Notes under the pieces: model-generated | The model's database searches: none | What the model was told of the DNA's origin: nothing | What the model saw: the letters and a program-made list of their open reading frames with translations, nothing else | Translations under genes and position numbers: made by a program | Part shown: piece by piece, positions 1 through 64,000 of the stretch | Layout of the letters: every line of letters begins with the position of its first letter | Numbering within the stretch: the stretch's first letter is position 1 | Assembly (NCBI GenBank): GCA_027923505.1 | Contig: BROI01000023.1 | Location: 186,001-250,000, forward strand | DNA length: 64,000 bases | Direction: 5' to 3' | Origin: Mayamaea pseudoterrestris | Taxonomy: Eukaryota

Positions 1-1493
1 CAGACCCTTGAATACAACAAACATGCAATTTAACATTGAATGGGACTGATAGTCTTGTCATTTTGGGTGTGGAACCCATCACCATGCCAGGAGACTCCGC
101 ACATTCAACAAATGGTTGAATGTGCCAGCAGGGTCCCCTTTTTGGCTACAGGAATCATCAGCATTGCGTGCCGAGCCCTCCAATCCCTTTCATTTCATGT
201 TTGTTGACATGATGGGCTAGGAATGTGGTTACATGCACCTCAGTATCCATCACCATGGATGCTATTAGTGATACTTGGCAGATCCAAAAACTTGTTGGAT
301 CTGCGAGCCATGCACCTCAGGTGGCAAGTCCAGCTGCCTGAATGGCCCACAGACCCTGGAATACAACAAACATGCAATTCAACAATGAATGGGGCTGATA
401 GTCTTGTCATGTTGGGTGTGGAACCCATCACCATGCCAGGAGGCAACACCGCACAATCAACAAATGGTTGAATGTGCCAACAGTGCCCCCTTTTTGGCTA
501 CAGGGATCATCAGCAATGCGTGCCGAGCCCTCCAATCCCTTTCAATTCATGTTTGTTGACATGATGGGCTAGGAATGTGGTTACATGCACCTCAGTATCC
601 ATCACCATGGATGCTATTGGTGATACGTGGCAGATCCAACAACTTGTTGGATCTGTGAGCCATGCACCTCAGGTGGCAAGTCCAGCTGCCTGAATGGGCC
701 ACAGACCCTGGAATACAACAAACATGCAATTCAACATTGAATGGGACTGATAGTCTTGTCATTTTGGGTGTGGAACCCATCACCATGCCAGGAGACACCG
801 CACATTCAACAAATGGTTGAATGTGCCAGCAGGGTCCCCTTTTTGGCTACAGGGATCATCAGCATTGCGTGCCAAGCCCTCCAATCCCTTTCAATTCATG
901 TTTGTTGACATGATGGGCTTGGAATGTGGTTACATGCACCTCAGTATCCATCACCATGGATGCTATTGGTGATACTTGGCAGATCCAACAACTTGTTGGA
1001 TCTGCGAGCCATGCACCTCAAGTGGCAAGTCTAGCTGCCTGAATGGCCCACAGACCCTGGAATACAACAAACATGCAATTCAACATTGAATGGGACTGAT
1101 AGTCTTGTCATTTTGGGTGTGGAACCCATCACCATGCCAGGAGACTCCGCACCTTTAACAAATTGTTGAATGTGCCAGCAGTGCCCCTTTTTGGCTACAG
1201 GGATCATCACCATTGCGTGCCGAGCCCTCCAATCCCTTTCAATTCATGTTTGTTGACATGATGGGCTAGGAATGTGGTTACATGCACCTCAGTATCCATC
1301 ACCATGGATGCTATTGGTGATACTTGGCAGATCCAACAACTTGTTGGATCTGCCAACCATGCACCTCAAGTGGCAAGTCCAGCTGCCTGAATGGCCCACA
1401 GACCCTGGAATACAACTAACATGCAATTCAATATTGAATGGGACTGGTAGTTTTGTCATTTTGGGTGTGAAACCCATCACCATGCCAGGAGAC
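1..1493. repeat. Tandem satellite, ~349-bp unit, about 4.3 copies, truncated by the window start
   Basis: CAGACCCT(T/G)GAATACAAC recurs at 1, 350, 702, 1051 and 1399; near-identical spurious ORFs at 223 and 1272; strongly CpG-poor. Confidence 0.97.
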
Positions 1494-1669
1494 GCTTCAA
1501 GTTAACGAATGTGGCAAACTTTTTCTAACACTCGAATGCATGGCAGTGGTGCTGCAATTGGATCCAATGACACGTGTGAAGTTGCCAATGTGCTACTACA
1601 TGTTGGCAGAGAGGAGCTGTTAAATAAAGTTTTGCATCAGTAAATATGGATCGATGATTAAAGTAGTGA

Positions 1670-2635
1670 TTAAGGAATATAGTAGCCAGCATTTGCACTC
1701 TCATGAAGAGCCTCTCCCAATGGTTTGAAGAAAACAGGAGTTTCCTTGACCACTGAGAGGGACGTTACTTTTTCTTGTACAGCGAAGGCTGTTATCGCAA
1801 TCATTGCCAACCTGCCATTCTTGAGCTCCGCCAGCTGCATTCGCTTCTGTCCTTCCGTCTCCTTGAGGTAGAGTCCAAGCGGGTCGAAGCTGAGGTTGCC
1901 AGCAAAGTAGGAGGGGTTGTTGCTCTTGGCCTTGGAGATTCCGTACACGTCAATGGCCGCGGCAACTGTGAGAACAACGATCCAGTAAATAATGGGGCTG
2001 ACCTTTCCAAGCCCTCCGTTGAGGAGTGAGGGGGCGCGGCCGTCCACCCCAACCACTGGCGTGAGTCCAAGCGCGACGGCAATCTTCTTGTCCCAAAGTT
2101 TGCTGAGAGGCCAACCAGCGGCCGCCAACATGGCCTGTAATAAAGAGTCGCGAGGAATAAACATGAGTGAGATGTATGCATAAAGAATGCATTGTCTTGT
2201 TCGCAAGTATTGTGGGCAGGCACACACTCCCCAAAACCCCCAAACCGGAATCGAACCAAGGATAACCGGCTATATCACCTCTAAACACGCTGCTACTTTT
2301 CCGTCTGCTAGTGTACTATATGCTGCATACAAGGCACCATGCACTATGACAAGTAAAGGTATCGCTCTGGTTGCTGTTTTTCGTGTGCAACCTGCTACGT
2401 CCAAGGCAGCCTGACGCTCCATGAATGGAAGTGACTCGCTCATGCACAGCAATGACACTTTGGTTGGTTCCTGCATCTTGGGAGCAACTGGGACTAGCTC
2501 CTCCGGAAGAGTCGTTTCCTCATTCTTGGGAGTAATGTCCGTCATGCGAAGAGCTTGGTTCTTGGACATGGATTGCGACGTGAAAGCAGATGCGCCAGCT
2601 GACATGGCGAGGATGAGAGCAGCAGAGAACTTCAT
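1670..2635 (-). pseudogene. Light-harvesting (FCP/LHC, Lhcz-like) gene, probably disrupted
   Basis: ATG 2635 MKFSAALILAMSAGASAF (ASAF presequence) ...MSESLPFMERQAALD. 3' exon 1670-2134 after TTACAG: AMLAAAGWPLS...FDPLGL...AELKNGRLAM. The GDxGFDPLG-REAExKHxRL segment is absent from the intervening DNA. Confidence 0.75.
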
Positions 2636-2962
2636 TGTTGAATACTGTTTTGTTTGATGGTTGCGAGGCTGGACGGTGAGACGATGATCGAGAGCTTCGA
2701 ATGTAGATTGTGAAACGATTCGATAGTCTGCTGGATCGGCTGATGAGACGACAGGATGACGACGTAAGCTACGTGTTATATTGTGTGGATGAATCAGCAT
2801 CCAACAGGCTCTTTCGTGACCAAGCGCGAGACTTGTCGACTCATCGAAAGAGGTCGGTGGCATTGGTCGTCGACGATGATGATTGTGACGTTCGGTCCAG
2901 CGCATTGGCTGCGCTAGACTGGTATCGGAGCGGTACTGCGTGCATTGACTGTCGAACCATCA

Positions 2963-3194
2963 TAAAGCACGACGAGATCGTTTACGAGTACCAATGAAAA
3001 CTGCGTCATGAAACTATATGAAACGAGTGCCAGTGTCAATTACGTCACACGGCAGTAGTATGAAACAACTGCAAGTGAAAACTGCGTCACAAGGTTATAG
3101 TATGAAACGACTGCCAGTGAAAACTGCGTCACAAGGCAATAACACGAAATGAGTGCCAGTGAAAACTGCATTTTTTGTACTGACGACTGACGGA
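2963..3194. mobile_element. Dispersed element copy 1: fixed head, ~5 x 42-bp units, fixed tail
   Basis: Head TAAAGCACGACGAGATCGTTTACGAGT and tail TGTACTGACG shared with 23538-23975; unit ~AAGGCAATAGTATGAAACGAGTGCCAGTGAAAACTGCGTCAC. The repeat is seen directly; mobility is inferred. Confidence 0.7.
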
Positions 3195-3254
3195 TTCTGC
3201 GCGCGCCACCAACCATCACTTCACATTTTCGCTTCGTTCTATCAACTTATCAAC

Positions 3255-5756
3255 ATGGCCATGGAGAACCTTTTTACGGCCGCCGACGCTTCGCTCGGAC
3301 TGAACATTGTTTCTGTTCCGGCAGAAAAGACTACGGTGGTCAGACGGGCCAAGAAGAAGAACAAGTACGAAAAGCGACGACGCAAGGCCAAGGAGGCGCA
3401 GCAAGATCATTCTGGATCAGCGACATTTCGGCAAAGTCATCGAGAGCTACACTCGCAGACAAATGCAGCAGCTGGAAAGGAAGAAGATCGAATAGAAGAA
3501 GAAAATGATGTTAATGATCATGAGAATACGGATGAAGAAGAGCATGCGGATGAGCTTGCGAATGCTTCCGACGAAAACGATGCCGACGACGAACCTTCAC
3601 CTTCACTAGACAACCAAAGCGAAATCGATGCAGCCGATGAATCGCCTCAACAAGAAAATCCATTATCAACAAATCACTTACCAGGAGACGAGGAAGAAAG
3701 GGCCAAATACCTAGCCGAGTTTCACGCCCGACCAATGGAGCTTGATCGTCGCGCCGGGGTATCAAGTCGATCACTCGCTCGCTCCAAAGATTCTACGCAT
3801 TTATTCACGGAAACATCCGACTGGAACGCCTTTTCTATTCTGCACCCCAAGATTGTTGATTGCCTGCAGAATCATCTCAAGCTTGACAAACCAACGGTCA
3901 TTCAGAGTCGTACCCTTCCAGCTTTTCTCCAAGGCGACCAAAAACACAATCTACTCATTCATTCCGAAACGGGAAGTGGCAAAACGCTGGCCTATCTTTT
4001 ACCTATTCTACAGTCCCTGGCAGTCAACCAAAACGACGGCCAACTCGACAAGCGCCAGCGCGATAAAGCTGGTACTCGATGCATTATACTTTGTCCCACA
4101 CGAGAACTCGCCTCACAAATACTCACCGTTGTGGAACAAGTTTGTTCACATACATTCAATTGGATTGTTGCGGGCTGCTTGCTGGGAGAGGAGCGACGCA
4201 AGTCGGAAAAGGCACGGATTCGCAAGGGTGTGACAATATTGGCGGCCACGCCGGGTCGCATGCTCGACCACTTGGCCAAGACGGAATGTTTGCTCATGGC
4301 ATGCAAGGGAAAGGTAGAGTGGTTGGTTTTGGACGAAGCGGATCGTTTGCTTGATCTAGGCTTGGGTGATCAAGTCAAGCAGATTGTCCAGCGACTTCGA
4401 GCGAATCAGCCTGGGTCGGGTCGCAATGGAATCACCTGGCGATCGGTTTTGATTTCTGCGACAATTACATCGCACGTGGAGACACTGGCCAAGGACACTA
4501 TGATTGGTGGCGACAATAGCTGGGTCTGGGTCAAGGGAGGAGAAGAGGTCGAAACAACGTTTGCCGACTCGACGCCGCGGCAAGTGTCCCAGAATGTGAT
4601 TACAGTCAGCGCCAAACTCAAGCTGGCCGCACTTGTGGCCTTTCTAGTTCAGCGTGCCAAAAAGGGCGAGAGCTCGGTCGTTTTCATGGACACTTGTGCT
4701 GCCGTAGACTTTTACCATGCGCTCTTTCTGTCCATGAGTTCCATTTTGAGTGGCTCGACGACCGCCAGTGACGCCGTTCCCAACGGAATATTTGGTCAGA
4801 CGTGCCCCTTCTACAAGCTTCACGGAAGCGTTCCACATGGAGAGCGGCAACAGATTCTTCGACGTTTTCTGAAGCGAACAGAAGAAAAGACGGCTGGAGT
4901 GCTTTTGGCGACGGATGTGGCAGCTCGTGGATTAAACTTGCCGGACGTTGATTGGACAATTCAGTATGATCCTCCCAGCGAAGTGGCCGATTATGTGCAT
5001 CGTACTGGCCGCGTTGGTAGAGCAGGTCGAAAGGGCCATTCACTCTTGTTTCTGCTGTCGTCGGAGCGAAGTTTTCTGGACGTCTTGAAGAAGCAAGGCG
5101 TGAAGAAGATGAATGCCGTTTCGTTAACGTCGACTTTGAACGCTGCTGCCTTGATATGCGAGCAACTCACGCAAATTGGTATGCGAAGATCTGGAGGGGG
5201 CTCCGGAGGCTTTGGCGGTCCAGCAAAGTCAAGCTCAACGGATCGTAAAGGCGAAGCGTTTTGCACCGAAGTTCAAAATCGCCTGGAGGATTGCATTGTC
5301 AAGGACGATGCCAAGGTTCACGAGGAGGCGAAAGCAGCCCGAAAGGAACTCACCAAGGGTCAGCGACGCCACAAACCGAAAGCTGTGACAGGCACATTAA
5401 TGGAATTGGCTCGCAATGCTTACATATCTCATTTGCGAGCCTATCCGACCAAGGAAAAGTCGTTGCGCAACATTTTCGCCACCAAGTCTCTACACTACGG
5501 CCACGTGGCCCGATCATTTGCATTGAAGGAACCACCGACAAAGCTTACGAAAGAAACAAAGACCCCTCAGGCTTTTGTCGACAAGGAGTCCAAGAAGCAG
5601 AACAAGAGAATGTCTTTTGATCAACCGGATGGCGATGCGCCTGTCGGTGAGCGCGTCGTCAAGAAGACCAGGCGTGAGGATTTGACGCCGTATCAAGCAA
5701 AGGTATTGCTCATGGCGAACGCTTCGAGACTTGAACAGCAAAGCAATAGTTATTAG
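3255..5756 (+). CDS. DBP7: DEAD-box RNA helicase, Dbp7/DDX31-like
   Basis: SETGSGKT, PTRELA, TPGR, DEAD, SAT, ARGL and HRTGRVGR motifs; GEERRKSEKARIRKG; C-terminal HYGHVARSFALKEPP. First ATG is 3255 (the track's GTG start lies in the 42-bp repeat). Confidence 0.9.
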   Translation: MAMENLFTAADASLGLNIVSVPAEKTTVVRRAKKKNKYEKRRRKAKEAQQDHSGSATFRQSHRELHSQTNAAAGKEEDRIEEENDVNDHENTDEEEHADELANASDENDADDEPSPSLDNQSEIDAADESPQQENPLSTNHLPGDEEERAKYLAEFHARPMELDRRAGVSSRSLARSKDSTHLFTETSDWNAFSILHPKIVDCLQNHLKLDKPTVIQSRTLPAFLQGDQKHNLLIHSETGSGKTLAYLLPILQSLAVNQNDGQLDKRQRDKAGTRCIILCPTRELASQILTVVEQVCSHTFNWIVAGCLLGEERRKSEKARIRKGVTILAATPGRMLDHLAKTECLLMACKGKVEWLVLDEADRLLDLGLGDQVKQIVQRLRANQPGSGRNGITWRSVLISATITSHVETLAKDTMIGGDNSWVWVKGGEEVETTFADSTPRQVSQNVITVSAKLKLAALVAFLVQRAKKGESSVVFMDTCAAVDFYHALFLSMSSILSGSTTASDAVPNGIFGQTCPFYKLHGSVPHGERQQILRRFLKRTEEKTAGVLLATDVAARGLNLPDVDWTIQYDPPSEVADYVHRTGRVGRAGRKGHSLLFLLSSERSFLDVLKKQGVKKMNAVSLTSTLNAAALICEQLTQIGMRRSGGGSGGFGGPAKSSSTDRKGEAFCTEVQNRLEDCIVKDDAKVHEEAKAARKELTKGQRRHKPKAVTGTLMELARNAYISHLRAYPTKEKSLRNIFATKSLHYGHVARSFALKEPPTKLTKETKTPQAFVDKESKKQNKRMSFDQPDGDAPVGERVVKKTRREDLTPYQAKVLLMANASRLEQQSNSY

Positions 5757-5958
5757 TATGTATACATAGTGTTTATCGTTTTTCGTGTGCAGGAATACAT
5801 GTACCTACACCCTTATGGCTCGGTGCAACCTATCTACCGTCGAATTTCAAGCGATAAGTTTGCTGGCAATTACTTGAACGATAATAAGAAGCGCTCATCA
5901 CGTTCAATAAAAGTCTTCAAGGGCCGATGGTGGTAGGCAATATCTATTGTTAACGTTA

Positions 5959-7026
5959 TTATACTTGAGCTTGTGATTGCGATACTTGCTGCAACTGCGC
6001 TTCCAGCATGGCCTGTAGCTGCAAATTGTAAGCCAAAATGTTGCTGTTCATCTGATGTACCTTGCATGGGCAGATTTGCGGCGGCATGGATGCTTGCGGA
6101 GTCACAAACATGGCAAAGTCTGTTGGCATTTGCTGCTGCGGCAAGTTCCATGAGACTTCGCCACAGGCTGGCGCCGATACCGAGGCAATTGGACATACAA
6201 TGTTCATTGGAAGCTGCGATGGCATTGGAGAGTCGTCGGCGTCAAGTAGGAGCGACCGCGAATGTTTTCTTGGTTTCCGTCCAAGCAGTCCAGTTTGCGC
6301 GTACGACTTTAGATTAATTGATGGCGGCAAGAGGGAGTTCTTGAGAATGAAGCCGTTGAAATCCATCTTGGCGAATGGAACGGATGAGTCGAATGTAATG
6401 CCACCGTTAATGTCTTCCATAAAGGTTGATGTTCCACGCGAAAGAGGTGCGACCGGTCCGTCGATTGAAAAATCGCTAAAGCAACTGACATTATCCAAGT
6501 CATCGTCGTCATCCATCTTGTTGGCACCATGTTTTACTTCGGCGGCATCAATCGGAAGATTGTCTTGGTCGATTTCACTTTCTTGCTGGCTAAATGTGGA
6601 TGCTGTGCTAGCAGCGCTTGATCCAGAAACGGTGTCTCCTCCGCGACAGCTACTGGTGATGGTCTGGTCGGACTTGATGCTGCATGTCGCAGCATACTTG
6701 CTGTCAGGTTCCCTAATGGCTTGCTTGACCTTCTCAAAGGCTTCCTTGTCGGATAAGTGAACCCAGTGCTTGCCTTCTTTGCGCAGGAAGCGGCCGTTGC
6801 TTGCTTCAACAGCCTTGAAGATTGATTGGATCAAGAAGTTTTGCCGTTGCTTGTTTTGTAAAGCTTGATATATTGGCTTGTTGTGTTGAATGAGGCGACG
6901 ATACAAACGATTACCAGCGTGTCGGTTCGTCAAGCCACCTCGGCCGCATAGAATGTCGCGTTGGGTGTATGTGGTGAGCAGAACAGCAGCAGCTGAGTGG
7001 CTGGAGAGAGTTGATGATCGCTCCAT
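5959..7026 (-). CDS. DUF6824-domain protein (diatom-expanded family)
   Basis: DILCGRGG..NRHAGN..YRRLI...GRFL...W......A.EKVKQAIRE followed by a low-complexity tail; ATG 7026. Confidence 0.8.
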   Translation of the reverse strand: MERSSTLSSHSAAAVLLTTYTQRDILCGRGGLTNRHAGNRLYRRLIQHNKPIYQALQNKQRQNFLIQSIFKAVEASNGRFLRKEGKHWVHLSDKEAFEKVKQAIREPDSKYAATCSIKSDQTITSSCRGGDTVSGSSAASTASTFSQQESEIDQDNLPIDAAEVKHGANKMDDDDDLDNVSCFSDFSIDGPVAPLSRGTSTFMEDINGGITFDSSVPFAKMDFNGFILKNSLLPPSINLKSYAQTGLLGRKPRKHSRSLLLDADDSPMPSQLPMNIVCPIASVSAPACGEVSWNLPQQQMPTDFAMFVTPQASMPPQICPCKVHQMNSNILAYNLQLQAMLEAQLQQVSQSQAQV

Positions 7027-7492
7027 TTTTGGTGTATTGTCACTTGATAACAGATTTGCGATGCTGTAAATGCTGGAATGCTTGGAGATGAAAGTGAAAC
7101 GTCTTGATCGGATAGTCGCTGCAGCAAAAGGTGGTCGTCGAGTTTGTGAGGACCTGCTGCTGCACCTCTGACGAGGCAACCGTGACTGAACATGTTTGAA
7201 AACTACTCTAGAGCGATCGATTCTGATGAATCAATCGACACTATTCTGTGTTGTAAGTATCGCTACAGAGTACTTCGTAACGGCTGTTAACGCCGATAAA
7301 ATCATCGAGGCTTCGTTGGAGTTCGTCTCATTCACACTTCCCCAGCAATTGATTATGGCACTGTTACCATAGCTAACATCGATGACGTCATATCTCCGAC
7401 GATCCGTTTCCACCATGGAGATTCGACAACCGCCTTTCCTATTCACAGCGGTTACAGTATCCGATTATAGTATCGTGGGTACTACAAGTGGC

Positions 7493-7828
7493 ATGATGAA
7501 TCCTCTCGTCCGCGACTTGTACAAGCGCGTCATTCACGTCGGCCGCGACTACCCGACTGGATTGCCGCACGTTCGCAAGGTTTGGAAAGATTCCATGCGG
7601 AACCGAGCCAACTGTCCAGCCTGCTACACTGATCCAGCTTCGTCGCAATGCCAGGAGGAGCTCTTTCATGCCGTCAATCGAGGAAGATTCATGGTCAAGG
7701 AGATGATTGGAGTCATAAAACTCAAGAAGTACAGAGCCATGAAGCAGCGATACGATCGCACCGATGAGACGCTAGAGGAAGCAATGGACCGAGTCGAACG
7801 ACTAGGGCATCAACAGCAGTCTCTTTAA
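7493..7828 (+). CDS. ETFRF1: LYR-motif protein, LYRM5/ETFRF1-like
   Basis: DLYKRVIHVGRDYP...GRFMVKEM...LKKYRAMKQRY matches the remembered LYRM5 pattern (LYK...GRDYP...KYRAMKQRY). Confidence 0.8.
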   Translation: MMNPLVRDLYKRVIHVGRDYPTGLPHVRKVWKDSMRNRANCPACYTDPASSQCQEELFHAVNRGRFMVKEMIGVIKLKKYRAMKQRYDRTDETLEEAMDRVERLGHQQQSL

Positions 7829-8065
7829 AATATCTGCAAAAGCATACGAGGCGCGCTTTTCCTTAAATTGATCGATGACTCTTGAAAGCCTAGCGAGAAT
7901 GATGGAATTCGAAATTTTTCGCGGTGCGAAGCAATGTCGCAATTTACAAGTGAAGCCGAAAGAACCTTCCTTACATTTGAATAAGCTTTTCTCTACGCAG
8001 CGGCAAAGCCTTCATTGTTTGCATCAATGAACTTTTGTCGTCTATTTTGCAATTGGCATAAACCC

Positions 8066-8668
8066 ATGACGCTCAAGGAATTACCAGTGATCGAAACTTG
8101 CCATGTTTGCTTCGGCAGGCAGATGCGTGGTTTCCAACTTGCGTGCTCACATGGCTACTGCGAATACTGCATGCGCCAAACCATGAGGACTGCCTTGAGC
8201 GATACTTCTCTCCTTCCGCTGCGCTGCTGCGAACTCCCTGTCAATGTAAACTACTCGAGGCTGGTGTTGGAGAGGGAGCAGGCCGATGAGCTCATGGCCA
8301 AGACTCGCAACTTGGAAGCCACGAACAAAATATTTTGTCCAAGCTGCTCCCAGATTATTAATGTGGATGCAACCAATCGCCAAACTCGCAACTACGTTAC
8401 ATGTACTTGTGGTGTTCGACTCTGTGTCGAGTGTCAAACGGCCGTTCATCCTGGCTTTTCCTGTCCGGAGAACAAGTCGGCGGTGTTGGGTTCGAACGAG
8501 CTAGTTTTAAGAATTGCGCGAGTCAATGGCTGGAAGCAATGCCCTCACTGCAAGATCTTAATAGAGCGGATCGCCGGTTGCAAGCACATGATATGCAGGA
8601 ATTGTCACAGTTCTTTCTGCTTTTCATGTCTCCAACCAAACCATCATTGCAGTTGCAGTGGTAGTTGA
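8066..8668 (+). CDS. Minimal RBR (RING1-IBR-RING2) E3 ubiquitin ligase
   Basis: CxxC...CSHGYCEYC...PLRCC; IBR CPSC..CTCG..LCVEC...H; RING2 KQCPHC..IERIAGCKHMIC..C...FCFSC. Start could also be 8027. Confidence 0.8.
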   Translation: MTLKELPVIETCHVCFGRQMRGFQLACSHGYCEYCMRQTMRTALSDTSLLPLRCCELPVNVNYSRLVLEREQADELMAKTRNLEATNKIFCPSCSQIINVDATNRQTRNYVTCTCGVRLCVECQTAVHPGFSCPENKSAVLGSNELVLRIARVNGWKQCPHCKILIERIAGCKHMICRNCHSSFCFSCLQPNHHCSCSGS

Positions 8669-9316
8669 CGGTGTATGGCATTTGCTGCATGGCTTTCCGG
8701 GGAGGTTTTGGTGCTAACTGCTGAAAGGAAAATGCATTGAAGCAGTTTGCTATGCGGAAAGTTTAAATGGTCAACTCGAGGTTTCGTTGCGAAATGACCT
8801 CTGTTAATGTACATGTGTTCTTTGTGAGGGTCGAAGATTGTTTAACTAGCGACGCAAAGCGTTTGCTCCAAATTGAGGCGATCTCTTCAAGATTGTATCC
8901 AAAGAGGCTCGCAAACATGGTCCTCCAGCTAGTACAGCTCATTGTTGCCGGGGCCTGCGGCTTGGCGCGAGGCCTATCTGCAGTTGGAATCGTGCTCAGT
9001 TAAAGTTCTTTTCAACACAGCTACCGATAGTTTCATTTGTAGTTTTAGCTCCGCGTGGAGGCCTGTCAGTACAGACGTAACTCGAACATTCGTTGGCAAA
9101 GTCTTGATATAAGTCACATAGTGCTAGGTGAAGGTCGTGCAACTCGTCCGTGCAAAACCGCTGCGACGTCACGATTAAACCGAGGTTTTTATTTTTTCTT
9201 TCGTTGCCCCATCATCATGGTGCGAACGTCAGAGATCCATTTCCATTTCCATTTCATATAGAAAAGATCCATTGAAGATTAATGAGTAGAGAAAGAGGCG
9301 AGGCAGATTAAAGATC

Positions 9317-11038
9317 ATGTTGTCAGAAGTATCTCCCGATCTGGAGCCTACAGCTGCTGCTGAATGGACCGTCAGTGATGTAGTCGCATGGGCGCGAAAA
9401 GTAAACCTTTCGGACGACTCAGTGCAGGCATTGCTGGAGAACCAGGTTGACGGATCTACACTTATAACTCTTGATCGAGCCGAGATACAAAATGAGTTAG
9501 GAATTCGATCACTTGGTGCTCGACGCTACCTTTGGGATTTAATCAAGAGTCTTCGAATAGAGCAGACGACAAAAGATTTCATTATTGCAGTCGAACTCCA
9601 CAAAGACGAGATTGTTTCGCTTGAGAATAATCTGGACCTGGAAAACCCGGACAGAGCTTCTGGGGGCAAGCCTTTGGATGCGTTTGTGGCGAACTACTTG
9701 TTGGAAGATGCAGGATCCCAGCGACAGATTGTTCAAGATCATTTGTTAGCTCTCAAGTTGCAGCGAGAGCTGGCTGGTTCTCAAGAAGACTATGAATATG
9801 CCGAGTACGCGCGAGCGGAGCAGCATCGCCTCCAGCAGCTTGCTATTCAAAGCGAATTCGATCATCGATATGCTGCCACTTTGGAAGGCAGACGAGAGGG
9901 AACAGTTCCCGACGACCAGACAATTCGAGATCCTACACTGTTTGGTATGTGCGTCGATGCTTACGCTTTGAACAGAATCAACGTGGCGGAAGCCTTGCGA
10001 ACGCGAGCAAATGTCTCCAACGAAGGAAATTCTTTCCAAGCGACGTCAATCGCTTCTACCACTGCGTCTCTGCAAAGAGACGAGGTAGCCCTCATCTCTG
10101 ACGATGAAGCAGAAGCTGAACCAATGACAATTGGCGAACTGCGCCTTATTAAGCAATGCAGTGTTTGTTCTGACAAGGCGGTACGCGGGTTTAGGCTTGA
10201 TTGTCCACATGAATACTGCGTGACATGCATGCGCCAGACTCTACGAACCGTTTTGAATGATTTTTCACTCTTGCCGTTCCGTTGCTGTGAATTGCCAATT
10301 GATTTGAGTTACGTCAAAATTGTGTTGAAGAAGAATGATGCCCACCGTCTTCTGGCCAAAGCTGAAGAAATGCAAGCCACGAATAAAATGTTTTGCCCTT
10401 CGTGCGGTGACTTCATTAACTTAGATATCATTCAATCGTCGCGTCCCTTTGTATGCAGTTGCGGCGAAAGCCTTTGCCTGCAATGCAAGACGGCCGCTCA
10501 TAATGGGCGGTCCTGTAACGAAAATCAAGCAGCTGTGCACGGATCAAACGAGTTGGTGTTGGAGGTAGCTCGTGCTCAAGGATGGAAGCAGTGCCCGGGA
10601 TGTGATACGCTAATTGAATTAGTTTATGGTTGCAACTACATGACTTGCTCCAACTGCCGACACGAGTTTTGTTTTCTCTGTCTAAGCAAGTGGTCTTTGC
10701 AAAACGGCGTGTCCTTGTGCTCATCAGGACGTTGCGACGTTTGGGACGCTGATAGGCTTCTCCAAGCTGGCGAGGCTCGTGTCCAAGCGGAAGAAGCAAG
10801 GCGAGGAGCGGAGCTGGCAGCCGACGTCCGCCAGAGGCATCTCGAGCGTGCCATGGAAGGATTGAGATTTAATGAAGGATGCAATCACCAGTGGAGAAAA
10901 AGTTACGGTCATGCAGGAGCATGTGAGCGCTGTGGCTTTGAGTTGCATATGTATTCTATGACTTGCGGCGGAGGTTGCGGATCCCATGTATGTTACACAT
11001 GTGCCCATCATCGTATTCCTCGTTGGGGGTGGCGCTGA
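9317..11038 (+). CDS. SAM-domain + RBR E3 ubiquitin ligase with a C-terminal Cys/His-rich tail
   Basis: N-terminal WTVSDVVAWA...ENQVDGSTL...ELGIRSLGARR (SAM); RBR paralogous to 8066-8668; tail CNHQW..CERC..C...C..HVCYTC. Confidence 0.88.
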   Translation: MLSEVSPDLEPTAAAEWTVSDVVAWARKVNLSDDSVQALLENQVDGSTLITLDRAEIQNELGIRSLGARRYLWDLIKSLRIEQTTKDFIIAVELHKDEIVSLENNLDLENPDRASGGKPLDAFVANYLLEDAGSQRQIVQDHLLALKLQRELAGSQEDYEYAEYARAEQHRLQQLAIQSEFDHRYAATLEGRREGTVPDDQTIRDPTLFGMCVDAYALNRINVAEALRTRANVSNEGNSFQATSIASTTASLQRDEVALISDDEAEAEPMTIGELRLIKQCSVCSDKAVRGFRLDCPHEYCVTCMRQTLRTVLNDFSLLPFRCCELPIDLSYVKIVLKKNDAHRLLAKAEEMQATNKMFCPSCGDFINLDIIQSSRPFVCSCGESLCLQCKTAAHNGRSCNENQAAVHGSNELVLEVARAQGWKQCPGCDTLIELVYGCNYMTCSNCRHEFCFLCLSKWSLQNGVSLCSSGRCDVWDADRLLQAGEARVQAEEARRGAELAADVRQRHLERAMEGLRFNEGCNHQWRKSYGHAGACERCGFELHMYSMTCGGGCGSHVCYTCAHHRIPRWGWR

Positions 11039-11098
11039 GGTATGTATTACATATGGTACATGCTTTATATCGAAGAAATCATTTTGTTATATGCGTAT

Positions 11099-12652
11099 TC
11101 ATCTTAAAAGATGTGTTTGATTTGCGTTCTTCCAGTAGCGCTTGTTCCAATATAGCAATGGACTCAGCCCGATCGTCGCATTATCGTACCTAGATTCCAT
11201 CCCAAAGTATGCACCGATTCCGGCGGACGCCGCCTCCTTCATGGCAGTCCGTCGTACACTGGCGATGGATCGACTCCAAGCAGACTCACGCGCGGAAAGC
11301 TCAGTGAAACGGTTCCGGAACAAGGCCGCCAGATCAACGCGGCTCCCACACGTCGACGCATGCCCAGCACCTTCCACAACATGCACCGAAACATCCGGTA
11401 GAATACCTGCGAGCCTCTCCGCTTCGGCGATGGATGGCAGCGTTCCATCTCGTTCGCCAGCGACGATCAGCACTGGAATATCGAGTCTAGGAGCAACGTT
11501 CGCCAACTGATTCGCGATCTGGTCGCAACCTTCAGCCAGCCACTCGGATAACCTCCACTTCAGCGTCTCCTGCTTCATGAATGGAAGCACAAAGGGCAAC
11601 GAAAGTGCGACGCGACCCATGTATGCTTCCCGTTCGGCCGTATCAATGACGCTTGGCAGTGCCTTGGCGGAAAGAATCAAGCCAAGTTGTGGGAGCGAGT
11701 ACTCATCGGCAAACAATGGCAGCAGTCGCAGCAATCCAAACGCGTACAACCACGGTGGCAAATCGGCAACAGCCGGTCCTTGGGCGGCCAGTCTTGATCG
11801 ATCAAAGCACGTGGCTGGATTAATGAGAGAAAGCCCTTGTAAAGTAACGCTTGGATTAGAATCGTTGCCATTATCACTTTCCTTTGAAACCAATCGACTG
11901 GCAACATTAAGCGCTAGGATGCCTCCAAACGACTCGCCGGCAAGATAAACGGAACGTTTTTGTTTTGGAGCACCTTCCTTGCGACCAACTCCAAGGAAAT
12001 TTAGCAAAAGACTGTAGCTGCTGCTGCTGCTGCTAGTGTTGTTGTGTTCATGGGAGGTTTCATTCGCAGAATGCGCTGCGTCCAATAGTTCGCTCTGAAG
12101 ATATTGAATGACTTGGTCGCTCAGTTCTGCAAAGCTTGATCGATCGTCTGTACCAATCGTCATGCATCTAACATCAAAGATTGTCGAAAGCTCTGGAAAC
12201 TGTAAAAAAGGCGAAAAAAAGGTTCCATCAAATCCAGGAAGATAGAGGAGGAGGGGCTTGTTGGCAAGGGTCCCATTTTCATATTCTTCCACAACTGATT
12301 TGTAACCATATTCGAGTAAAGGAGATATGAAGCGAACGTCTCGTGTTCTATTTGGTATGTTTGGCAGTATAGATTGTGTTGAAGTTGCGTCAGAATCTTG
12401 GCGAATTGAAGGAGCATTGGCAATTGGACCGGCAAAGAGGCGAGACTCGATGCGAATCATCCGGCCAGGTCGTCGAACTTTTATGACAAGTGGATGAAAC
12501 GCACATGCCAGGGTGAAGCATAGCGCAATTTGGAAGAATGTAGTCGCTTGAAAAAGATGAAATCTTTGATTCTTGGATCGCTGGTTTCGCAGTTGATGAC
12601 GCTCGCATCTTTGGCGACGGAGCTGCCACTGTAATAAGTATCGCTCGATCAT
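11099..12652 (-). CDS. Alpha/beta hydrolase related to the hydrolase domain of phytyl ester synthase/ELT acyltransferases
   Basis: PLLLYLPGFDG, YLAGESFGG (nucleophile elbow), LINPAT, GERDGTLPS..EAERL, GAGH; hydrophobic LACAFHP presequence-like segment; start uncertain. Confidence 0.8.
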   Translation of the reverse strand: MIERYLLQWQLRRQRCERHQLRNQRSKNQRFHLFQATTFFQIALCFTLACAFHPLVIKVRRPGRMIRIESRLFAGPIANAPSIRQDSDATSTQSILPNIPNRTRDVRFISPLLEYGYKSVVEEYENGTLANKPLLLYLPGFDGTFFSPFLQFPELSTIFDVRCMTIGTDDRSSFAELSDQVIQYLQSELLDAAHSANETSHEHNNTSSSSSSYSLLLNFLGVGRKEGAPKQKRSVYLAGESFGGILALNVASRLVSKESDNGNDSNPSVTLQGLSLINPATCFDRSRLAAQGPAVADLPPWLYAFGLLRLLPLFADEYSLPQLGLILSAKALPSVIDTAEREAYMGRVALSLPFVLPFMKQETLKWRLSEWLAEGCDQIANQLANVAPRLDIPVLIVAGERDGTLPSIAEAERLAGILPDVSVHVVEGAGHASTCGSRVDLAALFRNRFTELSARESAWSRSIASVRRTAMKEAASAGIGAYFGMESRYDNATIGLSPLLYWNKRYWKNANQTHLLR

Positions 12653-13767
12653 ACCCGATACTGTTAGTGATATAGGCTTTATCACCAATTCAATTTTCGA
12701 ACCGGCAACTATGATCAAGGAGCGTAGTGCCAAGCATGGTTGATGGAGATTGGAGATCGACGATAACGAGTCGAGAGCTTGAGCACAAACATGTCGTACT
12801 GGTTCAGAACGTTTGTCAGACTGGTTCTCAAATTCCGTCAAAGGATCGCATTGCGCTCACAGTCAATACCACCATTGACCAGCATGATGGAAAGGGGTCA
12901 GCTTCCGGTCGCTTAGTGCCCATCGTCCCGAGAACGTGTTCACGCAAAGAAAACTATGAGTTAATGATACATGCAGCTGTTCCACTATTCATTTGGATCG
13001 TATGTCGATAGCGCCTTCGAACATCGACAGCATCGAGCATCGAGCAGTCGCATCAGCCAATGCTGTCAACTTTCAGCGACCATGTATGAGCATAATATAA
13101 TTGCCACCGTGTCGTCCTTGACTGATTTCACGTCATGTATGTAAAGCGATATTGAACGCGCGTGTAGCAGTTCTTTGCAGCCGGCGTCAAAAGGTGGCCC
13201 TTGGCGAATCTCAAATCTATAGTTGTGACAATCGTGACTGGTTTTACAATCTGCAGATGGTTACACACCGAAAAGCATGCTAGGGTTGTGTGAGACAGTC
13301 TCATCGTTTGATTGTGGTTGATCAGGTTTTAGCATTACCAATAACTGAATGCGTTCCCTTGTTAAATCCATGGCTTGCATTAGCATTGATGTTGTTCAAC
13401 TATGAGCTCCAATGAGTTGCGTTTACATGACGCCAATGACTGTCAAAGGACGGCTCGGTAGGTAATGCTTGAATAGCCACCGAAGAGAACGTGTTCTATT
13501 ATAAAAAAACCTATGCCTACACACTAACTGCGGTAGTCATTATGGATACATATAAACGTTTTGCTATGTACTTGGTTATAGCGCAAGATGAATGAGCGAG
13601 CGAAAATGTAAGCGAATTATTGGAACAACAATCTATTGGTAGCGATGAAAGACTGGAAACGGTCCAAGTCAGAAGATGTAGAAAGGAATGCCGGAAGCAA
13701 GTATGGTGTGATTTGTAATGGTTGTTTTGTTGTCGTATGAAGCAACGCCAGCGCCAGCAGAATGCGC

Positions 13768-14454
13768 CTAGAGGAGAGGCAAACAAACCCTGGAAGGAAA
13801 GGGACCGGAGCGCTCGTCGTCGCGATACAAGGTAGTTGGCTGGAAGAGTGCAGGAGGCGATCCATTATGATCATGTAGCGTTCGTGGCGGAGTACTGGCG
13901 TTTGGCGCGGCTTGACATGCAACCAATGCGAGACTTGGTTCGTCAAGCTGCTTCAAACCAAGCGACCTATTCGTCTTGCAACTTAATTTCGTTGTTGTAT
14001 CTCGAAAGAGGAAGGTTGGACGCATCTTCAAGTTGATAATGCTGCTGCATGGGAGCTTGAATCGCTTGGCATTTGCAAGTATTCCGATCTGGCCGTAATC
14101 TTGCCTGCGTTCCGGTGACAAGGATGAGGAGGACTTTGACTCGAGCTCGTCGTCAAACATTGTCACCTTGCGCTTTCCTTGGATGCGAGGCGGAGAAGAA
14201 ATCTCGCCATGCTCACTGCTGCCTTCATGAGAGTCAACGGGTCGAAAGGAAGTGTTTAAATTGTATTCCTCCGCCAAGCCTTGGTTTGCTTTAGCATTGC
14301 AACGTGTGACGTGCGAATTCCGTTCCGGTGTCGGGTGACAAAGAGCGCGTGGAGTGGACGGTGGATTTATCTTGACGGCTTGAACCGCTGATGCCAACAC
14401 CATGAGGTGATGGCAAGTCGAAGTCGAATGCTTGTCCTTGGAAGTGTTAGCCAT
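13768..14454 (-). CDS. Hypothetical protein, 228 aa
   Basis: ATG-initiated ORF, low complexity, no recognisable domain. Confidence 0.5.
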   Translation of the reverse strand: MANTSKDKHSTSTCHHLMVLASAVQAVKINPPSTPRALCHPTPERNSHVTRCNAKANQGLAEEYNLNTSFRPVDSHEGSSEHGEISSPPRIQGKRKVTMFDDELESKSSSSLSPERRQDYGQIGILANAKRFKLPCSSIINLKMRPTFLFRDTTTKLSCKTNRSLGLKQLDEPSLALVACQAAPNASTPPRTLHDHNGSPPALFQPTTLYRDDERSGPFPSRVCLPLL

Positions 14455-15508
14455 CGCTCTTGCTTGCTCTTGATGTTATAACTGTATAACTGCCAGTCAC
14501 TCACTCGGTTAACGCTCGAAGTGAGGTTGAACGTTCTGATCCTCGTTGTGGAACACTTTGTGTCTTTGTCCCTCAACACTCACCTCGTGTGCGTAAGTTC
14601 AGATTGGAAGCAACTCGAACGAGGAGGGAGCCAATGGCTTACGATGAACGAAACCTTGTCACAAAGCATTGGCCGGAACGGAAAGGCAAGGACCAATCAC
14701 TCGTTCCCTGTCACTTGTGAATCGGATGGTCCACGGAACAAATTGGATGACCTCAGCCAATTCAACGGCTACTTTTGTAGCACTATCAAAGAAGGTGTAC
14801 TGACGTAAGCGGATGACGTCTGACATCACATTCGTCACTCTTCCTTCGCCTTCGACGTGACGCCAAACGTTACCCTTGCTACCCGAGTTTCGACCGGCGG
14901 AGTTGCTACGAAGGCATTTAGGTAGCATGGCCTTGACCAATTAGCAAGCGCAGCTTGCGGTTGCCTACCGCTATCGAGGTAGAAAGACTTTGGCTATCAG
15001 GTTCGTACATCTGGCGCAGTATTTTTCTTTTCTGCTGCCATGTTCTTGCTACCCATCCCTGTAGCGCTAACATGAAGGGATCGATGCATACTTACGCCAC
15101 ACCCTTCCATAGACTACTTTTCATAGGGGAACTAGCAATGACAAGGTCGCTCCACAAGGATACCAATGTGTTTTGAGACTTGCATGTGTTGACCAACGTT
15201 CCAAGTTCGCGGACTTCGATGGACGCATCGGTCAATAGCTCGGCTACAAGAGATACACATGAGTGATGTAGCGTTATATTAGCTATTGCATCTATACATA
15301 TTGCGGGAAAACGGTTATATTGTTAAAAGAGGTGACTAGAATGTCATATGCAACATAAAGGGTAGTGTACATGTAGCTCAAGTAGCCATGTCATGCAATG
15401 CGTATCAAATTGTAGAAGGCTGCAGTGCGGCCGGCTGCGGTGCGGCAGCCAAACAGACAAGGTCGAGTGAAGCGACCGATATTCACATGCAACAAAGTAA
15501 CAGCATGA

Positions 15509-16183
15509 TTATTCATCCAAGGTCGGCAAAAGCAAACGGCCTGGAAAGGAGCCCTTGAGGTCGGAAACATCCATCCAATGCACATTGCAGGAGCGTTCAT
15601 AAAGAGGAGGCGGGCTCGTCAGATCATCGTCGCCAGCAGAAATACTTGGCGTAGAAGCAATGCTGGACCAAGGAGTTGCCGATGTCTTTGGTTTGATACT
15701 GGTTGATAGTTCAGGCGATAATGAGAACATTTCCAAGGCCGACGCGACGGAGTGGCTTGGTGATGAAAGGGAAAGATTCTCCGACAAGGCTGAGGCGCTG
15801 CTTTTCGAGCTCTTGGGATACCGGTGCATGAGATTGACGGGAGTTATTTTGTCCAAAAGTTGGAAATCGACCTCGTCGCAGCCACTTGTCGGAGTGCTCG
15901 AGTCGCCACCAGTGAGGGACAATCGTCGCTTGGGCGATACGAGGCTGTTGAGAGCACTGCGTGGTGAGAGCTGGCTGAACGAGAACAAGCTCATGGACTG
16001 ATCAAAATCTTCGACCATCATATGCTTGCTATCTTTGTCAATGTTTGGCCGGGTCGCGCAGTCAGTTGCCTGTGAGTCGAGAAGAGTCCGATGCTTGAGC
16101 GGCGTCGAGAATCGGGGCTTGACGCTGCAGACGACGGAACGTTTGATGGCTTGGCGCTTGTCGGAGGAGCTGGTGGTCTTCAT
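15509..16183 (-). CDS. Hypothetical Ser/Pro-rich protein, 224 aa
   Basis: ATG-initiated ORF with many SP/TP sites; no recognisable domain. Confidence 0.6.
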   Translation of the reverse strand: MKTTSSSDKRQAIKRSVVCSVKPRFSTPLKHRTLLDSQATDCATRPNIDKDSKHMMVEDFDQSMSLFSFSQLSPRSALNSLVSPKRRLSLTGGDSSTPTSGCDEVDFQLLDKITPVNLMHRYPKSSKSSASALSENLSLSSPSHSVASALEMFSLSPELSTSIKPKTSATPWSSIASTPSISAGDDDLTSPPPLYERSCNVHWMDVSDLKGSFPGRLLLPTLDE

Positions 16184-16710
16184 GGCTGAATAGTGAGATA
16201 CTTGAGATGTTGATTAAGCAATAATGACTTGCGAGGGTGGCTTGAAAATAATGAGAGCAGGAAGTGCCAAGGTTCCTTTGGCGTGGCTCGTCGATGCGCA
16301 AATGTCCAGGTGGCACGTCGCATGGAGTTCGAATGCCCTTCGAAACACCGAACTTCGGTCTTACTTTTGGGCTCGGTGAAACTTTTCTGCGTCAGTTATC
16401 ATCGTCAGTGTATCATTGATACGATTGATGACTGCTGAACTTGCACTTGAAGTCAAATTACACCGAGAATGACGGACTGGGCATCTGTCACACATCGTTT
16501 GTTTCTCCGAGCTAGTTTGTGAAAGTCGAAGCCTACTACTACTGTAGGTGCTACTTGTAAAGTAGTTAAAAGCGCAAGCGACCAGTTGATTTGTAACATA
16601 ACAGTAGGTAAGCCAGTTCTCGCAAGCCTATCTCTTGCGTTTTCGCTGTCACTGCTACTGTGACTTGGATAGGTCGCAGCTGACCGAGGTCGAGTCAGAG
16701 TCAGCGTCTG

Positions 16711-16756
16711 CAAGTTTAACTAAACATAAATCCCAAGTTTAACTAAACATAAATCC
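16711..16756. repeat. Exact 23-bp tandem duplication
   Basis: CAAGTTTAACTAAACATAAATCC x2. Confidence 0.9.
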
Positions 16757-18872
16757 ATCGAGTTTTGCTATTCGTTATTTGACGACAAGACATCGTTTCG
16801 CTATATTCGGTACTCGAGTAGGTACGATAAGAATAAAATGTTGCACTCGTCGCATTTACAGACTCGATCATTGCGAATTGAGACGGTTCGCACTGATGCG
16901 AAATCATGCTGTGTCCAATGCCACCCGACGTGTCTCTTGCGCATGAAGGATGCAAGTAATGGCCACCGTTACCTGCACTTACAGACTGATGCAAGGTTTG
17001 ACCTACTGCTATGCGAGAGCACTGTAGTCCGCGATCCAGATGTTGAGCCGCTGTATGATGTGCATTGTGCATCGTCATTATGTCGCATCGCTCGTGCGTT
17101 TGGTCATGATCAAAGCAAACTGTCTGTTGATTTCTCAGTGTAAGCAATTGTTCCTCTCAATCGGCTCCAATCTCTTCTGCTTCAGCTGATTTTTGATGGC
17201 ATTACGGTTAGTTGTACGGTCGGATCATTTCATTGGAGATTGGAGAACACCTGCCAATGTGGCCTCATCGGCAATTAAAGTCACAAATTGATCAACGAGT
17301 TCCTTCTGCCTATTCTACTCATCATCGTCGAAAGTACTCGCAGTCAATCATGTTCCGGATCGGTTAAAACCGAGTAAAGGAGGAGAAGATTCGATCATCG
17401 AATGGTCGAACGAATCTATTGGCAGTTGGCAGCTACTTTTGGCCTACCGGAATACCGGAATGCCAATTCTTTTGGCATGCCCACGTTTATCATGGCACTG
17501 CATCCGTTAAAGAATTTGTTCCGCTTGTTGTCGACGGAAACGAGACAAGGTGCGCCATTTTGGTCTTGGGCTGGGGTTCCGAGCGGTCCGAAATGGTCTT
17601 GGAGGCTCGAAAACCGGGATTGATAAAGAGTGAAAACACAAAAAAAAGTATCTTCTTGAGGCCTAACCTACGTCACCATACGAGGTCCGGATAGCGATAA
17701 ATTCACACGCGATAGCCCGTGTTAATTAGCGTTCGCGCGGTGGACCACGCGATAAATTTCACGCGCGCACGTCATTTTTCGTCGACCATGGCGCATCAAT
17801 CCGTCGCTCGAGTAGTATTCTTGTTCAATGCCTCCACTACTATACATGACTTGCAGTCTCATTACGTACATGAATCTGGGCATGGATCTTAAAGCGTGCG
17901 AGGAATGATAGTAGCCTTTGATGGAGCGACGAGAGCAAGCCAGTCTTTTACGGCGGACGGCTGCGTCTGCCTTGCGAGGGTGACGATTCAATAATGGAGG
18001 ACATGCAGCAATATACAAGGCGTCGGCGCGAAGCACCGTCCATATTATGTACTATAATGAATCAAAGTTTGCGCGACTCGGCGAATTGATGGTTGATCTG
18101 CGACCAATGACGGTGACTCAATCCCTTTGGCTGCTTCCTCGCCTTGTACTTGTCAGCTTGTTAACCTTGCACACGCTAGCGCATGAGCTTCAAAAACAGA
18201 CTGCATTTACGAAGGATTAGCTTGGCTTTAGACGAACGGACTATTGAAATGCGCTTCAAGGCTTCGGCAGCAGCAAGCCTTGCGACATGCTCATGCAGCG
18301 ATTGCTGACGAGCTGGAACAAGGTCAATTACCAACGAAATGGAGGACCAGACGCTATGTATTGACGGCTTTATGATAGCAGACTACAGGAGTCTGCTATG
18401 GAAGGAGCTGTACTCCATTTAGAGCATGCAATGGACTGGAATCCTCGTTTGAATGAGGAATGCGCGCGCCTTTTACACGGTCGCTCGCGACGAAAGAAAG
18501 GCCCACTTTTTGGTAGCTGAATCTTAATTGCGCCCTTAAAAGCATCATATTATAGCTTGTGTGGTTGTTTGTCGTTTGTTGTTGGTCTGGGTTACGGGCT
18601 ATCGCGTGTGAATTTATCGCTATCCGGACCTCGTATATGTCATTTACTTAAGTATGCATACGCCCCTCGTTCCACGCTCCTAAGTATCCATGCGCGCCGG
18701 TTTTGCATGGATGGATCTGCTTGGCCGGTGCCCTACGCGCGTCAGTCATCAAATCGAACCACTTGGAGGAAACCGCAGCCAAATCAAAGCCTCCTGTTGT
18801 ACTCTGATCTTGTTCATTTTACCAAACGACAAGGCAATACATTGAGTATAAGCGTGGTAGTTGTTTTGTATC

Positions 18873-21800
18873 ATGACGGAACCAAAAGGGAGCTTTGACA
18901 ACCCGCAGCAGCCGGACAACGGCACCAAGACGACGGGTCATTCCAACGGCTCATCGGTCGCTCCACCTTCCTCCGGTGACATGAGATTCGGCGGCCTCGC
19001 CGGAGCAGTCGAAAGCAGCATTTCAAGCATTCGCGACAGTCAACGCAACTTGACGGAACTTCCTTCCTTTAGCGTCACGGCGGATGATTTGGCCGTGTTG
19101 AGTACCGAGAATTCTCGCGTTGCCTTGGCGGATCTTTTGGACAAGGGCGTTTTGAAGTCATCCAAGGAGCAAATTGACGGAGACGTCAAGAAGGTAGATC
19201 CGGAAGCCCCCGACGCGCATGCCAAGCTGGTTGCCGACGTTTCTGCCTTGGTGGATCGCATGCGTGCGCAGTCCAGCGATGACGCTGCCAAGGAGTTCTC
19301 CGAGGGCGCCTTGGAGGCGGATCGCAACGCGGACATTGCGGCAAACGTTGTCACTACCGTACTGCTGCAGTCGAGTCCGGAACATGGAATTGATCCGCGT
19401 GAAGTCGAGCATCGTCGAACCGTCTTTGGAAGCAACGCCTTGAGCGACAAGAAGTTGGAAAGCTTTTTGAAGCTATGCTGGGAGGCGGTGCAAGACTTTG
19501 TACTCATCATGCTGATCGTATTGGGTATCATTGGAATTGTGGTTTCCACCACAACTGTGCCGGAGGGTGAAAAGTGCACGACTTGTTGGATTGAGGGATT
19601 TGCCATTTTGGTTTCGGTTTGCATTGTCGTTTTGGTCACTGCAGGAATTGACTACGCCAAGCAGTTTGCCTTTATTCGATTGACGCGATCGTTGAATGAT
19701 ACCAACACCAAGCTGGTTCTTCGCGGTGGCAAGCAAGTCAACGTTATGGATGATGATGTTGTGGTCGGAGACATTGTTTCCGTCAATTCTCATAATGCGG
19801 CTAGCATTCCAGCTGACTGCCTCTTGTTGGGACCAGTGGCGGAACTCAAGATGGATGAGAGCATGTTGACGGGCGAAAGCAAGCTGGTCAACAAGCGTCC
19901 AGGCGATATCATTCTCAGCGGAACGAATGTTGTTCAAGGTTCGGGCAAGATGGTGGTGCTTGCTGTGGGCGTCAACTCTGTGGCTGGCAAGATTCGCGCC
20001 CGCGTCTACGAGACAGAGGATGAAACTGGTGACGAGTTGGAAGGAGAAGACGAGTCGCCTCTTTTTGTCAAGCTTGATACGTTGGCCAAGCGCATCGGAT
20101 TGATGGGTGTCTTTGCCGCCATTATTGCGTTTGCTGGTAGCTGCATCATCGGTTTGGCTGTTCACAAGGATCCAGTACGAGACTTGATTGACTACTTGAT
20201 CACTGCGATTACCGTCTTGGCCGTTGCAGTTCCGGAAGGTTTGCCATTGGCAGTGACGCTTTCACTCGCCTACAGTTCCAATAAGATGATGAAGGATATG
20301 AATTTGGTCAAGCACCTGGACGCGTGTGAAACCATGGGATGCGCAACGACGATTTGTACCGACAAGACTGGTAAGTTGTGACTTAAACTCATGGACGCGG
20401 AGCGCATCTGCTGGTATGGTCATTGACCGAGTATGATTACTAATCGGCCTATATCTCCTCTACTTCAGGTACATTGACTGCGAACCAAATGACGGCCCGC
20501 GCTTTGTATTGTGGCAAGCAAAACTATCTCGTGGCCGATCCGGAACTTGCTCTTGGAGACTACATGAAACAACAAGGCGTCAATGACGAACTTGTTGATA
20601 TACTTTGTGACTGCATTGCGATTGATACGATGGATGAAACAGTTCTTGATTACAAGGACGATTCACGCGCGCAAATTGATAAGGGGCATGGTAACCCGAC
20701 CGAAGTTGCCTTGCTACAGTTGGTCCACGAGTTGGGCCAGCATTATGGCGACATTCGTGACACCACCAAGGGTCGGTCCAGCAAGGGAGCACTCGGAGAG
20801 TCTTTGGCTGAGGGCAAGCAGATTGAGTTCTCATCGGCCCGCAAGCTCATGAGTTGGGCGGTTCCCTTGGAGAGCGGTGGCTACCGTCTTTACTGTAAGG
20901 GTGCCGCGGAAGTGGTACTCGGACGCTGCACCAAGTTCATCTCGTCGGACGGATCCAGTCAAACGTTGGATGACGCAATTACTGAAGAATTTAAGGAAAC
21001 ATCCCTGGCATATGCTCGTCGCGGCATGCGTTGTCTGTCGCTCGCATTCCGAGATTTGCCTGATGGATATGACTTTGATGCTGAGTTCGACAAGATTACA
21101 AACTCGGATGGAACCCCAGCCAAGGCTGCCGAGACTGATATGACGGCGATTGCATTGGTTGGCATTGAGGATCCGTTGCGTAAGGAAGTCCCAGGCGCTA
21201 TCAAGAAGTGCTATGAAGCTGGTATTGACGTTCGTCTTGTCACGGGCGACAACCCAAACACGGCAGTTAGTATTGCGTACCAGGCAGGAATTTTACGCGA
21301 TTTTCACTTCGTCGAGGATACGACGGAGCGAGTCGCTACCAATTTGAAGGAGAATGTGTTGATGGAAGGAAAGGTTTTTCGCAGCAAAGTGTTTCGCGTT
21401 GACGATGACGGCAAGAAGGAATTCGATCAGACGGCGTTTGACAAGATCTGGCCTTCGCTGCGCGTTCTCGCTCGCAGCTCACCGGATGACAAGCTGACTC
21501 TAGCGCACGGACTTAATCAATCGAACTTGTTCGCTGATAGGGAGTACTGTGCGAAGTTGAAGAGTGAGAAGGGTATAACTGTGTTCCCTGATCGTCAGGT
21601 CGTTGCGATGACTGGTGACGGTACAAATGACGCACCAGCCTTGAAGAGGGTACGTTTTTATTGTGCCAGCGACGGTAGGCCTTTGTTACATCCTTTCTCA
21701 CACGTCTGAATTTTTCGAATCTTTCAGGCCGACATTGGTTTCGCCATGGGTATTGCTGGAACTCAAATTGCCAAGGATGCTGCTGATATTATTCTCCTTG

Positions 21801-22719
21801 ATGACAATTTTGCCTCGATTGTGACGGCTGCGAAGTGGGGACGAAACGTCTACGCGTCAATCCAAAAGTTTCTGCAGTTTCAGTTGACGGTCAACATTGC
21901 GGCTGTCGTCACTGCTCTAACTGGAGCACTGGCATATCAAACGAGCCCGCTGGCAGCAATTCAATTGTTGTGGGTGAATTTGCTGATGGACTCGTTGGCG
22001 AGTCTTGCTCTTGCATCCGAACCACCAGTTGATGAGTTGTTGCAGCGTCCGCCAGTTAACCGAACCGATAGCATGATTACGAAGCACATGGCAGCGAACA
22101 TGGTCGGTCAAGCTGTCTATCAGATCACTGTGGTAATGGTGTTGTTGTTTGCTGGTCCTAGGCTCTTGAATATAGAGCCTGGCAATGAAGTCGAGGCCAG
22201 AGACGAGAACTCGGAGCATTACACGATTATTTTCAACACTTTCGTTTGGATGCAGCTCTTTAACGAAGTCAACTCGCGAAAGCTGAAGGGCGAATGTAAG
22301 TTCTGCGGTGATTGCAAAGATATGGAATTGTTGAACGCAGTCTCACTCTCATTCTATCTTCGTGCGTAGTTAACGTTTTCAAGGGCATGTTCAACAATCC
22401 ATTGTTCTACATCATTTTGTTTACGACAGCGGGTTTACAATGTTTGATTGTTCAGTTTGGAAGCCTTGCTTTTCACGTCGTCGAAGGTGGCTTGGACGGC
22501 AAGATGTGGTTGTTGTCGCTGGCGTTTGGAGCCGGCTCGCTGCCCATTCAACAGCTTATCAATCTGCTGTATCGCATCGCTCAGCATTTCAAGCAAGGGT
22601 ATCGCATGAAGAAGCGACGTAGCAAGTATGGACATTTGTCGACGCAAAAGATCCGGACGCACGGAGAGAATTTGTCGCATCCTCATTCGGTCGAGTTGAG
22701 CGGTGGCCCAGGACGTTGA
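18873..22719 (+). CDS. P2B (PMCA/ACA-type) Ca2+-ATPase; exons 18873-20370, 20469-21649, 21728-22295, 22370-22719
   Basis: [20 protein letters not shown] restored by splicing, [43 protein letters not shown]; three GT-AG introns of 98, 78 and 74 nt keep the frame. Confidence 0.95.
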
Positions 22720-23537
22720 GAATTCTACGATCACGCGACATCTTACCGGACATGATACAAAGGGACACGTACAAATTTCAATTTAGCTGTTAGTAATGTT
22801 TAAGCCTCGTCATTACTTGTAGGGAGTTCTCTGCAAAGAGTTGTCTCCTCGGCCAAAGACTCACCTTTCCAAGTGAAACCGGCAGTAGCAATGCCAAATC
22901 CAAACGTGGTCCTCATGTTGTTATAGTTAATCAATTGATGTCGCGTCGACATGGTAATTAAAGTCTTTCGCATTGAGCCGTACAAACCAGCTTGACAAGC
23001 TAAAAGCACGTGGTCACATGTCACATTTGTTGTGACGAGCATTGACGACGTGCATATTCCAACTAACATACAAGCGAAACCTCTTGCAGTAAGGCTTCTC
23101 TACAAAGCATTCGCAACTGTTCAGCCGCCTCTCTTCAACTCTATCACATTTTTCATACTACAAAGAGCAATCAGGCAAACTCTTGCGTCGTGCTGAAAAT
23201 GAAACGACCGGCGACATGCGACACCCATGGCCAATCTCGTTAAAAGCGCATGCAAGAGCTCATATATCGCATAAACTAGAGGTTCGACATGCAAGTGAAG
23301 AGCCTAGTGGTGACTGCAGTATTATGATATGGGCAGCCCTCATGTGTTCGAATACTTGCATTACCATTCGACACACATGCGCAACGTGGAACCCGAGAGG
23401 CGAATCCTGGAACTTTTACACACAATGCTCTTTGACAGCACACTGATACCAATCAGCTATAACATAAAGTAGACGCCTTTTGCAATTGCAAGGACAGTGC
23501 AATGAAACAACGAAACATCCGCCGCTAGTTTCGCGCC

Positions 23538-23975
23538 TAAAGCACGACGAGATCGTTTACGAGTGCCAATGAAAACTGCGTCATTAGGCTATATTATGAA
23601 ACGAGTTCCAGTGTCAGTTACGTCAAAGGCAATAGTTTAAAACGGGTGCCAGTGAAAACTGCGTCATAAGGCAATAGTGTGAAACGAGTGCCAGTGAAAA
23701 CAGCGTCACAAGGCAAAAACACGAAACGAGTGCCAGTGAAAACTGCGTCACTAAGCATTGATACGATTCGAGTACCAGTGCACCACGTCACTAGGCAATA
23801 GTATGAAACGAGTGCCAGTGTCAATTACGTCACAAGGCAATAGTATGAAACGAGTGCCAGTGTCAATTACGTCACAAGGCAATAGTATGAAACGGGTGCC
23901 AGTGAAAACTGCGTCATAAGGCAATAGTATGAAACGAGTGCCAGTGAAAACTGCGTCATTTTTGTGTACTGACGG
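23538..23975. mobile_element. Dispersed element copy 2: fixed head, ~10 x 42-bp units, fixed tail
   Basis: Same head and tail as 2963-3194; the 14-aa periodicity (DAVFTGTRFILLPY) in spurious minus ORFs confirms a 42-bp unit. Confidence 0.7.
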
Positions 23976-24043
23976 ACCCATACTGCGACATCTACAACCA
24001 TGCCATCCGAACAATTCGACATCATTACCATAGATAGTCCACC

Positions 24044-27000
24044 ATGGCAAGACCTTCTCGGCAGCCTCGTTCACTCATTGAAGTTATAGTTTCTACAGAC
24101 AATGACGTTCGCAACTCTTCGCTCTCCCACTACTGCGCGCTGGTGTCAACAAACTGTTTGCTCGAGCAATGCGTCGAGCTTGATGAATTTCGACGCACGT
24201 CAACAATCAACCTTTACGAACGCGTTCGCGCGTGCTTTTTTCTTTACGCAATTCATCGGTTTCACCTCGTCGATATTCCAGATAGTGGAGAGATTCCGTA
24301 TTCTGGCTACAAGTGTTTGCAGAATAGACAGTTTGAGCAAGCCATTGAGAATTTTCTAAACATTCATAACCAACGACCTTCCAAATCCATCAGCAGTGCG
24401 CTTGCCAAGGCCTACTACCACTTGGGCTTCCAACTACTAGCAAATCAAGTTCGACTTTCAGTCAAGAATCATCCTGGAAACTCGTGGATGTTTCAATTTC
24501 AGCTTGTTCAGGATCATCCGTACAACTTTCATCCAGACCTCCTCCAAGCGAACTGCAACGGAGGAAGCAAACGCTTCCTGCAAGAATCAACACCAGTACG
24601 CATGGATCTTTCGCACTGCGGATGGTCTGATATTTTCTTCCTTGGCATGGACTATCCCGAAGGTGCGCGTGTTTTGAATGCTTCGATTGACTTGTCGGTT
24701 TATGTGAATCATCAGCGCAACAATGGAGACGCAAAAGCAGCTAATGACAGCAATCAGCCGAAGCCTCCGATTGATACTATTTTGCAAGTTATTTCGGAAC
24801 CAGTCTTGCGACTAACGAGCATTGACTTGAAGTGCGAAGTCACATTGACGCTCATTTCGGAAGTGTTTGACTTTGCTAAGGACTACTTGGGACTGTTGCG
24901 CGCTGGTATCATTGCGTCGGGAATTGTTCCACTTGGTTTGGAAGACTCCAAGGCCCCACTGTCGGCACTGTTTGACAAGACAATTGGTTTAGGCAAAGGA
25001 GTGCATCTCATCACGCACGTCAATGACATTCCAAAGGGGTCGCGTTTGGCGGTATCAACAAACCTTTTGGCTTCCATCATTGCAGTCGGCATGCGAGCGA
25101 CCGGTCAAACTCAGCAATTAACTGGACCATTGACGGAGGATGAGCGACGCTTGGTAGCTGCGCGAGCTATATTAGGCGAATGGTTGGGAGGTTCCGGTGG
25201 CGGATGGCAGGATTCTGGTGGACTGTGGCCTGGACTAAAGCTTATTGAAGGTGTCCGAGCGGAAGAAAACGATCCAGAGCATGGGACGAGCCGAGGACGT
25301 TTGCTGCCGATGCATCGGCAGTTGAGTGACATTGAGGCCCCATCAACTCTACTGGAGGCTTTGCAGAACCATCTTGTACTTGTGCACGGAGGCATGGCGC
25401 AGAATGTGGGACCAGTGCTCGAAATGGTGACAGAAAAGTACCTTCTTCGTGAGTCGGATGAATGGCGAGCAAGGAACGAGGCACTCCTTATATTGGACGA
25501 TATATTAAAGGCATGCAAAGACAATGATGTTACTCGACTCGCAAAGTTGACCACGCGAAACTTCTTCGAGCCCGTCCAAACCATCATTCCTTGGGCCTCG
25601 AATGTGTATACTGAGACCATCATTTCGCGGACGCGTGAGGATTTTGGCGATGATTTTCTTGGTTTTTGGATGCTAGGTGGTTGCTCCGGTGGCGGCATGG
25701 GGTTTATTTTTAAACCCAGCGCCAGACAACGAGCTCTGGTCAGACTGCATGAGATTATTCTACACGCGAAGCGAGAACTGGAACATGCTCTGCCCTTTGC
25801 CATGGATCCATGCGTTTACAACTTTTCAATTAATCAACACGGTACAGTCGCTCAATTGCACGACGGTGCGCCACCGTCATGGATCAAGAACGGATCTACA
25901 TCGCCAGCATCAGAGGAGTCGGTATCGAACGGGGCTCTGGAGACACTGTTGAATGCGATTGGTTTTGATCGGGAGCAGCACGAAACTGTTCGCGCGCTGT
26001 ACCAGAACAGAAAGATTGGTTTGCGTCAAAACCGTCTACCGGTTAGCACTGAAATGAAAGACGTTTTACACAAGGATATTGTTACAACGAGTTGCATTTC
26101 GCCAGCGTTGCATGAGCGGGGCGTGGCCCTGATCCAAAACGGAGCAGTGGCGGTCGTTACATTAGCGGCCGGACTTGGAACCCGCTGGACACAAGGGGCA
26201 GGGTGCGTAAAAGCAATCCATCCTTTTTGTAAGCTGAACGGCAAGCATCGAACTTTTCTTGAGATTCATATCGCAAAGAGTCGTTGCATCTCAGAATTTG
26301 CTGGCGCTACCTTGCCAATGCCCCATATCATTACCACCAGCTTTTTGACGGACAAGCCAATCAAAGAATATTTGCATCGTTTTCAATGCCATGCTTATGC
26401 CGGGCCACTAATCGTTTCTTGTGGAACTGCTGTTGGCATCCGACTAATACCGACTGTCTCCGATCTCAATTTTAAGCACGAGCAAGAAGCCGTTCTTGAC
26501 AAACAAGCTCAAAAGGTCAAGGAAAGTTGCAATCGAGCCGCGAAATGCTGGGCAGAGTCATGCGGCCCGGCCAGCGACTATCGCGAAAATCTTCCATCAC
26601 AGTGCTTGCATCCAGTCGGACACTTTTGGGAAGTGCCGAACCTGCTTACCAATGGTACGCTACCACGTTTATTAGATGAACACCCGCAATTACAGTACTT
26701 GATGCTTCACAATATTGATACCGTTGGTGCAGACGTTGATCCAGCCATCTTGGGGCTCTTTGCCGACCGCGGCAGTGCTTTTGCGTTTGAGGTGATTCCT
26801 CGCCAAATCCAGGATGTGGGTGGAGGATTAGCTCGTGTGAACGGAAGGACGAGGCTCGTAGAAGGCCTGGCATGGCCGCGCGAGGAAGATGAATTTAAAT
26901 TCTCGTACTACAATAGTATGACTACATGGATCGATATCGACAAGATGCTGTACACCTTTAAACTAGACCGCGATGATCTCAGTGACGCGAGCAAAGTTTC

Positions 27001-27280
27001 TCACGCCGTCCATTCTTTTTCACTTCGGCTTCCAACGTACGTGGCGTTGAAAGATGTAAAGCGACGATGGGGCAATGGACACGAGGACGTGCTGCCAACA
27101 GCTCAGTTTGAGCAGCTATGGAGTGATATCACAAGTCTCGACGATGTCGACTGTGACTTTTTCTTGGTCCCCAGAACGAGGGGTGGTCAGTTGAAGGATG
27201 TTGCGCAACTTGATGGGTGGTTGCGTGACGGTTCAGCAAAACACTTGGAGTCCATTTGCGCATGGCCGGACAGTGAGTAA
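24044..27280 (+). CDS. Fused GHMP-family sugar kinase + UDP-sugar pyrophosphorylase (UDPGP family), intronless, 1078 aa
   Basis: Kinase part: TPVRMDL, IPKGSRLAVS, SGGGWQD, MLGGCSGGGMGF. Pyrophosphorylase part: LAAGLGTRW....VK, PVGH, HNID, GGGL, FEQ. Confidence 0.85.
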   Translation: MARPSRQPRSLIEVIVSTDNDVRNSSLSHYCALVSTNCLLEQCVELDEFRRTSTINLYERVRACFFLYAIHRFHLVDIPDSGEIPYSGYKCLQNRQFEQAIENFLNIHNQRPSKSISSALAKAYYHLGFQLLANQVRLSVKNHPGNSWMFQFQLVQDHPYNFHPDLLQANCNGGSKRFLQESTPVRMDLSHCGWSDIFFLGMDYPEGARVLNASIDLSVYVNHQRNNGDAKAANDSNQPKPPIDTILQVISEPVLRLTSIDLKCEVTLTLISEVFDFAKDYLGLLRAGIIASGIVPLGLEDSKAPLSALFDKTIGLGKGVHLITHVNDIPKGSRLAVSTNLLASIIAVGMRATGQTQQLTGPLTEDERRLVAARAILGEWLGGSGGGWQDSGGLWPGLKLIEGVRAEENDPEHGTSRGRLLPMHRQLSDIEAPSTLLEALQNHLVLVHGGMAQNVGPVLEMVTEKYLLRESDEWRARNEALLILDDILKACKDNDVTRLAKLTTRNFFEPVQTIIPWASNVYTETIISRTREDFGDDFLGFWMLGGCSGGGMGFIFKPSARQRALVRLHEIILHAKRELEHALPFAMDPCVYNFSINQHGTVAQLHDGAPPSWIKNGSTSPASEESVSNGALETLLNAIGFDREQHETVRALYQNRKIGLRQNRLPVSTEMKDVLHKDIVTTSCISPALHERGVALIQNGAVAVVTLAAGLGTRWTQGAGCVKAIHPFCKLNGKHRTFLEIHIAKSRCISEFAGATLPMPHIITTSFLTDKPIKEYLHRFQCHAYAGPLIVSCGTAVGIRLIPTVSDLNFKHEQEAVLDKQAQKVKESCNRAAKCWAESCGPASDYRENLPSQCLHPVGHFWEVPNLLTNGTLPRLLDEHPQLQYLMLHNIDTVGADVDPAILGLFADRGSAFAFEVIPRQIQDVGGGLARVNGRTRLVEGLAWPREEDEFKFSYYNSMTTWIDIDKMLYTFKLDRDDLSDASKVSHAVHSFSLRLPTYVALKDVKRRWGNGHEDVLPTAQFEQLWSDITSLDDVDCDFFLVPRTRGGQLKDVAQLDGWLRDGSAKHLESICAWPDSE

Positions 27281-27519
27281 AAACACAAAAGGTGGTTAGT
27301 CTTGGCTTTCTGCAAAGCTATTGAATTCAAAGCGACACCAAGTTGCAAATATAAGATAAAGTAAAATATAGAGTGTTACATTTCCTATTGACAACTGAGT
27401 GGCTAAAATAATGATCATATATATCCCATACAATATCCACTAAATATGGAGTCAAACGATTTCCGTTTGCCACAATTTCCATGCAAATTTTCACCCAGAC
27501 TACCCATTCCACTACCAAG

Positions 27520-28353
27520 CTACTCGTCATCAGAGTCTTCATTCTCCGCATCAAGCTCGGCAATCTTTTGGTTCATGCGCATGCTAGCCTCCATGAGGCG
27601 CGTCTCAAAGGTTGCCGAATGCCGATTCGTCGGGTTGTTAGCCAAGTACACGTACGGAACAAAGACAACATCGCGAACGGTCGACGCCACAAGTCTCGGC
27701 ATGTGTGGACCATGTGCGTTGGTCAGCGAATGGCAATACGGTTCAATGTTTTCAACCATGTGAAGAGGTAGTTCAATTGCGCCACTCTCAAAAATACGTT
27801 CAAAGAAGCGAACGTTCCAGTCCGTAAACGGTCCAGTCGTATCCTGGCTGTCGAAATCTGGATCATCAAAATTTCCATGTAGGAATTGAACAAAGCAAAG
27901 GACGTTTCCAATGTGTGCCTGTGTTGCCTGGAGGAAAGTATCGAACAAGCCCATAACAGCAGACGCTCGCACTTGCGGAGATATCCAAGAACACTTGGCG
28001 AGGTTTTCCATGGTCATGCTCATGATCCAGGTATTATCAAAGTAATACATTAAGTAGCCGTTCAACTCTTGAATGAGATCGTTTGCAACTTGGTCTAGCC
28101 GCCGAGCATGCTTTATTTGCTCGATAATGTAGCGGATTCGATCCCAAACATCCGATATCATGAGGCCCTTGTAGTAAGATCCAATGGCACGCGTCAATCC
28201 AGGCTCCTGCAACTTTCGATTCAAACAGAGAAGAGTGGTTCGAAGTTGCTGGCGCATGTCAATGGGACGTTTCCAGTGTTGATAAGGACCTTCGCTGCTC
28301 GCACTGGACCCGTCTGAGGATGCAGACGAAACCGATAGTTCCTCGTCATTCAT
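27520..28353 (-). CDS. Hypothetical protein, 277 aa
   Basis: ATG-initiated ORF with globular-looking composition and an acidic C-terminus. Confidence 0.65.
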   Translation of the reverse strand: MNDEELSVSSASSDGSSASSEGPYQHWKRPIDMRQQLRTTLLCLNRKLQEPGLTRAIGSYYKGLMISDVWDRIRYIIEQIKHARRLDQVANDLIQELNGYLMYYFDNTWIMSMTMENLAKCSWISPQVRASAVMGLFDTFLQATQAHIGNVLCFVQFLHGNFDDPDFDSQDTTGPFTDWNVRFFERIFESGAIELPLHMVENIEPYCHSLTNAHGPHMPRLVASTVRDVVFVPYVYLANNPTNRHSATFETRLMEASMRMNQKIAELDAENEDSDDE

Positions 28354-28812
28354 CTTTTTTCCAGACAGAACCTTCAGTACTCGCAGCTAATGAGCAATTG
28401 CAGTTGATACTTCTTCGTTGCAAGAGTCAGCAAGGAAGAGGTTTTGTCACGCTTTCGAAAACGATGTCGTTCACATAACCGGTGTGACGGTTGACGGCGG
28501 TCGGTTGTCATTGGCGCAATCTCGAGCAACCGGTACTCAAACCAGCGATGCAGGCGCTCGCAGAAACGCCTCTCCTGTTTGGCATTGCATTCCATCCGCA
28601 CCTCACGGAAGCTTCCTGGAGTTTACGAGGGAGATACGGCGAGACTAGAGTCAACGAGAGGGTCATTGCCGAGTAGTGAGAGTCGCGTGAGATTGTGAAT
28701 CTGAACGGGAAAGCTTTGGAGGTGCTGCAGACGGACAGCGCAAGGTGACGACAACCTCGACCATTGACTGGCTCCTACTGCAATCTACGGTATATAGCTG
28801 CGCATCTCCATC

Positions 28813-31602
28813 ATGAGAGATTACAACGCTATTCCATACAGAAGTCCCAAGCAGCGCGAGCAGTCGGGACCTCCATCGGCTGTATCAAAGTTTGTTCCTA
28901 ATATGTCAATGGACTATGTGAGACCCAGCCAGCATGCGAGGCACAGCCAAGGGGGTGAGCGAAGTGGTTCAGTACGCATTGAAACACCGTCGCAGCGACA
29001 GCAACGAACATCTCTTGAAAGTACAAGGAGGAGCAATGACTCGTCGAAAATGTTTCGCAAAAGTATTGGATCTCCTCCGCCTAGCATGTCGCTGCAACCG
29101 AAGAAGCAATCATCCTCGTCACCAACGAGCAGCCCTCAAAGCACCGCCAATACAACCAACACGGAGACGACTCTATCCGCACCAAATGCTACCGATGATA
29201 CCATTCGCCGGTTACGAAACGCACTAGTTGACGACGCGCACGTGAAGGAGTCGTCGTCGCAAGATTACCCAAACCAGCAGCACCAACAACATTACATGCA
29301 GAATGCAGCAGCTAGCAAGTCGGACTCTGAAGTCATGGAGCTTCGCTCAACAGTCCGTCAACTCAAGCGCCAGCTCGACAAGCTTCATGGTGAAAAGCAA
29401 AATCTACTCGAACAATTTCAACAACAGCTTAATAGACACGACAATACCGCTGATAATCATTCACATGATGCTGCATCAGCGCAAGACGCTCGCATTGGCG
29501 AAATGCAGGTGGAGTTGGACAGGGCGCACGCGCAAATACTCACAGCCAACATGGTCCGCAAGGAGCTGGAGGACACGCTTGAGGCGGAGCAGTATACATG
29601 GGATTTGAGGGTGCAGGATCAGGAGCGCATGATTCAACAAATGCAGGACGAGTGTGTCACGCTGGCGGATGAGTTGCTGCAGTGTAAACAGCAATGGAAA
29701 GATTCGGAGCAACAATGGTCCGGACAAGTGCAAGGGTTGCATCAACAGCTGGAAAAGACAATGAATGAGGCGCAGCACTGGAAGAATATGCAAATGGAAG
29801 ATGACCATGATATCTCGGATTTAAAAGAGCGTCTGCTGGAATTGGAGCAGGAACGAAGTGATCTCCAAAGCTGCCTTGACGAAGCGCTCAAAGAATTGGA
29901 GGCGGTTGATGCTGAACTACAAAATGATCGTGGTATGAACGAGTTACATCGAGAGAATGAGCACTTGCGTAGTCTGGTCGAGGCTGGCGATGGCGAACTT
30001 GTCGACTCTCTCCGCTACTTGCTTCGTTGGCTCATGGAACGAGACGGAGTTGAACAAGAAAGTGCACACAATACTCCAAGCAACGCGAAGGAACTTGTGG
30101 CAGCAATCAAATCGCATCTGGAAGGTGCGCCGACAAGTGACAGAGACATGTCCGCAACGCGACAGCAGGTAGAGAACCTTGAGTCGCAACTTTCTGTGTA
30201 TCGAGGCGATTTGAGAGCGCGGGAAGAAAGTAGCAACGAACTCCGGCATAGTCTGAAAGAAGCAGTGTCACTGCTACGGCCTCTTCAAGATGCAGTGGCC
30301 AAGGCCGATCAAGAGAAACTTGTTCTGCAGAATCAACTTGATGAAGTCAATCGAGACACGCACAACGACGACGTTCATGAAACATTGGCGCATCTCCAGG
30401 AGAAACTGCAGAGAAAGGAAGAAGAATGCAGTCGACTGCAAGAGCAGACAGAATCACTCACGATCCAACTATCCAAGGCAAACATGACGGCCGCAACATC
30501 ACTCGTGTCCGCGCATAAGGCGCTTGAAGCAGAATCACCATCATTATCCAAAGCTCGCGAGGGTTTGCGGGCTAAGCGACAAATGCTAGCTGATGCGCAG
30601 AATCGTTTCTCGTTATTACGATCGCCAAACAAGGTTGGCGTTGAAGTGAACAACCAGGCGCCTGTCACCCGCGATGCGGAACAACTTGAACACATGGAGC
30701 GATCCCACGAGCAAGCGCTGGAGACTGTTAAAGAGTACGAGCGACAAATCAATGACCTCCAAAATGAGTGCAAGTTACTGAAAGGAGATCTGTCTGGCAA
30801 AGAAGTCGAAATACGCGCACTGGAGCAAACGTTAGCCGATGCCAGGCGAAGCAACGACGAAAACGAGATGGCTTCGCGCCAACAAGCGCAAATTCGGATA
30901 CGAGGCTTGGAATCGTCTCAGAAAGCGCTCCAAGATGAACTTTCGGTCAGAAAGGCATCCGAGAGAAAGCTCAATAAGAGTTTGAAGGAAGCTCTAAGCC
31001 TTCTCAAACCGTTACAGCAACATTTGGAAGAAGCCGAGGCTGAAAAGAAAGAGATGTGGGACGAGCTGATTATGCTTCGCGCCCGAGCAAGTAATGTTCA
31101 TCGGCAAGGAGACGAACAAGAGCATGTGCAAGGACTGGAAGACACTATCCGACAGCTTGAATTTGAGAACTCTCGTTTGCACGATGCCCTTGAAGACATG
31201 TCACAAACAGTAAGCCAATCTCACTTGAGCGGACATACATCTGCCGTAAGCAAGAACGATTCGCGTTTGCGCGAAGACTTTGTAGAGCTGAAAAGCAGAT
31301 ACGAGGTCACTCGGGGCCGATTGGAAGACGCTCATGTTGAAAATCATGCTTTAGTAGAATCGATTAGACGGAGAGAAAAGGAAGAACGAACCATGATGGA
31401 TGAGATTCATGGTCTTCACGAACAGCTTGCTCAAACGCAGGCAGCTTTGGAGAAGGCAGCAAACGCACTCGTTGCAAGGGAAGGGAATATTGGCGGCATC
31501 AGCTATGGTCGCTTTAGCACAGATTCACAAAAAACGAAACATCAGCTAAACGGCAAAGAAAGAGACGACGCGCCCGGGGCGACTATTCGTCGATTAACCT
31601 AG
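28813..31602 (+). CDS. Long coiled-coil protein, 929 aa
   Basis: E/Q/L/K-rich heptads; duplicated motif LKEA(V/L)SLL(R/K)PLQ. Confidence 0.85.
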   Translation: MRDYNAIPYRSPKQREQSGPPSAVSKFVPNMSMDYVRPSQHARHSQGGERSGSVRIETPSQRQQRTSLESTRRSNDSSKMFRKSIGSPPPSMSLQPKKQSSSSPTSSPQSTANTTNTETTLSAPNATDDTIRRLRNALVDDAHVKESSSQDYPNQQHQQHYMQNAAASKSDSEVMELRSTVRQLKRQLDKLHGEKQNLLEQFQQQLNRHDNTADNHSHDAASAQDARIGEMQVELDRAHAQILTANMVRKELEDTLEAEQYTWDLRVQDQERMIQQMQDECVTLADELLQCKQQWKDSEQQWSGQVQGLHQQLEKTMNEAQHWKNMQMEDDHDISDLKERLLELEQERSDLQSCLDEALKELEAVDAELQNDRGMNELHRENEHLRSLVEAGDGELVDSLRYLLRWLMERDGVEQESAHNTPSNAKELVAAIKSHLEGAPTSDRDMSATRQQVENLESQLSVYRGDLRAREESSNELRHSLKEAVSLLRPLQDAVAKADQEKLVLQNQLDEVNRDTHNDDVHETLAHLQEKLQRKEEECSRLQEQTESLTIQLSKANMTAATSLVSAHKALEAESPSLSKAREGLRAKRQMLADAQNRFSLLRSPNKVGVEVNNQAPVTRDAEQLEHMERSHEQALETVKEYERQINDLQNECKLLKGDLSGKEVEIRALEQTLADARRSNDENEMASRQQAQIRIRGLESSQKALQDELSVRKASERKLNKSLKEALSLLKPLQQHLEEAEAEKKEMWDELIMLRARASNVHRQGDEQEHVQGLEDTIRQLEFENSRLHDALEDMSQTVSQSHLSGHTSAVSKNDSRLREDFVELKSRYEVTRGRLEDAHVENHALVESIRRREKEERTMMDEIHGLHEQLAQTQAALEKAANALVAREGNIGGISYGRFSTDSQKTKHQLNGKERDDAPGATIRRLT

Positions 31603-31672
31603 TTAAGGAAAAGTATCATCTGTTTTATACAATCGCTAGCTAACTATACAGCATATAAAAGTTTTGACAGCT

Positions 31673-34552
31673 TCACTCTTGATCGTCAAATGAAAGCAAT
31701 TGGCCGACTCGTCCTTCTTTTTCAAGTAGAGTAGAACCCAATTCGCCTAACAAACCCTTGCCACCGTCAACAGTCGCTTCAGTTTCTTGTTCATCGTCGA
31801 CGATACGTTCTGCAAGAGCCTTGACATCCTTTGGTACAGTACCTGCACGACGAGTCCTTATTTTGGAACCAAAAATTTCCGCCGACGCTGCTGTTGGAAC
31901 CATGGCGTTTGAATTGAAAATATTTTTGGCTCGTTTATTTAGCGCCGCAAGGCCATCAAGATTGAAGACCTGCGCTTCCAGCTCTGCAAGTGAGTGATAT
32001 AGCGGTGCATGCATGGGATCAACCTCCAAACCTTTCTCATACACCTGGCGAGCATCATTTACGTTTCCTCGTCGCATCATCAGCTCTCCCAAAGCACAGT
32101 AAAGTTCGGGCGTGTCCGGAGCACACTCGATCCCTCGACGCAGCAATAAACTAGCAAGTCCATCGTTCCCCATTTGATCTTCAATTTTGGAATAAATTAG
32201 CCATCCCGATCCATTTCTTTTGTCGCGAGTGAGTGCTTTGGATATTAAAGCTTTCGCCTGCACAAAGTTTCCTTCTCGAAATTCCATGAACGCCCAACTC
32301 TGGTACAAAGGAATATGATTAGGCGCCTTTTGAGTGCCAGTATCAAATAATGCCCGAGCTGACTCTACATTGCCAAGCCGACTCTCCATTGTAGCATATG
32401 CTTGCCACAAAGCTCCGTGTCGAGGAGCATTCTTGATTCCACTTTCAAAAAGGGTCTTGGCATTCTCAATGTTTCCTGCTCTCATCTCCATGACCCCCCA
32501 CGCTTGCCACGCTTGAGCATGCTTGGCGTCGTTGAGCACTGACAATTCAAACAAACTTCGCGCCTTCTCCTGTCGTCCTAGCATGACTTCACTCAATGCC
32601 GCACCGAGCAGCAATTGAGACGAATTCCCGTATCTAGAAATACCATCTTGAAAGACGTCCAATGCATCAGAAGGAAGGTTGCGATTTAGTTCTAGCATTC
32701 CGAGGGTATGCACTATAAAAATGGCTCGCTCGCGATGTACGTAATCCTTGCCAGCATCTTGACGCTTCACCTCTTCTCTGCCTCGCAGCAGTAGCGTTCT
32801 AGCTTGATCAACATTTCCCAACCATAGCTCCAGCATGGCATATCCATGAAAAATTGATGCTGCATCAGGGCAGTTTGCGACAACCCCTCGTTGGAATATT
32901 GCTCGTGCCTTGTCTGCATCGCCCACCTTCTGGAAAACAGTTCTTGCGTATGCATTGTAAGCTGGTCCATGGCGAGGATCGATTAGCAACGCTTCCTCAA
33001 ATAGCCCGAGCGCCTTTGTAAGGTTGTTCTCGTCGGACTCTGGATGTCGTAATTCCAGCAAGGCGTAGGCGACAATCGTTGGTGCCGACGGCTCGATTCG
33101 CAAGCTTGCTGCGTACAGCTCCCTCGCTCCAGTGTAGTTGCGCATTCGCTCTTCAATTTTCCCAGCCGCCTGCAGCAAGGAATGGTCATTTGGATACTGC
33201 TCAAGTCCCTGCCGCAAAATAGTTCGTGCTGCCCCAAATTTCCGTTGCTTGACTTCAATGTTAGCCCACGCATTGTACACGCGCCCATCAACTGCTTGCA
33301 CTGTTCCATTTTCATGATTGGCGACACAGGCACTTGCCAACGTTTTAAGCGTCGCTTGCTGTTTGGCATCCTCGGAGACCTTACCTCCACGTTGCATTCG
33401 CTTTCGACCTTCAAACCGCGCTAGTGCTACCTTGGCGACGCTGCTCGTCGGACTCGTATCAACTGCCATATGCAGCAGCTCCTCCGCTCGTGTATCATTG
33501 TGATAGTATCGCTCCTCCAACCAACTTGCCGCCAAGTATATTTCCATGCGCTCACGCTCGTCCTTGGCCTTCGAAGCATGGCTGGCGTACAATGTTCGAG
33601 CCGATGCGTAATCGCAACGAGCAATCAATACTTCGGCGAGTGAACAAACCAAAGCAGCGGTGCTCGTTTTGGTCAAGGCGCGCTCCCAAAGTTCCATGGC
33701 TTTGATTGCTGTCGGAATGACTGCTGTAGCAGTTGTAGGTGCATCCACATTTACAGTTTGATTGCTCGACAAGATACTTGACTGCTGCTGGTGCTGCTGC
33801 TTCTCCAGCTTTTTCGATTCCTGCATGAGCATTAATCCATACGCATGGCAAACATAAGGGTTGAAAGGATCAATCTGCAGCGCCCGCTCATACAATTCGC
33901 TCGCTTGATTCACTTGATTCTGCGATTGCATGTAATGCGCATAGGCATGCCACAAGTGAATCGAGTTTGGACACGCTTTGGTGCCATTGACAAAGGCTTG
34001 CACAGCTCGCTCTGGCTTGGTTGGACCTGCTCTTCTGGCTTCTAGTCGCGCCAGTGCCAAGTGGGAGTGCGCGTCGGCTGGATCAAGTTGTAAAATGTCT
34101 GTAAGCAAGCCCGTGGCCTTGCGCCACTCGCCCTTGCGCTCCAAGTCCTTGGCGCGCTGAAATAGTTGACGAATAGTATACTTCTTGGTGTCTCTGTTGC
34201 TTCGACGAGTATATGAATATTGCTGTTTCTTATTGTACTTGTTGTTGTTAAGTTGCGGAGTATTGGTAGCTCCTGTTGCGGTCGGCTTGCTCAAAGATCC
34301 GACGGCGAGGGCTGTGGATGATATTATGGAGTTTTGTTCGATACGAAGATTTTCTGGAGATGGTTTGAAAGACCGTCGTCGTCGATACGTTTGGTCAAAA
34401 GTTGGTGTATATACAAAGGCAGTGGATTGATAGAGTAAAAGACAGGACATCAGTGCTAGTATTGATTGTCGCTGGAGATTCCCTCGTAATTGATGTGTAT
34501 TAGCTGTCATATTGCGGCAAGATCTCTTCCGTCGTTCTCCATTTTGATGCAT
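31673..34552 (-). CDS. HAT/TPR-repeat plastid RNA maturation factor, HCF107/Mbb1-like
   Basis: Many HAT repeats (AWQAWGVMEMRAGN..AK.LFE.G; LWQAYATMESRLGN..AR.LF); signal-like LMSCLLLYQSTAF; true start may be a downstream ATG. Confidence 0.8.
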   Translation of the reverse strand: MHQNGERRKRSCRNMTANTHQLRGNLQRQSILALMSCLLLYQSTAFVYTPTFDQTYRRRRSFKPSPENLRIEQNSIISSTALAVGSLSKPTATGATNTPQLNNNKYNKKQQYSYTRRSNRDTKKYTIRQLFQRAKDLERKGEWRKATGLLTDILQLDPADAHSHLALARLEARRAGPTKPERAVQAFVNGTKACPNSIHLWHAYAHYMQSQNQVNQASELYERALQIDPFNPYVCHAYGLMLMQESKKLEKQQHQQQSSILSSNQTVNVDAPTTATAVIPTAIKAMELWERALTKTSTAALVCSLAEVLIARCDYASARTLYASHASKAKDERERMEIYLAASWLEERYYHNDTRAEELLHMAVDTSPTSSVAKVALARFEGRKRMQRGGKVSEDAKQQATLKTLASACVANHENGTVQAVDGRVYNAWANIEVKQRKFGAARTILRQGLEQYPNDHSLLQAAGKIEERMRNYTGARELYAASLRIEPSAPTIVAYALLELRHPESDENNLTKALGLFEEALLIDPRHGPAYNAYARTVFQKVGDADKARAIFQRGVVANCPDAASIFHGYAMLELWLGNVDQARTLLLRGREEVKRQDAGKDYVHRERAIFIVHTLGMLELNRNLPSDALDVFQDGISRYGNSSQLLLGAALSEVMLGRQEKARSLFELSVLNDAKHAQAWQAWGVMEMRAGNIENAKTLFESGIKNAPRHGALWQAYATMESRLGNVESARALFDTGTQKAPNHIPLYQSWAFMEFREGNFVQAKALISKALTRDKRNGSGWLIYSKIEDQMGNDGLASLLLRRGIECAPDTPELYCALGELMMRRGNVNDARQVYEKGLEVDPMHAPLYHSLAELEAQVFNLDGLAALNKRAKNIFNSNAMVPTAASAEIFGSKIRTRRAGTVPKDVKALAERIVDDEQETEATVDGGKGLLGELGSTLLEKEGRVGQLLSFDDQE

Positions 34553-34880
34553 GACTGGCCAAAGCTACGGTAGTGAGGTTAGCAGTAGAGAGGGGTAGAG
34601 TATCGTCGACAGCAAAAGGATATGCAGGCAGAACGACGGAACATCCATGGTGATGAGATGGCTGCGAGGAACAATCGTTCGTCAGTTACTCTGGAGCGCT
34701 CGATATAAAGTGTCGCACTGCTCCTCAGAAACGCCAAGGGAGGACTTTTTAGCACCTCTGCGACGTCACCATGGAGGCTCCGCATCCGCTCGTGCATCGG
34801 CAAACCGCCTCGACTCGTCGTCGCATCTTGCTGCACTGAGTATTCGAAACGGAGGCTCACCAAAAATTACAGTTTATACA

Positions 34881-35308
34881 ATGGTAGGTGATGTAATAAT
34901 GGAGGTTCATTTATAAGTCGAAAAGTATGGGGAGCGCGCAAGTCTGTCGGATGACAACGTGACGGAACGAATAGAATGCTGCAAGTTGCAAGTCGATTGG
35001 CCTCTCTACAAACTTCCTTTTGCAACAAGTATTTTCTGATATATTATGTATAGTTACAATTCATCTCAACCGTTCTCATACATTGTTTCCTCACTCTCCA
35101 GGCTGACGACGAAGTCAAGGACCCAACGCCGGCGATTCGCGCCTCGTGCATATCGTCTTGCCCCAAGCCGAAGAAGCTTTACGATGCTTGCGTTCAACGT
35201 ATCACCGATAGCAAGGAGGGAGACTGCGAAATTTGGTACATTGAACTAATTCAGTGCATGGACAAGTGCGTAGCGCCCAAGCTTTTTGCTGCTACCAAGG
35301 GTGGATAG
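34881..35308 (+). CDS. QCR6: Cytochrome bc1 hinge subunit (QCR6/UQCRH); coding exons 34881-34883 and 35102-35308
   Basis: Not in the ORF track. ATG|GTAGGT...CTCCAG|GCT gives MADDEVKDPTPAIRASCISSCPKPKKLYDACVQRITDSKEGDCEIWYIELIQCMDKCVAPKLFAATKGG*. Confidence 0.85.
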
Positions 35309-35433
35309 AAACATAAGCTACTGTAGTGAAAATGTTTCAGTTACATAACTCTTTCGTCATTTACGACAATCAGTTCAATCTTCTCCCTCAGCTTTATTAA
35401 CATTAGTGAATATGACATTAGCAAACTACCGCA

Positions 35434-37432
35434 CTAAAACTCATCGCCTTCGTCATCCTCGTCTACTTGCTTCTTTCGCACTCGTCGCCGGCCATGTTCT
35501 TCGCCATTGTGAATGGCGCCTCGTACATGCTCGTGGCGAAGCAGCGTCGTTGGATGGTCTTGTCCATTATCACTGCCAGAAGCATCCTTGTCATTCTCCT
35601 TTGCATCTTCACGGTCATACTTGCAGCAGCTGCATCGCTCCAACACGTCTTGATAAAACGCTACTTCTGCATCCAGTTGCGCCACGAGCTGATTCTTTTG
35701 ATCCACTTCGTCGTACAACTCCTTGGCTTGGCGCTGCCATTCTTCGCTCATTCGATGATACTCTTCCGCGGAAGGACACTTGGGAACGAGTGGATGCGTA
35801 AAGCCGTAGACCCCAACCATGACGTGATCGCACTCGTTGGCATACCAAAAGGTTACTTCCTGGCCCTTGAGAAACGAACAGGATGCAATGATTTCAAACG
35901 TATGTGTCGCCTCGTCGTAGCGTCCACGAGTACAGGGTGGTCCAAAGTTGAGCATATCTGCAACTGGTGCCATGAAAGAATGAAGCAAGGTGCGATTGGT
36001 TGCTTCGTTTGGCGTTGCCGCGCCTTGCACCCAGTGATCCGTCGGCATGTCGGCTGGAGGTGGTAGCAATGGATCATCGCCGCCCTCGACTGCCACACTA
36101 TCGCGTCGAGGATTTGGATGCTGTAACAAGTGGCCCGCAGTCAAGTCGGGAATTGGTAGCTGCCAGTGTCGCGAGTTGACAATGGCAAATGCCCATTGAA
36201 AGTGCTCCAATGAAAACATCCATTCATCGGCAATGGGAAGTTCCTCAGCCCCGGCATCATCCAATGGTGCTTCGTCGACTATAGAAGTACGATTACCAAA
36301 TATATCTGGGTGCTCGTCGATCAAGACTTGCACCACGGTAGTGTACATGTCGCGAACGTCTCGCTTGATGCCTCGCGCTACCGCTCGAATTCCTTCCGAC
36401 GTCTCGGCTCTTAACTTGGCGTTGGACCATAAAAAGGGAAAGCTATCAACTGGAGTTCGCTCCAGTATGCGAAAATAGGGTGACAGCGGCGATCCAAAAC
36501 CAAGCTTCTTGTGGTGAAGCAACGCTATTGCCAGCAATGGAATCTCCAAGACAAAACTGTCGGTGGCAGCCGATGCATCATCGTCATTCGCAGTAGCAGC
36601 TGCGCCACTATCCCATCCATGTTTTCGTCTGGCTTCCGGTCCCATGACTCGACTAAGAACTGGATCATTGTCAATGGTTGTGGCGACGCTGAAAAGCGCC
36701 TGCATTGGTATTCGAATAATTGTTTCACCCTCTTGAATGTTTCGCGTCGCTGCCAAACCACGGACTGGAATGGTCGGAAAACTTTCAACGGGAGGAGCCT
36801 GAATATCGACATTGTCGTCATCAGCGTCGCCCCAATCTTCTGTTGGCAAAGCTTTCATGTTGTCTGGGTATTCAAACACTTGAATCTCCAAGATCGTTTG
36901 AATGCCCAGCACTTGCTTGCACCAATCCATAAAGTCTCGATGCATGCGCTTCTCCGCAGCCGAGATTGGATAGAGACCTGCAGCTCTATTGTTCGCAGTC
37001 TTTGTGAGAGTGGAAGCAACTGGAAGAGCGTCTACAAGTTGCGGTGAAGGGCTTGCTGCTGCTGCTGCTGCAGCAGTGACGTCCGCTCGAGTCGACGTAG
37101 GAGCCTTGACGCGTTTTGAATCAAAAGTCTTTTGTTTCTGCTTTGCCTTTTCCTTATCTGATTTTAACGCATTGTCGATATTAGGATACACATTTGGAAG
37201 AGATACCGGTACATTGTCTGCCGAGTGAACTGTCGATTGCAGCGTCAAGAAGGCGGAACAAAGAAATAGAATGGCTTGGGCGACGCTGAATCGGCGATAT
37301 CGGATAGAGAAAAACGTCCGCGCTTGTCGCAATGCTCCATTTAGTCCTGACTGTTCCCTCATGTCTACTTCACGTTCAAACGTCCTGAACATGCATAAGC
37401 AAACCGACCAACTATGCGGCAGAAGTACCATG
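35434..37432 (-). CDS. SET-domain protein (Rubisco LSMT/SETD3-like lysine methyltransferase family)
   Basis: RGLAATRNIQEGETIIRIP, FQWAFAIVNSR, MAPVADMLN, GQEVTFWY...YGF; N-terminal hydrophobic segment; start codon uncertain (37432, 37393 or 37363). Confidence 0.8.
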
Positions 37433-37469
37433 GCGAGGCAGAGGTTCCGCAGCGTCAATACCGGTAGGA

Positions 37470-40400
37470 CTCAGCCAGCAGATGCCGTGAGATGCCGTGA
37501 CATTCAATTGCCCAAATAACATGCCATGTATATGCCCAAAGCACACCAGAATGGTGGCAGCTTCATTATTCAGTCTGTGCTACAAGAGGAAATGCCTGGC
37601 TGGTGTCTCAGGGGATGGCAATGTATTTGGTGACAACTTGTCACCAGTCTCAGCCCACAGATGCCGTGACATTCAAACGCCCCTACAGCAAGCCCTGTAG
37701 GTGCCCCAATTACACCAGAATGGTGCCAACATCATTATTCAGGCTGCGCTACAAGATGGTAGGCTTGGCTGGTGTCTCAGGGGATGGCAATGTATTTGGT
37801 GACAACTTGTTACCAGTCTCAGCCCGCCGATGCTGTCACATTTAAACGCCCCCACAGCAAGCCCTGTAGGTGCCCAAATCACACCAGAATGGTGCCAACA
37901 TCATTATTCCGGCTGCGCTACAAGATGGTAGGCTTGGCTGGTGTCTCAGGGGATGGCAATGTATTTGGTGACAACTTGTCACCAGTCTTAGCCCGCAGAT
38001 GCCGTGACATTCAAACGCCCCTAAAGCAAGCCCTGTAGGTTTCCAAATTACACCAGAATGGTGCCAACATCATTATTTAGGCTGCGCTACAAGATGGTAG
38101 GCTTGGCTGGTGTCTCAGGGAATGGCAATGTATTTGGTGACAACTTGTCACAAGTCTCAGCCAACAGATGCCCTGACATTCAAACGCCCCTACAGCAAAC
38201 CCTGTAGGTGCCCAAATTACACCAGAGTGGTACCAACATCATTATTTAGGCTGCGCTACAAGATGGTAGGCTTGGCTGGTGTCTCAGGGGATGGCAATGT
38301 ATTTGGTGACAACTTGTCACCAGTCTCAGCCCGCAGATGCCGTGATATTCAATTGCCCAAATAACATGCCATGTATATGCCCAAAGCACACCAGAATGGT
38401 GCCAACATCATTATGCATATTGCGCTACAAGATGGGTTGCTTGGCTGGTGTCTCAGGGGATGGCAATGTATTTGGTGACAACTTGTCACCAGTCTCAGCC
38501 CGCAGATGCCGTGACATTCAAACGCCCCTACAGCAAGCCCTGTAGGTGCCCAAATTACACCAGAATGGTGCCACCATCATTATTGAGGCTGTGCTACAAG
38601 ATGGTAGTCTTTGCTGGTGTCTCAGGGGATGCCAATGTATTTGGTGACAACTTGTCACCAGTCTCAGCCTGCAGATGCCGTGACATTCAAATGCCCCTAA
38701 AGCAAGCCCTGTAGGTTTCCAAATTACACCAGAATGATGCCAACATCATTGATCTAGCTGCGCTAAAAGATGGTATGCTTGGCTGGTGTCTCAGGGGATG
38801 GCATTGTATTTGGTGACAACTTGTCACCAGTCTCAGCCCACAGATGCCGTGACATTCAAATGCCCCTGCATCAAGCCCTGTAGGTGCCCAAATTACACCA
38901 GAATGGTGCCAACATTATTATTCCAGCTGCGCTACAAGATGTTAGGCTTGGCTGGTGTCTCAGGGGATGGCAATGTATTTGGTGACAACTTGTCACCAGT
39001 CTCAGCCCACAGATGCCGTGACATTCAAACGCCCTACAGCAAGCCCTGTAGGTGCCCAAATTACTCCAGAATGGTGCCAACATCATTTTTCCAGGTGCGC
39101 TACAAGATGGTAGGCTTGGCTGGTGTCTCAGGGGATGGCAATGTATTTGGTGACAACTTGTCACCAGTCTCAGCCCGCAGATGCCGTGACATTCAAACGC
39201 CCCTACAGCAAGCCCTGTAGGTGCCCAAATTACACCAGAATGGTGCCAACATCATTATTTAGGCTGCGCTACAAGATGGTAGGCTTGGCTGGTGTCTCAG
39301 GGGATGGCAATGTATTTGGTGACAACTTGTCACCAGTCTCAGCCCGCAGATGCCGTGACATTCAAATGCCCCTGCATCAAGCCCTGTAGGTGCCCAAATT
39401 ACACCAGAATGGTGCCAACATCATTATTCAGGCTGCGCTACAAAATGGTAGGCTTGGCTGGTGTCTCCGGTGATGGCAATGTATTTGGTGACAACTTGTC
39501 ACCAGTCTCAGCCCGCAGATGCCGTCACATTCAAACGCCCCTACAGCAAGCCCTGTAGGTGCCCCAATTACACCAGAATGGTGCCAACATCATTATTCAG
39601 GCTGCGCTACAAGATGGTAGGCTTGGCTGGTGTCTCAGGGGATGGCAATGTATTTGGTGACAACTTGTCACCAGTCTCAGCCCGCAGATGCCGTGACATT
39701 CAAACGCCCTACAGCAAGCCCTGTAGGTGCCCAAATTACACCAGAATGGTGCCAACATCATTATTCAGGTTGCGCTACAAGATGGTAGGCTTGGCTGGTG
39801 TCTAAGGGGATGGCAATGTATTTGATGACAACTTGTCACCAGTCTCAGCCCGCAGATGCCGTGACATTCAAACGCCCCTACAGCAAACCCTGTAGGTGCC
39901 CAAATTACACCAGAATGGTGCCAAAATCATTTTTTTTACTGCGCTACAAGATGGTAGGCTTGGCTGGTGTCTCAGGGGATGGCAATGTCTTTGGTGACAA
40001 CTTGTCACCAGTCTCAGCCCGCAGATGCCGTGACATTCAAACGCCCCTACAGCAAGCCATGTAGGTGCCCAAATTACACCAGAATGGTGCCAACATCATT
40101 TATCTAGCTGCGCTACATGATGGTAGGCTTGGCTGGTGTCTCAGAGGATGGCAATGTATTTGGTGACAACTTGTCACCAGTCTCAGCCCGCAGATGCCGT
40201 GACATTCAAACGCCCCCACAGCAAGCTCTGTAGGTGCCCAAATCACAACAGAATGGTGCCAACATCATTATTGAGGCTGTGCTACAAGATGGTAGGCTTG
40301 GCTGGTGTCTCAGGGGATGGCAATGTATTTGGTGACAACTTGTCACCAGTCTCAGCCCGCAGATGCTGTCACATTCAAACGCCCCTACAGCAAGCCCTGT

Positions 40401-43400
40401 AGGTGCCCAAATTACACCTGAATGGTGCCAACCCAACATCATTATTCATACTGCGCTACAAGATGGTAGGCTTGGCTGGTGTCTAAGGGGATGGCAATGT
40501 ATTTGGTGACAACTTGTCACCAGTCTCAGCCCGCAGATGCCATCACATTCAAATGCCCCTACAGCAAGCCCTGTTGGTGCCCAAATTACACAAGAATGGT
40601 GCCAACATCATCATTCAGGATGCGCTACAAGATGGTAGGCTTGGCTGGTGTCTCAGGGGATGGCAATGTATTTAGTGACAATTTGTCACCAGTCTCAGCC
40701 CGCAGATGCTGTCACTTTCTAACGCCCCTACAGCAAGCCCTGTAGGTGCCCAAATTATACCAGAATGGTGCCAACATCATTATATAGGCTGCGCTACAAG
40801 ATGGTATGCTTGGCTGGTGTCTCAGGGGATGGCAATGTATTTGGTGACAACTTGTCACCAGTCTCAGCCTGCAGATGCTGTCACATTCAAACGCTCCTAC
40901 AGCAAGCCCTGTAGGTTTCCAAATGACACCAGAATGGTGCCAACATGATTATTCATACTGCGCTATAAGATGGTAGGCTTGGCTGGTGTCTCAGGGGATG
41001 GCAATGTATTTGGTGACAACTTGTCACCAGTCTCAGCCCGCAGATGCCGTGACATTCAAACGCCACTACAGCAAGCCCTGTAGGTGCCCAAACTACACCA
41101 GATTGGTGCCCACATCATTGGGCATACTGCGCTACAAGATGGGATGCCTGGCTGGTGTCTCAGGGGATGGCAATGTATTTGGTGACAACTTGTCACCAGT
41201 CTCAGCCCGCAGATGCCGTGACATTCAAACGCCACTACAGCAAGCCCTGTAGGTGCCCAAATTACACCAGAATGGTGCCAACATCATTAATCAGGCTGAG
41301 CTACAAGATGGTATGCCTAGCTGGTGTCTCAGGGGATGGCAATGTATTTGGTGACAACTTGTCACCAGTCTCAGCCCGCCGATGCTGTCACATTCAAACG
41401 CCCCCACAGCAAGCCCTGTAGGTGCCCAAATCACACCAGAATGGTGCCAACATCATTATTCCGGCTGCGCTACAAGATGGTAGGCTTGGCTGGTGTCTCA
41501 GGGGATGGCAATGTATTTGGTGACAACTTGTCACCAGTCTCAGCCCACAGATGCCGTGACATTCAAACGCCCCTACAGCAAGCCATGTAGGTGCCCAGAT
41601 TACACCAGAATGGTGCCAACATCATTTATCTAGCTGCGCTACAAGATGGTATGCTTGGCTGGTGTCTCAGGGGATGGCAATGTATTTGGTGACAACTTGT
41701 CACCAGTCTCAGACCGCAGATGCCGTGACATTCAAACGCCCCTACAGCAAGCCCTGTAGGTGCCCAAATTACACCAGAATGGTGCCAACATCATTGGAAT
41801 AGGCTGCGCTACAAGATGGTAGGCTTGGCTGGTGTCTCAGGGGATGGCAATGTATTTGGTGACAACTTGTCACCAGTCTCAGCCTGCATGCCGTCACATT
41901 TAAACACCCCTACAGCAAGCCCTGTAGGTGACCAAATTACACCAGAATGGTGCCAATATCATTATGCCAGCTGCGGTACAAGTTGGTAGGCTTGGCTGGT
42001 GTCTCAGGGGATAGCAACGTATTTGGTGACAACTTGTCACCAGTCTCAGCCTGCAGATGCCGAGACGTTCAAACGCCCCTAAGCAAGCCCTGTAGGTGCC
42101 CCAATTACACCAGAATGGTGCCAACATCATTATTCAGGCTGCGCTACAAGATGGTATGCCTAGCTGGTGTCTTTGGGGATGGCAATGTGATTTATGACAG
42201 CTTGCCACCAATCTCAGCCAACAGATGCCATGACATTCAAATGCCCCTACAGCAAGCCCTGTAGGTGCCCAAATTACACCAAAATGGTGCCAACATCATT
42301 ATTCAGGTGTGCTACAAGATGGTAGGCTTTGCTGGTGTCTCAGCGGATGGCAATGTATTTGGTGACAACTTGTCACCAGTCTCAGCCCGCAAATGCCGTG
42401 ACATTCAAACACCCCTACAGCAAGCCCTGCAGGTTCCCAAATTACACCAGAATGGTGCCTTTATCATTATTCCGGCTGCGCTACAAGATGGTAGGCTTGG
42501 CTGGTGTCTCAGGGGATGGCAATGTATTTGGTGACAACTTGTCACCAGTCACAACCCGCAGATGCCGTGACATTCAAACACCCCTACAGCAAGCCCTGTA
42601 GGTGCCCAAATTACACCAAAATGGTGCCGACATCATTATTCATGCTGTGCTACAAGATAGATGGCTTTGCTGGTGTCTCAGGGGATGGCAATGTATTTGG
42701 TGACAACTTGTCACCAATCTCAGCCCACAGATGCTGTGACATTCAAACGCTCCTTCAGCAAGCCCTGTAGGTGCTCAAATTTCACCAGAATGGTGCCAAC
42801 ACCATTACAGTATTCCGACTGCGCCACAAGATGGTAGGCTTGGCTGGTATCTCAGTGGACGGCAATGTATTTGGTGACAACTTGTCACCAGTCTCAACCC
42901 ACAGATGCCGTGACATTCAAAACGCCCCTACAGCAAGCCCTGTAGGTGCTCAAATTACACCAAAATGGTTCCAACATCATTATTCATACTGCGCTACAAG
43001 ATGCTAGGCTTGGCTGGTGTCTTTGGGGATGGCAATGTATTTGGTGACAACTTGTCACCAGTCTCAGCCCACAGATGCCGTGACATTCAAACGCCCCTAC
43101 AGCAAGCCCGGTAGGTGCCCAAATTACACCAGAATGGTGCCAACATCATTATTCAGGCTGTGCTACAAGATGGGAGGCTTTGCTGGTGTCTCAGGGGATG
43201 GCAATGTATTTGATGACAACTTGTCACCAGTCTCAGCCCGCAGATGCCGAGACATTCAAACGCCCCTACAGCAAGCCCTGTAGGTGCCCAAATTACACCA
43301 GAATGGTGCCAACATCATTATTCAGGCTGCGCTACAAGATGGTATGCCTAGCTGGTGTCTTTGGGGATGGCAATGTATTTGGTGACAACTGGTCACCAGT

Positions 43401-46400
43401 CTCAGCCTGCAGATGCCGTCACATTCAAACGCCCCTACAGCAAGCCCTGTAGGTGCCCAAATTACACCAGAATGGTGCCAACATCATTTTCTAGCTGTGC
43501 TACAAGATGATAGGCTTGGCTGGTGTCTCAGGGGATGGCAATGTATTTGATGACAACTTGTCACCAGTCTCAGCCCGCAGATGCCGTGACATTCAAACGC
43601 CCCTACAGCAAGCCCTGTAGGTGCCCAAATTACACCAGAATGGTGCCAACATCATTATTCAGGCTGCGCTACAAGATGGTATGCCTAGCTGGTGTCTTTG
43701 GGGATGGCAATATATTTGGTGACAACTTGTCACCAGTATCAGCCCGTGGATGCTGTGACATTCAAACGCCCCTACAGCAAGCCCTGTAGGTGCTCAAATT
43801 ACACCAGAATGGTTCCAACATCATTATTCATACTGCGCTACAAGATGGTAGGCTTGGCTGGTGTCTCAGGGGATGGCAATGTATTTGGTGACAACTTGTC
43901 ACCAGTCTCAGCCCGCAGATGCCGTGACATTCAAACGCCCCTACAGCAAGCCCTGTAGGTGCCCCAATTACACCAGAATGGTGCCAACATCATTCTACAA
44001 TCTGCGCTACAAGATGATATGTCAAGCAGGTGTTCTTGTAGACTGTAATGTGATTGGTGACAAGTTGTCACAAGTCTCAGCCGAAGATGCCCTGTCATTC
44101 AATGGCTGGTGTCTCAGGTGATGGCAATGTATTTGGTGACAACTTGTCACCAGTCTCAGCCCGCAGATGCCGTCACATTCAAACGCCCCTACAGCAAGCC
44201 CTGTAGGTGCCCCAATTACACCAGAATGGTGCCAACATCATTATTCAGGCTGCGCTACAAGATGGTAGGCTTGGCTGGTGTCTCAGGGGATGGCAATGTA
44301 TTTGGTGACAACTTGTCACCAGTCTCAGCCCGCAGATGCCGTGACATTCAAACGCCCTACAGCAAGCCCTGTAGGTGCCCAAATTACACCAGAATGGTGC
44401 CAACATCATTATTCAGGTTGCGCTACAAGATGGTAGGCTTGGCTGGTGTCTAAGGGGATGGCAATGTATTTGATGACAACTTGTCACCAGTCTCAGCCCG
44501 CAGATGCCGTGACATTCAAACGCCCCTACAGCAAACCCTGTAGGTGCCCAAATTACACCAGAATGGTGCCAAAATCATTTTTTTTACTGCGCTACAAGAT
44601 GGTAGGCTTGGCTGGTGTCTCAGGGGATGGCAATGTCTTTGGTGACAACTTGTCACCAGTCTCAGCCCGCAGATGCCGTGACATTCAAACGCCCCTACAG
44701 CAAGCCATGTAGGTGCCCAAATTACACCAGAATGGTGCCAACATCATTTATCTAGCTGCGCTACATGATGGTAGGCTTGGCTGGTGTCTCAGAGGATGGC
44801 AATGTATTTGGTGACAACTTGTCACCAGTCTCAGCCCGCAGATGCCGTGACATTCAAACGCCCCCACAGCAAGCTCTGTAGGTGCCCAAATCACAACAGA
44901 ATGGTGCCAACATCATTATTGAGGCTGTGCTACAAGATGGTAGGCTTGGCTGGTGTCTCAGGGGATGGCAATGTATTTGGTGACAACTTGTCACCAGTCT
45001 CAGCCCGCAGATGCTGTCACATTCAAACGCCCCTACAGCAAGCCCTGTAGGTGCCCAAATTACACCTGAATGGTGCCAACCCAACATCATTATTCATACT
45101 GCGCTACAAGATGGTAGGCTTGGCTGGTGTCTAAGGGGATGGCAATGTATTTGGTGACAACTTGTCACCAGTCTCAGCCCGCAGATGCCATCACATTCAA
45201 ATGCCCCTACAGCAAGCCCTGTTGGTGCCCAAATTACACAAGAATGGTGCCAACATCATCATTCAGGATGCGCTACAAGATGGTAGGCTTGGCTGGTGTC
45301 TCAGGGGATGGCAATGTATTTAGTGACAATTTGTCACCAGTCTCAGCCCGCAGATGCTGTCACTTTCTAACGCCCCTACAGCAAGCCCTGTAGGTGCCCA
45401 AATTATACCAGAATGGTGCCAACATCATTATATAGGCTGCGCTACAAGATGGTATGCTTGGCTGGTGTCTCAGGGGATGGCAATGTATTTGGTGACAACT
45501 TGTCACCAGTCTCAGCCTGCAGATGCTGTCACATTCAAACGCTCCTACAGCAAGCCCTGTAGGTTTCCAAATGACACCAGAATGGTGCCAACATGATTAT
45601 TCATACTGCGCTATAAGATGGTAGGCTTGGCTGGTGTCTCAGGGGATGGCAATGTATTTGGTGACAACTTGTCACCAGTCTCAGCCCGCAGATGCCGTGA
45701 CATTCAAACGCCACTACAGCAAGCCCTGTAGGTGCCCAAACTACACCAGATTGGTGCCCACATCATTGGGCATACTGCGCTACAAGATGGGATGCCTGGC
45801 TGGTGTCTCAGGGGATGGCAATGTATTTGGTGACAACTTGTCACCAGTCTCAGCCCGCAGATGCCGTGACATTCAAACGCCACTACAGCAAGCCCTGTAG
45901 GTGCCCAAATTACACCAGAATGGTGCCAACATCATTAATCAGGCTGAGCTACAAGATGGTATGCCTAGCTGGTGTCTCAGGGGATGGCAATGTATTTGGT
46001 GACAACTTGTCACCAGTCTCAGCCCGCCGATGCTGTCACATTCAAACGCCCCCACAGCAAGCCCTGTAGGTGCCCAAATCACACCAGAATGGTGCCAACA
46101 TCATTATTCCGGCTGCGCTACAAGATGGTAGGCTTGGCTGGTGTCTCAGGGGATGGCAATGTATTTGGTGACAACTTGTCACCAGTCTCAGCCCACAGAT
46201 GCCGTGACATTCAAACGCCCCTACAGCAAGCCATGTAGGTGCCCAGATTACACCAGAATGGTGCCAACATCATTTATCTAGCTGCGCTACAAGATGGTAT
46301 GCTTGGCTGGTGTCTCAGGGGATGGCAATGTATTTGGTGACAACTTGTCACCAGTCTCAGACCGCAGATGCCGTGACATTCAAACGCCCCTACAGCAAGC

Positions 46401-49087
46401 CCTGTAGGTGCCCAAATTACACCAGAATGGTGCCAACATCATTGGAATAGGCTGCGCTACAAGATGGTAGGCTTGGCTGGTGTCTCAGGGGATGGCAATG
46501 TATTTGGTGACAACTTGTCACCAGTCTCAGCCTGCATGCCGTCACATTTAAACACCCCTACAGCAAGCCCTGTAGGTGACCAAATTACACCAGAATGGTG
46601 CCAATATCATTATGCCAGCTGCGGTACAAGTTGGTAGGCTTGGCTGGTGTCTCAGGGGATAGCAACGTATTTGGTGACAACTTGTCACCAGTCTCAGCCT
46701 GCAGATGCCGAGACGTTCAAACGCCCCTAAGCAAGCCCTGTAGGTGCCCCAATTACACCAGAATGGTGCCAACATCATTATTCAGGCTGCGCTACAAGAT
46801 GGTATGCCTAGCTGGTGTCTTTGGGGATGGCAATGTGATTTATGACAGCTTGCCACCAATCTCAGCCAACAGATGCCATGACATTCAAATGCCCCTACAG
46901 CAAGCCCTGTAGGTGCCCAAATTACACCAAAATGGTGCCAACATCATTATTCAGGTGTGCTACAAGATGGTAGGCTTTGCTGGTGTCTCAGCGGATGGCA
47001 ATGTATTTGGTGACAACTTGTCACCAGTCTCAGCCCGCAAATGCCGTGACATTCAAACACCCCTACAGCAAGCCCTGCAGGTTCCCAAATTACACCAGAA
47101 TGGTGCCTTTATCATTATTCCGGCTGCGCTACAAGATGGTAGGCTTGGCTGGTGTCTCAGGGGATGGCAATGTATTTGGTGACAACTTGTCACCAGTCAC
47201 AACCCGCAGATGCCGTGACATTCAAACACCCCTACAGCAAGCCCTGTAGGTGCCCAAATTACACCAAAATGGTGCCGACATCATTATTCATGCTGTGCTA
47301 CAAGATAGATGGCTTTGCTGGTGTCTCAGGGGATGGCAATGTATTTGGTGACAACTTGTCACCAATCTCAGCCCACAGATGCTGTGACATTCAAACGCTC
47401 CTTCAGCAAGCCCTGTAGGTGCTCAAATTTCACCAGAATGGTGCCAACACCATTACAGTATTCCGACTGCGCCACAAGATGGTAGGCTTGGCTGGTATCT
47501 CAGTGGACGGCAATGTATTTGGTGACAACTTGTCACCAGTCTCAACCCACAGATGCCGTGACATTCAAAACGCCCCTACAGCAAGCCCTGTAGGTGCTCA
47601 AATTACACCAAAATGGTTCCAACATCATTATTCATACTGCGCTACAAGATGCTAGGCTTGGCTGGTGTCTTTGGGGATGGCAATGTATTTGGTGACAACT
47701 TGTCACCAGTCTCAGCCCACAGATGCCGTGACATTCAAACGCCCCTACAGCAAGCCCGGTAGGTGCCCAAATTACACCAGAATGGTGCCAACATCATTAT
47801 TCAGGCTGTGCTACAAGATGGGAGGCTTTGCTGGTGTCTCAGGGGATGGCAATGTATTTGATGACAACTTGTCACCAGTCTCAGCCCGCAGATGCCGAGA
47901 CATTCAAACGCCCCTACAGCAAGCCCTGTAGGTGCCCAAATTACACCAGAATGGTGCCAACATCATTATTCAGGCTGCGCTACAAGATGGTATGCCTAGC
48001 TGGTGTCTTTGGGGATGGCAATGTATTTGGTGACAACTGGTCACCAGTCTCAGCCTGCAGATGCCGTCACATTCAAACGCCCCTACAGCAAGCCCTGTAG
48101 GTGCCCAAATTACACCAGAATGGTGCCAACATCATTTTCTAGCTGTGCTACAAGATGATAGGCTTGGCTGGTGTCTCAGGGGATGGCAATGTATTTGATG
48201 ACAACTTGTCACCAGTCTCAGCCCGCAGATGCCGTGACATTCAAACGCCCCTACAGCAAGCCCTGTAGGTGCCCAAATTACACCAGAATGGTGCCAACAT
48301 CATTATTCAGGCTGCGCTACAAGATGGTATGCCTAGCTGGTGTCTTTGGGGATGGCAATATATTTGGTGACAACTTGTCACCAGTATCAGCCCGTGGATG
48401 CTGTGACATTCAAACGCCCCTACAGCAAGCCCTGTAGGTGCTCAAATTACACCAGAATGGTTCCAACATCATTATTCATACTGCGCTACAAGATGGTAGG
48501 CTTGGCTGGTGTCTCAGGGGATGGCAATGTATTTGGTGACAACTTGTCACCAGTCTCAGCCCGCAGATGCCGTGACATTCAAACGCCCCTACAGCAAGCC
48601 CTGTAGGTGCCCCAATTACACCAGAATGGTGCCAACATCATTCTACAATCTGCGCTACAAGATGATATGTCAAGCAGGTGTTCTTGTAGACTGTAATGTG
48701 ATTGGTGACAAGTTGTCACAAGTCTCAGCCGAAGATGCCCTGTCATTCAATTGCCCATTTGTTAAGCAAGTCCATCACCATTTCATACCAGGATGGTGCC
48801 AACCTCCTAAATTTGACTGCTCTACCAAGTGAAATGCATGGCTGGTGCCTCATGATGCTGCAATGCCATTGGTGAGAACTTGCCACCAGTCCTAGCCAGC
48901 AGCAGAAATGACTTTAACAGCCCATTCTAAGAGCCATGTCTATGACCAATAGACACAAGGATGCTGCCAAAATCTTATCAAGGCTGTGCAACAAGATACC
49001 TGGCTGGTGCCTCATGATGCTGCAATGCCGCTTGCTGAGGAGTTCTTCCCAGTCAGCAGCCATGACTTTGAACAGCCCATTTCTAGG
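37470..49087. repeat. Satellite array of ~68 x 169-bp monomers with diverged terminal units
   Basis: Consensus GGCTGGTGTCTCAGGGGATGGCAATGTATTTGGTGACAACTTGTCACCAGTCTCAGCCCGCAGATGCCGTGACATTCAAACGCCCCTACAGCAAGCCCTGTAGGTGCCCAAATTACACCAGAATGGTGCCAACATCATTATTCAGGCTGCGCTACAAGATGGTAGGCTT (169 nt); spurious ORF starts spaced 169 bp. Confidence 0.99.
39455..48750. repeat. 4,648-bp direct tandem duplication within the satellite (39455-44102 and 44103-48750)
   Basis: ORF pairs offset by exactly 4648 with the same translation apart from the boundaries (39798/44446, 40206/44854, 42771/47419, 43861/48509); private indels such as CCAACCCAAC recur. Confidence 0.95.
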
Positions 49088-49271
49088 ACAAAAATTGGAT
49101 AGTCTAAAGTATATGTAATAATCTAGTTGTTTTGGACGCTACGTCAGTCTTTGAAATGTGTGTATTTGGTCAAGATTGCCCTCTCTGTTCTTTCCTGATT
49201 TATCGTTTAAAAGCTCGCTTTCTAAGCAAGTGAATGTCTCTTACTCGCACCTCTCTACTTACTGTGAACCC

Positions 49272-49835
49272 TCATTCATCTCCAACACTGCCAGCAGGTA
49301 ATTCTTCAGGCTCCTTTCCAATTAGCTTAGCAACGACTGGTGTCAGCAAAACAGTGGGGGGAAACCGAATTGGACTGGCCGCCTTGTGCGCGGCGTAGGC
49401 AATGGCAAATGTTCCCGCTTTTTCCCCAACACCGCCGCTGCTCGTGGCAATTCCAACCTTCTCCAAAAGCGCACCAACGTCAATTCCATTGTCCACCAAA
49501 AGGTAGCAAATGGCGAAACTAACTACGGCGAGTGGAATGGAGGTTGCAAGGTAGGCAATTCCATACTTCTTAAGCAGGCTCTTGGCAGATTCGCCGCCAT
49601 CCTTTTTCTTTAATGATTCCATCAAGCCAATTTCAAGTCCGAACTTTTCGGTAGTTTCCTCTGGAGACTTGACAGCGTCGGTCGACGGTTTGGTGAGCAA
49701 CTGTAAGCGAGTTGCTGAGGATGCTGCTGCGACCGAACTTGTCGCCCTTGCTCCCATTCTTGTCGGAGCATTCGTCCAGGCGCAAGCCGTCGCCGCTAAT
49801 GCCAGAAGGTTTGCGAGCCTCAGCAATGTCAACAT
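49272..49835 (-). CDS. DUF1279/FAM210-like membrane protein, probably plastid-targeted
   Basis: LLKKYGIAYLATSI...GTFAIAYAAHKAASPIRFPPTVLLTPVVA; signal peptide ending ACA-W. Confidence 0.85.
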   Translation of the reverse strand: MLTLLRLANLLALAATACAWTNAPTRMGARATSSVAAASSATRLQLLTKPSTDAVKSPEETTEKFGLEIGLMESLKKKDGGESAKSLLKKYGIAYLATSIPLAVVSFAICYLLVDNGIDVGALLEKVGIATSSGGVGEKAGTFAIAYAAHKAASPIRFPPTVLLTPVVAKLIGKEPEELPAGSVGDE

Positions 49836-50284
49836 GGTGATATTGTATGCTAATTACAGTGATGGGATCGATGTTGTTGACAGTTGTAATGGAAGTTGAA
49901 GCGACGAGCAACGATGTGATGTCGAACGATGACGTGTTCATGGAGAGATCACGATTCATCCGTCGTGGTGCGAAACGCTGCAGTTTGTTTGATAGTTTGT
50001 GGTTTTCCAATGAAAACACAAATGAGGGCAATATTAAAACATCTATTTTAATGAAATCTACGTCATCATCGCTCCGAATGACCGAATGACTGGAGGAGGA
50101 ATCATGCGAACGATCCGCACAGCCTCACAAAAAGGCGCATCGGAGCCGCAACGTAGCGCGTTAAGAGCATTGCTTTCCTCTTATTAAAGCAAATCAATCA
50201 TCATAGTCACGTCTGCAGGACTTGCTTTACAGAGGAGCATCTTGAAATTCGCAGTTTGCTGCTGTTACATCTCACTAGTTCGTC

Positions 50285-52081
50285 ATGTCATCATCAAACT
50301 CCGCCAAGAACGCATCGGCTGTTCCATCGCCAGCCACCGACGAAAAGGATGAAAAGAGTCAAAGCTTTCGAAAGAGACGCTTGAGTCTTTCAAATCACAC
50401 TAAGCAATCTGCTGAATTAGAAGATGACGACGAGGACGTGGATATCGAGGCGCCGACAACAGCAACTTCAGCTACGTCTTCTCGACTGGAAGAAGTCAAT
50501 GATGTATCTCAAGACATTTCACACTCGCAAACTGACGAAGACGACGACGATTCATCACCAGATCCATCAGAAAAGGCGCAGTCCTTTCGCAAGCGTCGCC
50601 TATCGCTTCCGAACTTGCTAGCTCTGGCAAACGCGGCTGCGGCAGCAAATGACACGGACAATATGGAACCTCCTGCCAAGCGATCACGCCGCGACTCGGC
50701 GGCAAGCGCTGCAACCTCAACTTCTGGACGTAGCTCTGGTGAGCATGAGCAGCAGCAATGGTTTCCAAGCAAGACGCTGCATGCGAGTGAGCTTCTCCAT
50801 GACGGAGTTCCTCCGCCGTCGCCGGCGGTGCATGCCAATAGCATTCTCTACGAGCTGCAGCCGCTTCCTCCAATGCCAAGTGCAGCAGCGCAATTCTCTA
50901 CGGCAACGGCCGCCTTGAACAGCTGCAGCAGCAAAAAGAGCAGCTCCATAAGTATTGAGCCAAAATGGAAGCGCAGGCTAACAATTAAGAGCAAGCATGA
51001 GGAGCACAAGCTGCCCTTTCCTCGAGATATTGTTGGAACGTATAGTTGCCATGGAGTGGAACCAGTCTACGATACGGACTATGAAGCCGCCGATGACGAT
51101 GAAGAATGGGACGAAGATGACGACGAGGGCGCCGATGACGAGTCACCATTAAAGACGAGCTCTAAGACGACAACGAAACTCACTGTAGATACTAATGACA
51201 GCATTCCATGCGCCGCCGTGGCTGCCAAGATTAACCAGGATCGAGGCGGCATTGCCTTTCCATATGGAAATTGCCCTCGGATGGCCCTCTTTGCCGTTTA
51301 CGATGGACACGGACAAGGTGGTGAGCTCGTGTCGCAGTACACGCTTGCAGAGATGCAACGACGGCTGGAGCGACATGAAACGTTTCCCAGTGATTTACAT
51401 AAGGCCTTTGTTGACACCTTTCACGCGATTGATGAAGGTCTGAAGTCGGAGCCACTTATTGAGCCAGTTTATGCGGGCACGACAGCCTGCGTCGCGTTGC
51501 TGAAAGAAAATGTTTTGACGTTGGCAAATGCAGGTGACTCGCGAGCGGTGGTAGCCCGGAAACGAGTAGACGGCAAAGCAGGCTCATCAAAATCGTCATT
51601 ATTTAAGGCCACGGCACTGACGGTTGATCAGAACCCCGACTTGCCGGAGGAGATGCAACGCATTCTATCGGCTGGTGGTTATGTCACGCCAGCACCGGCT
51701 CCTGGCTTGTCGGCGCGCGTTTGGCTCGACCCAGGTTGCACCCAGATTGGTCTGGCCATGGCGCGATCGATTGGCGACCATGCCGTTTCAGAGGTTGGAG
51801 TCATTGCAACGCCAGTCGTGACGACGTATACAGTGCATGCGGACGACGAGTTCCTGATCCTCGCATCCGACGGCGTCTGGGAGTTCTTGTCGTCACAGAA
51901 TGCTGTTGACATTGTCGGAGCGAACCTTGATCGAGGCGCCACCAAGGCTTGTCAGGCTTTGATTGAAGCGGCAGCTGCCAAATGGCACGAGGAGGAGGGA
52001 GAGTATCGGGACGACATTACAGCGATTGTTGTACGGCTACCAAATCTATGGAATGGAAGCGACAAAATGGGGAAAGCATAG
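50285..52081 (+). CDS. PP2C (PPM) phosphatase with a long disordered N-terminus
   Basis: NQDR, VYDGHG, GTTA, ANAGDSRAV, GLAMARSIGD, ILASDGVWEF, DDIT. Confidence 0.93.
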   Translation: MSSSNSAKNASAVPSPATDEKDEKSQSFRKRRLSLSNHTKQSAELEDDDEDVDIEAPTTATSATSSRLEEVNDVSQDISHSQTDEDDDDSSPDPSEKAQSFRKRRLSLPNLLALANAAAAANDTDNMEPPAKRSRRDSAASAATSTSGRSSGEHEQQQWFPSKTLHASELLHDGVPPPSPAVHANSILYELQPLPPMPSAAAQFSTATAALNSCSSKKSSSISIEPKWKRRLTIKSKHEEHKLPFPRDIVGTYSCHGVEPVYDTDYEAADDDEEWDEDDDEGADDESPLKTSSKTTTKLTVDTNDSIPCAAVAAKINQDRGGIAFPYGNCPRMALFAVYDGHGQGGELVSQYTLAEMQRRLERHETFPSDLHKAFVDTFHAIDEGLKSEPLIEPVYAGTTACVALLKENVLTLANAGDSRAVVARKRVDGKAGSSKSSLFKATALTVDQNPDLPEEMQRILSAGGYVTPAPAPGLSARVWLDPGCTQIGLAMARSIGDHAVSEVGVIATPVVTTYTVHADDEFLILASDGVWEFLSSQNAVDIVGANLDRGATKACQALIEAAAAKWHEEEGEYRDDITAIVVRLPNLWNGSDKMGKA

Positions 52082-52264
52082 AGTATAGAACTAGTAGTTG
52101 CACCTTTACAATCATTTATGAGAGTTAATGTTAGAGTATGATACAGCGTTGAGCTTCTATGCGAGGCCGACGGCGGAAGAAGAGTCTATCATTTGGCATT
52201 CATATTGTACATTTACTCTGCAGTTAGGAAAGTGGCATGCGCGAGGTGATGTTACAAACGGTCT

Positions 52265-53688
52265 TTACGATTGCTGGCAGTTGACAGGTTGTGGCTGCCC
52301 GCCCTTATCGTCATCATCCGACTCGTAAGCGGTTTCGTGGTTTTGAAGACCGCCCTTGCCAAACGTTCGAACGTCGGCGTGGTCCAAATGCACAATCTCG
52401 ACATCCTCTTGCTTGCTATAATCCTCGTCCATGGTGTCTGGGCCGGGCAGGAAATCCTTCAAGCCTTCAATATCGTCTGGTGTAAGCTCGTTGTCACCAG
52501 GAAATTCCACCGTGAACAAAATGTATCTGCGATTTCAAAACGTCGAGGATGTTAAGAACAATCTCCGAGCTGCGCAAGTTTTCAAATTCACTGCTACGAC
52601 TTACAAGTTACCCTTGACAAAGGGATTCCCTCGACTAGGCATGCCTTCATTTGGAACTTTCTTGACAAACGGTCGGCCATCTTGAGTTTGCGCTCGAATG
52701 ACTTCGCCAGGCCGACTTTGAATGACTACTTGCCGACCGTCCAAATGTTCAATCTTCCATGAAAAGCCGCACAGTGCTTCCTTCAACGAAAGCTTCTTGG
52801 TCACAAGCAGGTCGGCGCCTTTCCGCTTGAACAAATCATGCTCCTTTTCTTGAATAATAAAGTTGACATGACCAGCTTCCATGTTTGGCTTTTCGTCTGC
52901 CATGTTTTGAAAGACAATCTTTGAATTATGTTTCATTCCTTTTTCAACCAAAACCTCCAAAATCTTTCGCTCCGACTTCTTCTTGTACATGTAGCCTTCC
53001 CCGTTACATGATGCGCAACTTCGTTGAATCTGCTGCACCATACCTAATCCAATCTGACGCAATTCAACAACGATGCCTTGTCCATCGCACTGCCGACACA
53101 TGCGAGGCTCTCCCACCATGACTTGTCGCGTCACTGCCAGCTTGATAGTCTTGCCGTTATACAAATCTTGCAGACTAACGTCAATTGGATGACTGACATC
53201 GTCACCTCGAGTTGGTTCTCTGGACCGCCGCTGCCCCCCTCCAAAAAACATGCTGAACAAATCCTCCGCTCCGCCGCCTCCGCGTCGACCATCATCGTCA
53301 TCCGCTACTCCCTCCAAACCAAACTTGTCGTACTTGGCTCGCTTGTCAGGATCACTGAGAATTTCGTAGGCAGCATTGATTTCCTTGAACTTGTGCTCGT
53401 CGCCGCCCTTGTCAGGGTGGTTCGTCATGGCAAGCTTGCGGTAGGCCGTCTTGATATCCTTGGGAGTGCAAGTCTTTTTTAACTGCGAAACGAGAAGCGG
53501 TAATGAAACTGCATGAGTAAATACAAGCATGACACGACTACAAGCTACTCTTTTTCAATTTTTAGACTCACTCCAAGTGTTTCGTAGAGCTTGGTTGTGT
53601 CCGCCGCGCGAGGGTCGGCTCCTCCTCCTCGTCGGCCGCCGCCGCCAAAGTGAGCGTGTGAAAACGGGTCTCCGCCACCAAAGAACAT
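52265..53688 (-). CDS. DnaJ/Hsp40 class A (Ydj1/DNAJA-like) with CaaX; exons 53688-53572, 53482-52605, 52526-52265
   Basis: MFFGGG...[12 protein letters not shown]-domain HPDKGGD, G/F region, CxxCxGxG x2, NEGMP...KGNL|YILF, C-terminal CQQS; GT-AG introns keep the frame. Confidence 0.93.
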
Positions 53689-53996
53689 GTCGTTGCGTGA
53701 GCGAAGAAAAGGTTATCAAGAGGCGCCTTTCGCAGAAAAAGACTATATGTGACAGCAAGTAGTAGCAAGGAAGAATGAATGGAACGCCATCGTGGGATGA
53801 GCGGCGCGCTGGCGCGGTGCAGTTTCGTGGATGTTGGCGTGGTCGTAGTGCGACACAAGTACCGCTCCGTCACGTCAGCGACATCGGGCGTCGCCGAAAG
53901 CGCTGGGGCGTCACAATGGCGGCCACCTGCTTCTCTCGGCGACCTTGTCTTGTATTTGTACATACTCTCACCTTCTTCATTCAATAGCATAGCATC

Positions 53997-55163
53997 ATGG
54001 CCGACGACGAAACGCCTCGCAAGGAAATTTACACGTACAAGGCGCCATGGACCGTCTACGCCATGGCTTGGAGTCGGAGGTACGCTTGATTGATGCGCTA
54101 CGAAAGTGTCTGTTTCGCCCCGTCACGAGGAATGGAAATGATTGTACAGTACTATTCCTAATTCCCTTTATAATTTCTTTTTCATTGTTATTACAGTAAA
54201 CCCGACCCGCAGTCACAGTTTCGTCTCGCCATTGGAAGCTACGTGGAGCAGTATTGCAACGCCGTTCACATTGTCAAGAAGCTTCCAACGGAGAATGAAT
54301 TGGGAGTTTCACTATACAAGGCTGGCGAGTTTGATCATCCATACCCATGTACCAAGATTCTATGGAGTCCGGAATATAGCAATGCCACTAACAGCAATAA
54401 TCATTACACTCATGGCGCCCGCGATTTGCTTGCCACCACGGGCGACTATTTGCGCATTTGGAACTGCTCGCCTGACGATCCGAATCCCACCAAGGAATGC
54501 TTGCTGAACAATAACAAGACTTCGGAATATTGCGCGCCTTTGACTTCGTTTGACTGGAATGACACTGACGCATCAATTGTTGGGACATGTAGCATCGACA
54601 CAACATGCACCATTTGGAATATTCACACGCAGCAAGCCATGACGCAACTGATTGCTCACGATCGAGAAGTATTTGACATTGCATTCGCGCGCGGCAAGGA
54701 TGTGTTTGCAAGTGTTGGAGCAGACGGCTCGGTGCGGTTATTTGATCTGCGCTCGCTGGAACATTCCACCATTATTTACGAGTCACCCAATCTGGATGCA
54801 CTCTTGCGCCTCGAGTGGAACAAGCAGGATCCAAACTACTTGGCAACCTTCATGGTTGACTCGCGACGAACCATAATATTGGATATTCGTGTTCCGTCCA
54901 TGCCGGTCGCCGAACTTGGTGGACATTTAGGCTGCATCAATGCCACGGCGTGGGCGCCACATAGTTCCTCGCACATTTGCACGGCGGGCGATGACTCGCA
55001 GGCTTTGATTTGGGACATTGCCAGCATGCCCAAGCGACCCGTTGAAGATCCAATACTTGCCTATAATGCTGGCGGGGAAATTAACAATTTGCAGTGGTCG
55101 GCGGCGCAACCGGATTGGGTTTCCATCGCCTTTCATGACAAGTTGCAAATACTGAGAGTATAA
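53997..55163 (+). CDS. DCAF7: WD40 scaffold DCAF7/WDR68 (AN11/TTG1 family); exons 53997-54079, 54197-55163
   Basis: RKEIYTYKAPW.VYAM.WS|..FRLAIGSY; FDHPYP.TKILW; DLLATTGDYLRIW; CAPLTSFDWN; TQLIAHDREV; C-terminal LQILRV. Confidence 0.95.
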
Positions 55164-55563
55164 CGAAGCGTTGTTGTTGGAGTACATTAGCCAGCTGCAA
55201 TGTCGCATTGTCGATGAACAAGCGACGCGCCAACGAAGAGAAGGAAGACCTTCCTATCGCAATCTGCTGCACGGGTCGAGGCAAACGCATGCGACACTAT
55301 AGAATGGTCAACGCGGAACGAACAGTTATAACCAGACTATGAAAGTTTATATAATACGTGATTACTACTGATTGATGTAAAAGTGGATCTAGCTACAGTT
55401 GCATTATTTATTACATGACATAAAGTGTCACGGTTTGGGGCTGCACATTTATCACTGCAAAACTCATGACAGCCAAGAGTTCGCTCGCAGTCGGATGTTA
55501 CGATGATCCACAGACTTAACAATTGGCACGACATGTTCTTAATTATATGCCGCATACCAGTAT

Positions 55564-56673
55564 TCAAACAACAAGACCCTTCTCGGCATTTAAATACGTG
55601 GCCAACTGCCCGAGCCAAGTCAAGTCTTGCTTTCGAAACGCCACCAGGAGCTGATCGGACGCCATGCAAATGCACAACTCGTCCGAGATTCGCTGCAGTA
55701 CCACTGTTCGAATAGCGTCTTTGCTTTGATCGTCGTTGGCGGCCGCAGTGTCGTCTACACCAAACAGCAGAGCCTGAGAAACTGGATGTGTGACTGGCAA
55801 GGATATGCGACCCGTCGACGATTGTTGAAGCAGTTGGACAGCGTCGCAACATGCATCAGTGCGAAACGGCTCTTCCTTTGTGCCTATATTACTAGAAAAC
55901 AAGTGGCTCTCTCGCTCGATTCGAAAGCTAATTCCATTGCTGGTGTTCAGTATCATCATGCAAGACGCAGGCGTGAGCGACATGAATGTTTGCGTCGCCC
56001 ATTCAACTCGGTTTTGCCATTCGGCCGAGTATCCGTTCCTCTCTGAAGCAACTGTATTAATGGACCAAACCTTTCGCGTCGTCAAGGCATTTCTATCAGC
56101 GCCAGTTTTTATCTTCTGGTTCTTTGTTGGCAGTGCTAAATCATTCGAACCATTGCGATTGCTAGATCGAAAGGACTCGATGAATCCTTGCAGCAAAACC
56201 AGCAGACTATATGCAACCGACATGATCTCCGCAAGGTTGCTACTTGCAGTAGCGGTTGTTGTTTCTGTGATTGTTAATGCTCCGTAGTAGTGATTCCAAG
56301 CGGCCAAGCTCAAGCCCAAACTCCCTGCCAAAAGTCGCAATCGCGGTCCTTGCAAGCCTGGAATAAAAAAGCCTGAACCACGTTCCACGGCAGCAGACGG
56401 ACGAACGTAGACTCCTTCTGGTCGTTGAGTTCGTTGCGATTCGGTTGTTTGTACATTGGTAGAGAAAGACGTCTTGATTTGCGACTTGTCGCTTGACGAC
56501 GGATCAGCATCTTGACGTTCGGTTGCGGAAAGCTGCCATGACGGAAGAAAGCGACAAGTTTGATAGCGAGGTATGCTTTGCTGCACTTTTGTAAATGATT
56601 CACTTGCTAGAGGAAGCAGTAAAGTTGTCAGTAAGACTCTTCGGATGGCATAATGTTGCGGCGACTTCCTCAT
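55564..56673 (-). CDS. Probable plastid protein, CCB2/CCB4-like (cytochrome b6 haem ci maturation family)
   Basis: Signal ...LLLPLASESF; FIPGLQG.RLR followed by two hydrophobic helices; VEWATQTFM.LT; C-terminal F.KQDLTWLG.LA resembles the remembered CCB2/4 pattern. Confidence 0.55.
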   Translation of the reverse strand: MRKSPQHYAIRRVLLTTLLLPLASESFTKVQQSIPRYQTCRFLPSWQLSATERQDADPSSSDKSQIKTSFSTNVQTTESQRTQRPEGVYVRPSAAVERGSGFFIPGLQGPRLRLLAGSLGLSLAAWNHYYGALTITETTTATASSNLAEIMSVAYSLLVLLQGFIESFRSSNRNGSNDLALPTKNQKIKTGADRNALTTRKVWSINTVASERNGYSAEWQNRVEWATQTFMSLTPASCMMILNTSNGISFRIERESHLFSSNIGTKEEPFRTDACCDAVQLLQQSSTGRISLPVTHPVSQALLFGVDDTAAANDDQSKDAIRTVVLQRISDELCICMASDQLLVAFRKQDLTWLGQLATYLNAEKGLVV

Positions 56674-56861
56674 GGTCGTAAATGTGTGCGACAAAATCCG
56701 ATGATGTGTGGCTTCGTCATTTCAGTGCCGGTCAGACGAGAACAAAGTTAGGACAACCATGCAAGGATCTTACTATATACAACCGAAGCAATAAATAGCA
56801 ATTTGTATTAGCAATGAATTATGAGTGACTAAATAGAATGAGTCTACAGAGATGGTATTTT

Positions 56862-57827
56862 CTAGGATGAGATGGCAGAGGAAGAGACAGAAGCAGACTC
56901 GAGCACAACTTCGATTGGCTCCTCATCAGGAAATGTAGTACTTGCTATGATAGTTTCCTTCGCAGTTGTATCACTTGTGTCACTGGAAATGGCGCTCAGT
57001 AGAAACATCCAAAAGAAAGATACACATGCGATGAATAATATGCGATAGCGCTCCGGAACGACAGAGAATGTAACGGTTTGAACAGGGGTCCACAATCCCC
57101 AGTACTTTATCAACAAACCGCGTCGCAACACATCCTCCTTGTACTTTCCGAGTCCCTTTATGGCAGTCTCGGACCATTTTCCATTGGTAGCTGGTGCGTC
57201 GCTCGACTCGTTCTCGTTCGCGTCGTCGCCAGAGTTCATGACGAATGCCTTGATAATGTACGCACACGGGAGACACGCAAACGGCGCAAAGATGATCTGG
57301 TCCGCCAAAACACTCGTTGCTACCGTTTGGAAGGAACCGTCATTGCCAAACCAAGCTGGAAACAAATGTCCATACAAAAACTCCTGAAACAGTCCTTGGT
57401 AGATGCCGCCATAGACGATAAAGGCTACATTGCGCGCAAGGTCAAGACTGTTGCTCTTCTCTTGATGAGTCGCAATGGTAGAGTTGGCGGGAGCTGTAAC
57501 TCGATCATCTTGATCTGTGGCATCGCTGGACGCAAGCTGCGACTGAGCCACAAGGTCGGCTGTTCCAGCTTTGAAGGAACACGTCAGAAAGGCTGCAATG
57601 TATGGTTGAGTTTGAAAGAATGAGTCGATGGCCGACGTTAAGGGTTCTGGAGATACTTGGAGCGCTACTGGGTGTATTGTAGATTGACTTGGTGATATTC
57701 TCCTGCTAGTTACAAATGTTACTGGCGCGTTAGAAAAGGAGAGGATGTGCTCAAGCCTTGCAAGAAGAACGAGCGTAATTAAGCGTGTCCTCGAGAATGG
57801 TTCTAATATCCATATTCGTTTCTTCAT
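56862..57827 (-). CDS. Mpv17/PMP22 family membrane protein
   Basis: KAGTADLVAQ, DLARNVAFIVYGG.YQG, DQIIFAP, YWGLWTPVQTVTFSVVPERYRILFIACVSFFW. Confidence 0.88.
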   Translation of the reverse strand: MKKRIWILEPFSRTRLITLVLLARLEHILSFSNAPVTFVTSRRISPSQSTIHPVALQVSPEPLTSAIDSFFQTQPYIAAFLTCSFKAGTADLVAQSQLASSDATDQDDRVTAPANSTIATHQEKSNSLDLARNVAFIVYGGIYQGLFQEFLYGHLFPAWFGNDGSFQTVATSVLADQIIFAPFACLPCAYIIKAFVMNSGDDANENESSDAPATNGKWSETAIKGLGKYKEDVLRRGLLIKYWGLWTPVQTVTFSVVPERYRILFIACVSFFWMFLLSAISSDTSDTTAKETIIASTTFPDEEPIEVVLESASVSSSAISS

Positions 57828-58399
57828 TATCTTTTTCAAAGTAACCAAATTTTTCTTGTTGATTAATGGTAGACGATTGCAGCAACAATAGAAGTGCAAG
57901 TCTTGATGAATGGCCTGTCGACTTGTCGACTGACGCCAATTGTCGCGCGCCAACGAAGAGAAACATTCAAATCCTTTGAACCGCTACGACATGCGCTATA
58001 CTAGCGGTGGCAGGCACATTTTTATCTTGCGTGGATTGACTCATTTTTCCGATTAGGGGTTAATCTGAATAAGTCACGACGTGACTTTACTTAAGGGCAA
58101 AATACATATGCCGGTCACAGTCGCGAAATAAATTCTGACGCCACAAAAAGGATGGTATGCCGCTTCTATAGCCCCGCTTGTCTGCGCGTGCAGTTGTCAC
58201 TGTCAGTGGCGAAATGGTCCGGGGAAGACAAGATGGATAAATTCGACCAGCACAGCGCAAAGTTTCAACGAACAAATCAAAGTAGCAGATTATACAGGGC
58301 TCAGACTTTTGCAAAGTAAACAGCTTGTCAAGGCGCTATACACAGTTCATCTGATCCATTCAGAGACTCATTCCCGTTAGCTAAGCAGCCCGCAAGAAC

Positions 58400-58876
58400 A
58401 TGATTGCCCAACTCACGAGCGACACTTCCACAAGATCCATCAATAGCCAATGCTCCCAAACTCCAAAGTCCAAGCGCACACTACTGGATCGTCTTGGAGG
58501 AGTCCCAGCGCTGAGAGCGGCCGTTTCGGAGTTTTACAAGCGTCTCTTGGCCGATCCCGCGCTGACCATCATGTTTGAGGGTGTCCGAATGCCTCTGCTC
58601 CGTACACATCAGCTAGCGTTTATGCGAACTGCTTTCACTGAGATTCCTGAAGACTTTGATGTATTCAACCATATTGTCCAAAAGCATATGCGTCTCTTTT
58701 ATGACAAGGGACTCAACGAGACACATTTTGATTTGGTAGCGACGCACTTTGTCCAGACGCTGCAGCATTTGGGAATTTCGGTTGAGTTGGTGACGGAAGT
58801 GGTGGACATTGTCGTCCCATTGAGAGCCGCGTTTGCCCATGGAGCAGAGATTAACGTTGGTCGCTATTTTGTTTGA
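58400..58876 (+). CDS. Group I truncated (2/2) hemoglobin, single domain
   Basis: TLLDRLGG..ALRAAV.EFY.RLL.DP.L..MF; HQLAF; KH (F8); GLNETHFDLV. Confidence 0.92.
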   Translation: MIAQLTSDTSTRSINSQCSQTPKSKRTLLDRLGGVPALRAAVSEFYKRLLADPALTIMFEGVRMPLLRTHQLAFMRTAFTEIPEDFDVFNHIVQKHMRLFYDKGLNETHFDLVATHFVQTLQHLGISVELVTEVVDIVVPLRAAFAHGAEINVGRYFV

Positions 58877-59365
58877 GCAGCTAAAGTTTACCTATGTGTG
58901 TAGATTCCGTTGACTATTACCACGACAATGTATACTACTGTATACCCAACAACGCATAATGCATATGCTGGCACTAACATATCTGCGCGCTTCAGCTTTG
59001 TAAAGCTATTACTGTACGTACAACAAAGTCGGCAGGAAAGCGCATAAAGGCAAGGCTTGCCTGAAGGATAGGTCGACTAACAGAGCTTCTGCAAGAAGGC
59101 ATGTGAGGTGAAGTCAATCTGGATGGTGTCGTTGTCATTGCTTTGTCGCGACTATGCATACTGTACCGGTAGTACAGTATAGCCCAAGTCACGACGAACA
59201 AGTCAATAGCGGAGACGATGACGTAGTTGAGGTTCGTTGTCATCGTCACTGGACTCGTCGAATATCAGGCAATTGTCCAAGTTGAAGTGGAAACGTGCCA
59301 ATTATTTCGAGACTTGGGACCGAAAGCCACATTCACTCAAAGACTCTCCTCCAGCCCAAGCAACC

Positions 59366-60220
59366 ATGAGGAAGGATGCAACCTTGTTTGACCGCCTCGG
59401 CGGCTTACCAGCTCTCCGTGCCGCCGTGGATGAGTTCTACAAGCGACTCTTGGCAGATCCGGAGCTTTTCGTCATGTTTGAGGATGTTCGCATGCCTCTC
59501 TTGAAGACGCATCAACTTGCATTCATGAAGGTGGCCTTCAGCAAGATTCCCGATAACTTGGATGTTCCAAAGCTGATCATGACGAAACATATGCGGCTTT
59601 TTCTCAACAAGGGACTCAACGAGACTCACTTTGATCTCGTTGCGCAGCATCTAATTGATACATTGCAACATCTCAAAATCAAGCAGCACTTGATCGACGA
59701 GGCCATAGGAGTCATTGCTCCTCTTCGAGGGGTTTTTGAACAAGGCGGCAAACTCAAGGTTGAAAAGGAGGCTCGGGCATCCTCTCCAGTCAGCACTGCC
59801 ACTGATCCAGCCATTGAAGCCGCTGTGTCATCGTCGCTTTTGGAACGACTTGGAGGCACGGACGCCGTCCAAGCGGCTGTCAAGGGACTCATGGAGTGCA
59901 TGACGGCGGATCCGGAGTTGCTGCCCTTCTTTGACAACGTTAATTTGGGGCAAATGAAGCGTCATCAAGTCGCCTTTATAAAAATTGCCTTTTCCGACTC
60001 TCCCAAGGACGCCAGAGGCCTCGACGAACATATTCGCAAGTCACACGCTCGACTCATGCAAGAGAACGGTTTAAACGCACGACATTTCGACCGAATGCTA
60101 TCGCACTTTCAAAACGTTCTGAATGACTTGGAGGTTGCAGAACCCGTGATTGATGAGGCCAAATTGGTCCTCGGAAAGTTTCGCCGCGTCTTTGAGCAAT
60201 TGGAACTTGTTGAATGTTAA
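59366..60220 (+). CDS. Two-domain group I truncated hemoglobin
   Basis: Two LxxRLGG...HQxAF...H...GLNxxHFD domains; first ATG 59366. Confidence 0.92.
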   Translation: MRKDATLFDRLGGLPALRAAVDEFYKRLLADPELFVMFEDVRMPLLKTHQLAFMKVAFSKIPDNLDVPKLIMTKHMRLFLNKGLNETHFDLVAQHLIDTLQHLKIKQHLIDEAIGVIAPLRGVFEQGGKLKVEKEARASSPVSTATDPAIEAAVSSSLLERLGGTDAVQAAVKGLMECMTADPELLPFFDNVNLGQMKRHQVAFIKIAFSDSPKDARGLDEHIRKSHARLMQENGLNARHFDRMLSHFQNVLNDLEVAEPVIDEAKLVLGKFRRVFEQLELVEC

Positions 60221-60650
60221 AGTAACGTTGTATCGCAGCACATGGTAATAGTTTAGCGTTTATAAGAAGAATGTTTAAATGCTAAAAGCACTACTTTGCT
60301 TGTGAGCAGACTCGAAGAAGCACCAGTGACACAAGAGATAGCTCGCCTTCACCATTGTTCTTTCGTGGCCATTGATAGGGTTCAGGTTTCCCGGTGGAAG
60401 AACTGCCGCCGGAAGAAAGCGACCAAGAGACGGAAACAAACACACCAAAAGTACTCCACCGATCTTCATCATGCTCCACAATCCGCAATTTACAATCTAC
60501 CGTCCCCATCGTCGTCGTCCTGTCTTGGTCGCTAACTTGTCGAAAGAAGCGATAACATTCCACTTGCTTTTATTGGCATTCCGGCATTCCCTCGACCTTC
60601 AACTTTCTGTCCGCGACCACTGCTAACATCCTTTTCGTCACGTACGCATC

Positions 60651-61514
60651 ATGGCGACTGCAAAGAACGAATCTCCTACACTTTTTGATCGTCTTGGTGG
60701 CGTCGTTGCGCTCCGAGCTGCTGTTGAGGAATTTTACAAACGACTGCTGGATGACCCCAAGCTCTACATAATGTTCGAAGACGTCAAGATGCCACTGCTC
60801 AAGTACCATCAGTTGGCCTTTATGAAGATTGCATTCAGCAAAATACCCGACGATTTGGATGTGGCTGAATTGATTTTGCAGAAGCACATGCGATTGTTTT
60901 TAAACAAGGGTTTGAACGAAACGCATTTTGATATTGTCGCTCAGCACTTTGTCGAAACTCTCCATCACCTCGGCATTGGTAACGATTTGGTGAATGAAGC
61001 GGCCGGCATCATTGTGCCATTGCGACCAGTCTTTCAAAAGGGAGCGTTGCTCAAGCTAGAGCAAGACAAGGCCAAGGCGGACGGAAAAGCTTCCCCAGTG
61101 ACAACCATTGTCCATGACCAGACTCATCATGCCAACGAACCAACCTTAATCGATCGACTCGGAGGTAACGACATGGTCAAGGCTGCCGTTAAAAGTTTGT
61201 ACGAGCGCATGCTAGATGATCCAATGCTCGAACCATTTTTTGAATCCATCAATTTGGCGCAGCTCAAGCATCACCAGATTTCGTTTCTGAAGATTGCCTT
61301 TACGCAGGTGCCGAGTGATCTTGACGTCACCCAGTACCTTGGCCAAACGCACGCTCGCTTGATTCAAGAACAAGGTTTGAATGCGATGCATTTTGACAGA
61401 ATGCTTTCGCATTTTGCCAATGCTTTGATCGAGCTTAATGTGTCGGAAGGGGTGATTCAGGAGGCCGCATCGGCCATTGGAGCGTTTCGCGTGGTTTTTG
61501 AAGCAAAGGAGTAG
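60651..61514 (+). CDS. Two-domain group I truncated hemoglobin
   Basis: TLFDRLGG and TLIDRLGG domains, each with HQ, F8 His and HFD. Confidence 0.92.
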   Translation: MATAKNESPTLFDRLGGVVALRAAVEEFYKRLLDDPKLYIMFEDVKMPLLKYHQLAFMKIAFSKIPDDLDVAELILQKHMRLFLNKGLNETHFDIVAQHFVETLHHLGIGNDLVNEAAGIIVPLRPVFQKGALLKLEQDKAKADGKASPVTTIVHDQTHHANEPTLIDRLGGNDMVKAAVKSLYERMLDDPMLEPFFESINLAQLKHHQISFLKIAFTQVPSDLDVTQYLGQTHARLIQEQGLNAMHFDRMLSHFANALIELNVSEGVIQEAASAIGAFRVVFEAKE

Positions 61515-61941
61515 GTGCCTGCTTTAATTAACTCATAGTCCTGTCTTGTTCTACCTGTGTGTTGTATAGTTGTATACTCGTACCTCCAACTAGCACACAC
61601 AGCGCTCACCTATGTTGAAGTTGAGAATTGGAGTGACGACCATGCGTCATAATGATCTCGTTCGGGTCGTGTCGCTCGGTCATTTCGACAGTGGAAAGCG
61701 ACCCTTTATATTGCCGGACGTTTTTGTTGAAACTGAAGTTGCCAAAATGCCGGAACTACGTTCGCGAACGGGGGTTCGTGCGAACCACCTTCTCATTTCT
61801 ATCGGCACGTTGCGCCACTAACTGTAAACAAGTGAACCAAGTGGCCTCATAAAATCCAAAACACAACCATTTGAGATTCACTACAGCCTTTTACTTTCAC
61901 ATCTCACATTCCGTCCTTCTAAAGCAACTGCTCAAGCAACC

Positions 61942-62490
61942 ATGCAGATTCTTGATGACGCATCCATTTTAACTCCAGCTCTCTACGCGTCGGTTATTCT
62001 CCTCGTTGGTGTATCGGCGTGGGCATTGAACGCGCGCTTGACGCAAAAGTCCAAGACATTTACTAGCAAAAGGTCGCTCACGATCAAGGAGAAACTTGGA
62101 GGCGATGCTGCAATTGAAGCCGCTGTTGATGAATTCTACAGGCGCGTCCCGGTCGACCCCCAGCTGGCTCCCTTCTTCGCCGGCTTCTCCATTAAGCATC
62201 TCAAGAATCATCAGCGCAACTTTATGAACAATGCATTTACTGGTAATCCGGGTAACTTGGATTTACATGACATGATGCTGAAGCGACACGCCAAGCTTTT
62301 CAATGAGCGAGGACTGAAAGCGGAACACTTTGACCTTGTGGCAGGCCACTTGGTGGCGACACTCCAACACTTGGGCGTTGAACCAACAGTCATTGGTGAG
62401 GCGGCTGCCGTCGTCATGTCGCTTCGTCCAGCCTTCGAGGAAGGCGAGCAATTGGCCAAGTTTGCCAAGGCAAATGAAAATCAAGCCTAG
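61942..62490 (+). CDS. Group I truncated hemoglobin with an N-terminal hydrophobic anchor/signal
   Basis: LYASVILLVGVSAWAL, then EKLGG.AAIEAAVDEFY...DPQLAPFF...HQRNF...RH...HFDLV. Confidence 0.9.
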   Translation: MQILDDASILTPALYASVILLVGVSAWALNARLTQKSKTFTSKRSLTIKEKLGGDAAIEAAVDEFYRRVPVDPQLAPFFAGFSIKHLKNHQRNFMNNAFTGNPGNLDLHDMMLKRHAKLFNERGLKAEHFDLVAGHLVATLQHLGVEPTVIGEAAAVVMSLRPAFEEGEQLAKFAKANENQA

Positions 62491-62716
62491 ATAACAAATG
62501 AAGCAAGAGACGTGTGTGGAGTCTTGCTAGGTTCAACAAGTAACCTATAATATAATGGCAAGAATTTTATGTGACGTTTAACGAAATAAACCACAAATTT
62601 GTCGTTTAGCTTCCCGTGCCAACTATGTCAGACACGACTGGTCGTAAGCTTTTGCCGTTGAGATGAGGCAAGAGTTGAGTTTGCCGAAGACTTGCTGTCC
62701 AAACACATCAGCAATC

Positions 62717-63934
62717 TTATGAATTAAGCGCTATGGCATGTATATCTTTAGCCGAGCAAAGGATTGTAGCCGACTTGGTGGCGCCAGTCACTTGGCAAAC
62801 CTCGCTATCGCGTAGGCAGATGGGAGTGGACGGCGCTAAACTGGCCGACTTGTCATTGACGAGCTCATTCCACTGGTCATCCATATGAGGAAAGAAAGAG
62901 TACTGGCCAACAAGACTCAACCCTGGAGTTCCTTTCCAATCTTCGTAACTTTCCATTCCAAGCACAACGCGGGGATCGTCCCAGCCCTTCCAGCAAGCCG
63001 TTTCCATCCTTGCGCCAACCAAGATGGCGCCCGCGCTGGACCCAATGTACATTCCGCTCTTGCTTGTGCAGAAATCAAGCAAGTCTTGCTTATACCCGAT
63101 CGTCTTGTGCAGGCAGTGGTGCAGCCAGAATGTGTTTCCGCCTTGCACGTAGACCAAGTGTGGCTGCCATGTGCGCATGGCGTCGTGCGCCGTCTGTGGA
63201 AAAGCACTTGCCGCAGCATGAATTCCACCAGTCGCTTGCGGCTGCTTGATTGACCCATCGTCCCAGTCAATGGTCACCACGTGAATGTCAATAGATGGAA
63301 GAAGCTCTTGCAGCAAGTTGACAATGTCGTTCCGACGTGACTTGCCGTCGGCCCTTGCGCGCTGCCGTTGCTTGCCAGGTGAATTAGTCGAGTCAAGTCG
63401 CAATGCATACATGGCGGTGGGAATGTAGACGAATCGAAGAATGAGCGAAGAAGATTCATTGTCGTTGCTTATGTAGTCCTTCTGATATTGCCGCAGCAGA
63501 TCAAGTGGACTCGTTGCACCTTTATTCTGCTGCAACTGCTCGAGCGCGTCATCAACAAACTCCAGCTGCTCCACCGCCGACATGTCTGGCCCTGCGCAAG
63601 GACTGAATTTGACAGTATCTTTGATTCTTTGCTCCAATCTGTGCTGCTCCTGCGTCAGCAAGGCGAGAATCAAGCCTTGTTGAACAAACGCTTGAGCTGT
63701 GGGATTGGGTCGCAAGCCGTCAGAGAATGATGATAACAGCAATCCCTGCGCCATCCACGGTCGACTTTCTTTGTCAGCATTTGTATCATCTGCATCATGA
63801 GAGACTCCAAAACGTGCTGATAGTTTCGTTGATTGTCGAAGAAACAAGCCTTGCGAAGATGCGACGAGACAGAATGCTTGGCCGCGTTGAATAGTAACGA
63901 GGACGAAAAGAGTCAATGATGCCAGTTTGATCAT
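62717..63934 (-). CDS. Peptidase S51 (dipeptidase E/cyanophycinase-like) family protein with presequence
   Basis: YIPTA, YVQGGNTFWL, YIGSSAGAIL (catalytic Ser), FFPH; signal peptide ending GQA-F. Confidence 0.82.
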   Translation of the reverse strand: MIKLASLTLFVLVTIQRGQAFCLVASSQGLFLRQSTKLSARFGVSHDADDTNADKESRPWMAQGLLLSSFSDGLRPNPTAQAFVQQGLILALLTQEQHRLEQRIKDTVKFSPCAGPDMSAVEQLEFVDDALEQLQQNKGATSPLDLLRQYQKDYISNDNESSSLILRFVYIPTAMYALRLDSTNSPGKQRQRARADGKSRRNDIVNLLQELLPSIDIHVVTIDWDDGSIKQPQATGGIHAAASAFPQTAHDAMRTWQPHLVYVQGGNTFWLHHCLHKTIGYKQDLLDFCTSKSGMYIGSSAGAILVGARMETACWKGWDDPRVVLGMESYEDWKGTPGLSLVGQYSFFPHMDDQWNELVNDKSASLAPSTPICLRDSEVCQVTGATKSATILCSAKDIHAIALNS

Positions 63935-64000
63935 TAGTTACTGTTCAAGCAATTACTACGAATGTAGATTATGCGCATTGCTTTCAGATAAATTGGCATC

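Follow-up and report, generated by a model that had tools for sequence, protein, structure and literature searches.

Conserved boxes and dyad symmetries have been described in satellite DNAs of animals and plants, where their cause is debated; chromatin sites at regular spacing are a known kind of feature of such DNA. For Meloidogyne chitwoodi and Meloidogyne fallax, the accessible text of Mestrovic et al (2013; PMC3694981) describes a satellite library with two motifs, Box 1 and Box 2, which are 17–20 bp long, present in all families, obligatory at junctions and not described there as dyads. The CenH3-bound repeats of Meloidogyne incognita combine divergent monomers with one short 19-bp box per unit; according to the available portion of the report (Despot-Slade et al, 2021; PMC8097292), this box shows complete conservation from monomer to monomer, and ChIP links it to CenH3. 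The satellites treated by Kasinathan and Henikoff (2018; PMC5889037) are, in the sections accessible, centromeric, of nucleosome length and equipped with short dyad symmetries (<10 bp) able to form hairpins or cruciforms. Mapped diatom centromeres, as given in the accessible part of the source (Diner et al, 10.1101/096016), are low in GC and without repeats. No description of a conserved palindrome in a diatom satellite came up in a literature search of incomplete coverage, outside which lay most subscription papers and supplements.

We analysed a window of 64,000 nucleotides, the contig stretch 186001–250000 of a 30.6-Mb diatom genome in 41 contigs, which holds arrays of two satellites with units of 349 and 169 bp. 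Set against the available text on M. chitwoodi/fallax (PMC3694981), the diatom repeats are alike in forming a library of divergent satellites, in having a short motif in unlike monomers, in their complex arrays and in a family junction at the motif. They differ in that this motif is 9 bp long, is found in 3 of 10 families rather than in all or most divergent ones, and occurs at about one junction type in two dozen rather than obligatorily, and in that the conserved unit is a family-specific palindrome. With the M. incognita repeats, as far as that report is accessible (PMC8097292), they have divergent monomers and one conserved box per unit in common, but here just 9 bp are shared, and the arrays lie at many places per contig. 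The likeness to the satellites of Kasinathan and Henikoff (PMC5889037, in part) consists in nucleosome-length units and hairpin-capable dyads, whereas the diatom units have one dominant dyad each, with 9–14-bp arms and measured conservation, and nothing centromeric was seen. Array GC is about 50%, unlike the low-GC, repeat-free mapped diatom centromeres described in the accessible part of 10.1101/096016. By analogy, the Meloidogyne box-bearing library and the Kasinathan and Henikoff dyad satellites together may serve as the closest working likeness.

Satellite families and the shared 9-bp centre

The arrays and their surroundings (~0.7 Mb) yielded ten satellite families (169, 349, 181, 352, 174, 371, 175/176/183, 350, 179 and 172), a lower bound from a sample biased to arrays matched by the queries used. 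Their units, of 169–186 bp or dimers of that size, stand head to tail in multi-kb arrays at many loci, as expected for satellite DNA; they are classed as non-coding on the basis of unit lengths that are not multiples of 3 and arrays without a long ORF. All families are CpG-poor (CpG 0.05–0.49 of expectation), and they adjoin one another in composite blocks between ordinary genes. Several separate arrays were found per contig (for example on C7, C10, C6 and C23), rather than the one main block per chromosome of a centromere-type satellite. Long dyads occur in the 169 and 349 families only. The 352-bp (L020 5557–10000) and 371-bp (L026 4–3959) families are diverged direct dimers of ~176 and ~185 bp without long palindromes. 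An Rfam scan of window positions 1–1600 gave no family match (best 19.2 bits vs a gathering score of 55.6).

Pairwise, core-anchored and profile tests detected no homology between families except of 175 with 176. Between 169 and 349, nothing significant was found outside the core by pairwise, core-anchored, consensus or nhmmer profile comparison, and the best homology score, with the core included, reached z 2.4 (4/300). The core-anchored test is a weak one, in which the window's known 349 half-pair itself scores just z 1.4.

The right end of a 349-bp satellite array occupies 1–1511 (+ strand), the array start lying left of the window. Its unit is a diverged direct dimer of 170 + 179 bp with one palindrome, here called A and B (palindromes are given without strand), at the same place in each half; a reading as an inverted dimer was weaker than the direct one and was rejected. 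The unit palindrome is GCAGATCCAACAA-C-TTGTTGGATCTGC, and a typical A with 13-bp arms lies at 979–1005. In the last full copy, A is extended to a perfect palindrome at 1324–1356, with 16-nt arms (1324–1339 and 1341–1356) around a single C and the family form as its inner 27 bp (1327–1353). The initial annotation had correctly reported this 33-bp extension, which is present in 1 of 201 sites matching A; 15-bp arms were found in one site (L012, one base away from the 33-bp form) and 13–14-bp arms in 90. The perfect 33-bp form is a one-copy accident. In the other half-unit, A has its homologue in palindrome B, which lies at 800–826 and also at 99–125, 451–477 and 1149–1175, with its stems kept and a centre unlike that of A.

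The 169-bp satellite array, of about 66 units, extends over 37490–49054 (+ strand; TRF 37490–48750, with a weak tail to about 49054), and both its ends are degenerate. Its consensus carries the 19-bp palindrome TGGTGACAA-C-TTGTCACCA once per unit, a representative copy being at 38473–38491. The 9-bp core common to both satellites, ACAA-C-TTGT, lies in the 349 array at 1336–1344, with further copies at 639–647 and 988–996, and is mutated in the 349 copy centred at 294. As a 9-mer (ACAACTTGT), it occurs 64 times in the window, 3 times in the 349 array and 61 times in the 169 array, against a shuffle mean of 0.88. The claim that two dissimilar satellites have this centre in common held up: ACAA-C-TTGT is the centre of the longest palindrome in both, and the palindrome length in both window consensuses lies above shuffles (0/100 each). 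For a pair picked after the fact, the chance of one 9-bp core in two odd palindromes of such composition is 1/185–1/508, and that of precisely this centre 1/274–1/483. The coincidence is real and unlikely, although sharing of a 9-mer is in itself common among the satellite families (many pairs) and only the central position is unusual. Identity of the single unpaired base applies to the usual state, C, and not to the window copies at 44060 and 48708 or to old 169 copies, which have G (old-type copies at 44055–44073 and 48703–48721); since G is C read on the opposite strand, these represent the same core.

Genome-wide, the 9-mer has 10,716 copies vs 341 for a reversed control, and 7,799 of them are the perfect 169 palindrome. 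It was found in 3 of the 10 families (169, 349 and 181), and the 172-bp family has no such 9-mer in common with others. The 9-mer of the 181 family, which was itself located by searching for the core, is matched by 1 in 300 shuffles. Pairing there ends at 4 bp, 118 of 381 copies have the core unaltered and with its most frequent flanks, the core is absent from the 180-bp subfamily, and in 181 it shows neither conservation (p = 0.6–0.97) nor a variability trough; this abundant family has no palindrome. Maintenance of the core across repeat families, as the initial annotation had proposed along with a scan of the genome's other tandem repeats, is not supported: seven families lack it, and the 181 core is unpaired beyond 4 bp and unconserved.

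Variation in the 169 and 349 palindromes

Of all 19-bp windows in the 169 unit, the one that varies least has its start exactly at the palindrome, and none of 2000 permutations was as deep (857 distinct copies). With CG and TA sites left out, the ratio of palindrome to remaining variants is 0.62 for private variants, 0.20 for those in 2–3 copies and 0.05 for those in more than 3 copies of a locus. This trough has sharp edges and spans 19–20 bp, not 9. Base context and CG and TA sites were ruled out as its cause, as the trough stays with them accounted for; trinucleotide context predicts none (expected rate 0.97 vs 1.05). By exact genome-wide count, the palindrome exceeds control 19-mers (5,721 and 3,814), and it is the top 169 19-mer in the sampled loci (860, median 508). 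In short-read contigs from run X1, which may be the source strain yet is independent of the assembly, variation of at least 1% was found across 38436–38536 at 1 of 19 palindrome sites vs 25 of 82 others (p = 0.017, sites counted by hand). Read depth peaks at the palindrome, but this peak is confounded with the middle of the stretch and was left out of the argument. A second hairpin in the 169 unit, with 7-bp arms and a 6-nt loop, shows neither conservation nor a trough. As single strands, the hairpins are stable in folding (-7.8 to -19.2 kcal/mol). Old 169 copies have a central G and longer arms, both perfected forms of an outer pair are present among them, and one (L139) has the mirrored centre AGAA-C-TTCT.

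For the 349 satellite, column variability was compared over 11 subfamily consensuses, between which 166 of 265 ordinary columns are variable. The arms of A vary in 4 of 18 columns (p = 9e-4) and those of B in 7 of 18 (p = 0.04), the latter count being inflated by a TRF gap over the right arm of B in the L014 consensus. The core of A is variable in 3 of 9 columns, and 59 of 310 windows do as well; the centre of B, at 6 of 9, is its worst-kept part. Within arrays, B is conserved (p = 3e-6 for variants in 2–3 copies) and A is not significantly so (p = 0.14–0.32). In 26 of 30 loci, at 71–100% unit identity, the core is what most copies of A have; B has it in 1 of 30 (L131, ACAA-G-TTGT) and in the other loci reads ACAA-x-TGGT, ACCA-x-TGGT or further variants. 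Because B reads ACAA-G-TTGT in L131, the core was probably present in both ancestral halves and drifted in one. What persists in the 349 palindromes is the stems, not the core.

In both families, then, a low-variability block exists within the monomer and is formed by the family-specific palindrome. Families 352, 174 and 371 had too few copies (23–32) for variability profiles. The initial annotation had held that symmetry and core are both maintained and had suggested measuring conservation by position. Symmetry is constrained, as seen in the 169 trough and the stems of A and B, while the core is not singled out from the palindrome around it and in the 349 family is no better kept than the arms.

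Explanations of the dyads and their centre

Our best explanation, to which we give about an even chance, is that family-specific dyads, one per nucleosome-length unit, are chromatin sites filtered as wholes, and that the shared centre is a relic of common origin or exchange. The filtering of whole dyads is observed; binding or placement in a linker is probable, and we infer binding, phasing and the origin of the core from the sequence. The starting point is a library of at least ten non-coding, CpG-poor satellites with nucleosome-length units, two families of which are set apart by one long dyad per unit. Changes in the 169 palindrome are rarer than elsewhere and hardly ever reach several copies, and the 349 stems are kept between subfamilies while the centre of B drifts. 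Each dyad would act as a putative chromatin landmark, either as the binding site of a factor that is symmetric or reads structure, or through a position in the linker; 169 - 147 leaves 22 bp and 349/2 - 147 leaves 27.5 bp, values close to the 19- and 27-bp dyads. Arrays may thereby be phased at one nucleosome per unit, with units whose dyad is broken being poorly propagated. The 9-bp centre would be a relic, once present in both halves of the ancestral 349 monomer, that passed to or from the 169 family through distant common ancestry or through short-patch exchange between abutting arrays, and it would be carried along inside constrained palindromes without itself being the recognised element. 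This relic origin is provisional, as there is no 169/349 homology outside the core and the homology test is of limited power. Against the explanation as a whole stand the lack of significant conservation of A within arrays, the persistence of the core as the majority state of A, and the eight families that spread without a long dyad.

Alternatively, the palindromes may be constrained and their identical centre a coincidence of two dyads born independently in CA/TG-rich, CG- and TA-poor DNA. We consider this unlikely. The absence of flank or profile homology between 169 and 349 fits it, as do a composition that raises the chance to 1/185, the frequency of 9- and 10-mers in common among families, and the choice of the pair after the fact from some 240 windows of the genome. 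However, only two families have long dyads, so that few comparisons were possible, both dyads have 1-nt centres, and a third family has the same 9-mer (1/300 shuffles), though one found by searching for it.

A site for a homodimeric protein had been among the functions suggested initially. One such protein might read ACAA-S-TTGT in several families in the manner of a CENP-B box or a Meloidogyne box, the arms being secondary. The excess of genomic copies over the reversed control, the presence of the core in three abundant families, its place as the majority state of A, its strong conservation in 169 and one inter-family junction at the core all agree with this. Yet 7,799 of the 10,716 copies are one family's perfect palindrome, the core is unconserved in 181 and missing from its 180-bp subfamily, it is no better kept than the arms in A and the worst-kept part of B, the 169 trough covers 19–20 bp instead of 9, and seven families have no core, which makes the proposal quite improbable. 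A broader version, which we rate just as doubtful, would have a putative factor read one dyad per nucleosome through ACAA-S-TTGT and symmetry in several unrelated families, phase more than 1 Mb of heterochromatin, favour intact units and set Copia insertion sites, the core being convergent or captured. If true, this would be a CENP-B-box-like system in a lineage whose mapped centromeres are without repeats.

The dyads might also have no function, with template switching, which copies arm onto arm, keeping them perfect and molecular drive accounting for all else. According to the accessible part of PMC3820800, template switches are an established route of quasi-palindrome correction; A and B differ by mirrored changes, and old 169 variants show both the mirrored core change of L139 and the two perfected forms of the outer pair. 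Such a process should give mirrored doubles about as often as reversions. At the level of loci, mirrored doubles and single-arm variants instead number 1 vs 126 in 169, 2 vs 169 in A and 0 vs 124 in B (3 vs 419 in total), although mirrored differences do occur between old lineages. As compensatory changes are too rare (1/127), arm-to-arm repair does not explain the 169 trough; given enough time, template switching may create symmetry, but its frequency falls far short of what a deficit of 40–95% would need, and we regard this explanation as very unlikely. In Chlamydomonas, palindromes are only slightly under-represented near new mutations, going by the available portion of PMC8383909, a deficit far smaller than the 169 trough. 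A lower mutation rate, masked by assembly errors in the private class, and a filter at the level of copies both fit the trough, and the two are not separable because that class includes such errors.

Breakpoints bear on a further function suggested initially, a recombination or replication signal. Phase jumps within families were not enriched at the palindromes, with 5 of 40 ends at that of 169 (4.5 expected), 7 and 6 of 52 at A and B (4.0 expected; p = 0.1 and 0.2) and 3 of 78 at the 181 core (3.9 expected). Array ends have no fixed phase and no shared terminus. Between families, a 181-to-169 junction falls at a shared GACAACTTGT and recurs in L042, L044, L046 and L049, probably as copies of a single event; some two dozen further junction types, as judged by eye, are located away from the core or have it on one side only. 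The 181 unit shares a block of ~25 bp with the minus strand of 169, just before the 181 core (at most 1/400 shuffles, in one among many segment-family comparisons); the 180-bp consensus was used here, and an old-181 consensus of 4 hybrid copies was discarded. At L044 2096–4285, a 181 block sits inside a 169 array with 169-unit positions 79–100, palindrome included, on both sides, and at L033 5161–5162 a 349 array stops one base past the centre of A and joins a 169 unit in the loop of its second hairpin. Families do exchange sequence at the motif, though not as a rule. That the core is a break, recombination or replication signal for array amplification and shuffling is extremely unlikely: the L042-type, L044 and L033 junctions and the stable single-strand hairpins speak for it, but phase jumps are flat at all sites, the core is on both sides in one of about two dozen inter-family junction types, arrays end at varying phases, a palindrome is missing from the abundant 181 family, and a break site repaired from its neighbours should lose rather than keep sequence.

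Insertions and repeats in and around the arrays

Ty1/copia elements (RVT_2) with 5-bp target duplications lie inside the arrays. Four LTR-end patterns gave 276 matches (54, 98, 80 and 44), the last pattern letter losing about a quarter of the ends; 60 matches picked by eye as possible satellite flanks were mapped together with the ends in sampled loci. After collapse by family, orientation and position, 37 events remained in the 169 unit, with L078 placed by eye with its partner L095, L041 position 96 merged with 97, and L041 position 135, L080, L118 and L126 dropped as unmapped. Thirteen of these 37 independent insertions lie 10–19 bp from the palindrome centre vs 4.4 expected (p = 2e-4, for a window chosen afterwards), and a second group lies at 45–55 bp on both sides. 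A single insertion, into a copy whose palindrome is altered, lies inside the palindrome vs 4.2 expected (p = 0.07). Corrected by scanning, the clustering has p = 0.012, or 0.06 when the 29 distinct positions are each counted once. Of the mirror axes, 86 is best, and axis 85 ranks 7 of 169, but 23 of 169 on distinct positions; a mirror test of left sites with right partners gave p = 0.013. Copia elements thus weakly tend to insert beside rather than in the 169 palindrome, and roughly mirror-wise.

The insertion pattern is a hint that chromatin is phased with the palindrome as its centre. Should the palindrome be the linker, the outer group would lie about 35 bp from the nucleosome dyad placed opposite it, which is comparable to the foamy-virus intasome, for which a preference for phased nucleosomes at SHL 3.5 is given in the accessible part of PMC6744463; the comparison is of Copia with a retrovirus and uses an assumed nucleosome position. 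A nucleosome dyad placed on the palindrome fits the insertion spacing about as well as a palindrome in the linker.

With ~7,800 perfect copies, trough edges that match the palindrome, few mirrored changes and flanking insertions, the 169 family is an unusually clean case, in which the question of 'selection, protection or drive' can be put to the test in a small eukaryote that grows in culture; its palindrome offers a 19-bp pull-down probe. More of the weight lies with the trough of this family than with the shared 9-bp core, which is the weaker part.

The last bases of one Copia LTR end are ACTTGTCA, an 8-bp word also contained in the 169 palindrome (L011 8944–8951, L044 5958–5965), and all three LTR families end in TG..CA-type words like the inner part of the palindrome. 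This likeness is either chance or a sign that the dyad arose when an LTR end folded back. Tandem repeats borne by Helitrons, Helentrons or MITEs have shared terminal modules and fixed ends around their arrays. Such an origin was rejected here, with array ends at scattered phases and shared flanks that are inserted Copia (61 stretches).

Several minor features accompany the arrays. A light-harvesting protein gene, one of those from which the genome is taken to be a diatom's, lies at 1670–2269 of the window, and near it the stretch 2236–2400 is 86–100% alike to inserts in satellite arrays (L031 1356–1918, L029 5920–6451, L058 2170–3118) and is probably a small mobile element or solo LTR, judging by this likeness. 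A dispersed 42-bp minisatellite family is intergenic and away from the large arrays (window 3017–3169 and 23559–23959; L028 9251–9582; L034 1667–1977), and a 37-bp minisatellite at L013 96–513 stands directly ahead of the 181 and 349 blocks that run into the window. L021 and L023 (C32 45000–54400, C15 713500–723000) have a 349 array and 3 kb of flank in common at 95% identity, as allelic haplotigs or a duplication, so that some copy counts are not independent. Within the 169 array, 44103–48750 reproduces the order of unit variants and the spacings of 39455–44102, down to the old-type end unit, 4,648 bp further on; this is a segmental duplication within the array or an assembly artefact. The 169 19-mer had 2 matches in IMG/VR, taken as chance. 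No RNA run is among the datasets listed as containing the 169 unit (window 38398–38566). The unit is found in leaf-litter, rhizosphere and soil metagenomes (runs X7–X20), X7 and X13 covering it at low depth, and the family therefore exists in wild populations.
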